Of a DNA stretch of 64,000 nt, positions 1-64,000 are shown in pieces. Within the stretch, counting starts at the first letter, position 1, and each line of letters begins with the position of its first letter. The position numbers and the translations under genes are program-made. The stretch is from Pseudohongiellaceae bacterium (GTDB lineage: Bacteria > Pseudomonadota > Gammaproteobacteria > Pseudomonadales > Pseudohongiellaceae): assembly GCA_051008235.1 (NCBI GenBank), contig JBPCXV010000117.1, positions 4,197-68,196 of the forward strand, given 5' to 3'. The notes below the pieces were generated by a model. The model made no database searches, had not been told where the DNA came from, and saw only the letters and a program-made list of their open reading frames with translations.

Positions 1-694
1 GGAAATCAGCGGCGGTGTGGATATCGTTATCCCAAGCTCGCGTCTGGTAGTAGGCGTTGACCTGCGCACCCTGCTATTCCACAGCAGCGACCTCAGGGAA
101 TGGGGCATCGGCATCAACTTCGCCTGGATGGCGCACCCGAACAACCGCGGCCTCTCCCTAACCTTCAACCCCCAATGGGGCCCCACCAGCGGCCAGGCCA
201 ACAAACTCTGGCAGGCCACCCTCGGGGCGTTCAATCAGGATGGTGCCGGTGGCAATGCCTTTGGCGTAGCCAACAACTACGAAGGCAGCTACGGCCTGGA
301 AATAAAATACGGCCTCTCCATCCTCGAGAACGAAGACCTGCTTGAACTATACGCCCGCGGCAACCTCATCAACTACCGCGGAATGTCCCTCGGCGCCAAC
401 TTCAGCCTCGGCGAAACCTTCACCGCCGGCTACGAAGCCGCCCTCGGCTACGGCGGCCACGGCGGCACAAGCACCGGCCAAAACAACATATCCTCCATAA
501 CCTCCGCCACCCCCGGCACCCTGGACTACATAATGCGCAACCTGCAACCCGGTACCGCAGGCCACCAATACTTCAACACCGGCAGCACCTACACCTCCCC
601 CCTGCAACAGGCCACTGCCAACGGCCAATCCCCGGCGGCACCCACCCAACAACTAAACCACCGCGCTTACATCCGCTACCACAAGCGCTTCTAA
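1..694 (+). CDS. C-terminal fragment of an outer-membrane beta-barrel protein (autotransporter/porin-like); the 5-prime end lies outside the window
   Basis: The ORF is open to the window edge. It has Gly/aromatic-rich beta-strand-like segments (GLEIKYGLS, GANFSLGETFTAGYEAALGY). The terminal ...YIRYHKRF ends in Phe, the usual OMP C-terminal signature. Confidence 0.4.
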   Translation, partial: EISGGVDIVIPSSRLVVGVDLRTLLFHSSDLREWGIGINFAWMAHPNNRGLSLTFNPQWGPTSGQANKLWQATLGAFNQDGAGGNAFGVANNYEGSYGLEIKYGLSILENEDLLELYARGNLINYRGMSLGANFSLGETFTAGYEAALGYGGHGGTSTGQNNISSITSATPGTLDYIMRNLQPGTAGHQYFNTGSTYTSPLQQATANGQSPAAPTQQLNHRAYIRYHKRF

Positions 695-722
695 CACAAC
701 CATTCCCAAAATCTCACGAAAC

Positions 723-1646
723 ATGATAGAAATAATCAACCTTACCAGAAAGTTTAACCAGTTCATCGCCGTGGACGACCTGAGTTTCAGCGTTGCGGAG
801 GGCGAGGTGCTGGGTTTTCTCGGGCCTAATGGCGCCGGGAAATCTACTACTATGAAAGTCATTACCGGCTTTCTTTCCGCCAGTGCGGGCACGGTAACTA
901 TTGACGGCTACCGCATTGACAAAAACCCTCTTGCCGCCAAGGCACTCATCGGCTATCTGCCGGAAGGTGCGCCGTCTTACGGTGATATGACTACATTGGA
1001 GTTTCTGCACTTCATCGCCAAGATAAGGGGCTTCCGCGGCAAGGAAGCTGACGAACGGGTGCAGTGGGTGCTTAATGAGGTGGACCTTGGCAGTGTTGCC
1101 GGGCAAATCATTGACACGCTGTCCAAGGGTTTCAAGCGCAGGGTAGGGCTGGCCCAGGCCATCATGCACGACCCCAAGGTGCTGATTCTGGACGAGCCTA
1201 CCGACGGGCTTGACCCTAACCAGAAACATCAGGTTCGCGAACTCATCCGCCATCTTTCCCGCGACAAGATTGTGATTATCTCAACTCACATCCTGGAAGA
1301 AGTTACCGCAGTGTGCACCCGAGCCATCATTATTGACGAAGGCAGAATAGTTGCCGATGGCACCCCCGCAGAACTGGAAGCCCGTTCGCGCTATCACCAG
1401 GCCGTAACCGTGCGCCTGACCGAACCTTACAACCCCGCGCCCGACCTCGAGAACATCAACACCATCGGCACCGTGGAACAAGATGCAACAGATGAATTAT
1501 GCTTCACCGTTTTTTCCAGCGAAGGCGAATCAATCTTCGCCAAAGTTTCCGAAGTTGCCCAGACGCGGCAATGGCCGGTTAAAGAGTTCCATGTTAATCA
1601 GGGACAACTGGAAGATGTGTTCCGCAACGTAACCAATCCTGCGTGA
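723..1646 (+). CDS. ABC transporter ATP-binding protein (ABC-2/GldA-like)
   Basis: Walker A GPNGAGKST, ABC signature LSKGFKRR and Walker B LILDEPTDGLD. It is followed by an ABC-2 permease. Confidence 0.9.
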   Translation: MIEIINLTRKFNQFIAVDDLSFSVAEGEVLGFLGPNGAGKSTTMKVITGFLSASAGTVTIDGYRIDKNPLAAKALIGYLPEGAPSYGDMTTLEFLHFIAKIRGFRGKEADERVQWVLNEVDLGSVAGQIIDTLSKGFKRRVGLAQAIMHDPKVLILDEPTDGLDPNQKHQVRELIRHLSRDKIVIISTHILEEVTAVCTRAIIIDEGRIVADGTPAELEARSRYHQAVTVRLTEPYNPAPDLENINTIGTVEQDATDELCFTVFSSEGESIFAKVSEVAQTRQWPVKEFHVNQGQLEDVFRNVTNPA

Positions 1647-1653
1647 AGTAATG

Positions 1654-1766
1654 TTAGACAGACAGGGCGAATTAGCCAGACGAAACAGCAAGACAAGTTA
1701 GTCAGACGAGACAGCGAGACGAGTTAGCCAGACGAGACATCAAGATAAAGTAAGACAGATATACAG
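1654..1766. repeat. ~26-bp tandem repeat (about 4 copies, decaying) between the ABC ATPase and permease genes
   Basis: ttagccagacgaaacagcaagacaag (1672-1697) / ttagtcagacgagacagcgagacgag (1698-1723) / ttagccagacgagacatcaagataaag (1724-1750), plus partial copies on both sides. Confidence 0.85.
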
Positions 1767-1775
1767 GAGATCACC

Positions 1776-2510
1776 GTGGGAAATTTAGGCATCATATTCA
1801 AGCGTGAACTAATGGGTTACTTTGCGACACCATTGGCTTATGTGTTCATCGTAATCTTCTTGGTAACCAATGGCTTCTTCACCTTTGACTTGGGCGGCTT
1901 CTACGCCAGAGGTCAGGCCGACCTGTTGCCATTCTTCAGCTTCCACCCTTGGCTATACCTGTTCATGGTACCCGCCGTCGCCATGACATTATGGGCCGAC
2001 GAACGCAAAACCGGCACCATTGAGCTACTGCTCACCCTGCCAATCCGCCTGTCCGACGCCGTGCTTGGCAAATTCCTCGCCGCCTGGACACTCACCGGAG
2101 TCGCCCTGCTACTCACCTTCCCAATCTGGATTACCGTAAACTACCTGGGCAACCCCGACAACGGCGTAATCATAACCGCCTACATCGGCAGCTGGCTCAT
2201 GGCCGGCAGCTTCCTGGCCGTAGGCTCCTGCATGTCAGCCTCCACCCGCAACCCGGTAATCGCCTTCATCCTCACCGTAAGCCTGTGCTTCCTTTTCGTG
2301 CTGCTGGGCTCCCCCGTCCTGCAAAGCATCTTCCCCGACTGGCTACCACAATGGCTGGTAGATGCCCTCGCACAACTCGGCTTCATGACCCACTTTGATT
2401 CCATAGCCAAAGGCATACTGGACATCCGCGACATACTATTCTTCGCCGTATTCATGGCCGCCTGGCTAACAGCCACCGCTATTGTCATTGAGATGAAGAA
2501 GGCAAGTTGA
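1776..2510 (+). CDS. ABC-2 type transporter permease (GldF-like)
   Basis: Polytopic hydrophobic 244-aa protein with a GTG start after GGAGA. It lies in an operon between the ATPase and a GldG-like protein. Confidence 0.8.
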   Translation: MGNLGIIFKRELMGYFATPLAYVFIVIFLVTNGFFTFDLGGFYARGQADLLPFFSFHPWLYLFMVPAVAMTLWADERKTGTIELLLTLPIRLSDAVLGKFLAAWTLTGVALLLTFPIWITVNYLGNPDNGVIITAYIGSWLMAGSFLAVGSCMSASTRNPVIAFILTVSLCFLFVLLGSPVLQSIFPDWLPQWLVDALAQLGFMTHFDSIAKGILDIRDILFFAVFMAAWLTATAIVIEMKKAS

Positions 2511-2556
2511 GAACAACGAACGAGTGTAATAAATAGGCAACGCAGGAGAAGCAACC

Positions 2557-4596
2557 GTGAAACAGTTCAGAACATTGGTATCAGGCATCGGCCTCGCCGC
2601 AGTTGCGGCGGCATTGGTGCTGCTCGTTGCCGTCATCGCCTTCCTGCCCGGATGGCGCATTGATCTCACCGAGGATAAACTTTACACACTGTCGGATGGC
2701 ACACGCAATATCGTCAGCAACTTGGAACAACCCATAGACCTGCTATTCTTCTACTCCGACAGCCTCACCGAAGACCTGCCACAAATCAGAGGATACGCCA
2801 CCAGAGTCCAGGAGCTGCTGGAAGAAATTGTAATCGCCGGCGAAGGAAACCTGTCGCTGCAAACAATTGACCCCGAACCCTTCTCAGAAGGCGAAGACAT
2901 GGCCTCCCAATACGGCGTACAAAAAGTCGCCATAGTCCAGGGCAGGGAAGAAATTTACTTCGGCCTCGTGGCCGTAAGCAACCCCACAGTCTCAGAAGAA
3001 AACCCGTTCGCCTCAGTAAGCTCCGACACCCTGCCACTCATCCGCCCCGACCAGGAACAGTTTCTGGAATATGAAGTAATGAAACTGGTCACCAACGCGG
3101 CCTACCCGCAACGCCCCATCATCGGCCTGCTCACTCCGCTTGATATTGACGGCGGCCTTGACCCCACCACCAGCCAACCCACCGAACCGTGGATGATTAT
3201 GGACATCATCCGCCAACTCTACGCCGTGCGCCGAATAGAAACCGACGCCGACACCATTGACGACGACATCACCATCCTGCTACTAATCCACCCCGAAGGC
3301 CTCTCCGAACAAATGCTATACGCCATTGACCAGCATGTGATGCGCGGCGGCAAAGTAATGGCATTCCTTGACCCGAACGCAGACTCACTGGTAGGCCGCT
3401 CACCCCAGGGCACACTAGTCCCCGCCGGCACACGCTCCGATTTACCCGGCCTGCTACAAGCCTGGGGCGTCGCCTACGACAGCAGCAAAGTGCTCACCGA
3501 CAACCAACTCGCCCTGCGCGTAACCCTCGGCCAAACCGGCCGCGCCATGCCCCACCTGAGCATGCTCGGCATACAACGCGACTATCTCGCCATTGACGAC
3601 ATCGTCACCGACAACCTGGAAAGCATCAACCTGTCATCCACCGGCGTCATAAGCCCACTGGAAAACGCCACCACCAGCTTTGACCCAATACTTCAATCCT
3701 CAACCGACGCCATGCTAATGGACGCCACCATACTGGAAAACCTCACCGACCCCACCACCCTGTTCAACCAGTTCGCCTCCATGAATCAAAGCTATGTAAT
3801 CGCTGCGCGAATAAACGGAGTAATCAACACCGCCTTCCCCGATGGCCGCCCGCCGGAGCCGGTGGAGGATGAAGCAGAGAGCGATGCGGGGGATAGTGGC
3901 ACAGAGAATCAGGAAGCGACATCCGGTGATGAAGCAGGGGCGGGAGATGACACGACAAATCAGCAAGCTGATACAGAAGCGGGAGACGAGAATACTGCGG
4001 AAGACGACATCCCCGCCGCAGAACACCTCACCACAACCGATGATGAAACCACTCTGTTCATCTTCGCCGACAGCGATATGTTAAGCGACCATCTCTGGGT
4101 GCAAATACTCCAGTTCCTCGGCCAACGCATCCCGCAAGCCTTCGCCAACAACAGCGACTTGATAGTTAACGCTCTGGATAATTTGTCCGGCGGTGCCGAT
4201 CTGGTTAGCATCCGCAGCCGCGGCCGCTATTCCCGACCTTTCACCACAGTCATTGAACTGCAACGCCAGGCAGACGACCAACTACGACAAGACGAAGCCG
4301 AGTTACAAAGACACGTAGCCGACGCCGAAGCACAAGTAGCCCAACTCAGCCAGGACGAAGAAGGCCAACCCCTAACCCAAATCACACCAGAAATTCAGGC
4401 CCAGGTGGACCGCCTTAACGCAGACCTGCTACAAACCCGCCGCCGCCTGCGCGAAGTACAATACGAACTAACAGCAGACATAGAACGCCTGGGCAGCAAC
4501 CTGAAATGGCTAAACACTCTGGCCATTCCCGCGCTGCTAACCATCCTGGCCTTGCTCACGAATTGGTTGCGTACTCGGCGCAAAGCAAATCCTTAG
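2557..4596 (+). CDS. GldG-like ABC transporter auxiliary protein (N- and C-terminal TM anchors)
   Basis: 679 aa with an N-terminal TM (GLAAVAAALVLLVAVIAFL), a C-terminal coiled coil plus TM, and an acidic low-complexity insertion. Third gene of the ABC-2 operon, as in gldAFG-type systems. Confidence 0.7.
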   Translation: MKQFRTLVSGIGLAAVAAALVLLVAVIAFLPGWRIDLTEDKLYTLSDGTRNIVSNLEQPIDLLFFYSDSLTEDLPQIRGYATRVQELLEEIVIAGEGNLSLQTIDPEPFSEGEDMASQYGVQKVAIVQGREEIYFGLVAVSNPTVSEENPFASVSSDTLPLIRPDQEQFLEYEVMKLVTNAAYPQRPIIGLLTPLDIDGGLDPTTSQPTEPWMIMDIIRQLYAVRRIETDADTIDDDITILLLIHPEGLSEQMLYAIDQHVMRGGKVMAFLDPNADSLVGRSPQGTLVPAGTRSDLPGLLQAWGVAYDSSKVLTDNQLALRVTLGQTGRAMPHLSMLGIQRDYLAIDDIVTDNLESINLSSTGVISPLENATTSFDPILQSSTDAMLMDATILENLTDPTTLFNQFASMNQSYVIAARINGVINTAFPDGRPPEPVEDEAESDAGDSGTENQEATSGDEAGAGDDTTNQQADTEAGDENTAEDDIPAAEHLTTTDDETTLFIFADSDMLSDHLWVQILQFLGQRIPQAFANNSDLIVNALDNLSGGADLVSIRSRGRYSRPFTTVIELQRQADDQLRQDEAELQRHVADAEAQVAQLSQDEEGQPLTQITPEIQAQVDRLNADLLQTRRRLREVQYELTADIERLGSNLKWLNTLAIPALLTILALLTNWLRTRRKANP

Positions 4597-4618
4597 TCCT
4601 TTATGGGGGTACCTGCTT

Positions 4619-6016
4619 TCATCGCGCCTTTAAGGTGGCTTTGGCGGCGGTGATGGCTGACTTTACTGTAGCGGGTGCAGTGCCGCCAATGTGGTTGCGG
4701 GCGTTTATTGAACCTTCCAGAGTGAGCACCTTAAATACATCTTCTTCAATAAGGTTGGAATGTGTTTGTAGTGTTTCCAATGGCAAAGCCGCCAAATCAA
4801 TACCTTGAGCAATAGCATCCGCCACAGTTTTGCCCACCACCTCATGTGCATCACGAAACGGTAGCCCTTTCTTTACCAAGTAATCGGCCAAGTCAGTGGC
4901 CGTCCCGTAACCTTGAGCAGCGGCTTCACGCATTCGCTCGCGCTTGCAGCTAACCGCGGACATCATATCGGCAAACACGGCCAAACAATCCTTAACTGTA
5001 TCCACCACATCGAACACCGGTTCTTTATCTTCCTGATTATCTTTATTATAAGCCAACGGCTGCGCCTTCATTAACATGAGCAAACTCATCAAATGCCCGG
5101 CAACTCTGCCACTCTTGCCACGCACCAACTCCGGCACATCGGGGTTCTTTTTCTGTGGCATTATTGAGGAACCAGTGCAGAACCTGTCAGGCAGTTCAAT
5201 AAAGCCAAACTGCGTGGATGTCCACAACACCAACTCTTCAGAAAATCGCGACAAATGCATCATCAACAAACTACAACAAGCCGCCAACTCAATAACAAAA
5301 TCCCGGTCAGACACCGAGTCAAGCGAATTTTTTGTAGCACCATCAAACCCCAACTCTTTCGCTGTAAACTCACGTTCAACAGGATAACCGGCACCAGCCA
5401 ACGCCGCCGCACCCAGCGGTGAAACATTAAGCCGCTTGCGGCAATCAACAAGGCGGCTATAATCCCGCTCCAACATTTCATACCAGGCCATAATATGATG
5501 ACCAAAAGTAACCGGCTGCGCTACTTGCAGATGAGTAAAGCCCGGCATAATAGTGTCAACCTCCCGCCCTGCCAGTTCAACCAGATTGTGCTGGAATCCG
5601 CCTAGCAATTTCAAAATATCATCAATCTCATCACGCACATACAAGCGCAAATCAGTAGCCACCTGATCATTACGCGACCGCCCGGTATGCAACTTCCGCC
5701 CCACCGCCCCAATACGATTAATCAACGCCGCCTCAATATTAGTATGAACATCCTCCAGCGCCACCGACCACTCAAACTCACCACGCTCAATCTCACCACC
5801 AATAGCCGCAAGCCCGACCTCAATCTCCTTCAACTCCGCCGCACCGAGCACCCCCACCCGAGCCAACATTCGGGCATGCGCCAGCGAGCCCTCAATATCC
5901 TGCCGATACAACCGCCAATCAAACCCCGCCGACGCAGTGAAACGCTCAACACTGGCATCAGTGCCCTCGCTAAACCTGCCAGCCCAGAATTTATGTGCCT
6001 GCTTCTTGTCACTCAT
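4619..6016 (-). CDS. argH: argininosuccinate lyase
   Basis: Fumarate-lyase family motifs [12 protein letters not shown] and [12 protein letters not shown]. The 465-aa length is typical. Confidence 0.95.
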
Positions 6017-6114
6017 AATTCATTACTCATCACACACCACACGAAAGAACGTATTATAATACATCAACAAGCCATATCCATCCCGCTCCAACACAGGCTT
6101 AAAGGAATCCCATA

Positions 6115-7041
6115 ATGACAAATAACACTTTAACAATCGCCACCCGCGAAAGCCCACTGGCTTTATGGCAAGCCGAATATGCCCGGCGAACGCTACAACA
6201 CCACCACCCAAAACTAACAGTTGAACTACTACCCATGACCACCAGCGGCGACAAAATGCTTGATGCCCCATTGGCAAAAGAGGGCGGCAAAGCCCTGTTC
6301 ATAAAAGAGTTGGAGCAAGCCCTGCTGGATGAACAAGCCGACCTCGCCGTCCACTCAATGAAAGATGTACCAATGGATTTCCCCCCCGGCCTCGGCCTGG
6401 CCGTAATATGCGAACGCGGCGACCCCCACGACGCCTTCATCGCCAACACCTGCCCCCAACTTTCAGACCTACCATCCGGCGCCCGCCTTGGCACATCCAG
6501 CTTGCGCCGCCAATGCCAACTTGCCGCACTACGCCCCGACTTGCACATCACCAACCTCCGCGGCAACGTAGGCACTCGCCTCAACAAACTTGCACAAGGC
6601 GAATACGACGCCATCATCCTCGCCGCCGCCGGCCTGCAACGCCTCAACCTGGCCAAACAAATCCGCCACACACTAAACACCAGCGATTGCCTGCCCGCCG
6701 CCGGCCAGGGCGCCATAGGCATTGAATGCCGCACCGAAGACCTGAACACCCTGCGCCTCATAGACTGCCTGCACCACCAACCCAGCGCCACCCGCATACA
6801 AGCCGAACGCGCCGTCAACGCCCGCCTGCAAGGCGGCTGCCACACCCCCATCGCCGCCTACGCCGAACTAAACGGCCAACAACTCTACCTGCGCGCCCTG
6901 GTAGGCAATCCGAACGGCAGCCAAATCCTCAAAGCCGAACGCACCGACAACACCCGCCACGCCGAACAACTGGGAATAAAAGTAGCCGAAGACCTCCTCG
7001 CCCAAGGCGCCGAGACAATTCTGGCCGCCTGTCGGGATTAG
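6115..7041 (+). CDS. hemC: hydroxymethylbilane synthase (porphobilinogen deaminase)
   Basis: [14 protein letters not shown] and LRGNVGTRL motifs; 308 aa; upstream of hemD/X/Y. Confidence 0.95.
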
Positions 7042-7117
7042 TGTTTAAGGTCTGGTGGTTGAGGGTCTGGGCCGCCAGATGCTTGATTTGCCTTGTATTT
7101 ATTAAGCCAAAGACTCG

Positions 7118-7146
7118 TTGCGTTTATTTCGTTTATGCGCTATGCT
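7118..7146 (+). promoter_or_regulatory. Candidate sigma70-type promoter for the HTH-PIN pair
   Basis: TTGCGT (7118-7123), a 17-nt spacer, then TATGCT (7141-7146), about 47 nt upstream of the ATG at 7193. Confidence 0.3.
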
Positions 7147-7192
7147 GTCAAGTCGCTATACTATTAGTACGGGAAATGACGAGGATTTCGCT

Positions 7193-7657
7193 ATGAGCAC
7201 GGTTACCGATATCGTTCAATTCGCGCCCAGCGCCCGGGATACTGCCACCGCAAGGGAGTCTGCCCGAATATTATCTCGCCATCATGCGCAGACAAAAGCC
7301 CCGCTCAAGCTTCAAATTACTGGCAGCAAACAAACGGAACCAATTGAACTTCCCGCCGGTGCCGTACCTCTGCTTAAAGACATCCTTGAAAAAATGGCAG
7401 TAGGCCACGGTATTGCCATTATCCCGGAGGGTGCTGAACTTACTACCGCCCAGGCGGCTAACATCCTGAATGTATCACGACCATTCCTCGTCAAACTCAT
7501 TGATGAAAACAAAATCCCCCACCGCAAGGTCGGCACCCACAGACGAATTCTCATTGAAGATCTCATAAAGTATATGCATGAGATTGAGCGGCGTGAGACG
7601 ATACTTGATCAGATAGTTGCCGAATCCCAAAAAATGGGTTTGTATGAGGTTGACTAA
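7193..7657 (+). CDS. Helix-turn-helix (excisionase/MerR-like HTH) antitoxin of a PIN toxin-antitoxin pair
   Basis: C-terminal HTH TTAQAANILNVSRPFLVKLIDENKIPHRKVGTHRRI. The stop is 2 nt before the PIN gene start. The internal ATG at 7193 is preferred over the ORF-track start at 7118. Confidence 0.7.
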   Translation: MSTVTDIVQFAPSARDTATARESARILSRHHAQTKAPLKLQITGSKQTEPIELPAGAVPLLKDILEKMAVGHGIAIIPEGAELTTAQAANILNVSRPFLVKLIDENKIPHRKVGTHRRILIEDLIKYMHEIERRETILDQIVAESQKMGLYEVD

Positions 7658-7659
7658 TA

Positions 7660-8220
7660 GTGAGTCGCCACATTGCTATTATTGATGCTAATGTACTTTA
7701 CTCAGCACCAATACGGGATGTTTTAATACAGATTGCAGTTGCCGGTCTGTTTGATGTGCGGTGGACAGAGGATATTCATAAAGAATGGATTGAAAACTTG
7801 CTTCGCAAAAGACCAGATCTCAAACGGGCCTCGATTGAACGCACGCATGACGAAATGAACGATGCCATCCCCAATTGTCTTGTAAGCGGATACAAACAAA
7901 TCATCCCTACCCTTGTACTTCCTGACCCCGATGATTATCATGTTCTCGCCGCCGCAATCACAGCCCGTTGCGATGTGATTGTCACACAAAACCTGAAGGA
8001 CTTCCCTCAGACGGCTCTTTCTCCCCACGGGATTGATGCTCAGCATCCTGATGATTTTCTTCACAAACATCTGCAACTCTTTCAGAAAGAGTTTTGTGCT
8101 GGTTTGCATAAAGCTCGGAATCGTCTAAAAAATCCATCGTATAGCACTGAACAATACCTTGAAAATCTCAAGCAACATGGATTAGTCAAGACAGTCGCCA
8201 AGCTTGAGCAGTTACTATGA
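7660..8220 (+). CDS. PIN-domain ribonuclease toxin (VapC-like)
   Basis: N-terminal IAIIDANVL acidic motif and C-terminal HVLAAAITARCDVIVTQNLKDF, typical of PIN domains. It is paired with an upstream HTH protein and has a GTG start. Confidence 0.75.
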   Translation: MSRHIAIIDANVLYSAPIRDVLIQIAVAGLFDVRWTEDIHKEWIENLLRKRPDLKRASIERTHDEMNDAIPNCLVSGYKQIIPTLVLPDPDDYHVLAAAITARCDVIVTQNLKDFPQTALSPHGIDAQHPDDFLHKHLQLFQKEFCAGLHKARNRLKNPSYSTEQYLENLKQHGLVKTVAKLEQLL

Positions 8221-9089
8221 TGCCTCCCACACTTCCCGCCAATCTTGTTGTGTTAAATACTCGCCCCGCTCGGCAACAGGCGCAGTTAACTGCCGCTATT
8301 GAGCAGGCCGGGGGGAGGGTGGTGTCTTTGCCGATGATTGAGATAGAGGCCTTGGAGGATGCGGAGGCGGTTGCCCGGATTCGTAGTCAGATTAACGAAC
8401 TGGAAAGATTTGATATGTTGATTTTTGTTAGTGCTAATGCGGCTGAAATTGGTGTCGGGTGGATTGAACAGTTTTGGCCTGGGTTATTGAATGAATTGCC
8501 GCAGAGATTGCCGAAAGAGTTGACTATAATAGGTGTGGGCCCCGCTACGGGTGCGGTGCTGCAAGAGCGGCTTGGTGTGCCTGTTGTTAGTGCGGCGGAT
8601 AGCACGGGCAGTGAGGCGGTGTTGCAGTTGCCTGCGCTGTTCCAGGTGTCGGGTCAGCGGGTTGCTATCATACGCGGTTGTGGCGGACGGGAATTGTTGG
8701 CGGACACTTTGCGCGAGCGTGGTGCCGAGGTGGAGTATATAGAAGTTTATCGTCGCACTCCCTGTCGCTACCCGCCCGCCGAAGTTGCCAACCGCATTAA
8801 GCAGGAAGGTGTTAATGCTATTGTTATTACCAGCGCTGAATCTCTGATAAGCTTCAAGGCAGCGCTGACTGGTGATGCCGATGTTGTTGATGTTGGCAAT
8901 GCCAGTGGTGGCACTATTACTAATAGTCCCGCTAACATAGGTGCCGCGAGTTTGATACCATTGGTGGTGCCCTCGGCGCGGATAGCAGACCAGGCGGGCA
9001 AGGCGGGTTTTCGGCGGGTTATCAGTGCCGATGGTAGCGACCCGCAGTCATTGCTGGCTGCTCTGGCTACATTATCTGCTTCTGCCTAA
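8217..9089 (+). CDS. hemD: uroporphyrinogen-III synthase
   Basis: Position in the hemC-D-X-Y order and a two-lobed HEM4-like sequence (VLNTRPARQQ...). Its start overlaps the PIN stop (ATGA). Confidence 0.8.
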   Translation: MMPPTLPANLVVLNTRPARQQAQLTAAIEQAGGRVVSLPMIEIEALEDAEAVARIRSQINELERFDMLIFVSANAAEIGVGWIEQFWPGLLNELPQRLPKELTIIGVGPATGAVLQERLGVPVVSAADSTGSEAVLQLPALFQVSGQRVAIIRGCGGRELLADTLRERGAEVEYIEVYRRTPCRYPPAEVANRIKQEGVNAIVITSAESLISFKAALTGDADVVDVGNASGGTITNSPANIGAASLIPLVVPSARIADQAGKAGFRRVISADGSDPQSLLAALATLSASA

Positions 9090-9135
9090 AGCACACATCA
9101 TCCAAAAGCGACCCACCGAACCGGAGGAATCAGAA

Positions 9136-10281
9136 TTGACTCAAGCAAAGAAAAAGGCCGCTCCGAAAAAAGCCCCCGAGATTTTGGATGACATTGCCAA
9201 AAGCAGCGGCACATCCTCATCAGGACGTAAGCGCAAGGCTATGCGTCGCCTGTTTCTATTTCTGGTGATAGTCGTGCCCCTGTTTGCAATAACGGGTTAT
9301 GTGGGTTACCAGCAGTGGTTGTTGCAAGACCGTCTGAGCCGGGGCGACACCGACAACACCACGCTTACCAACACGCTTGCCGAACAGTCGGCCACTATCG
9401 CTGAGTTACAACAGCAACTTGAGAGCCTCAACCAGCGCATTAACGAATCCGCAACGGTTGATGACTCGGAGTTGCAAGCAAGCGAGCAAAACCTGAGACG
9501 GGAAATAACCCGGCTTGACCGGCAACTTGCCGAAGAAGAACAGGCACTGCAAGAGTTACAGGCGCAAATAACAGGAGGCGCGAAGCCCGACCTGAGCTGG
9601 AAACTGCGCGAAGCCGATTTGCTGGTGAGCATAGCCGGCCGCAAGCTGCAACTGGATGGCGATGTGAGCACCGCCATAGCCCTGCTCACCGCCGCCGATG
9701 CAGCTCTGGTAAGCTCCACTAACCCCAATATATTCCAGGCACGCGAAGCACTGGCTGCCGACCTGACAAGCCTGCGTGAAATAACACAGCCCAATCGCAA
9801 TGACCTTTACCTGAGGCTTGGCGAACTACTTCAAGACCTGGAACAGATAGACATTCTCAACTCAATGCGCCAGAACTATGAGCAACGGCGCACTACCGAA
9901 ACTCCGGCAGAGAATGGCCTCATCGCCGGCAGCCTTAACTTCCTCTCATCCGTATTCGTCTGGCGCGAGCGGGAAAATGCGACCGCAGTTGCAAGTCAGT
10001 CCACGCTGGCACCGGATCAGGAAATGCTCATCAAACAACAACTGCGCTTGATGCTGGAGCAAGCCCGGCTGGCACTTTATAGCAGAGACAATGCACTCTA
10101 TCGCAGCAGCCTGACCAACATCCTTACTGAACTGCAACGTTACACGACTGCTGACGAGCAAGCCAAACAGGCCACCATCGCCGAACTGAATGAACTGATA
10201 AACATTGATGTGAACCCCACACTACCAAACTTGACACGCAGCGCAACACGCATAGCGCAACTGATAGCAGCCGAAAACTAA
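9136..10281 (+). CDS. hemX: HemX-like membrane protein (putative uroporphyrinogen-III C-methyltransferase family)
   Basis: Lys-rich N-terminus, a single TM (LFLFLVIVVPLFAITGYVGY) and a Gln/Leu-rich coiled coil. Synteny places it after hemD. A TTG at 9136, preceded by GGAGGA, is preferred to the ORF-track ATG at 9025, which would overlap hemD. Confidence 0.65.
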   Translation: MTQAKKKAAPKKAPEILDDIAKSSGTSSSGRKRKAMRRLFLFLVIVVPLFAITGYVGYQQWLLQDRLSRGDTDNTTLTNTLAEQSATIAELQQQLESLNQRINESATVDDSELQASEQNLRREITRLDRQLAEEEQALQELQAQITGGAKPDLSWKLREADLLVSIAGRKLQLDGDVSTAIALLTAADAALVSSTNPNIFQAREALAADLTSLREITQPNRNDLYLRLGELLQDLEQIDILNSMRQNYEQRRTTETPAENGLIAGSLNFLSSVFVWRERENATAVASQSTLAPDQEMLIKQQLRLMLEQARLALYSRDNALYRSSLTNILTELQRYTTADEQAKQATIAELNELINIDVNPTLPNLTRSATRIAQLIAAEN

Positions 10282-10333
10282 CAGGCATTCAGAAAACGGG
10301 CGAACACGAACACATTAACCTGATGGATTCGCA

Positions 10334-11176
10334 ATGAAGCTATACATATTCAGCCTGCTAGCCATCGCGGCAGCCCTGCTCTTGTCGGTGTGGATGGGCT
10401 TTCCCGCCGACCCGGGTTATTTTCTGATTGCGTTCAGCAACTACACTTTTGAGACCAGCCTGTTTGCCCTGTTGACCGCCATTCTCATTCTCATTCTGTT
10501 GTGGCGTATTCTGTTGCTAATAATCAACACGCTTAACCCCTGGCAACTGGTGCGCTATAGCAATGCTCGCCGTCTTGAGTACAAGGCGCGGCAGCGTAGA
10601 AAAGCCACGCAGGACCCTGTTAAGGCCAAACAACGCCGCCGACAAACTCTCACAGCAGGCCTACAGGCCGCCGCCGACGAAGGACTTGCCAGCCTCACCA
10701 AACGCTGGAAGAAAGCCCCCGCCGCGCTACGCAAGGATGCCGCCGCCGTACACCATTACGCAAAACTGCTGCTAAGCCTGAATGCAAAAACAGAAGCGGC
10801 CAAAGTTATTGAAACCACACTAAGAAAAAATTGGAGTGATAATTTGGTGTTGCTTTATAGCGCCGAAGATTTTGACCTGCCACACCAGCAACTCAGCAAA
10901 GCCGAACGCTGGTTGCAAGACTACCCGACTGACCCGAATCTGCTGCTAAGCCTGGGCCGAATCTGCCGCCGCAATGAGTTATGGGGCAAAGCCAGAGATT
11001 ACTACGAAGCCAGCATCAAAACCAAACCCTCAATAGAAGCCTACGCCGAACTATCCGAATTGCTCGCGGCACTGGGTCATACCGAGGCAGCCGAAGATAA
11101 TCTGCAACTATATCGCAAAGCCACCGGCACCACGCTTCCCGGCCTGCCTCTGCCCAAAACTATTTCTTCTTCATAG
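10334..11176 (+). CDS. hemY: HemY-like protein (HemY_N membrane domain plus TPR-like C-terminus)
   Basis: Two N-terminal TM helices followed by a helical-repeat C-terminus. Last gene of the hemCDXY order. Confidence 0.65.
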
Positions 11177-12419
11177 CGGTAAAGAAGGCATTATTAGTCT
11201 TCGTGCCCTTCAGCTTGTCAAGAATAAACTCGGTAGCCTGCACATCCTCCATCGCACTGAGCAACTTGCGCAAAATCCATATCCGTTGCAGCTCCTCATC
11301 AGTAGTAAGCAACTCCTCACGCCGCGTCCCCGAGCGCCGCACATTGATGGCCGGATAAACCCGCTTCTCGGCAATCTTCCGGTCAAGATGCAATTCCATA
11401 TTGCCCGTGCCCTTGAACTCCTCGTAGATAACCTCATCCATCTTTGAACCGGTTTCAATAAGCGCAGTGGCGATAATGGTCAGACTACCACCTTCCTCAA
11501 TATTACGCGCCGCGCCGAAGAAACGCTTGGGTCGTTCCAGCGCGTGCGCATCCACGCCGCCGGTAAGCACCTTGCCGGAGGAGGGCACAATCGTGTTATA
11601 GGCGCGCGCCAGCCGGGTAATAGAGTCCAGCAAAATCACCACATCTTCCTTGTGCTCAACCAGACGCTTGGCCTTCTCAATAACCATCTCCGCCACTTGC
11701 ACATGGCGCGTCGGTGGTTCATCAAAGGTGCTTGCCACCACTTCACCGCGCACCGAGCGCTGCATTTCAGTTACCTCTTCCGGACGCTCATCAATGAGCA
11801 ACACGATAAGGCGACACTCAGGATTGTTCTTGGTAATTGACTGTGCAATGTTCTGCAGGATAAGCGTCTTGCCGGCCTTGGGCGGAGAAACAATCAGGCC
11901 ACGTTGCCCCTTGCCGATGGGTGCGGTGAGGTCAATAACCCGCGCACTCAAATCTTCGGTGCTGCCATTGCCCACTTCCAGCGTAAGACGATCCTGAGGA
12001 AAGAGGGGAGTAAGGTTTTCAAACAGAATTTTGTGTTTGGGCTTGTCAGACTTGCTGAAATTAATGTCGCCAATCTTAACCAGAGCAAAGTAACGCTCCC
12101 CCTCTTTCGGCGGCCTGATTTTGCCGGATATGGTATCACCAGTGCGCAGGTTAAAGCGGCGAATCTGGCTGGGTGAAACATAAATATCATCCGGCCCGGC
12201 CAGATAAGAGGAATCGGCACTACGCAGAAATCCGAAACCATCCTGCAAGATTTCCAGCACACCATCGCCGTAAATGTCTTCCCCGTTCTTGGCGTGGTTT
12301 TTGAGGATAATAAAAATGAGGTCCTGCTTGCGGGTGCGTGAGACATTTTCCAGCCCCATCTCCTGTGCAGTGTCAAGCAGCTCGGTGATTGGTTTTTGCT
12401 TAAGGTCTGTGAGGTTCAT
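11160..12419 (-). CDS. rho: transcription termination factor Rho
   Basis: 419 aa. N-terminal [15 protein letters not shown], an RNA-binding domain, Walker A PPKAGKT and an [12 protein letters not shown] segment. Confidence 0.97.
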
Positions 12420-12696
12420 TGTGAAGTCTTCTGTGGGTTAGTAGATATTGTGGAAATGGCATATAGACATGCCGGTTAGGGTGTGATTTGGATATTGGTG
12501 CGGGTTAAAGTCAAGCGTAGAGCTCTGACTCTGGTTTCGCATTAGCGAGTGATAAAACTAAGAGGATAGTGCTCTGTGAGCATCGTTACTGTGACTGTGG
12601 ATTGTCAGAATTTCGTGTGTATGGGTTTAGATGATTTTTCAGGTATCAGACTGTGTGTCGGATAGGGGCTATGCGGGGAATATGGGCTGCACGGAC

Positions 12697-13059
12697 TTAT
12701 GCGCTGCTGGCAGCTTGCTCACTATAGGTTGTTCCTGCGGCTTTGTCAATAAATTCTGTTAGCTCTGATTTGGACAGTGCGCCCACTTTGGTGTCGGCCA
12801 CTTCGCCCTTGTTAAAGAGAATCAGAGTAGGGATGCCGCGAATGCCGTATTTTGCAGCAACCTCCTTGTTGGCATCCACATCCATCTTGCAGATTTTCAG
12901 TTTGCCCTGATAGCCCCCGGCAATTTCCTCAAGCACCGGCGCTATCATCTTGCACGGGCCGCACCATTCCGCCCAGAAATCAACCAGCACCGGGCAGTCC
13001 GCACCGAGTACATCTTCCGCAAATCTGCCATCGGAAGTGTGAACGATGTTGTCGCTCAT
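12697..13059 (-). CDS. trxA: thioredoxin
   Basis: WCGPCK active site. The start at [11 protein letters not shown] is preferred over the longer ORF-track start. There is a short C-terminal extension. Confidence 0.92.
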
Positions 13060-13278
13060 AGGGGGTTCCTTCAAGTTCAGGGGGGTAATCAAGGTAGTAT
13101 GATAAGGCCTGATTTCCAAAATGCAAGCAAAAAATCACTTTATTTTCAGCTGATTTTCATCCCGCCGGGGGCGGGGCAGGGGTGTGTCGGGGATGTAGCA
13201 GAGGCGCGTCGGGGCATGTCGGGGTATGTCGGAGCGTGTCGAGATGCACCAGAGTGCATCGGAAACGGTTTGTGCCCC

Positions 13279-14331
<1,053 letters not shown>

Positions 14332-14462
14332 TTATCACTCTCCCCTGAGGGGAGTCGCAACAGGCAAAGCATGCCGCAGTGGGGGGACATCAGGTGCATA
14401 TAATGAATGAATCAAAACTCACAATCCAGTAGAATCGGCAAGATTAACACAGGCCAACAACC

Positions 14463-16739
14463 ATGAACAAAACAAGATTTCTCATAGCGGCACTAATCCT
14501 CGCCGCAGTGGCAGCCTATTTTATGTTTGACCTGGGCCGCTTTCTCACCCTGAGCTACGCCCAATCACAACTGGCCAACATCCACGCTTTCAGAGACAGC
14601 AACTTCCCACTAACCGCCGCCCTGTATTTCGCATTGTATGTGGTGATAACCGCGCTATCAATTCCAGGCGCGCTCGTTATCACGCTCATCGGCGGCGCCA
14701 TCTTCGGATTGTTATGGGGCACCTTGCTGGTGTCCTTCGCCAGTTGCATCGGCGCGACACTCGCCTTTCTGGTTTCACGCCTGCTACTCAGAGATTGGGT
14801 GCAACGCAAATTCGGCAATTATCTTGCACCGGTCAATCGCGGCATCAAGAAGGATGGCATATTTTATCTATTCAGCATTCGCATGGTGCCGCTGTTCCCG
14901 TTTTTTGTTATCAACCTGCTCATGGGTTTAACGCCCATCCGCACCTTCACTTATTACTGGGTGAGCCAACTTGGCATGTTGCCGGCCACGGTGGTTTATG
15001 TGAACGCCGGCTCGGAACTGGCACAGATAGATTCACTGGCGGGCCTGGTGAACGGCTCAGTGCTGTTCGCCCTGGCGTTACTCGGCCTATTCCCCCTGTT
15101 TGCCCGCCTGCTGATTAACCGGCTGCAACGCAGGCGACATACAAGACATCTTCTCAAACTGCGGCGCCTCACCAGGCCGCGGCGCTTTGATGCCAATGTG
15201 GTAGTCATCGGCGCAGGCTCCGCCGGTTTGGTGGCTTCGCTAATTGTCGCCGGCGCCAAGGCAAAAGTAGTGTTGATTGAAAAAAACAAAATGGGCGGCG
15301 ATTGCCTCAACACCGGTTGCGTGCCCAGCAAGAGCCTGCTGCGTAGCGGACACATCATGTCCTGCATCCGGCGAGCCGAAGAGTTTGGTATCACCAACGC
15401 CACCGGCAATGTAGATTTCGCCCGTGTGATGCAGCGCGTGCAAGGCATCATCAAAACCATTGAACCGCACGATTCAGTAGAACGTTTCACTTCACTGGGA
15501 GTAGAGTGCGTGGCCGGAGAAGCAAACATTGAATCCCCCTGGACAGTGCGAGTAGGCGATCGACACATCCACACCCGGGCAATCATCCTCGCCACCGGCG
15601 CGCGCCCGCTGGTACCAAACATACCCGGCCTGGAACAAGTGCCGTGGCTAAGCTCAGACACCATCTGGTCCCTAACTACCCTGCCACGCAAACTGCTGGT
15701 AGTAGGCGGAGGCCCCATCGGCTGCGAACTGGCACAGGCATTCAGCAACCTGGGTTCCGAAGTAGTGCAACTTGATATGGCACCCCGCATCCTACCGCGA
15801 GAAGACCCCGAAGTTTCTGTGCTGATGACTGACCGCTTTACACGCCAGGGAATTCAGGTGCTAACCAATCACAAGTTATTGCGTTTTGGTAAAGATGCTT
15901 CGGTGATAAATGCAAAAGCGGGGGAGGGCAGTGATGTGAATCAATCAGTCATGGACGCAGGAGATGGTCGATTAACTGTGGACGCGGGAGATGGTCAATC
16001 AGCCGTGGATGCGGGAGACGGTCGACCATTCGCGGAAGCAGAACACAATGGCGAAACCATACGTGTTGAGTTTGATTATGTATTGCTCGCACTAGGCCGC
16101 AAAGCCAATGTAGAAGGTTTCGGCCTGGAACAATTACAAATGCCACTAACCGAACAAGGCACAGTGGAAGTAAATCAATATATGCAAACCGCCTACCCCA
16201 ACATTTACGCTTGCGGCGATGTGGCCAGCCCCTGGCAGTTCACCCACATCGCCTCCTATCAAGCCTGGTTCGCCGCCCTCAATGCCATACTGGGCGGCTG
16301 GTGGCGCTCCAAAGCCAGCTATCGTGTTGTCCCCTGGGCCACTTTCACCGACCCGGAAGTAGCCCGCGTCGGCCTGAGCGAAGAAGAAGCCAAAACACAA
16401 AACATACCCTTTGAAATAACACGCTATGAACTCAGCCACCACGACCGCGCCCTGGCCGATGGCGAAGCCCATGGTTTCGTCAAAGTATTAACCGAACCCG
16501 GCAAAGATAAAATCCTCGGCGCAACAATAACAGGCCACCACGCCGCCGACTTAATCGGCGAATTCGTCCTCGCCATGACCCACAACATGGGCCTGAAACA
16601 AATATCCGCCGCCACCCACATCTACCCCACCATGCTGGAAGCCAACAAGTTCGCCGCCAACGCCTGGCGCAGCGCCCGCCTGCCCGAAAAATATTTCCCC
16701 CTGCTAAAACGCTACTTCAACTGGCGACGCGGGGCGTAG
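14463..16739 (+). CDS. Fusion protein: TVP38/TMEM64 (DedA/SNARE-associated) membrane domain plus FAD-dependent pyridine nucleotide-disulfide oxidoreductase
   Basis: The first ~230 aa are polytopic. They are followed by GAGSAGL (FAD fold), redox-active GGDCLNTGCVPSK, a second GGGPIGCE dinucleotide fold, and a C-terminal dimerisation domain (TIYPT-like HIYPTMLE). Confidence 0.85.
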   Translation: MNKTRFLIAALILAAVAAYFMFDLGRFLTLSYAQSQLANIHAFRDSNFPLTAALYFALYVVITALSIPGALVITLIGGAIFGLLWGTLLVSFASCIGATLAFLVSRLLLRDWVQRKFGNYLAPVNRGIKKDGIFYLFSIRMVPLFPFFVINLLMGLTPIRTFTYYWVSQLGMLPATVVYVNAGSELAQIDSLAGLVNGSVLFALALLGLFPLFARLLINRLQRRRHTRHLLKLRRLTRPRRFDANVVVIGAGSAGLVASLIVAGAKAKVVLIEKNKMGGDCLNTGCVPSKSLLRSGHIMSCIRRAEEFGITNATGNVDFARVMQRVQGIIKTIEPHDSVERFTSLGVECVAGEANIESPWTVRVGDRHIHTRAIILATGARPLVPNIPGLEQVPWLSSDTIWSLTTLPRKLLVVGGGPIGCELAQAFSNLGSEVVQLDMAPRILPREDPEVSVLMTDRFTRQGIQVLTNHKLLRFGKDASVINAKAGEGSDVNQSVMDAGDGRLTVDAGDGQSAVDAGDGRPFAEAEHNGETIRVEFDYVLLALGRKANVEGFGLEQLQMPLTEQGTVEVNQYMQTAYPNIYACGDVASPWQFTHIASYQAWFAALNAILGGWWRSKASYRVVPWATFTDPEVARVGLSEEEAKTQNIPFEITRYELSHHDRALADGEAHGFVKVLTEPGKDKILGATITGHHAADLIGEFVLAMTHNMGLKQISAATHIYPTMLEANKFAANAWRSARLPEKYFPLLKRYFNWRRGA
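15954..16034 (+). repeat. In-frame 27-bp x3 tandem repeat inside the oxidoreductase domain
   Basis: gacgcaggagatggtcgattaactgtg / gacgcgggagatggtcaatcagccgtg / gatgcgggagacggtcgaccattcgcg, encoding DAGDGRLTV DAGDGQSAV DAGDGRPFA. Confidence 0.9.
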
Positions 16740-16786
16740 TTAACAGGGATGCATTAACAGTCGCCACTATTTACTGCCCGGCAAGT

Positions 16787-17302
16787 TTAGTCCAGCCCCA
16801 CAGGTTGCTGACGGAACGCCATATACACACAGGTGCCGAACAACAACACGAAAGCGAGCAAGGACATTTCAGGAATAGTAAGCAAACCAAGAAAACGAAA
16901 CTGCACTTCCGCACAGTTACCGTCGCCTTCCAGCAAGAAACTCATCACCTCAACAAACGGGAAGTTCTCATAGATATAACCGAGACCCGGCCCGCAGGCA
17001 GGCACCTGTTCTTCCGGCAAGTGCTGCAACCAAATCTGGCGCCCGGCAAAGTAACCGCCAAATACACACATCGCCGCCGCCGTGAAAGCGTAAATTTTCT
17101 GCCCCTGCAATTGCGGATTATGAATAGCCGCCGTCAGGCAAGCAAGGCCGCAAAGAATAATAAATATCCGCTGGGTAATACACAGCCCACAAGGCGGGAG
17201 CAACATGACATGTTCCATATACAACACGATGCCAATAGCAACAACACAGGCCAGAAATACAGCCAGATTAAGCAGGCGATTGCCCGGAATGATAAATGTC
17301 AT
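16787..17302 (-). CDS. dsbB: disulfide bond formation protein B
   Basis: Four-TM 171-aa protein with CGLCITQR in the first periplasmic loop region and a second Cys pair (PACGPG...C). Confidence 0.8.
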   Translation of the reverse strand: MTFIIPGNRLLNLAVFLACVVAIGIVLYMEHVMLLPPCGLCITQRIFIILCGLACLTAAIHNPQLQGQKIYAFTAAAMCVFGGYFAGRQIWLQHLPEEQVPACGPGLGYIYENFPFVEVMSFLLEGDGNCAEVQFRFLGLLTIPEMSLLAFVLLFGTCVYMAFRQQPVGLD

Positions 17303-17374
17303 GCGCTGGTTCCTCTTTAACTTGAGTCCTGTGTTCAGATTGATTGCGGCTGGCAGGGTATTTTACACGGATTA

Positions 17375-17776
17375 CTAATCGGTGTAATCCCTGAATTGTT
17401 TTATCTGCCGGCGTTGTCTCTTGGTGGGTTTGGTGTCTGGTTGGAGCGGGCGCGGTTGCATGCGGCGCTGTTGGCTCAAGAGTTGACGGCGGGCGATGCT
17501 TTGCGGAGTTTCTTCATAAAGTTGTTGGGCTTCACTTGCGCTGCGTCGCTGCTCTCTCAAGGCTTTTATGATGATGGTTTTCTCTTCGTATCCTTGTCGC
17601 AAACTGATTTCGTTACCAGCTATAATTTCCTTGCTGGGCTTGCAGCGTGTGCCGTTGCAACTAACCTTGCCACCTTCAATGGCTCGTCTGGCGATAGCCC
17701 GGGTTTTATAAAAGCGCGCCGCCCATAGCCACTTATCCAGCCGCAGGCGATTAAGTTTTTCTTTGTTGTCGGGCAT
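17375..17776 (-). CDS. hslR: ribosome-associated heat shock protein Hsp15 (S4 RNA-binding domain)
   Basis: RLDKWLWAARFYKTRAIA S4 motif and a basic C-terminal tail. The start at MPDNKEK (17776) is preferred. Confidence 0.85.
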   Translation of the reverse strand: MPDNKEKLNRLRLDKWLWAARFYKTRAIARRAIEGGKVSCNGTRCKPSKEIIAGNEISLRQGYEEKTIIIKALREQRRSASEAQQLYEETPQSIARRQLLSQQRRMQPRPLQPDTKPTKRQRRQIKQFRDYTD

Positions 17777-17882
17777 TGTGAGCAAATCCTCAATCCGGGG
17801 AAACGCCGCCGCGAGCGGTTGATGATTGTTCACTGCCACCGGGCATGATGTGAGCGAAGTCCTCTATCCGGGGAAACTCCGC
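17771..17882. repeat. ~70-bp diverged tandem duplication across the HAD-hydrolase/hslR junction
   Basis: gggcattgtgagcaaatcctcaatccggggaaacgccgcc (17771-17810) compared with gggcatgatgtgagcgaagtcctctatccggggaaactccgc (17841-17882). At protein level this reads AAFPRIEDLLTMP compared with AEFPRIEDFAHIMP. Confidence 0.7.
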
Positions 17883-18488
17883 TGGCTTCGTCGGTGGCTG
17901 CCGACTGTCAGGCTGGGCAACGCCATACAGATGGCGAATGCCCTCCCGCTGTGCCTGCCGCAGCACCGGCAGGGAGTCATCAATCAACAGGGTTCGCTCC
18001 GCGTCATAAGGCTCAATCGTTTTCAGCGCGGCCCAGAACCCCGCATTCTCTTTGGCCAAATGCAAGCGATGCGAACTCACGCACTGATGAAAATGTTCGG
18101 CGATGCCGGTAACATCCATCTTCAGCTGCATACTTTTTGGGTGAGCATTGGTAACCAGTATCATCCGCTTGCCAGTGCTACCCAACCGTTCCAGAAAAGC
18201 CACCACATTAGGCCGCACACTAATCCTGTCCCGCACCGAAAGTTTCATCTCGGGGATGTCCAGTTGCAATTCGCGGCACCAGTAATCCAGACAATACCAG
18301 TTCAGAGTGCCTCTCACCTCAGCATACTTGCAGGTAATAATCTCCCTCGCCGCCGCTTCCGTCACCCCCCGGCTTTGCCCATAAACGCGCGGCACCAGTT
18401 CCATCCAGAAGTAATTATCAAAATGAAGGTCCAGCAGCGTACCATCCATATCAAACAGAATTGTGTCAATATCAGCCCAGGGCATCAT
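17790..18488 (-). CDS. HAD-superfamily hydrolase (YrfG-like nucleotidase)
   Basis: HAD motif I FDMDGTLLD and motif IV LIDDS. It lies upstream of hslR, as yrfG-hslR does in enterics. The start at MMPWADID is preferred. Confidence 0.75.
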   Translation of the reverse strand: MMPWADIDTILFDMDGTLLDLHFDNYFWMELVPRVYGQSRGVTEAAAREIITCKYAEVRGTLNWYCLDYWCRELQLDIPEMKLSVRDRISVRPNVVAFLERLGSTGKRMILVTNAHPKSMQLKMDVTGIAEHFHQCVSSHRLHLAKENAGFWAALKTIEPYDAERTLLIDDSLPVLRQAQREGIRHLYGVAQPDSRQPPTKPAEFPRIEDFAHIMPGGSEQSSTARGGVSPD

Positions 18489-18595
18489 TCGCAGTCTCCG
18501 ATGGCAGCAAGGGGGATGTGCCAGTTGCTGTATTATTACACCATGTGAGGATATTGTAACAACTTGCTGGTAGGATTGGCGCAGAGGAAAAACAC

Positions 18596-19453
18596 TTGAA
18601 TAGCACACTCACCAAACTCATGGAAATCTCCGTCGCCGCAGGCGAGGCAATACTGGAGGTCTATCACGAGGCGACGATGGAAGTCAGCCACAAAGCCGAT
18701 GACTCCCCCGTAACCGAGGCCGACCAGCGCGCCCATGAACTAATCATCGCGGCACTGGCCGAACTGACCCCCGATATTCCCGTGCTATCGGAAGAATCCG
18801 CCCCCATCCCATACACCACCCGAAAACAATGGCAGCAATACTGGCTGGTTGACCCCCTTGACGGCACCAAAGAATTCATCAAACGCAACGACGAGTTCAC
18901 CGTAAACATCGCCTTGATTGCCAACGGCAAACCGGTTTGCGGCGTGGTGCATGTACCAGTGTCCGGTGTAACTTATGTTGGCGCTATTGCCAGAGCCACT
19001 GCCGGAACTATTTCTAAAACCACTGCTGCCTGGAAGTGCACACCGGGCAACAAGCCACAGCCCATTCAGGCAGTAGCAATGCAGGACAAAACACCGCTAC
19101 GCATCGCCGCCAGCCGCACCCACACCACGCCACATTTACGCACAGTGCTTGACCACATCAAGGCAGCACTCGGCAAAGAAGCCGAACTGGTGTGCATAGG
19201 CAGCTCCCTCAAAATCTGCCTGCTGGCCGAAGGCAAGGTTGACTTCTACCCCCGCCTAACCCCCACCAGCGAATGGGACACCGCCGCCGCCCACGCCGTA
19301 CTCCTCGCCGCCGGCGGCCAAATCACCGACATCTCATTCAACCCCCTAACCTACAACCAGAAAGACAACCTCCTAAACCCCCACTTCCTCGCCCTCGCCG
19401 ACCCCACCTACAACTGGCAAAGGCTGCTGGACGGCTGTCTGGATGGCACCTGA
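18596..19453 (+). CDS. cysQ: 3'(2'),5'-bisphosphate nucleotidase
   Basis: Inositol monophosphatase-family motifs SEE...WLVDPLDGTKEF and WDTAAAHAVL. The start is uncertain: a TTG at 18596 or an ATG at 18620. Confidence 0.85.
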   Translation: MNSTLTKLMEISVAAGEAILEVYHEATMEVSHKADDSPVTEADQRAHELIIAALAELTPDIPVLSEESAPIPYTTRKQWQQYWLVDPLDGTKEFIKRNDEFTVNIALIANGKPVCGVVHVPVSGVTYVGAIARATAGTISKTTAAWKCTPGNKPQPIQAVAMQDKTPLRIAASRTHTTPHLRTVLDHIKAALGKEAELVCIGSSLKICLLAEGKVDFYPRLTPTSEWDTAAAHAVLLAAGGQITDISFNPLTYNQKDNLLNPHFLALADPTYNWQRLLDGCLDGT

Positions 19454-19627
19454 GTCGCTAATCCCCCGAGCAAAAAGAGTGTGGAAAAATCCCGGAAAAA
19501 TTGCAAAAATACTTTGCCAGCCCCCAAAAATTTGCCATACTTGCGATATGGCATTCGGAACAACGATTGGCACAATTTCTCACTATAGCACCCACCACAG
19601 CACCCACTAAAACGCGAGGAATTCAAC

Positions 19628-19948
19628 ATGATTTGCCCAAAATGCAAGCACGGCTTACCCGATAATTTCTTTTACAAGGCAAGAATAAGAAAAGTAGTCA
19701 ACTGCCCAAACTGTAGCACCCAACTCAGAGTGGATTTGAAAGAGTTCGGGCGAGTTATGTGGCTCCCGTTCGTTGTTGCCGCATTCTTCATCTTCATCAG
19801 CATACCCACTTTTTCTGCGGCGGATCTTCAGCAAAGTTATCGAACGGAAGCGATTGTGGTGGAAGTGGTGACTATTATTCTTATAAGCTTATGCTTATTT
19901 ACTTATATGCGCATGAAACATTCGTTTAAAGCCGTACAAGAAGATTAG
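19628..19948 (+). CDS. Zinc-ribbon/2-TM membrane protein, single module (type b)
   Basis: MICPKC-19 aa-CPNC, then LRVD, two hydrophobic helices and a basic tail MRMKHSFKAV. RBS GAGGAA upstream. Confidence 0.75.
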   Translation: MICPKCKHGLPDNFFYKARIRKVVNCPNCSTQLRVDLKEFGRVMWLPFVVAAFFIFISIPTFSAADLQQSYRTEAIVVEVVTIILISLCLFTYMRMKHSFKAVQED

Positions 19949-19978
19949 CACAAAGCATTGCAAGAGGAGGAACTAAAA

Positions 19979-20683
19979 ATGATTTGCCCGAAATGTAACC
20001 ACAAATTGTCCAAAGATTTCTTTACTGCCGCACAGAAAAGCGTGAACGAAGTGATTAACTGCCCAAGCTGTAATGTTGAACTTACTGCAGATATGAAAAA
20101 GTTCAAACGGGCTATGACGCTCTCTGTTGCGATTATCATAGCCATAACTACCCCCATCGTGATTTCCTACATTTTGCTAACCGACCCTGACATTGGCACC
20201 ATCACAATCCCTTACATTGATCAGATTTATGGTGGCAGAGCAATAGCATCAATTGTGTTGGGTTTGATATTGGGAACTATCGGGGGCGGGTGTCTAACTG
20301 TTTATACACGCTCCAGGCAAGCCTTCAACATTGTGCAGGAAAATCATTATAAAAACCTGAAATTTTCCCATGCGACTTGTCCGGAATGCAATCACGGATT
20401 GCCCCGTTATTTCGTCGGTATGGTAAAAATGAACGAAATAGTTAACTGCCCAGGCTGCAATATTCAACTCAGGGTGGATAAGGCAAAGCTCGGGCGAACC
20501 GCGCTGCTCTCCCTTCTGGTCGCCACGGCCATAAGCTCCCCCATGATATTCATTGCCTACAGACTGTCTCTTGATGACCGCTACCCGGGAGTAGCATTTC
20601 TGTTGGGTTCGTCAGTGCTGGCTCTTGTGTATATGAATATGTTTATGTATGTATGGCGCAAGTATGCGTTTAAAGCCGCATAG
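19979..20683 (+). CDS. Zinc-ribbon/TM protein, two fused modules (a-b)
   Basis: CPKC-21-CPSC plus 2 TM, then CPEC-19-CPGC plus 2 TM. The ATG at 19979 is preceded by GGAGGA (the ORF track starts at 19958). Confidence 0.75.
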   Translation: MICPKCNHKLSKDFFTAAQKSVNEVINCPSCNVELTADMKKFKRAMTLSVAIIIAITTPIVISYILLTDPDIGTITIPYIDQIYGGRAIASIVLGLILGTIGGGCLTVYTRSRQAFNIVQENHYKNLKFSHATCPECNHGLPRYFVGMVKMNEIVNCPGCNIQLRVDKAKLGRTALLSLLVATAISSPMIFIAYRLSLDDRYPGVAFLLGSSVLALVYMNMFMYVWRKYAFKAA

Positions 20684-20694
20684 AGGAATTCAAA

Positions 20695-26043: not shown

Positions 26044-27723
26044 ATGCAAATGCGAAAGATTCTCACCTGTATCGCCGCCATGGCGGCAAGTATGGGGCTT
26101 CTGGCCCCGGCCACCGCCCAGAGCGATGAAGACGCACTAGCCGTACTAGTCCCCGGCGGAGGCACCTACAGCCGCGCCATCTCCACCGATTCCGCCGAAG
26201 CCCAGATATTCTTTGACCAGGGATTAAGAATGGCCTGGGGCTTCTATTTCCCGGAATCCATCGCCTCCTATCAGGAGGCCTCGCGGCTTGACCCCGAACA
26301 CCCCATGCCCTACTGGGGCCTGGCCCACGCCGCCGGCCCCAACCCCAACAGCCGCTACGCCGGCATGCCCGATGACCCGCAAGGAGCGGGGCTCAAGGCA
26401 ATCCGCCAGGCGCTGGAACTGGCCAACAACGGCGATGAACGCGAACGCGAACTCATCAACGCCCTGTTCGTGCTGTATAACAAGGATGCCATCTCCGATG
26501 ACCGCGAGCGGGATTTCGCCTACGTGGATGCCATGCGCGCGCTGCACAAAAAATACCCCGGCGATGCCGACATCGCCGCCCTGTTCGCCGAATCATTCAT
26601 GAACACCACCCGCTGGGACTACTGGAACGCCGACGGCACCGCCAAAGCAGGCACCGCCGAAGCCAAGGCCGCGCTGGAAGCATCCATGGCGGTGGAGCAC
26701 GACCACCCCGGCGCCAACCACCTCTACATTCACCTGATGGAAATGTCCAACCAGCCGGAACTGGCCATGCCTTCGGCGCAGAAACTGGAAGGCAGCATGC
26801 CCATCTCCGGCCATCTGGTGCACATGCCCGGCCACATCTATCTGCGGGTGGGCGAATATGAGAAAGCCATCGACATCAACGAACGCTCACAAATAGTGGA
26901 CCAACAGTTCGCCGAAATCTGGGGCGAAACCAACCTGCCCATGATTGGCACCTACTCACTGTCCCACAAATCCCACGCACCCCACGCCCTGGACTTTGTG
27001 CGCTATGCCAACATGCTGCAAGGCAACTACGCCGAATCCCAAAAAGCCGCCCACAGCAACGCACAAAGAGCCAGACAGAACCCGATGGCGCGCCGCAGCC
27101 AGAAAACCATCGCCCACGAGTTCATAACCGACAAGGTGTTCGGCAAATGGGACAAGATTCTTGCCGACGATGCCGCCAACAGCCAACTGGAGTCACCCTA
27201 TCTGCAAGGAATATGGAGTTATGTGGTGGGCAGCGCACATCTCGCCAAGGGGCAAACCGAAGAAGCCCAGGCGGCACTGGCAGTGTTGCAAGAGCAAATT
27301 GCCGCACCCGGTTTGGATGACCTGGGCGTTGGCCCCACCCCCGCCTCTCATGTGCTGAACCTGGCCCTGCACGCCCTGCTCGGTGAAATCGCAGAAGCCA
27401 ATGACGATTGGGACGGCGCCATTCTGCACTACGGCCACGCCGTCGGCTATCAGGACAACCTGAGTTACACCGAGCCGCCGGATTGGTCTCAATCCATGCG
27501 CCTCTATCTGGGCAGCGCCCTGCTGGAAGCCAACCGCGGTGAGGAAGCGGAAAAAGTATTCCGCGAAGAGCTGGAGTGGAGCCAGCAAAACGGCTGGGCC
27601 ACCTTCGGCCTATACCAGGCACTGGAAGCCCAGGGCATGACCCACGAAGCCGCCATCGCCAAGCGCCAGTTTGATTCCCTGTGGCGCAACGCCGATGTAA
27701 CGCTGGAACGCCCCCGCCTGTAA
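26044..27723 (+). CDS. Secreted helical-repeat (TPR-like) protein of unknown function
   Basis: Signal peptide MQMRKILTCIAAMAASMGLLAPATAQS. The rest is a long, helix-prone sequence with TPR-like Ala/Tyr/Leu spacing. No catalytic motif was recognised. Confidence 0.5.
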   Translation: MQMRKILTCIAAMAASMGLLAPATAQSDEDALAVLVPGGGTYSRAISTDSAEAQIFFDQGLRMAWGFYFPESIASYQEASRLDPEHPMPYWGLAHAAGPNPNSRYAGMPDDPQGAGLKAIRQALELANNGDERERELINALFVLYNKDAISDDRERDFAYVDAMRALHKKYPGDADIAALFAESFMNTTRWDYWNADGTAKAGTAEAKAALEASMAVEHDHPGANHLYIHLMEMSNQPELAMPSAQKLEGSMPISGHLVHMPGHIYLRVGEYEKAIDINERSQIVDQQFAEIWGETNLPMIGTYSLSHKSHAPHALDFVRYANMLQGNYAESQKAAHSNAQRARQNPMARRSQKTIAHEFITDKVFGKWDKILADDAANSQLESPYLQGIWSYVVGSAHLAKGQTEEAQAALAVLQEQIAAPGLDDLGVGPTPASHVLNLALHALLGEIAEANDDWDGAILHYGHAVGYQDNLSYTEPPDWSQSMRLYLGSALLEANRGEEAEKVFREELEWSQQNGWATFGLYQALEAQGMTHEAAIAKRQFDSLWRNADVTLERPRL

Positions 27724-27742
27724 CAGAAAGAGGTTACAAACC

Positions 27743-29059
27743 ATGCAGTCATATCATATAAAGTTACTAACACTCTTACTCACCACGTTGCCAGCGTTCG
27801 CCATCGCTCAAACAGCATACGACACACTAGTCGCCGAACGAGCCGCCGAGATTGAAGACAAGGTAATCGCCTGGCGCCGCGACATTCATCAACACCCCGA
27901 GCTAAGCAACCGCGAAACCCGCACCGCCGCACTGGTGGCTGAACACCTCAACGCACTCGGCCTGGAAGTACAAACCGGCGTAGCACACACCGGCGTTGTG
28001 GCTGTGCTACGCGGCGGCCGCCCCGGCCCCACAGTTGCACTGCGCGCCGACATGGACGCCCTGCCAGTGGAAGAACGCACCGGCTTACCCTACGCCTCCA
28101 CCGTACGCACCACCTACAACGGCCTTGATGTGGGCGTAATGCACGCCTGCGGCCACGACAACCATGTAGCCATCCTCATGGGCGCCGCAGAAGTTTTAAC
28201 CTCAATGCGCGACGACATCCCCGGCACCATCAAGTTCATCTTCCAGCCCGCCGAGGAAGGTGCGCCGCAAGGTGAAGACGGCGGCGCAAAAATGATGATT
28301 GACGAAGGCACACTGGAATCCCCCGATGTGGAAGCCATCTTCGGCCTGCACATCAGCCAGAGCCTGGCCGCCGGGGAAGCCGGCTACCGCGCACTGGGCA
28401 TGATGGCCAGCGCACAAACCTACTGGATTAGCATCCACGGACGCCAGACCCACGGCGCACGACCCTGGCAGGGGATTGACCCGGTGGTTGTCGGCGCACA
28501 AATCGTGATGGGCCTGCAAACCATCATCAGCCGCCAGGTGGATGTTACTTTGGCCCCGGCAGTAATCACCGTAGGAACTTTTCACGGCGGACAACGCTTC
28601 AACATCATCCCGGATACAGTGGAGTTAAGCGGCACCATCCGCACCTTTGATGCCGACATGCGAGCACAAATCCACGAACGCATGCACCGCACCGTGCAAT
28701 CCATCGCCGAAGCCGGCGGCGCCCGCGCCGAACTGACTATTGACCCGGGCGTGCCAGTAACCTACAACCACGCCGAACTCACCGCACAAATGGGCCCAAG
28801 CCTGAACCGCATTTACGGCGGCGACAAGGTGTTTGAAACACCACGCATAACCGGCGCCGAGGATTTCTCTTTCTTCCAGGAAGAAGTACCGGGGTTCTAC
28901 TTCTACATCGGCGGCCGCCCCCCGGAAATACCCGCAAGCGAGGCCATTCCCAACCATTCTCCGCTGTTTTATGTGGATGAGAGTGCTTTGTTGTCGGGAG
29001 TGCGTGCTATGAGTACATTGCCGCTTGATTACCTTAGCCAACGTCTTGAACAAAATTAG
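27743..29059 (+). CDS. M20D-family amidohydrolase (aminoacylase/hippurate hydrolase-like), secreted
   Basis: Signal peptide ...LPAFAIAQ, and the motifs HQHPELS, MHACGHDNH and FQPAEEG. Confidence 0.8.
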   Translation: MQSYHIKLLTLLLTTLPAFAIAQTAYDTLVAERAAEIEDKVIAWRRDIHQHPELSNRETRTAALVAEHLNALGLEVQTGVAHTGVVAVLRGGRPGPTVALRADMDALPVEERTGLPYASTVRTTYNGLDVGVMHACGHDNHVAILMGAAEVLTSMRDDIPGTIKFIFQPAEEGAPQGEDGGAKMMIDEGTLESPDVEAIFGLHISQSLAAGEAGYRALGMMASAQTYWISIHGRQTHGARPWQGIDPVVVGAQIVMGLQTIISRQVDVTLAPAVITVGTFHGGQRFNIIPDTVELSGTIRTFDADMRAQIHERMHRTVQSIAEAGGARAELTIDPGVPVTYNHAELTAQMGPSLNRIYGGDKVFETPRITGAEDFSFFQEEVPGFYFYIGGRPPEIPASEAIPNHSPLFYVDESALLSGVRAMSTLPLDYLSQRLEQN

Positions 29060-29117
29060 TTAAGGTGTGCCGTCTTGATTGTATTCGGCACGACTGTATC
29101 TGCGTGATTCTACTTAC

Positions 29118-30146
29118 ATGATTGTACTAGGCATAGAAACTTCCTGCGATGAAACTGGCGTTGCCCTGTATGACAGCGAGCGAGGCCTGCTGGCCGATGT
29201 TCTGTATAGCCAGGTGGACATCCACGCCCGTTACGGCGGTGTGATTCCCGAACTTGCCTCCCGCGACCACATCCGCAAAACCTTGCCCCTGATTGACGAG
29301 GTAGTAAAGAAAGCCGGAATCAAACGCACCGCCATCGGCGGCGTAGCTTACACCGCTGGCCCCGGCCTCATCGGCGCCTTGCTGGTCGGTGCCTCATTAG
29401 GCCGCGCACTCGCCCTGTCGCTAAATATACCCGCCGTCGGCGTACACCACATGGAAGGCCACTTGCTGGCACCAATGCTGGAATCCAACCCGCCACAGTT
29501 TCCTTTCATCGCCCTGCTGGTATCCGGCGGCCACACCCAACTGGTAGCCGTGTCCGGCATAGGCCAATATCAGTTACTAGGCGAATCCGTAGATGATGCC
29601 GCCGGCGAAGCCTTTGACAAGGTAGGCAAGATGCTCAACCTGCCATACCCCGGCGGCCCCCATGTAGCGCAACTGGCCGAAGACGGCAACCCAAACCGAT
29701 TCCAGTTCCCCAGACCAATGACCAACCGCCCGGGCCTGGACTTCAGTTTCAGCGGCCTGAAAACCCACGTCCGCACCACCATCGCCGAGCACACCAACAC
29801 CGATGACACACTTGATAAACAAACCCGCGCCGACATCGCCCGGGCATTTGAAGACGCCGTAGTGGACACCCTCGTCATCAAATGCCGCCGCGCCCTGGAA
29901 CAAACCGGCCTGAACTCTCTAATCATCGCCGGCGGCGTAAGCGCCAACCGGCAACTACGCAAAACACTGGAACAAGCCGTCAAAAAACTAAACGCCAAAC
30001 TATTCTACGCCGCCCCCCACCTCTGCACCGACAACGGCGCCATGATTGCCTACGCCGGCTGCCAACGCCTGCTAGCCGGACATCAGGAACCCCTCGCCAT
30101 CAATGCCCGACCCCGCTGGTCCCTTGAAACTTTGCCGGCAATCTAA
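29118..30146 (+). CDS. tsaD: tRNA N6-adenosine threonylcarbamoyltransferase
   Basis: The motifs [23 protein letters not shown] and CTDNGAMIA. The start at MIVLGIE is preferred. Confidence 0.93.
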
Positions 30147-30215
30147 TCAGGCCCACACTCACCACAATCCCTAACAGGCGAAGCAAGCAAAACATCAACA
30201 GGAAATCAGCGCACT

Positions 30216-30572
30216 ATGAACGACATCATATACATCCGCGAACTGCGAGTTGAAACCATCATCGGCATCCATGACCATGAACGAAAACAAAAGCAAACAA
30301 TAAGCATAGATATTGAAATGGCAGCAGACACTCGCCCCGCCGCTGCGTCTGACAACATCAAGGACGCACTGGATTACGATGCCGTTGTCCACCGTGTAAC
30401 TGAGTTCGTTGAAGCAGCCAACTATCAGTTGATAGAAACGCTGGCCGAACACATCGCCCAACTAATACTCAAAAAATTCAAAGCCCCTTGGCTTCGCCTG
30501 CGAGTAAGCAAACCCGATGCCCTGCCTAATGCCAAAGATGCCGGTGTTGTTATTGAGCGTCCCGCACCCTAG
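30216..30572 (+). CDS. folB: dihydroneopterin aldolase
   Basis: 118 aa, with IIGIHDHERKQKQ and DYDAV motifs. Confidence 0.85.
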   Translation: MNDIIYIRELRVETIIGIHDHERKQKQTISIDIEMAADTRPAAASDNIKDALDYDAVVHRVTEFVEAANYQLIETLAEHIAQLILKKFKAPWLRLRVSKPDALPNAKDAGVVIERPAP

Positions 30573-31770
30573 CGATACGTTCCAGCCGGGCACGGCGAAT
30601 TACATCTTCCGGTTTGCTTTCGGGGTTTTCTTTCAACAGGGCAGGGATGTCTATTTCGCAAGCTGCGTTATAGACGCTTTGCAGATAAGCACTCTGCGGA
30701 TAAGGGCGCGATTCCAGGCCGGTGCGGCCGCGAGCGTCGGCTTCGCAGGCCAGGCAAAACTGGGTGAGGCGTTGGGGGCGGCGGAAGGCATCAAGGCTTT
30801 CCAGTAGCCGCAGCAAAGTGGTGGAGCGCAGTTCAAGCGCCCGATGCGAATTAAGATGATGTTCAGATACCAGACGTGCCAGCGCCACATAATCATTGGG
30901 CACCGGGATGCGTTTATGCACGGCATCCAGTGCTTGCAGCCCCAGCATTTCGTGCCCCACATGGCTGGGCCATTTGGCCGGATTGGTAAGGCCTTTGCCG
31001 AGGTCATGCACCAGCACCGCATAACGCACCACTGAATCTTCCGACAGTTTCACCGCCTGTTGCAGACACAACAGAATATGTATGCCGGTATCCACCTCTG
31101 GGTGATGATGTTCCGGTTGCGGAATGCCAAACAACTTGTCCAACTCCGGCAGCAAGACAGACAGTGCGCCACAATCGCGCAGCACACTGATGAACACATC
31201 CGGGTGGTTGGTTTGCAGTGCCAGCAAAATCTCCTGCCACACCCGTTCTCCTGGCAAGGAAGCAAGCTCGCCACTCTCGCTCATCTGCCGCATAAGCGCA
31301 AGAGTTTCCGGCGCGACGCTGAACTCCTGCTGCGCCAGCCGGGCGGCAAACCGGGCCACGCGCAACACCCGCAACGGATCCTCCGCGAAAGCATCAGACA
31401 CATGACGAAGCCGCCGCTGCGCCAAATCCTGCTGTCCGCCGTAAGGGTCTATCAGCGTGCCATCGGCACTCTCCGCGATGGCGTTGATAGTCAAGTCGCG
31501 GCGCTTGAGGTCGTCTTCCAGAGTAACGCTACCAGTGGTATCAAAAGCAAAACCCTTGTGGCCGGAAGCAGTCTTGCGCTCCAGCCGCGCCAACGCATAT
31601 TGTTCTTTACTGTCCGGATGCAAGAAGACAGGAAAATCCTTACCCACCTGGCTATAACCAGCATCCAGCATCTGTTGCGGCGTTGCGCCCACCACCACCC
31701 AGTCATTTTCCTTTACCGGCAGGCCAAGCAATTTGTCACGCACAGCGCCGCCGACGAGATAGGTTTTCAT
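30550..31770 (-). CDS. cca: multifunctional CCA-adding tRNA nucleotidyltransferase with an HD phosphohydrolase domain
   Basis: MKTYLVGGAVRDKLLG, RRDLTINA, and an HD domain with VLVHDLGK. The start at 31770 is preferred over the extended ORF. Confidence 0.9.
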   Translation of the reverse strand: MKTYLVGGAVRDKLLGLPVKENDWVVVGATPQQMLDAGYSQVGKDFPVFLHPDSKEQYALARLERKTASGHKGFAFDTTGSVTLEDDLKRRDLTINAIAESADGTLIDPYGGQQDLAQRRLRHVSDAFAEDPLRVLRVARFAARLAQQEFSVAPETLALMRQMSESGELASLPGERVWQEILLALQTNHPDVFISVLRDCGALSVLLPELDKLFGIPQPEHHHPEVDTGIHILLCLQQAVKLSEDSVVRYAVLVHDLGKGLTNPAKWPSHVGHEMLGLQALDAVHKRIPVPNDYVALARLVSEHHLNSHRALELRSTTLLRLLESLDAFRRPQRLTQFCLACEADARGRTGLESRPYPQSAYLQSVYNAACEIDIPALLKENPESKPEDVIRRARLERIARVRDAQ

Positions 31771-31782
31771 AAGTTTATGACC

Positions 31783-31940
31783 CACACATAGTTTATTCAT
31801 CAAGCGAGGCATTGAACCGCCCACATCTTCCACTCGCGGCAATATCGGTTCGCGCCCCCACACATAGTTTACTCATCGAGCGGAGATGTTAAACCGCCTG
31901 CCATCTTCCAGCCGTATCAGCGTTAGTTCGCGCCCCCACA
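31783..31940. repeat. ~75-bp tandem duplication of the apaH 3-prime end in the apaH-cca spacer
   Basis: Unit cacacatagtttaYtcatcRagcg...ggttcgcgcccccacacata occurs twice. One copy contains the real apaH stop. The other encodes the spurious N-terminal extension MWGREPILPRVEDVGG, compared with apaH VWGRELTLIRLEDGRR. Confidence 0.75.
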
Positions 31941-32751
31941 CATAACCAGTGTCCAGCGCGATAACATCATCCCGTCCGGTAACGCCCTCAATAGCCGCCC
32001 AATGGCCGAACAGAATGATAGCCTCGGGCGTGATACGCTGAAACTCAAACCAGGGCTTGTAGCCTTTCGGCGCCGCACAGAAACCTTCCTTGACATCCAG
32101 CCGCAGGCTGCCCACATCATCGCAAAAGCGCACTCTGGTCAGGTAATTGGTAATAGTGCGCAGGCGGTCATAACCCTCCAGCTTTTTACTCCAGCGAATG
32201 GGCGTGTCGCCATACATATTGGCCAGATATGCTTGATAGTTCTTGCGGCTTGCGTAACCCCCATGACTCTCATACCCCCCATAACCCCCATAATCCTCAT
32301 CCCGCAACACAAACTCCACCTCCGCCGCCAGATTAAGAGTTGTCTGCAACGACCAGGTGGGAGCAACACCCGCATGCACCATCAAAAAGTTTCGCGGCCC
32401 CACCGTGGTTTCCACCGCCTCGTAATGCACCAGCGGTTTGTGCCGCAACCAACCGGCTAGCCCCTCGCAATCAGCAGATTCCAGCAACTCATCCAGCGTA
32501 TCCTTACTCCGATTCGGCGCACAATTCTCATGCAGCGCCAAAAAATGCAAATCATGATTACCCAACACCACCACCAACGCCTCATCCATATCTTGCAAGT
32601 AACGCAAAGTATCCAGCGAACGCGGCCCCCGATTAACCAAATCACCCACGCACCAGAGCCTGTCAGTTGCAGGCGAAAAGCCAACTTTCTTAAGCAACTT
32701 CTTCAGCGGCTTGTAGCAGCCCTGAATATCACCAATAACATAAGTGCTCAT
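31873..32751 (-). CDS. apaH: bis(5'-nucleosyl)-tetraphosphatase, symmetrical
   Basis: Metallophosphatase motifs GDIQGC, GDLVNRG, GNHD and HAG. It carries a Gly/Tyr low-complexity insertion. Confidence 0.93.
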   Translation of the reverse strand: MSTYVIGDIQGCYKPLKKLLKKVGFSPATDRLWCVGDLVNRGPRSLDTLRYLQDMDEALVVVLGNHDLHFLALHENCAPNRSKDTLDELLESADCEGLAGWLRHKPLVHYEAVETTVGPRNFLMVHAGVAPTWSLQTTLNLAAEVEFVLRDEDYGGYGGYESHGGYASRKNYQAYLANMYGDTPIRWSKKLEGYDRLRTITNYLTRVRFCDDVGSLRLDVKEGFCAAPKGYKPWFEFQRITPEAIILFGHWAAIEGVTGRDDVIALDTGYVWGRELTLIRLEDGRRFNISAR

Positions 32752-32778
32752 AACAAATTACAACAGAATGATTGTGGG

Positions 32779-35700
32779 TTAAAGAATATTATCGGATTTC
32801 ATGGCAGATTGCTTTATTTGCTGCTGGTAGGTTAGTTCAAAGATGGCATTGCCCAGCCATTTCTTGAACGATGGATTGTCACTGAACTGCTTGAACAGTT
32901 CGGTATGGTCAGACAGCAAGGCGTTCATGACTTTTTGCAGGGCTGCATCATGCTCAATCTGGGCGGTTTTCTTGTCGTTGTTTTTGATGGCATTCTGATA
33001 GGCCGGATCCGCCGCTACCTTGGCTGGGATTTCCTCAGTGATGACCTTACGAATTTTATCGGCATCCTGCCAGCTGATATTTCCAAACTGGTCATTGAAT
33101 GCCTTGATGATGCTACTCAATATATCCATTTCCGTTTCCTCACCACCGCCGCCACCACCAATGGGCACAGGATCAATTTCGCCATCCTGATCTGGCAGCC
33201 CAATTTTCTGACTGGCTTGTATTTCAGCGCGATAGCTGTCCATATCAATAGTTTCCAAAATGCCTCGGGACAGATCATCTTCTTTTGGAGCGGGAAGCTT
33301 GGGAATCAGGAAATTGAGAAAAGTATAAAGCTTTTCCCATTCGGCATAAGAGTAGGGCAGAACGGCAGCCAGAAAGCCGTATATGCGAACGAATGTCTTG
33401 GCCTTGCCCTTGAAATCCACCTGGTCATCTTCCTTGAGGTCAGTTTTGTAGGTATTCACGCAGGTGTCAAGAATCGGATCAAGCTGGTCGCGGGCCGCAC
33501 CATTCAGATAAAGCTCCACCAGATTGCTAATCTGTTGCTCTGAATAAACTTGATGACTATCCAAAGTAGATTGAAGATTATGTAACTTGTTGGGGTCGGT
33601 TTTATCGCTGAGAATAGTAGTGCGATAGTAAGGTTCAAATGACTTTTGAATCATATCTGAGTCATTATAGAAATCAAGCACAAAAGTATCGTGCTTTTTT
33701 GGGTGGGCACGGTTGAGTCGTGAAAGTGTTTGCACTGCCCTGATGCCGGAAAGCGGTTTATCTACATACATGGTGTGCAGCAACGGTTCATCGTAACCCG
33801 TTTGATACTTGTCGGCGACAATCAGAAAGCGGTAAGGATCTTGCCGCACTTGTTCAGTAATCTTATTGCTGGGGAAGCCATTGAGTTTCGCTTCGGTGAA
33901 ACGCTTGCCGTCATGCTCGCGCTCACCGGAAAAAGCCACGATTGGCCGGTATGGGCTCTTGCGCTCCCTAAGATAGTCTGAGAAGGCGTGGAAGTATTGG
34001 ATAGCCTGTTTAACCCCTTTGGTTATAACCATAGCCCGAGCCCTTCCACCGATTTTGTGGTGGCCGATGACATGAGTATGAAAGTGGTCCACCATGATTT
34101 CAGTTTTTTCGCGTATGGCGTGTTGATGGGATTCCACATAACGGCGCAACTTTTTATGCGCTTTCTTGCTGTCAAAAACGGGGTCATCCTCTACAGTTTG
34201 GACCAAACGATAATAGCTTTGCACCGGGGTGTAATGTTGTAGCACATCAAGAATGAAAACTTCCTGAATGGCCTGCTTCATAGTGTAGCCGTGGAACGGG
34301 CTATATTTCACCATGCCACCAGGCTGCGAACTCGCCTCACCAAAAATCTCCAGAGTCTTATTTTTGGGAGTTGCAGTAAAGGCGAAATAGCTGGCATTGG
34401 TGAGCATTTTACGGCTTTCCATGGCCTTATTAATTTTATCTTCTGTCGTTTCTTCCTCGTTATCCTCACCATCTTGTGACACGCCATCATCCTGATGGAT
34501 ATTAAGCTCTGCACTTGTTTCTCCGTGGCCGTAAGTTACCGCATCACCTGTGTCAATTTTATCTTCATCTGTCGCTTCCTTGTTAGATTTTCCAAGCACA
34601 ACATTCATGGCAGAGGTGGTTTTTCCACCCTGGCTGGAGTGAGCTTCATCAATAATAATTGCAAATTTCTTATCCTGAAGTTCGTTGCCAATCTCAGTAA
34701 GGATAAGCGGGAATTTCTGCACTGTAGAAACAATGATTTTCTTGCCATCCTTGAGAAACTTACGCAAATCTCCAGAGTGTTCGGCATGACCGACTGTGGC
34801 TGCCACTTGAGCAAACTGCTTAATGGTGTCTCTGATTTGCTTGTCCAGCACACGCCGGTCGGTAACCACGATAATAGAATCAAACAGCACCTCGCCATCC
34901 CGCTCAAGCCCTACAAGCTGATGTGCCAGCCAGGCAATGGAGTTGCTCTTGCCGCTACCTGCCGAGTGTTGAATCAGGTAGCGTTTGCCGACATCATTGT
35001 TGCGGGCATCTGCCAGCAACAGCCGCACCACAGCCAGTTGATGATAGCGAGGGAAAATTTGCTTGTACTTCTTTTTTTTGGTTTTCTCATCCTTTTCTTC
35101 AACTACTTGTGCGTAATTTTCCAGAATATCGGTTAAGCCTTGTTTGGACAGAACCTCTTTCCACAAGTAGTCAGTGGCTATGCCTTGAGGGTTAGGTGGA
35201 TTCCCTGCGCCGTCTTTGTGGCCTTTGTTAAAAGGCAGGAACCAGGAGTTCTTGCCCTGAAGGCGAGTGCAGAAACGTACCTCTTTGTCATCCACAGCAA
35301 AGTGCGCTACGCAACGCTTGAACTGAAATAAAAGTTCTTTGGGGTCGCGGTCGCGATTATATTGATGAACGGCATCATGAACTGTTTGCTTGGTAAGATT
35401 ATTTTTAAGCTCAAAAGTGGCAATAGGCAAACCATTGATGAACACGGCCATGTCAAGAGACAGTGCAGTTTTGGTTTGGCTATAGTGGAGTTGACGGGTG
35501 ATGCCGAAGATATTAGCTTTGAACAGTTTGGCAGCCTCTGCATTCCCCGGAGTCGGGGTACCATAGAACAGGTTGACAGATATTGGACCATGCTTGAGGC
35601 CATTTCGCAAAACATCCACTACACCACGCTTGGTGATTTCTCCTTGCAGACGATGCAGAAACTGGTCGCGTTTGGGCCCATCCTGGTCAATACCAAGTTT

Positions 35701-35871
35701 TTCATAAGCATCGGGTTGCGTGGAAGCGAGGAATTGCAGTAGCTTAGGCAGGTCAACAGCGTGTTCCGGATCGTAGTCCTGCGAGTCGCCCTGAACATAT
35801 CCGGCCTCGTCCACAAGGGAGGCAACAATGAGGGATTCTAGTCCCTTTTCGCTGGTGTCAGTTGGCATCAC
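32779..35871 (-). CDS. hsdR: type I restriction endonuclease, R subunit
   Basis: 1030 aa, with helicase motif I HSAGSGKSNS and the DEAH box IIDEAHSSQ. Last gene of the hsdM-hsdS...hsdR operon. Confidence 0.93.
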   Translation of the reverse strand: MMPTDTSEKGLESLIVASLVDEAGYVQGDSQDYDPEHAVDLPKLLQFLASTQPDAYEKLGIDQDGPKRDQFLHRLQGEITKRGVVDVLRNGLKHGPISVNLFYGTPTPGNAEAAKLFKANIFGITRQLHYSQTKTALSLDMAVFINGLPIATFELKNNLTKQTVHDAVHQYNRDRDPKELLFQFKRCVAHFAVDDKEVRFCTRLQGKNSWFLPFNKGHKDGAGNPPNPQGIATDYLWKEVLSKQGLTDILENYAQVVEEKDEKTKKKKYKQIFPRYHQLAVVRLLLADARNNDVGKRYLIQHSAGSGKSNSIAWLAHQLVGLERDGEVLFDSIIVVTDRRVLDKQIRDTIKQFAQVAATVGHAEHSGDLRKFLKDGKKIIVSTVQKFPLILTEIGNELQDKKFAIIIDEAHSSQGGKTTSAMNVVLGKSNKEATDEDKIDTGDAVTYGHGETSAELNIHQDDGVSQDGEDNEEETTEDKINKAMESRKMLTNASYFAFTATPKNKTLEIFGEASSQPGGMVKYSPFHGYTMKQAIQEVFILDVLQHYTPVQSYYRLVQTVEDDPVFDSKKAHKKLRRYVESHQHAIREKTEIMVDHFHTHVIGHHKIGGRARAMVITKGVKQAIQYFHAFSDYLRERKSPYRPIVAFSGEREHDGKRFTEAKLNGFPSNKITEQVRQDPYRFLIVADKYQTGYDEPLLHTMYVDKPLSGIRAVQTLSRLNRAHPKKHDTFVLDFYNDSDMIQKSFEPYYRTTILSDKTDPNKLHNLQSTLDSHQVYSEQQISNLVELYLNGAARDQLDPILDTCVNTYKTDLKEDDQVDFKGKAKTFVRIYGFLAAVLPYSYAEWEKLYTFLNFLIPKLPAPKEDDLSRGILETIDMDSYRAEIQASQKIGLPDQDGEIDPVPIGGGGGGEETEMDILSSIIKAFNDQFGNISWQDADKIRKVITEEIPAKVAADPAYQNAIKNNDKKTAQIEHDAALQKVMNALLSDHTELFKQFSDNPSFKKWLGNAIFELTYQQQIKQSAMKSDNIL

Positions 35872-35882
35872 CGATTCTCCGG

Positions 35883-36926
35883 TTAATGCAGGCCTAACCA
35901 GCTGTTATTCACAAGCACATCCCTTGCTAAAAGAATCTGGCGAGGGGTGAATTGCCGCTTGCGTTCATTCCAGGCATAAACACGGTTTACTATGTCATCT
36001 TTGGTGCCGGGTTTTTCATGTTTCATTACCCAATGAACAGTAGATAATAGTTCCAGACCGAAAGATGACTCAAACCCATCTACCAGTTTGGCGACTTGCT
36101 CAAAACGTGCTTTGGTTTTGGCATGTTCATCAAGGAAAGCATCAGCATCTTTTTTAACCCCCGGCACAAGTTCAAGTGGCTTATCAGGTGCATCTGTGCC
36201 ATCTGCGTATCCACTTATCATATAGCCCTCAACAGCGTTCAATACATGGCGTAGATTTTCGGCGTAAGGACCGTAAGACGCTTGCTGAAATTCAAGACGG
36301 AGAGGCTCTCCCGCCTCTTGCATAAAATACATTAACTTATGAAGTTCCAGTAAGGTTATGAACGGATCAAGTAATCCGGTTAGATAGCGATGCATCAACG
36401 CAACCAGTACCGCCCGGCCTGGTGTCATATTGGGTACTTTCTGGCTACGAGCCATTTTGTCAGCATCTGGCGAACCTTTGGGTTCAAAGACAAGGATTTG
36501 CACATCTTCCAAACCGGCAAGAGCCCGTTCAATATGCTGTTTCACAGTTGCCCAGTCCAGTCCACCCAAACCACAACCTAATGGCGGGATGGCAATAGAA
36601 TGAATCTGCCGTTTCATGATTTCTTTTCTGAGTGCTTCAAGCCCTGACTCAATGTATTCCATACGGCTGTTTTCTTTCCAGTGTTGCTTGGTAGGAAAGT
36701 TGATGATGTATTTGGGATTGGTTAAACCGCCTGTGTCGTAAATAAACATACGTCCGGGCTTAACCTCTTCATTTTTGCAAGCAACGGTATAAGCTTCAAA
36801 GTTTTGAGGAAATGCTTTCTTGAATTGTAGTGCAATGCCACGCCCCATCACGCCAATGCAGTTGACGGTGTTGACGATGGCTTCGGCATCTTCAGCGACA
36901 ATGTTCCCGGTTTTGTATTTAATCAT
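35883..36926 (-). CDS. darG: DarG-like antitoxin (N-terminal macrodomain ADP-ribosylglycohydrolase)
   Basis: Macrodomain signature GNIVAEDAEAIVNTVNCIGVMGRGIALQF ... IAIPPLGCGLGGL, plus a ~190-aa C-terminal domain. It lies immediately downstream of the DUF4433 gene. Confidence 0.8.
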   Translation of the reverse strand: MIKYKTGNIVAEDAEAIVNTVNCIGVMGRGIALQFKKAFPQNFEAYTVACKNEEVKPGRMFIYDTGGLTNPKYIINFPTKQHWKENSRMEYIESGLEALRKEIMKRQIHSIAIPPLGCGLGGLDWATVKQHIERALAGLEDVQILVFEPKGSPDADKMARSQKVPNMTPGRAVLVALMHRYLTGLLDPFITLLELHKLMYFMQEAGEPLRLEFQQASYGPYAENLRHVLNAVEGYMISGYADGTDAPDKPLELVPGVKKDADAFLDEHAKTKARFEQVAKLVDGFESSFGLELLSTVHWVMKHEKPGTKDDIVNRVYAWNERKRQFTPRQILLARDVLVNNSWLGLH

Positions 36927-36939
36927 TTTGATGCATCCC

Positions 36940-37587
36940 TCAGTAATACCAATCTCTGATTATTTCTAGTTCTGGCTTGTGGGTGCTTTCGGTAATCGCT
37001 TGGCTCACTTGCTGGTATGCGGCATTGTCATACACACCAATTCGCTCTGTCAAGCTCCAGGGCAGGTTCCTCTCAACAAGAAACTCAGCTTGTTTGCCGT
37101 ATTTACAGGTCCTCCAGTCCCTTGCCCTAACAGCATCCCAATCAATCTCGTTCAGCTGGCTCAAATCACACCAGTCGCCAAAGTCTCTGGCACCTGCATT
37201 GGAGCTGGTGAAAGCCCAGCGATTTTTATTCTTGTCCGCCCAAGACACAGTATCACGGAGGTCAAATTCCAGATGTACGATAGGTTTTTGTCCACCTCGG
37301 TATGAAAGATCTGAATGGTTAGCTACATGGAGCATATAAAGCATCACTGAGCGTGGGCAAAAGTAGAAAGGCACACATTCGCCGACATACAAATCCGGGT
37401 GGCTATTCAATTTCAATTCTGTAAGTCGTCGCTGTTTTATTTTATCTATCCCAATGGGGGTTCCAGATGAAGGGCGTTTTGCCATTTCAGCATCGCACCA
37501 AAGAAAGTCACCTGCAATGATGGAAGGCAAACTATTAACGTGGGTAATGCGATAGATTTTAGGGTGTGGGGGAACGGGAACAGTCAT
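36940..37587 (-). CDS. darT: DarT-like DNA ADP-ribosyltransferase toxin (DUF4433)
   Basis: N-terminal KIYRITHVNSLPSII and C-terminal KQAEFLVERNLPWSLTERIGV match my recollection of the DUF4433/DarT pattern, including the catalytic Glu context. It is paired with a macrodomain gene. Confidence 0.75.
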   Translation of the reverse strand: MTVPVPPHPKIYRITHVNSLPSIIAGDFLWCDAEMAKRPSSGTPIGIDKIKQRRLTELKLNSHPDLYVGECVPFYFCPRSVMLYMLHVANHSDLSYRGGQKPIVHLEFDLRDTVSWADKNKNRWAFTSSNAGARDFGDWCDLSQLNEIDWDAVRARDWRTCKYGKQAEFLVERNLPWSLTERIGVYDNAAYQQVSQAITESTHKPELEIIRDWYY

Positions 37588-38990
37588 TCATGAAGCTCCG
37601 CAATTGCATCGTGTTCTGTTTTGGTAGCATCCTCATTTAGTGCTGGCATATCTTCTTCCGTAATCTCCGGCACTTCAATACCGCGCACATCTATCTGGCC
37701 TGTAACTGCATCCGAAATCAGTCGGGTGCGGTATTCTTGGATTAGTTCAATTTCGCGTTCAGCGCGGGTTATGGCTTGGTCAATATTGGTTGTAGCTTGT
37801 TTTAGATATTCAACAATAATGACCTGTTCGGAGAGGGGCGGGAAAGCAAATTGACAATTTCCAAGGATTGTTCCATTCAAGTTGCCTAATCCTGTAGTTG
37901 TGGTCGAGTGAAATACAAGCTGCTCTCTACCTGTGATGGAGTTTAAATTATACCAGACATACTCAGGGTCAGTCCTACTATTGACGCGAAGGCGTTGCAT
38001 GAAATTTGAGAAGCAGCATCCCAATGTACCAATTTCAGGGTTTACTAGACTGGTCTTTCCAATGTGAGCTTGGCTTCCACTAGATTTGGTTACCACGAGA
38101 TCCCCTGTCTCAAGTCGTGCAGATTCTATTTCTCGAGGAGATAACTCTATTTTGGCTGGAATTTTAATATGCCAACCACCGGACATCGTCTGTTCAGTAG
38201 AGCGGAGAACGATAGTGCCTGTATCACTGAAATTATCACCCCACACACCGGAATCATTCTGGATTAAGCGAGTCTTCAGACGTTGACTTTCCCAATGTTT
38301 TGGAATATCTCCAATCCATTTCACGCCGCTAGATTTGAGTTTAACATCGGGGTTCAGCCCTCTGGTCATGGCTTCATTAATGATGTTCTGCTTTTGTTCA
38401 TTGAGTAATTCAATCAGCTGCCGTTTGTTTTGAATGAATTTGTTTATCTGGAAAGTTTTCCACCTAATGAACCTTGCAATGAGTTTTTGTTCGCTGTAAT
38501 GAGGAACAGCTATAGTCACACGTTTCAGGTGTGGCCAATACAAATTTCTTTGTATTGATCCCACACCTTTTGAACAGATGAGGTACTGATCAATCATCTT
38601 TCTATCTCGAAAAAGATAGTTGGCATAATCGGTATCAAGCTCATCATGGATACTCAATACCAAATACGCCGGGCTTACAATTCCTGAAAATTTTGAAATG
38701 CCAACAGAACCACGCCACGCTTGTTGATTGTTGAGGACAAAATCTCCAGAATCCACTACTTGGTATTTTGAAAGATCTTCGCTAGTAGCGTTTGCTCTTT
38801 TTTCCTTAGCATCGGAGAAGCGAATAACACCTAAGTCCAAATAAACTGATAAGAGTTCTCGGTCTTGGCAGTTCACATCCGATTTGACTTTTGCAATTGC
38901 ACAAAGAGGCAATATTTTCCAATGCGAAGGCAACCTACAAAACCATCTATCATACGTTTCTTTGTACTCTGGATAGGGGACAAGTTTCAT
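37584..38990 (-). CDS. hsdS: type I restriction-modification specificity subunit
   Basis: Two target-recognition halves, each followed by a conserved spacer (VPHYSEQKLIARFI and FPPLSEQVIIVEYL). It has 4-nt overlaps with hsdM and darT. Confidence 0.88.
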   Translation of the reverse strand: MKLVPYPEYKETYDRWFCRLPSHWKILPLCAIAKVKSDVNCQDRELLSVYLDLGVIRFSDAKEKRANATSEDLSKYQVVDSGDFVLNNQQAWRGSVGISKFSGIVSPAYLVLSIHDELDTDYANYLFRDRKMIDQYLICSKGVGSIQRNLYWPHLKRVTIAVPHYSEQKLIARFIRWKTFQINKFIQNKRQLIELLNEQKQNIINEAMTRGLNPDVKLKSSGVKWIGDIPKHWESQRLKTRLIQNDSGVWGDNFSDTGTIVLRSTEQTMSGGWHIKIPAKIELSPREIESARLETGDLVVTKSSGSQAHIGKTSLVNPEIGTLGCCFSNFMQRLRVNSRTDPEYVWYNLNSITGREQLVFHSTTTTGLGNLNGTILGNCQFAFPPLSEQVIIVEYLKQATTNIDQAITRAEREIELIQEYRTRLISDAVTGQIDVRGIEVPEITEEDMPALNEDATKTEHDAIAELHE

Positions 38991-41122
38991 TGCTTGACCT
39001 CCCCGACAATCTGTTCCAGTAACCCTTCAGTTTCTTGTTCTACTGCATAAATGTCAGCTTTAATTTCTTCCACTGTACGCATTGGTGTGGGTCGGTAAAA
39101 ATATCGGGTAAAAGAAACAGCATAACCCATCAGGGTTTTACTGGGATCAATCCAGGCATCGGGTGTATAAGGTAGCACCTCTCGCTCAAAGAATGCCCTA
39201 ATGCCGCCTTCTTCAAGTAGTGGCACTTGCTCACTATCTCGTAGGTTAGTATCCCGCTCGTATTCAACCACACAAGATTTTCCCTTGAATTTGCTCTCAA
39301 ACAAACCGTGAAAAGAATCAGGTGTTACCTTACCCGGTTTGTGAATTTTTTTAAGTACTGGCTCGGCGTCCTCATTGATATCGCAGAGTTGACTCTGTAG
39401 TAGATTCTTGCGCTTGGCTGTTAGCTTGATGTCCCGTTGGCTAGCATCGGCTTCGCAGGCTTCCATAAAGATGTTGAAATCCAGATGTGGGCCTGCTCTG
39501 AGGTTTGAAGCCATACGCTGGATTAGCTTGACGAGAGAAGTCTCTTTTGTTTCGGCGCATGTTTTTTCAAACTGTTTCAACCGAGTTGGGCTTAAATCCA
39601 CGGCAAGGCGTAACGGGCGCTCCACTATCATCTTCCAGTAACCGAAAGCCTCGTTAGGAAAGATTTTGGATTGCTTGGTCTCTGTTGGGTTTACCACCAG
39701 ATTACAGATCGCACGAATATGCTTCTCTGAAAATTCGCAATTTTTGTTACCCAAGTTACGGCGCAACGGTTCAAACCACTCAGAAGCATCAATAAGTTGA
39801 ACTTTACCTTTCCGCTGCTTACTCTTTTTATTGGTCAACAACCAGATATAGGTGGCAATGCCGGTGTTGTAAAACATATTCTCCGGCAGGGCGATGATAG
39901 CTTCCAGCCAGTCGTTCTCAATAATCCAGCGACGGATATTACTCTCGCCCTGACCGGCATCGCCGGTAAAGAGAGACGAGCCGTTATGAACTTCGGCAAT
40001 GCGGCTACCGAGTCTGGTGGTTTTTTTCATCTTTGATAATTTGTTGACCAGAAACATAAGTTGTCCATCACTGGAACGGGTAATCATTTTATATTCTGGA
40101 TCGCCGCCGTGTTGGGTAATGAATCGCGGGTCCACGATGCTGCCCTTGCCACCCAAGCGGTCTAAATCAATTTTCCAGCTCTTGCCATAAGGCGGATTGG
40201 ATAACATGAAATCAAACTCATCTGACGGGAAGGCATCGTTGGAAAGCGTGGAACCATACCTCATGTTCTTGGCGCCTTCACCTTTGAGCAGAAGGTCAGC
40301 TTTGGTAATGGCAAAAGTCTCCGGTTGTATCTCTTGTCCATAGAGGTGGATGGAAACCTTCTTGTTATGGCTGTTGGCGAGTTTCATTAAGCGTTCTTCG
40401 GCTACAGTCAGCATGCCACCAGTGCCGCAAGCTCCGTCATAGACGAGATAGGTGCCGGATTTAATATCATTGGCTATTGGCAGGAAAATTAAATCGGCCA
40501 TTAGCTTGACCACATCGCGAGGTGTGAAATGCTCCCCGGCCTCTTCGTTGTTTTCCTCATTAAAGCGGCGAATCAATTCTTCAAAGATAGTGCCCATTGA
40601 ATGATTGTCCAGTGCCGGAAGTAGTTCATTCCCTTTCGCATCCTTTACTGGTTTGGGGCTGAGGTTAATGCGAGTATCAAGGAACTTTTCGATGAGATAA
40701 CTGAGTATGTCATTTTCTTCTTCCATAAGCTTAGGGATTTGATCGCGAAACTTGAATTTGTCAAGAATCTCCTGAACATTATCCGAAAAGCCGTTCAGAT
40801 AATCCTCAAAATTGGTCTTGAGTTGCTGGCGTGTGGTGCAATTTTTGATGTCACGCAAAGTGAAAGAGGAGATATTATAAAAAGCTTCGCCGCTGGCTTC
40901 GCAAAGCACAGCATCCTGATTAGCGATTTTGGCATCATCAAGTTGCTTCTTTGTGCTGAGAACTTTTTTCTTGCTCGGTTCCAGTAGCACATCAAGGCGC
41001 CGAATGACTATCATCGGCAGTATCACATCGCGGTATTTGCTACGCACATAAGTATCACGTAGCACATCATCAGCAATGCCCCAAATAAAACTGACAATGT
41101 TGTTGTGGGTTGCAGAGTTCAT
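38987..41122 (-). CDS. hsdM: type I restriction-modification N6-adenine DNA methyltransferase subunit
   Basis: SAM motif YDGACGTGGML and catalytic motif LSNPPYGKSW. At 711 aa it is a long form. Confidence 0.93.
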   Translation of the reverse strand: MNSATHNNIVSFIWGIADDVLRDTYVRSKYRDVILPMIVIRRLDVLLEPSKKKVLSTKKQLDDAKIANQDAVLCEASGEAFYNISSFTLRDIKNCTTRQQLKTNFEDYLNGFSDNVQEILDKFKFRDQIPKLMEEENDILSYLIEKFLDTRINLSPKPVKDAKGNELLPALDNHSMGTIFEELIRRFNEENNEEAGEHFTPRDVVKLMADLIFLPIANDIKSGTYLVYDGACGTGGMLTVAEERLMKLANSHNKKVSIHLYGQEIQPETFAITKADLLLKGEGAKNMRYGSTLSNDAFPSDEFDFMLSNPPYGKSWKIDLDRLGGKGSIVDPRFITQHGGDPEYKMITRSSDGQLMFLVNKLSKMKKTTRLGSRIAEVHNGSSLFTGDAGQGESNIRRWIIENDWLEAIIALPENMFYNTGIATYIWLLTNKKSKQRKGKVQLIDASEWFEPLRRNLGNKNCEFSEKHIRAICNLVVNPTETKQSKIFPNEAFGYWKMIVERPLRLAVDLSPTRLKQFEKTCAETKETSLVKLIQRMASNLRAGPHLDFNIFMEACEADASQRDIKLTAKRKNLLQSQLCDINEDAEPVLKKIHKPGKVTPDSFHGLFESKFKGKSCVVEYERDTNLRDSEQVPLLEEGGIRAFFEREVLPYTPDAWIDPSKTLMGYAVSFTRYFYRPTPMRTVEEIKADIYAVEQETEGLLEQIVGEVKQ

Positions 41123-41125
41123 GTT

Positions 41126-41503
41126 TTAGTGCAACACGCGCGGGGGCGACAGCAGGAAAGGGGGAATGTCGGTGCGGAACTCTTCACCGTTGGCGGAAAT
41201 CATGCCGTAGCTGCCTTGCATGGTGCCGGTTTCCGTTTGCAGGATGGCGCCGCTGGTGTAGTGGAATGATTCGCCCGGCTTGATTACCGGCTGCTGACCC
41301 ACCACGCCATCGCCGGATACTTCTTCCACCCGGTTGTTGCCATCGGTGATGTACCAGTGGCGGGTAAGCAGCTTGACCGATTCCTTGCCCCCATTGGTAA
41401 TGGTGATGGCATAAGCAAACACATAGCGGTTCGCCTCCACGGAGGACTGCTCCTCCAGATAGTGAGATTGCACTTCAATTTTGATGTTATGTTCGTCGGC
41501 CAT
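41126..41503 (-). CDS. apaG: ApaG (DUF525) protein
   Basis: 125 aa with a GESFHYTSG motif, downstream of rsmA as in the ksgA-apaG-apaH operon. Confidence 0.9.
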   Translation of the reverse strand: MADEHNIKIEVQSHYLEEQSSVEANRYVFAYAITITNGGKESVKLLTRHWYITDGNNRVEEVSGDGVVGQQPVIKPGESFHYTSGAILQTETGTMQGSYGMISANGEEFRTDIPPFLLSPPRVLH

Positions 41504-41560
41504 GGTGCTTTCGCTGATTCAACGGGGTGTGTTGTATGGCAAATCAGTATAGCAAAATAA

Positions 41561-42394
41561 TTATGCCTCGTCTGCGGCGAGCATATTACTGATGAGCACA
41601 TAGTCGGCCAGTGGAAGTTGTTCCGGGCGTTGGCTGAAGTCCACAGGTATTGTGCTTAGCAGGGTTTCGGGGATGATGGTTTTCAGGCTGTTTTTCAAAG
41701 TTTTGCGGCGCTGGTTGAAGGCGGTGCGAATGACAGTGGCCAGCAACTTCGGAGTTGTGGCCGGGCAGGGCAGGGGGCGATGGGGAACCAGCCGCACCAT
41801 GGCGGACATTACCTTCGGACGAGGCGAGAAAGCCGCCGCAGGCACATTGAACAGATGCTCCACCGCGCAGTAATAGCGCAACATCAGGCCAAGGCGACCA
41901 TATTGTTTTGTGCCGATGTCGGCGGTCATCCGTTGCACCACTTCCAGTTGCAGCATAAACACCATATCTTGAATCAGATGGTGGTTGTGCAACAGATGAA
42001 ACAGCACCGGCGTGGAAATGTTGTAGGGCAGGTTGCCGATAACTCGCAGCCTGTGTGTTGCGTTTGAAGTTGATAATGAGGTCAAATCAAACTTGAGAAT
42101 GTCCTGTTGCATCACCCGTACGTTGGAATGATTGCTGAATTTTTGTTGCAGGTGGTCGGCTAAGTCACGATCCAGTTCCACACAATCCAGACTAGCGCCG
42201 GAGTTGGAAAGCAGGTCAGTAAGCGCGCCGCGACCGGGACCGATTTCCAGCAGGTGTTCATCCGTTTGCGGATTAATGATATCAACGATGCGTTCAATAA
42301 CCCCGGCATCGTGAAGAAAGTTCTGCCCGAAACGCTTGCGCGCTTGTAACGGCAAGTCATCACGCAGCGGCAGGGCGGGTTCATTCGGGCGCAT
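41561..42394 (-). CDS. rsmA: 16S rRNA (adenine1518/1519-N6)-dimethyltransferase
   Basis: KRFGQNFL and LEIGPGRGALT motifs. The ATG at 42394 shares one base with the pdxA stop (TAATG). The ORF-track TTG start is at 42406. Confidence 0.92.
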   Translation of the reverse strand: MRPNEPALPLRDDLPLQARKRFGQNFLHDAGVIERIVDIINPQTDEHLLEIGPGRGALTDLLSNSGASLDCVELDRDLADHLQQKFSNHSNVRVMQQDILKFDLTSLSTSNATHRLRVIGNLPYNISTPVLFHLLHNHHLIQDMVFMLQLEVVQRMTADIGTKQYGRLGLMLRYYCAVEHLFNVPAAAFSPRPKVMSAMVRLVPHRPLPCPATTPKLLATVIRTAFNQRRKTLKNSLKTIIPETLLSTIPVDFSQRPEQLPLADYVLISNMLAADEA

Positions 42395-43380
42395 TATTGA
42401 CTCCAATGGGCAGCCATTTCTTCGGCGGCGGTAATGGCATACTTCAAGCTTCCCATGTCGGCGTTGCCAGTGCCGGCCAGCATGAGCGCAGTGCCGTGGT
42501 CCACCGAAGTGCGAATGAAAGGCAAACCGAGAGTGATATTGCTGGCCTTGCCGAAACCTTTGAACTTGAGCACGGGCAAGCCCTGGTCGTGATACATGGA
42601 CAACACCGCATCGGCACGGGTCAGATACTTGTCGGTAAAAAGGGTATCAGCAGGCAACGGCCCTTCCAGTTTCATACCCTCACCGCGCAGGCGTTCCAGC
42701 ACCGGAATAATAGTGTCTATTTCTTCCCGCCCCAAATGGCCGCCTTCACCGGCGTGAGGATTCAGCCCGCACACCAGAATGCGCGGCGCCTTGATGCCGA
42801 ACTTTGTCTTGAGGTCCTTGTGCAAAATATGAATAACACGTTCCAGCAACGGTTGGGAAAGCGCGGCAGGCACTTCGCACAGCGGTAGATGCGTGGTAGC
42901 GAGTGCCACCCGCAGGCCGGGCGTGGCGAGCATCATCACAGTGAGTTCCTCGTTGCAAAGTTCGGCCAGAAATTCAGTGTGGCCGGAAAACTTGAACCCG
43001 CCGTCATTGATGTTGCCCTTGTGAACCGGACCGGTTACCAATGCTGCGGTATGGCCAGCGCGAGTCTCGGCTACGGCCTGACGCAAACTGTCCAGCACAT
43101 AAGCGGCATTGGCGGGTTCCAGCTGCCCGGCCTGCACCGGCGCCGCAAGATTTATCTGCGCCAGCGTGAGTTGGCTCGGTGCCGCAGGCGTGGCAGCGGT
43201 CGGGTTATAGTCCACCAGCGTGAGCGGAAGATTCAGTTGCTTCGCACGTTCCTGCAACAGAGTGCGGTCGGCAAACACAACCAGTTCAGTGTGATGCAAC
43301 GGTCGTTGCGCAAGTTGAATACAAAGGTCGGGACCTATGCCCGCAGGTTCACCGGGAGTGATAGCAATACGCTGAAGCAT
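42394..43380 (-). CDS. pdxA: 4-hydroxythreonine-4-phosphate dehydrogenase
   Basis: [20 protein letters not shown] and VDHGTA motifs. Confidence 0.93.
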
Positions 43381-43403
43381 GAGAACACCATTGGCCTGGC
43401 CGC

Positions 43404-44783
43404 TTAATTCACATACTCCACAAAGGCTTCCTCGCGGATCTCTATAAGCCAGTTTTGCAGTTCCAAATCAAACTTGCGCTCGCGCAGAGCAAGCTCGGCC
43501 TGATTGCGAGCAAATTCAACACTAAGGTCACTCACTCGCCGCCCCAGCACTTCAACGAGATGCCAACCCGCCTCGGTGCTGAACGGTTCGCTAAGCTCCC
43601 CCTCCCCCAGCGCGGCCACTACCGATTGCATTTGCGGCGGCAGCCCATCTTCGCTAATCCAGTCCAGGTCGCCCCCGGCCACCACCGAGGACATATCATC
43701 CGAATGCTGCCGCGCGATGCTGGCAAAATCTTCCTCACCTGCAACAATGCGCCGGTGAAATTCGGCAATCTCGGTTTCGCTTTGCTGGTTGGTGCGTATC
43801 TCGTTGGGCGCGAGCATGATGTGGCGCAGATGAGTTTGCTCCACCATTTGCTCGGTGCCGCCCCGCCTTTCCACAAGCTGAATAACATGGAAGCCGTTGG
43901 ATGCTTCAATGGGACCTTCGGTTTCACCAACATCCATATCCTCAACGATGTCGGCAAACAAACTCGGCAACCCTGTCGCCTTGCGCCAGCCAAAATCGGT
44001 GTTGGTGATTGGAAACCTGCCAATATTTCTTTCGTTGTAACGCAAAGTGAGCAGGTTCTCGCCGCTTTCAATACGCGCGGCCAGTTCGGCCGCATAAGTG
44101 CGCTTGGTGGTCACATCATCCTCTGAATCGGTTTCGCTGCGTTGCACCAGAATATGGTCAACAAAATATTCAGCCGCCATAATTTCGCGGCCACTTTCGG
44201 AATTAAGAAAGTTTTCAATTTCCTGATCGGTGATGGTGATACGACGGTTCACCACGCCGCGCTGCAATTCCTGAATGGTGAGTTGCTTGCGTACTTGTTC
44301 GCGGGTGAGCAGATAGGCATCGTTCTCTTCAAGGACGGCGATATATTGTTCAAAACTCATGTTGTTGTTGCTAGCCATGTTGGCCAGCACGCGGTTGATG
44401 GTGTCATCGTCGTAACGGATGCTGACTCGTTCGGCGAATTGTAATTGCAAGTTTTCCAGAATCAGTGTTTCCAATAATTCTTCTTGCAATTCACTTTCTT
44501 CCGGCAACTCCTGTCCAGCACGGACTGCGGCTTGATGCACATCGTTCAGGCGTTGCGCCAGTTCGCTTTCTAACACCACATCCTCATCAACGATGGCAAT
44601 AACGCGGTCCAGCAACACACGCTGAGCTAATAACTTGGGGCTGATGCCCAGGCTCAGGATTAGGCTAATGAGAGCCAGGCTAATCAGGCGCAACAATCGT
44701 AACACCCACAAAACCAGCGCGACTGACAAAGTGCGCGATGCAGTCTGGCTCAAAGAGTTAGTAGTGGCAAGAAGATTGGTCAT
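43404..44783 (-). CDS. surA: periplasmic chaperone/peptidyl-prolyl isomerase SurA
   Basis: Signal/TM N-terminus, a SurA N-domain ([17 protein letters not shown]) and parvulin-like segments. Synteny: lptD-surA-pdxA. Confidence 0.88.
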
Positions 44784-44876
44784 AGTCGTATGTCCTGCTT
44801 TTGCGGCATTCTATCATATAGTCGGCACCGCTACCGCTCCGGCTTGATACCTGTCAGGCGAGTCGCGCTGTTCTCA

Positions 44877-47606
44877 TCACCGCGTTCGTTCCGGCGGAAT
44901 ATCCGGGTTGAAACCCTGAATCTGGTCGCCCAGCAGCCTGCTTAGTCCGCCGCCGGCGAGGTCGCCGAGGCCGTGCAGAGTGAATTGGACAAAAAATCCG
45001 CGCCTGGGTTCAATACCGGAAGTGAACAGTTGATTTCTGTCAACCCATTCCCGTCCTATTACCCGAATGGTGGCGCAACAGTTTTTGTATTCAACGCCGG
45101 CGAAGCCTTCAAGGGTTCGGTGGTTGCTGTGGTCGTAGTTCCAGCGAGCCAGCACGCGCCAGCTGGCGGTCAGAGGCCAGGCCATGGAGACATCGGTTTG
45201 CCGGATGCGTTCATCCATCTCGGCAGCAGCGTCGCCGGATTGAGCATCTGCAGAGGTAAGCGGGATGTGTGCAAGATTGTTGCCAGTGCTTGTTGCAGGC
45301 GGGATGTTGATGAACGATGCGCGGTGTGCCGGTGTGTGATGGCGATAGGCCAGATTAAACAATCGGTCGGCATCCCGTTGATAACGAAGCTGGAAGCTAC
45401 CTTCATCCGCTTTTCTGTTGTCCTGATTCCACTGCACATCGCCGCTCAGGCGCCAGTGCCGACCCGGCTGCCAGACTAACTCGCCCACCAGTGCAGACTC
45501 ACCGGCCAGCGGCGAATAGCGGGATGGCTGGAGTAACAGGGAGTTGTTCAGGCTCACCCGACGGTCTTCAAAATAGCGAATCTGACCCAGGCTGAAACGT
45601 GCCTGTTCTCGCCCCGCGTTATTGAGCAGACGAGTGCTAAGTGCCACGCTGAGTTGTTTGGCATCGCCAATGCGGTCGCCGCCGGCGAAGCGGTCATCAC
45701 GGAAGAGCTGGTTGAAACTGAAGTTGAGCTCGGCGGTGTCAAACAGAGGTAGCAGGCTTTGGTCTTCATATTCGCTGTGCAGATAAAAGATTCGCGGTTC
45801 CAGCGTTTGTCTGCCACCACCGCGACGAGTGCGTTCAAATATCAGCCCGGCATCGGCGCTATAGACGGCTGCTCCGATGTTTGGATTGTCCCTAGTCATT
45901 GCCGGTTGTTGCTTCAGCTTGTATGCGGTGTGCTTGTAGCTTGCGCGGGAGCGCAGGAACCAGCCGGGAGTTTCCGCCGACCATGCCAGAAAAGGTTGCA
46001 CATTAAGCCGCCGCCCGGTGACATTAATACCGGCAACATTAGCAAGAGACAAGTTGGCCGGGGGTTGCCCTGGCACACTCAGTTCATCCAGTTCCCGGTC
46101 AAAGATGCTGTACTGTCCGGACAGCCCCAACTGAAAGCCGCCCGGCAGCTTTGTATTAGTGTGCAGATGGAGTTGTGGCAAACGGTCGTAAGGTTTGTTC
46201 GCGGCGGCTTCCAGTGTGCTGGCGTAAAGCAAGGGGTCAATAACTTGCACCCGTTGCACATTCACGCCAACACTCAGCCAGGATGTGTTGAAGTCAAGCC
46301 GAGCCTGGCGGTTCAAATGTGTTTGGCTGGCCACATTGAGACCACTACTGCCGAGGTCGTGGAAATAGTTTGTATCGCTGACTGCGTTGTAATCCACAAA
46401 TGTGCTCCAGTTACTACCCAGAGTGCCGGTGTGTTGATAATCAATGAGCCAGCGTTTGCTGATATGCTGTTCCGAGCCGGGCGGCTGATTAGTATCAATC
46501 TGATTAGTGTTACCTGCATCCATTGTGATTGTGTTGCCGATGTCATACAACTTGTCGTTATCCATATAAGTCATGTTAACTGTGTTCATTGACCAGCTTG
46601 CCAGATAACGAAACTCAGTGCTGGTGAGCACGCCACGGTCGGAAATCAAACGCGGCGACAAAGTGGCATCGTAATGCGGCGCCAAATTGAAGTAGTAGGG
46701 CAGCTCAAAATCAAAGCCACCGCTACGGGTGGAACCAATGCTTGGCGGCAGGAGGCCGGAGAGCCGCTGGTTACCTAGAGGAAAGGGCAGGGTGCCAGGG
46801 TAATAAAAAACGGGCACATCCCCCACTCGCAAACTCGGAGCAGTGGCGTAAGCCCGACCCGTGGCCTGATTCAGCACAATTGAACGAGCCCGCAACTGCC
46901 AGAACTCGCGCCCCGGTTCGCAACGGCTGTACGCACCGTTATCAATGCTCACCCGGCCGGACTCGCTGTTATAAATTATACTGGCTGCCTCGCCGTGAAT
47001 ACTGTAGTTGTGCAACACATAACGAACCTTATCCACCTGATTGATGCCGGCAGCATTATCAACCCGAGCCGCGCTGCCTTCAAGCAACAGCCCCGGTTCG
47101 CGCACCATCACATTACCTTCCAGCGATACTGTGTCGTTGTTGCTATCAATACTGGTTTGATTATCGTTACGAATAATGCGGCTGCCCTGAATGACGGTGA
47201 TGTCGCCATCCACCATAAATTGCCCCGGCCCCAACTGACTCAAGCCACCGGGAGCGTCAATCTGAATATCCGGGTTGTCCGGCACCGCCAATTCCGGTGT
47301 GGCAAGGGGATCAATAAAGGCACCACAGCAGTTGGCGGGCAGTGCCTCCTGCTCGGCGACAGTCATCTCTTCACGGGGCACCCAGTCCAGCGGATAAACC
47401 GGTCGCGACTCCAATAGCGCCGCCGCCGTGAGCGGCTCGGCTACATCCTCTGATTCATCAGTAGTTTGAGCCGATAAGCCCGATGACAGGCAACTGCCAA
47501 CCAGAGCAAGCACCATGCTGAAATGAAATGGCCGCTTCAAGGCGCAACCCATAAAAATCATATTCATAGTTGAGAGTAACCTGTGGCTTGGTATCATTAC
47601 CACCAT
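44877..47606 (-). CDS. lptD: LPS-assembly outer membrane protein LptD
   Basis: ~900-aa beta-barrel protein upstream of surA, with an OstA-like N-domain. The start is uncertain: 47606, or the ATG at 47567. Confidence 0.88.
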   Translation of the reverse strand: MVVMIPSHRLLSTMNMIFMGCALKRPFHFSMVLALVGSCLSSGLSAQTTDESEDVAEPLTAAALLESRPVYPLDWVPREEMTVAEQEALPANCCGAFIDPLATPELAVPDNPDIQIDAPGGLSQLGPGQFMVDGDITVIQGSRIIRNDNQTSIDSNNDTVSLEGNVMVREPGLLLEGSAARVDNAAGINQVDKVRYVLHNYSIHGEAASIIYNSESGRVSIDNGAYSRCEPGREFWQLRARSIVLNQATGRAYATAPSLRVGDVPVFYYPGTLPFPLGNQRLSGLLPPSIGSTRSGGFDFELPYYFNLAPHYDATLSPRLISDRGVLTSTEFRYLASWSMNTVNMTYMDNDKLYDIGNTITMDAGNTNQIDTNQPPGSEQHISKRWLIDYQHTGTLGSNWSTFVDYNAVSDTNYFHDLGSSGLNVASQTHLNRQARLDFNTSWLSVGVNVQRVQVIDPLLYASTLEAAANKPYDRLPQLHLHTNTKLPGGFQLGLSGQYSIFDRELDELSVPGQPPANLSLANVAGINVTGRRLNVQPFLAWSAETPGWFLRSRASYKHTAYKLKQQPAMTRDNPNIGAAVYSADAGLIFERTRRGGGRQTLEPRIFYLHSEYEDQSLLPLFDTAELNFSFNQLFRDDRFAGGDRIGDAKQLSVALSTRLLNNAGREQARFSLGQIRYFEDRRVSLNNSLLLQPSRYSPLAGESALVGELVWQPGRHWRLSGDVQWNQDNRKADEGSFQLRYQRDADRLFNLAYRHHTPAHRASFINIPPATSTGNNLAHIPLTSADAQSGDAAAEMDERIRQTDVSMAWPLTASWRVLARWNYDHSNHRTLEGFAGVEYKNCCATIRVIGREWVDRNQLFTSGIEPRRGFFVQFTLHGLGDLAGGGLSRLLGDQIQGFNPDIPPERTR

Positions 47607-47624
47607 GATTGTAACTGACCTTTG

Positions 47625-47684
47625 GGGCTAACTCGTGGGCTAACTCGTGGGCTGACTCGTAGGCTAAGCCGTGAACTAATCCAT
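47625..47684. repeat. Decaying 12-bp tandem repeat in the lptD/amgK divergent spacer
   Basis: gggctaactcgt gggctaactcgt gggctgactcgt aggctaagccgt gaactaatccat. Confidence 0.8.
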
Positions 47685-47699
47685 AACTGTAACAAGACT

Positions 47700-48794
47700 A
47701 TGACCGATATCCGTCTCAATCAACTCCGCGACTGGTGCCACACCCAACTGGCGCAACTGGAGCAACTAGAGCAACCACACGATGCGGCCAATCCGGCACC
47801 ATTGGAAGCAGTCAGTGGCGATGCCAGTTTCCGGCGTTATTTCCGGGTGCGTGGCGATGGCTGGCATTATATCGCCGTGGACGCCCCGCCGCAGAATGAG
47901 AACAGCGCCCCTTTCATACACATCGCCAAACTGTTTGCCACCGCCGGTGTGCACACCCCCGCCGTAATCGCCACAGACGCGAAGGCCGGGTTTATGTTAC
48001 TGGAAGACCTTGGCGATGCCCTCTACTTGCCTGCACTACTGGCTTGTCAAACGGAAGCCAACCATGATGAAGCAAGCACACTATATCAGCAAGCGATTGA
48101 TGCACTACTACGCATCCAAACCGGAGTGCCCGGCGAAAGCCTGAACCCGTATAGCCGGGAGGAACTCAGAAGTGAACTGGAATTGTTCCCGGAATGGTTC
48201 TGCCACGCCCTCCTCAAAGTAACACCGAATAAAAGCGAACGCCGTATGCTGGATGAAGTGTTCACCTTCCTTGAAGATGCGGCTCTGGCACAACCCCAGG
48301 TGGCCGTTCATCGGGATTACCATTCCCGTAACCTGTTCCTGCCCGTAGCGGATACGGGAATGCCCGGCATAATTGATTTCCAGGATGCGGTAACCGGAGC
48401 CTACACTTATGACCTGGTATCCCTGTTGCGAGATTGCTACATTCGCTGGGATGAATCCCTGATGTGGCACTGGGCGGAATATTATTTCAAACAGGCCACG
48501 GCACTAAAAATTGTACCGCCCGCCCGCGCCACCGAATTCCGCCGCGACTTTGACCTGATGGGTCTGCAACGCCATCTTAAAGTGCTGGGCATCTTCGCCC
48601 GCCTGCATATCCGCGACAACAAACCGGACTATCTGGCCGATATGCCTTTGGTGATGAACTATTTTCTTGATGTGGCTCGCCGGCACGCTCTATCTCAGCC
48701 GCCGCAGCCCCAGCTACAGGCGCTGTTAAGTTGGTTTGAAGAAACATTGCTGCCAGCAACCCACCCCCATTTCAAACATCTCACGGAAAACTAA
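47700..48794 (+). CDS. amgK: N-acetylmuramate/N-acetylglucosamine kinase (aminoglycoside phosphotransferase fold)
   Basis: APH-like motifs (ASFRRYFRV, HRDYHSRNL, IIDFQDA). It is divergent from lptD and followed by murU, as in Pseudomonas. The ATG at 47700 is preferred. Confidence 0.75.
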   Translation: MTDIRLNQLRDWCHTQLAQLEQLEQPHDAANPAPLEAVSGDASFRRYFRVRGDGWHYIAVDAPPQNENSAPFIHIAKLFATAGVHTPAVIATDAKAGFMLLEDLGDALYLPALLACQTEANHDEASTLYQQAIDALLRIQTGVPGESLNPYSREELRSELELFPEWFCHALLKVTPNKSERRMLDEVFTFLEDAALAQPQVAVHRDYHSRNLFLPVADTGMPGIIDFQDAVTGAYTYDLVSLLRDCYIRWDESLMWHWAEYYFKQATALKIVPPARATEFRRDFDLMGLQRHLKVLGIFARLHIRDNKPDYLADMPLVMNYFLDVARRHALSQPPQPQLQALLSWFEETLLPATHPHFKHLTEN

Positions 48795-49507
48795 TGCAAG
48801 CACTAATACTCGCAGCCGGTTTGGGCAAACGTATGCGCCCGCTAACCGATGACTTGCCCAAGCCACTGTTACAGGTAGGCGGCAAGGCACTAATAGAACA
48901 CCAGATTGAGCGGCTGGTGGCGGCCGGTGTCAGCGATATTGTCATCAATCTCTTTCACCTGGGACATAAAATTCAACAAGCCCTCGGCGACGGTTCCCGC
49001 TACGGCGCACACATTCGTTATTCCCAAGAAGACATCCCTATGGAAACCGCCGGCGGCATTATCAAAGCAATGCCCTTGCTTGCATCCGATTGCTTCATCG
49101 TCGCCAACGCCGATGTCTGGACTGACTTTGATTACGCCAGACTGAAGGCCATCACCAACAAAGATTGCCTGGGTCATCTCGTTCTGGTTAGAGATGCGGA
49201 ACACAATCCACAAGGCGACTTCTATCTTGACTCAAACGGAAGAGTTCACACCGCGCCACCTTCTTCACCCTCATCAACCCCCGAAACAAAAAACCAGCAA
49301 GACCCCCAACACCAGCGCTTAACATTCACCGGCATCAGCGTCCTGCACAAAAACCTGTTCCACGGTCTGCCAGTCCGGCCGTGCCCGGTGGTGCCACTAC
49401 TGCAAGAAGCAATGCAACGCAGCCTCATCACCGGAGAACTCCACACCGGCCGCTGGATGGACATAGGCACCCCGGAACGCCTCAAGAAAGCCAACGCCAT
49501 GCTTTAA
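48794..49507 (+). CDS. murU: N-acetylmuramate alpha-1-phosphate uridylyltransferase
   Basis: Nucleotidyltransferase N-terminus ILAAGLGKRMRPLTDDLPKPLL. It follows amgK with an overlapping stop/start and carries a Pro/Ser/Gln-rich insertion. Confidence 0.78.
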   Translation: MQALILAAGLGKRMRPLTDDLPKPLLQVGGKALIEHQIERLVAAGVSDIVINLFHLGHKIQQALGDGSRYGAHIRYSQEDIPMETAGGIIKAMPLLASDCFIVANADVWTDFDYARLKAITNKDCLGHLVLVRDAEHNPQGDFYLDSNGRVHTAPPSSPSSTPETKNQQDPQHQRLTFTGISVLHKNLFHGLPVRPCPVVPLLQEAMQRSLITGELHTGRWMDIGTPERLKKANAML

Positions 49508-49722
49508 ATGCGCATAGACAATAAATGTGCATAGAAGCGGTTTTAAATGCGCATAGAGCTATTTTAACGGCTCACAGGGAAGAAAAGCCCACATATAACT
49601 AATTGATATTAAAAAGAAAAACTCGCTCAATCAAACACAAAGAGACAAATCGCACAGCAAGGCAATCTACCATGCACATCAAGCTTGTTTAAATGCGCAT
49701 AGAAGGGTAAACTGCGCATAGC
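49505..49722. repeat. Five copies of a 14-bp motif TAAA(T/C)G(C/T)GCATAG(A/C) flanking an AT-rich stretch
   Basis: Copies are at 49505, 49522, 49544, 49690 and 49708. The core ATGCGCAT is an 8-bp palindrome. They lie between the murU stop and the Fic gene start. Confidence 0.8.
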
Positions 49723-49801
49723 ACTTGGCACGGAACCAGCCTCCAGCCCCGTCATACGCACGATACACGCACCATCCACCTTTGCAAGCGAGAACCCGAA
49801 C

Positions 49802-51214
49802 ATGGCAAAACCTGTACCCGAAGAAGCCCTGGCAACCATTGAACTGCTGGTGGCTGCCCACCCCGGTGGAATCAGTTATCAGGATATCCAGGACCAGCTG
49901 CAACCGCCCCTGCCCAGACGCACGCTACAGTCTCACCTGAAGCGCCTCGTCGGCGCGGGTCGGCTGGTAATGGATGGTGAAAAACGCTGGGCTCAATATC
50001 GGATGCCTGCCGTTCAAGTGGCATACACAGGTAAAAGCAGAACCGAGAAAGAACCTGCAACCCCATTGCAACTCTCAAAAAGTGCCATTGAAATTCAAAA
50101 CTATGTAAGGCAACCCATGGCAGAAAGGACACCGGTGTCTTACAAGCGCGAGTTTCTGGATGCCTACAAACCGAATACAGATGCCTGGTTTTCCGATAAG
50201 GAATGCACCCATCTCCAGCAAATCGGTATGTTGACCACGGCGGAACAACCCGCCGGAACCTTCGCCCGACAAATACTTGACCGACTGCTTATTGATTTGT
50301 CATGGAACTCCAGCCGTCTGGAAGGTAACACCTACTCCCTGCTTGAAACGAGACGTCTGATTGAATTCAGCGAAGAAACTGCGGGGAAAGGGAAAACAGC
50401 GGCGCAAATGATTCTTAACCACAAGGATGCCATAGAGTTTCTCGTCGAATCCGCCGAGCAGATTAACCTGAACCGCCATACCATCCTGAACCTGCACGCA
50501 CTGCTGGCGGACAACCTGCTGGATAATTCCAGGGCAGTTGGCGACCTGCGTCGGATTATGGTGGAAATTGGAATGTCCACATATCATCCCTCGGCAGTTC
50601 CACAATTCATTGATGAATGTTTCAATCAAGTTTTGACCACAGCGTCCGCAATCACCAACCCTTTTGAGCAAGCACTCTTCGCACTGGCGCAACTGCCCTA
50701 CCTGCAACCCTTTGAGGATGTGAATAAACGAGTCTCACGCCTGGCCGCAAACATACCCCTGATAAAAGCGAACCTGATTCCGCTCTCATTCACCCGTATG
50801 CCAACCAGAATCTATACGGAAGCCATGTTAGGCGTGTATGAAATGAACCGGATTGACCTGCTCAAAGAGGTTTTTATCTGGGCTTACGAACTTTCCGCCG
50901 AACACTATAAGGTAGTTCGGCAAACACTCGGCGAGGCCGACCCGTTTCGCCTGAAACATCGCAACGCCCTGAAGGAAATTGTCAACACCATCGTAATTGA
51001 ACGCCTGAACAGAAAAAGCACCTATGCTCGTATTGCCGAATTTGCCGAGCAACACATTGGAGCGGATGAGGTGGAGCAATTCAGGGAAGTCACCGAAGAT
51101 GAAGTGTTGGCACTGCATGAGGGGAATTACGCCCGTTATCAGGTAACGCTGGCCAAGTTTCAAGCCTGGCAAACGGTATGGAACAACAAGCCCGACACAC
51201 CGCCGCCCAAGTGA
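49802..51214 (+). CDS. Fic-family protein with an N-terminal winged-helix domain and a degenerate Fic motif
   Basis: wHTH-like LQSHLKRLVGAGRLVMDGEKRWAQY. The Fic core region reads YLQPFEDVNKRVSRL where canonical Fic proteins have HPFxDGNGRxxR. Confidence 0.65.
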   Translation: MAKPVPEEALATIELLVAAHPGGISYQDIQDQLQPPLPRRTLQSHLKRLVGAGRLVMDGEKRWAQYRMPAVQVAYTGKSRTEKEPATPLQLSKSAIEIQNYVRQPMAERTPVSYKREFLDAYKPNTDAWFSDKECTHLQQIGMLTTAEQPAGTFARQILDRLLIDLSWNSSRLEGNTYSLLETRRLIEFSEETAGKGKTAAQMILNHKDAIEFLVESAEQINLNRHTILNLHALLADNLLDNSRAVGDLRRIMVEIGMSTYHPSAVPQFIDECFNQVLTTASAITNPFEQALFALAQLPYLQPFEDVNKRVSRLAANIPLIKANLIPLSFTRMPTRIYTEAMLGVYEMNRIDLLKEVFIWAYELSAEHYKVVRQTLGEADPFRLKHRNALKEIVNTIVIERLNRKSTYARIAEFAEQHIGADEVEQFREVTEDEVLALHEGNYARYQVTLAKFQAWQTVWNNKPDTPPPK

Positions 51215-51318
51215 TATTATTGAATTTGATACCCCAAAGGGGTATCATCAGCAATACATGCGATAACCCTGCTTCGTCGGGAATTACATACTTAACACAC
51301 TCAACTGGAGAGTATATT

Positions 51319-51873
51319 ATGAGTAATTTGGTGAAATGCAGGGACTGCGAGAATGAAGTTTCGCCAAGAGCGAAAGTGTGCCCTCATTGCGGGCTGAAGA
51401 AACCACAGCCATTGCCACCACAGCCAAAAGTATCGGAAGTTATCGGTGGATTAGTGGTGTTAGTGGTGTTAGGATTGTTTGTATGGTGGGCTATCATACC
51501 CACAGAGGAGGAACGTGAAGAGGCAGAAGCCGAACGGGTTGCAACAAGAACCCCTTGCGAGAAAGACTGGCGTGATTGTGTCACTGTTTCTCAATTCAAG
51601 AGGGAAAATAATTTGTGGTTTGAATATGTGGCAAGATGCAAGAGGACGGCAGAAAGCCAAGCCAAATATGGCGATGTGGATTGGGGTGGCTGGTTCACGC
51701 CAAATTTTGATTATTACGGAACCAGTAGCGATATTCAGTCTGGAGTGATTACCCTCATAGACAATGTGGCTCAATATCAAAACGTGTTCGGCGGGAGGGT
51801 TAAAGCTCAAACTGACTGCACTGTCAACCTTAATACCGGCTCACTGGTTGATATTAAGATTGGTGGATATTGA
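51319..51873 (+). CDS. Zinc-ribbon membrane-anchored protein of unknown function
   Basis: CRDC-11 aa-CPHC ribbon, a Pro-rich linker, one TM (VIGGLVVLVVLGLFVWWAII) and an extracytoplasmic ~110-aa domain. The ATG at 51319 follows GGAGAG. Confidence 0.55.
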   Translation: MSNLVKCRDCENEVSPRAKVCPHCGLKKPQPLPPQPKVSEVIGGLVVLVVLGLFVWWAIIPTEEEREEAEAERVATRTPCEKDWRDCVTVSQFKRENNLWFEYVARCKRTAESQAKYGDVDWGGWFTPNFDYYGTSSDIQSGVITLIDNVAQYQNVFGGRVKAQTDCTVNLNTGSLVDIKIGGY

Positions 51874-52161
51874 ATTACCAAAAGCAATTTAACAAACGAG
51901 AAAACGACAAGAGAGCAGTGATGATTAACTTTTTAGCAAGAACTATAGGTGTTCTAATGGTGATGGCTCTGGCAATGTTTATCGGGTCGGTGATTATATA
52001 ATTCCCACTTCATCTCACATATATTGGGTCAGGACAATGGCATTGCAATATAAAATAAGTTACTGTAAATTTCTCGCTCGGGCCGATGATAAATATCTCT
52101 CCAGCCGTGACAATTCGCCTATACTGGCTGTTTGCCCTGTGTGATACCGGTTGATTAAATC

Positions 52162-54741
52162 ATGAGTAAGAATCATCATATCAAGCTATTTATAAGCTAT
52201 GCTCACGAAGATGGGGAGTATAAAAATCAATTTATAAAACACTTATCGCCCTTGAAAACAGAAGGGTTAATACAAGAGTGGCATGATGAAGAAATTAGCC
52301 CTGGCGAGGTTGTGGATGATGAAGTTTGGAAGCATTTTGCTGAATCAAGAATAATGGTTCCTTTAATAAGCCCTGATTACATTGCATCTGATTTTTGTTA
52401 CCTACAAGAACTTAATAAAGCATTGGAAGAAAAGAAAGAGAATAAAAAAGAAGTTGTTCCAATAATCATCAGGCATTGCTCATGGAAGGAAACAGCAATA
52501 AAAGAAATAAAAGTGATTCCAAAGGATGGAAAGCCAATATCTAAGTGGGAAGATGAAGATGCTGCTTGGGTGGATGTAATTAACGCAATAAAAAAGATAG
52601 TTAACAAAATTGAAAATTCTCAATGTGAGAATCATAAAAATAGGGACGATAAGTTGAATCTAAAAGATAGCTTCCGCCAATTTTTAAATGATACTGAAAT
52701 TCAATACGCACACAAAAATAAATCAAATTTAACTCTGAAGGATATTTTTATCTATCCAGATATCAGAAAATCTGAATTTGAACTTGAAAAACCAGATGTT
52801 ATTTTTAGCTCCAATCTACTATATGAGAGATTTTTAGAGACAAAGCTGTATATCATTAGAGGTGATGAACAGTCTGGTAAAACAACATTAATTAAAGTTT
52901 TATTTTCCAATTTAATTAAGAATGGATATTGCCCTATTTACCTAGAATGTGGTGAGATTAAATCGTCAAATTTTAAAAACGCAGTATCCAAACCATTAAA
53001 AAAGCAATATACAGATATGGATTTCAAGACCTACATAGAAAAAGAGAACAAAATTTTGTTTATTGATGATTTTCATGAAATAAGGCTGAACAAACAAGCA
53101 CAATCTAAGTTATTCGAACAAATCAGAGGCGCATTTAAGTTGAACCATATTTTTATAACAGTAGATAGCGACCATAAAATTTACGATGAAGAGTATGCGT
53201 ATCTCACTGATTTCCAACAAATTGAAATCTTACCATTTGGCCATGTATTAAGGGGAAAACTAGTTGATAAATGGAATAGTATTGGAGTGGAGGATACATT
53301 ATCTGATGACGAAAGACATATCGCTCATGATAAAATATGCGATCATATAGATTCTGTATTATCTAAAAATATCGTTCCACCAAGACCAATCTATATTTTG
53401 GCAATGCTACAGACTTTGGAAGCACTTCATCCAGACCAATATCAATTAACTTCTTACGGGCAGTGTTATCAGTACCTTATACTTCAAACTCTAGAAAGAG
53501 CAAACGTTAAAAGAACAAAGTTTGATTCCATCACAAACTTATTGACAGAATTAGCTTATTTCATGTTTTCTGAAGATGCGACATATCTTGACCCAACACA
53601 AATCAATCGATTCATTGAAGCTTATGATGGTAGCTATCTATTTAATAAGGAAGAAAACTATATTCAAAAATTAGTAGACTGTAACATTTTAAAAAATGAT
53701 TCTGGGAATATCCAATTTGGATACAAATATATATATTATTTCTACGTTGCCAAATACTTGGCGAATAATATAAATGATGATACTGTTCAACAGCATATAA
53801 ATAATTTCTGTGAAAAAATTCATCAAGAGAAATTTGCTAACATCCTCATTTTTATTACACACCATACCGATAATCAGTATGTATTTGACCAGATGCATCA
53901 GCACGTATCTGGTATTTTGGGGTCTCAATCGGAGGCGACATTAAGAAAAGATGAAATAGAGTTTTTAGAGAATTTTTTGTCAGATATTCCACAGCTTGTC
54001 ATTGAACAAAGGAATGTAGATGAAGAGAGGCATAAAACGCTACAAAGAAAAGATGATATTGAAAATAAAATGTCTGAACCTGAATTTGAAAATGAAATTG
54101 AGGAGGATACATTTCTTATTGAAGTTGTTCAATCGATAAAAAGTGTGGAAATCATTGGCCAAGTTTTAAAAAATAGGTATGGGTCACTAAAAAAACCCAG
54201 ATTGACGAAAATGTCTAACTCTGCTTTTTCCGTAGGCCTGAGATCTTTAAGCTTATTTATCAAATTGTCTGATTTCTTAAAAAACGACATTACCACATTA
54301 ATTTCAAAACAAATTAGTAAAAATACTAAAATGGATGATGATAAAATTGAAAGAGTAGCAAGAGGGCAATTTATGTATATGTGCTATGGAACTATTTATG
54401 CCGTCATCCAGAAAATATCCCAGTCTATAGGGGCAAAAGAATTAATAGAGATATTCAAGGGAATTGAAGAGGAAAAGAACACGCCTGCGGTCAGCCTAAT
54501 CATATTGTCTATTCTACTAAGGAGTAATATAAATTTTCCTAAACAGGAGGTAGAAAAATTGCTCCAAAAGTTTAAAAACGATAGATATGCCAAAAGGTTG
54601 CTGAAAGAGTTAATAGTTCAGCATTTATACCTAAGGTATGTTGAATATAAAGATATGCAGTGGATATCTAATAAATTGGAAATACCACTTCAAACACAGA
54701 AGCTTTTACAAGGGCAAAAATCACCAAAAGTTAGTGAATAA
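52162..54741 (+). CDS. TIR domain - P-loop NTPase (STAND-like) protein; candidate anti-phage defence gene
   Basis: N-terminal TIR (KLFISYAHEDGEY ... VPLISPDYIASDFCYLQEL, with the conserved Glu). Walker A RGDEQSGKTT and Walker B ILFIDDFHE are followed by a ~500-aa helical C-terminus. The gene is very AT-rich relative to its flanks. Confidence 0.75.
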   Translation: MSKNHHIKLFISYAHEDGEYKNQFIKHLSPLKTEGLIQEWHDEEISPGEVVDDEVWKHFAESRIMVPLISPDYIASDFCYLQELNKALEEKKENKKEVVPIIIRHCSWKETAIKEIKVIPKDGKPISKWEDEDAAWVDVINAIKKIVNKIENSQCENHKNRDDKLNLKDSFRQFLNDTEIQYAHKNKSNLTLKDIFIYPDIRKSEFELEKPDVIFSSNLLYERFLETKLYIIRGDEQSGKTTLIKVLFSNLIKNGYCPIYLECGEIKSSNFKNAVSKPLKKQYTDMDFKTYIEKENKILFIDDFHEIRLNKQAQSKLFEQIRGAFKLNHIFITVDSDHKIYDEEYAYLTDFQQIEILPFGHVLRGKLVDKWNSIGVEDTLSDDERHIAHDKICDHIDSVLSKNIVPPRPIYILAMLQTLEALHPDQYQLTSYGQCYQYLILQTLERANVKRTKFDSITNLLTELAYFMFSEDATYLDPTQINRFIEAYDGSYLFNKEENYIQKLVDCNILKNDSGNIQFGYKYIYYFYVAKYLANNINDDTVQQHINNFCEKIHQEKFANILIFITHHTDNQYVFDQMHQHVSGILGSQSEATLRKDEIEFLENFLSDIPQLVIEQRNVDEERHKTLQRKDDIENKMSEPEFENEIEEDTFLIEVVQSIKSVEIIGQVLKNRYGSLKKPRLTKMSNSAFSVGLRSLSLFIKLSDFLKNDITTLISKQISKNTKMDDDKIERVARGQFMYMCYGTIYAVIQKISQSIGAKELIEIFKGIEEEKNTPAVSLIILSILLRSNINFPKQEVEKLLQKFKNDRYAKRLLKELIVQHLYLRYVEYKDMQWISNKLEIPLQTQKLLQGQKSPKVSE

Positions 54742-64000: not shown

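Follow-up and report, generated by a model that had tools for sequence, protein, structure and literature searches.

The closest described relative of the protein reported here is DS-8 (DefensePredictor system 8; E. coli WP_032203427.1, 1014 aa), a one-gene system with a metallophosphatase head that protects E. coli against phage (Science 2026; PMC13092281). Defence is lost in the DS-8 Walker A mutant K375A and in effector mutants, and the authors linked DS-8 to NLR_like_bNACHT01 by HHblits (PMC13092281). An N-terminal effector, a STAND NTPase and a C-terminal sensor are likewise combined in a single gene in bNACHT (Kibby et al.) and Avs proteins (Gao et al., Lee et al.), and TIR is among the listed bNACHT effectors (Kibby et al.). 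The same tripartite single-gene logic is found in a satellite-borne 'TIR-NLR' gene that protects E. coli (Rousset et al. 2022, PMC9122126). Here, we describe a gene of this kind in a 64,000-nucleotide stretch of a Pseudohongiellaceae genome (the window), and compare its domains, relatives and genomic setting with those of the described systems.

Domain architecture

The gene is an open reading frame with an ATG start and no internal stop codons on translation. The initial annotation, made from the sequence of the window, described an 859-aa protein composed of a TIR domain, a P-loop STAND-type NTPase and a helical C-terminus, and profile matches together with an NLR-like predicted fold support this description. 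The motifs quoted there are all present: FISYAHEDGEY at aa 10-20, SDFCYLQEL at aa 76-84 (the Glu being E83), GDEQSGKTT at aa 234-242 (the Lys being K240) and ILFIDDFHE at aa 298-306. The features of the gene are as follows.

52162..54741, + strand: whole gene, 859-aa protein with TIR, STAND NTPase (nSTAND4 / DS-8 chassis) and helical C-terminal domain
52162..52641, + strand: TIR effector domain (aa 1-160; Pfam TIR_2 and TIR), with a long linker helix at its end (aa 132-159)
52408..52410, + strand: E83 codon, encoding the catalytic-type Glu within the motif S-x-[FYW]-C-x-x-(x)-E-L
52654..52836, + strand: small conserved pre-NTPase domain (aa 165-225), consensus LxDTEIxxxHxxKxxxxLxDIFVYPDL
52837..53286, + strand: P-loop nucleotide-binding domain (aa 226-375)
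52861-52884, + strand: Walker A GDEQSGKT, with the K240 codon at 52879-52881
53053-53070, + strand: Walker B ILFIDD
53299..53766, + strand: remainder of the STAND module, with a helical domain at aa 380-470 and a winged-helix domain at aa 478-535, from AF2 secondary structure
53779..54738, + strand: all-alpha C-terminal domain (aa 540-859), the presumed sensor, with an acidic low-confidence linker at about aa 621-650

An AF2 model of the whole protein (pLDDT 89.2, pTM 0.76) has the domain order of the STAND superfamily, in which a helical domain and then a winged helix come after a P-loop NTPase, with an effector at the N-terminus and a further region at the C-terminus. The best Foldseek matches of this model were NOD2 (4e-9), the plant TIR-NLR RPP1 (2e-7), NLRP3, NLRP9 and Avs4, and the alignments with NOD2, RPP1 and NLRP3 cover approximately 550-580 columns at E-values from 4e-9 to about 1e-6. 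The presence of NOD2, NLRP3 and Avs4 among these matches is a further likeness to bNACHT and Avs proteins.

The TIR head matches Pfam TIR_2 at aa 10-118 (E 2.4e-13, over the cut-off) and Pfam TIR (E 1e-10), and it scores best against the ThsB1 model of PADLOC, a ThsB-type TIR (E 2.2e-43). A profile built from 99 relatives matches solved TIR NADases and plant TIRs, namely Cat1 (9mud, E 6.9e-11), AtTIR (3jrn), ROQ1, RUN1 and AbTir. E83 is invariant in 99/99 TIR-type relatives, as is S76, and E83 lines up with the WC..EL Glu of Cat1 and AtTIR. Having both the fold and the conserved catalytic Glu of the alpha-C motif that mark NADase-type TIRs, the head is predicted to be a catalytic domain of this type. 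A TIR fold with a catalytic Glu motif is common to this protein, to ThsB and to SARM1, AbTir, TIR-SAVED, TIR-STING, SPARTA and Cat1; in contrast to ThsB and the oligomerisation-activated TIR NADases, the TIR here is fused to its own STAND sensor. Thoeris ThsB-type TIRs produce a signal instead of depleting NAD+, and, unlike in Thoeris, a ThsA-like partner was not found in this genome.

Between the head and the P-loop lies a small domain that is kept in all effector classes of the family, as judged from the alignment consensus, and that has two beta strands in the AF2 model, one at aa 200-204 and one at aa 213-216. In the alignment of relatives, the Walker A residue K240 is invariant and D302 is at least 90% conserved. 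The P-loop domain has weak Pfam matches to AAA_14, NACHT and nSTAND3. It falls outside the NACHT clade sensu stricto, since the Pfam NACHT match reaches 19.6 bits, under the cut-off of 26.7, and Walker B reads DDFHE, whereas the NACHT signature is D[GAS]hDE (Kibby et al.). This difference from bNACHT proteins applies to the whole family, whose Walker B follows the pattern hhhhD[D/N][F/L/Y]xx, with D or N after the Walker B Asp in 126/136 members. The winged-helix domain includes a beta hairpin at aa 510-519 in the AF2 model, and the likeness to Pfam PF24406 (nSTAND_NTPase4, 'Novel STAND NTPase 4') lies within this region (aa 476-529); the score here is marginal, at 25.8 bits just below the cut-off of 27, whereas nearly all relatives exceed the cut-off.

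The C-terminal domain, when modelled separately with AF2 (pLDDT 91.1, pTM 0.87), forms 16 helices. The initial annotation suggested modelling this region to look for TPR- or HEAT-like repeats; the predicted fold is all-alpha and non-repeat. Foldseek against the PDB gave no significant fold relative (best E 0.35, generic helical repeats), and phmmer found no sequence relative in the PDB (best E 0.45). The C-terminus is short, non-repeat and not hypervariable, in contrast to those of bNACHT and Avs proteins, and across the family it is no more variable than the ATPase. The domain is presumed to be the sensor. Because it is not hypervariable, however, the pattern of conservation leaves room for a role in which it might serve assembly instead of recognition.

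Relationship to DS-8

Homology to DS-8 extends over the whole length of the protein behind the head. Residues 152-841 align to positions 294-994 of NCBIfam DS8_antiphage (NF053861) with E 4.3e-186, while profile positions 1-293 are unmatched. Owing to the different head, the score of 620.6 bits does not reach the equivalog cut-off of 790, which metallophosphatase-headed relatives exceed with 887-1137 bits. In direct comparison, aa 160-857 are 37% identical to P0139, a DS-8 equivalog that passes the cut-off at 986 bits, and identity to a second DS-8 equivalog, P0183, is 32%. The homology takes in every part of the body, from the pre-domain through the P-loop NTPase and the helical/winged-helix module to the all-alpha C-terminus. 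Like DS-8, this is a single-gene system, and the Walker A lysine that DS-8 needs (K375) is present here as K240. The difference is at the N-terminus, where the calcineurin-like metallophosphatase that defines the DS-8 equivalog (about 300 aa) is replaced by a TIR head (about 160 aa). From these profile matches we assign the body to the validated DS-8 anti-phage family and describe the predicted head as a ThsB-like TIR.

PADLOC classification gave a concordant result. Residues 138-852 match positions 162-899 of the 906-position candidate model PDC-S60 (PDLC05050) with E 3.5e-92, in addition to the ThsB-type match of the TIR, so that NTPase and C-terminus together show a full-length match to the chassis family. 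TIR-, metallophosphatase-, PNP- and caspase-headed relatives all match the same part of this model. Its first 160-190 or so positions match no head tested, and the model was therefore built on another head. PDC-S60 is a computational candidate only, and a literature search on PDC-S60 and nSTAND4 found no relevant paper. Other NLR-type, Avs or bNACHT models in PADLOC gave no match at E<=1, and no mapping to Avs7-24 was established from the accessible portions of the text and supplements of the STAND survey (Lee et al., Nature 2026). Profile searches thus place the NTPase in a defence family and not in a non-defence one. The same matches revise the earlier view of the C-terminal region as unlike anything nameable, since it is homologous to the DS-8 C-terminus and is matched in 1,565 clusters. 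The initial annotation also proposed a new trigger specific to this gene; because tail and ATPase are conserved to the same degree, such a trigger is not indicated.

Homologues and their heads

The 1,565 representative clusters match the body (about aa 150-850) end to end at E<1e-30, and TIR, metallophosphatase, PNP, caspase, CHAT, trypsin and HD heads all occur on it. Heads were assigned by clustering N-termini and scanning cluster representatives with Pfam. Among the best 150 representatives of a body-only search, 61 have TIR and 56 metallophosphatase heads, followed by PNP (6), caspase (4), HD-CE (1) and trypsin (1), with 19 headless or truncated and 2 unclassified. At least 29 head changes are required on the body tree, in which the gene lies in a TIR-dominated clade outside the metallophosphatase clade. 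Its nearest relative in the databases searched is 39% identical. Of 70 highly conserved family positions, 66 are retained and the other four carry conservative substitutions; the catalytic residues are all intact.

Homologues adjoin type I R-M genes or a filamentous prophage, or lie within a BREX-like PglX..PglZ cluster; one is next to ThsB_TIR, SLATT and TIR_2 genes and an integrase. Another, on a 108-kb Vibrio plasmid, is 31% identical over 99% of the protein. None was found among 50,697 phage records. No partner gene is conserved across about 55 homologous loci, in agreement with the annotation of a stand-alone gene. A two-gene system was considered and rejected, there being no small upstream gene common to these loci, where hsdS-like, nrdB-like and other unrelated genes lie upstream.

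Locus and acquisition

The gene occupies a gap between two host genes, laid out as follows.

48794-49507: murU
49508..54830, no strand: murU-rpe variable gap of 5.3 kb, containing the Fic-fold ORF, the Zn-ribbon ORF and the TIR-STAND gene
49802-51214: Fic-fold ORF
51178-51873: Zn-ribbon ORF
51850..54830, no strand: low-GC block with the gene, from a 100-bp GC profile, its right edge sharp at the start of rpe
54831-55535: rpe

It had been placed between murU and rpe, and both do flank it; murU is not adjacent, however, as the Fic-fold and Zn-ribbon ORFs intervene. Neither ORF occurs in the four homologue contexts with listed gene calls. A Thoeris-like pairing was also considered for this locus and rejected: the neighbours are the Fic-fold ORF, the Zn-ribbon ORF and rpe, and neither a second TIR domain nor a ThsA-like protein was found in the genome, the sole SIR2-family (SIR2_2) protein found resembling the pAgo-associated SIR2 / PDC-S65.

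The gene (31.7% GC) is much more AT-rich than its flanks, as originally noted, with GC of 0.29-0.33 across 52250-54750 compared to 0.50-0.58 on either side. It forms the lowest-GC 2.5-kb window of the whole 3.12-Mb genome, at GC 0.316 or about 5 sd below the mean (genome GC 0.542; sd 0.043 over 2.5-kb windows). This had been taken as a sign of recent acquisition. However, homologues are AT-richer than their own flanks in 31/31 loci of other hosts, so low GC is a trait of the family and not a clock, and the compositional argument for a recent event is weakened. Acquisition specific to this lineage is still supported, since no homologue was found in 24 same-genus genomes or in the set of 40 related genomes, and the murU-rpe gap is small in relatives: it measures 0.3-1.6 kb in six same-genus genomes, with a DjlA-like gene in 5/6 and no matches to the Fic-fold, Zn-ribbon or TIR-STAND ORFs. 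The gene is of foreign origin and was acquired horizontally. At the locus itself, no flanking direct repeats, tRNA/RNA genes or mobility genes were found. A chimeric assembly join at the gene is unlikely because it is flanked on both sides by host genes whose order on the single 79.8-kb contig matches that of relatives. The 289-bp gap upstream of the gene yielded no convincing sigma-70 promoter on the + strand.

Discussion

We propose that this gene encodes a one-protein, NLR-like anti-phage receptor, in which a TIR head is mounted on the DS-8 chassis and NTP-driven oligomerisation would lead to NADase activity and abortive infection; we estimate the probability of this reading at roughly 0.7. 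A defence role was also the view of the initial annotation, and it is supported by the matches to a validated anti-phage family, the NLR-like fold, and the occurrence of homologues in defence islands. Defence by TIR-headed members would be an extrapolation from metallophosphatase-headed DS-8, and we infer oligomerisation, NADase output, abortive infection and the sensing role of the C-terminus. The resting protein would be a nucleotide-bound, autoinhibited monomer. A phage-derived or infection-induced cue would be sensed by the C-terminal helical domain, and NTP, bound or exchanged at K240 and D302, would then bring about oligomerisation, joining TIR domains into a composite active site around E83. 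Hydrolysis of NAD+ would cause the infected cell to arrest or die before phage release. The gene does not represent a new category of immune system; it is a sound, fairly ordinary defence gene.

Alternatively, the same receptor could have a different output, with the TIR making a signalling nucleotide (a cyclic ADP-ribose isomer or a His-ADPR-type product) for an effector encoded elsewhere, as ThsB and plant TIR-NLR resistosomes do. The ThsB1 score of the TIR is consistent with this, as are the place of RPP1, a plant TIR-NLR that produces a signal, among the leading fold matches and the one homologue that adjoins ThsB_TIR, SLATT and TIR_2 genes. We nevertheless consider a signalling output unlikely, given that about 55 homologous loci share no conserved neighbour, that the genome contains no other TIR domain and that the sole SIR2-family protein found in it is not of the ThsA kind. 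In addition, the same body bears directly destructive heads (caspase, trypsin, PNP and HD), and the head itself is therefore likely to be the executioner.

The repeated embedding of homologues in R-M and BREX clusters, a typical signature of defence genes, and the specific validation of DS-8, the nearest characterized relative, as anti-phage also bear on whether the gene belongs to a conflict system whose main role is something other than phage defence, for example as an addiction or stabilisation module carried by a mobile element, or as a regulated cell-death switch that responds to another stress. Homologues on plasmids, such as that of Vibrio, and beside prophages and integrases would fit such a role, but no mobility genes accompany the gene here, and we regard this explanation as improbable. 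There is a slimmer chance still that the gene is a silent or non-functional xenogene, useless to its host, intact by chance or newly arrived, and transcriptionally silenced for its extreme AT-richness, as its rank as the lowest-GC window and the lack of a clear promoter might suggest, because an 859-codon frame at 32% GC is very unlikely to be open by chance, the family-conserved positions and catalytic residues are kept, and AT-richness shared with homologues in all 31 other hosts is compatible with function.

Returning to the anti-phage receptor, we tentatively suggest, at somewhat worse than even odds, that the chassis senses one conserved infection cue and that the head is a freely exchangeable executioner. 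The suggestion of a single cue arises because the C-terminal domain is as conserved as the ATPase. If this were true, a divergent TIR-headed member such as this one (at most 39% identity to anything sampled) would provide an easy read-out, NAD+ loss, for finding the trigger. From its exchangeability with TIR, PNP, caspase and trypsin heads it would also follow that the DS-8 metallophosphatase acts by killing the cell or depleting a metabolite; the DS-8 authors suggested that it degrades an immune signal (PMC13092281). TIR is the commonest head in our sample of 150, yet experiments cover only the metallophosphatase-headed form. With this gene, the DS-8 / PDC-S60 STAND family gains a TIR-headed member that is intact and very divergent. 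It also marks the murU-rpe gap as a variable slot, and no other segment of the assembly is as foreign in composition.

Identity of the protein

The TIR-STAND gene is an uninterrupted open reading frame whose product carries every motif quoted in the initial annotation, at the positions below.

52162-54741, + strand: TIR-STAND ORF, 859 codons
aa 10-20: TIR motif FISYAHEDGEY
aa 76-84: TIR motif SDFCYLQEL, Glu = E83
aa 234-242: Walker A GDEQSGKTT, with K240
aa 298-306: Walker B ILFIDDFHE

Two defence-oriented libraries, PADLOC and NCBIfam, were decisive for the identity of the protein. With Pfam, only TIR scored above threshold, and the AAA, NACHT and nSTAND matches were weak. In PADLOC, which the initial annotation had proposed for classification, aa 138-852 matched the candidate system PDC-S60 (E 3.5e-92) and aa 8-159 a TIR model of the ThsB type (E 2.2e-43). 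The NCBIfam equivalog DS8_antiphage aligned aa 152-841 with profile positions 294-994 of 994 (E 4.3e-186) at 620 bits, under the equivalog cut-off of 790. DS-8, from the DefensePredictor study (Science 2026, PMC13092281), is an E. coli system of one protein, which combines a NACHT-type NTPase with a metallophosphatase at the N-terminus; it gives phage protection, which is abolished by metallophosphatase mutations (D52A, N84A) or by Walker A K375A (PMC13092281).

Metallophosphatase-headed relatives that we recovered scored 887-1137 bits, above the DS-8 cut-off. Over aa 160-857 the TIR-STAND protein shares 37% identity with one of them, and its identity to another is 32%; its nearest TIR-headed relative, at 39%, is about as close. 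Given these identities and the model matches, the whole part following the TIR domain corresponds to the DS-8 body, and this includes the C-terminal region that had been thought to resemble nothing nameable. The body is thus shared with DS-8, whereas the head is a TIR domain instead of a metallophosphatase. The protein belongs to a type already known: STAND/NLR-like defence proteins encoded by one gene, here TIR-headed and built on the chassis whose validated representative is DS-8 and which PADLOC lists as PDC-S60. Within this type it is a very divergent new member, with at most 39% identity to anything in the databases searched.

Heads and distribution of the family

The body (aa 151-859) was compared by phmmer, without a word index, with 1.84 billion representatives. 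It matched 2,766 proteins at E<1e-3, of which 1,565 reached E<1e-30, and almost every match ran end to end. Heads were typed by clustering the N-termini of the best 150 body relatives and scanning representatives of each cluster; a CHAT head was also seen among matches of the first homology search.

Head types among the best 150 body relatives
TIR: 61
Metallophosphatase: 56
Headless or truncated: 19
PNP/UDP phosphorylase: 6
Caspase: 4
HD-CE: 1
Trypsin-like: 1
Unclassified: 2

In a quick FastTree of the body, which has several long branches and is relied on only for its broad pattern, a metallophosphatase-dominated clade stands apart from a TIR-dominated clade, at least 29 head changes are needed, and the TIR-STAND protein lies on a long branch inside the TIR-dominated clade. 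Bacterial NLR-like immune proteins typically shuffle their effectors in this way. About 19 of the best 150 representatives (alignment A2) start directly at the chassis, and several of these are tree sisters of TIR-headed proteins (P0077 beside P0030/P0036 is one case); such proteins could be variants that lack a head, products of split genes or gene calls that were cut short.

A genome scan placed TIR-headed members in marine Gammaproteobacteria (Marinobacter, Halomonas, Microbulbifer, Psychrobacter and Pseudomonas) and beyond them in Bacteroidota, Cyanobacteria, Spirochaetota, Saccharibacteria and DPANN archaea. Homologues are also present on plasmids, and none was found among 50,697 phage records. 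TIR-headed members are the commonest form without an experimental test in the newly validated DS-8 family, and they offer an easy read-out for discovering the trigger.

Predicted structure and conservation

The AlphaFold2 model, built from an alignment of 99 relatives, is confident (pLDDT 89.2, pTM 0.76) and predicts the following domains.

aa 1-160: TIR
aa 165-225: small conserved pre-domain
aa 226-375: P-loop domain
aa 380-470: helical domain
aa 478-535: winged helix
aa 540-859: all-alpha domain

The top Foldseek matches in the PDB were NOD2, the plant TIR-NLR RPP1, NLRP3, NLRP9 and bacterial Avs4 (E 4e-9 to ~1e-5). The modelled architecture is that of a STAND/NLR protein, in agreement with the three-part layout (TIR, P-loop NTPase, helical C-terminus) first read from the sequence. 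Pfam "Novel STAND NTPase 4" covers the winged-helix region, scoring slightly under cut-off here and above it in most relatives. NACHT sensu stricto is ruled out by the Walker B DDFHE and the sub-threshold Pfam NACHT match; across the family Walker B reads D[D/N][F/L/Y]xx, compared to the NACHT signature D[GAS]hDE.

Modelled separately, as had been suggested, the C-terminal 330 residues gave a confident all-alpha structure (pLDDT 91, pTM 0.87). Its best Foldseek match in the PDB was to generic helical repeats and not significant (E 0.35), and no sequence match was found there, so the fold is one without a solved relative. This is a property of the whole family and is not peculiar to the TIR-STAND gene. 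Among TIR-type relatives, mean column entropy is 2.07-2.18 bits in the C-terminal parts versus 2.33 in the ATPase. That the C-terminus is conserved to the same degree as the ATPase speaks for a conserved ligand or a role in assembly, and against a trigger specificity unique to this gene.

S76, E83 and K240 do not vary among 99 TIR-headed relatives, at least 90% of which also have D302. Of the 70 positions with 90% conservation or more, the TIR-STAND protein retains 66, and its four departures are all conservative (V/I, Y/F, L/F, V/I). In the family profile, E83 falls on the WC..EL Glu of solved TIR NADases and plant TIRs, among them Cat1, AtTIR, ROQ1, RUN1 and AbTir.

Proposed mechanism

TIR NADases activated by oligomerisation include SARM1, AbTir, TIR-SAVED, TIR-STING, SPARTA and the plant TNL resistosomes. 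By analogy with these enzymes and with STAND/NLR proteins, the TIR-STAND protein most likely acts by abortive infection: the helical C-terminus would sense a cue, NTP-dependent oligomerisation via K240 and D302 would follow, TIR active sites would assemble around E83, and NAD+ would be destroyed, aborting the infection. In the main alternative, the TIR head would produce a signal as ThsB does, and the strong match to the ThsB model favours this. Against it, this TIR is the only one in the genome, no ThsA-like protein was found there, there is no partner gene, and the same body bears plainly destructive heads. The lack of a conserved partner among the homologue loci also bears out the stand-alone status first proposed; the gene is a one-gene system.

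Locus and acquisition

The gene order at the locus is lptD(-), amgK, murU, Fic-fold ORF, Zn-ribbon ORF, TIR-STAND gene, rpe, trpEGD. In six same-genus genomes the order lptD-amgK-murU-...-rpe-trpE is conserved, with a murU-rpe gap of 0.3-1.6 kb, compared to 5.3 kb in the window. This small gap, together with the failure to find a homologue in 40 related genomes (24 of the same genus), indicates that the TIR-STAND gene was acquired in this lineage. A DjlA-like gene (~200-243 aa) lies between murU and rpe in five of the six relatives; no djlA was found in the window's gap (49508-54830), nor did tblastn detect one elsewhere in the assembly, which is 97% complete. Possibly the island took the place of this gene.

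As initially described, the gene is very AT-rich, with GC of 0.29-0.33 versus 0.50-0.58 in both flanks. No 2.5-kb window in the assembly (3.12 Mb, 153 contigs, GC 0.542) has a lower GC; the gene lies ~5 standard deviations under the mean, in a low-GC block running from ~51850 to a sharp edge at the rpe start (54831). Recent acquisition had been argued from this composition. Acquisition in the lineage stands, but AT-richness by itself dates it poorly: among homologous loci with full flanks in other hosts, the gene exceeds its flanks in AT content in 31 of 31 cases, by a mean of 14 and up to 26 GC points, whatever the host GC. Possible causes are a continual horizontal supply from low-GC pools or, alternatively, selection for AT-richness, for example through xenogeneic silencing of a toxic gene.

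Some homologues adjoin type I R-M genes. Five directly follow a specificity (hsdS-like) gene (L028, L044, L045, L073, L081) and three an nrdB-like gene (L033, L083, L085), which suggests recurrent insertion slots. Other contexts are within a BREX-like PglX..PglZ cluster, next to ThsB_TIR/SLATT genes with an integrase, and next to a filamentous prophage.

Neighbouring features

Two further lineage-specific ORFs occupy the same murU-rpe gap.

49802-51214: HTH + Fic-fold protein, 470 aa (Pfam Fic 8.6e-10; PADLOC PDC-S04 / SoFic 1e-16 to 1e-13)
51178-51873: Zn-ribbon protein, 231 aa, overlapping the Fic-fold ORF by 37 nt

Their GC (~0.50 and ~0.46, versus 0.32 for the TIR-STAND gene) suggests separate acquisition, and neither lies beside TIR-STAND homologues in contexts with called genes listed. 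At 49505-49722 a 16-nt repeat (TAAATGCGCATAGA..) that has the palindromic core ATGCGCAT occurs four or five times, the first copy on the murU stop codon and the last ~80 nt upstream of the Fic-fold ORF; the copies look like putative operator sites of the HTH-Fic protein. In the 289-bp gap just 5' of the TIR-STAND gene, a 26-codon ORF (51921-52001) encoding the hydrophobic peptide MINFLARTIGVLMVMALAMFIGSVII may be a chance occurrence or a small membrane peptide. The trpE-trpG spacing is 24 nt in the window (57126-57151) versus ~1.6-2.5 kb in the same-genus relatives (L014-L019). Elsewhere in the genome (G000:C41:3165-5402; L026:1123-3360), a 745-aa SIR2-domain protein resembles pAgo-associated SIR2 / PADLOC PDC-S65 (E 2.7e-24 and 4.2e-17) and is likely the product of another NAD+-targeting defence gene.
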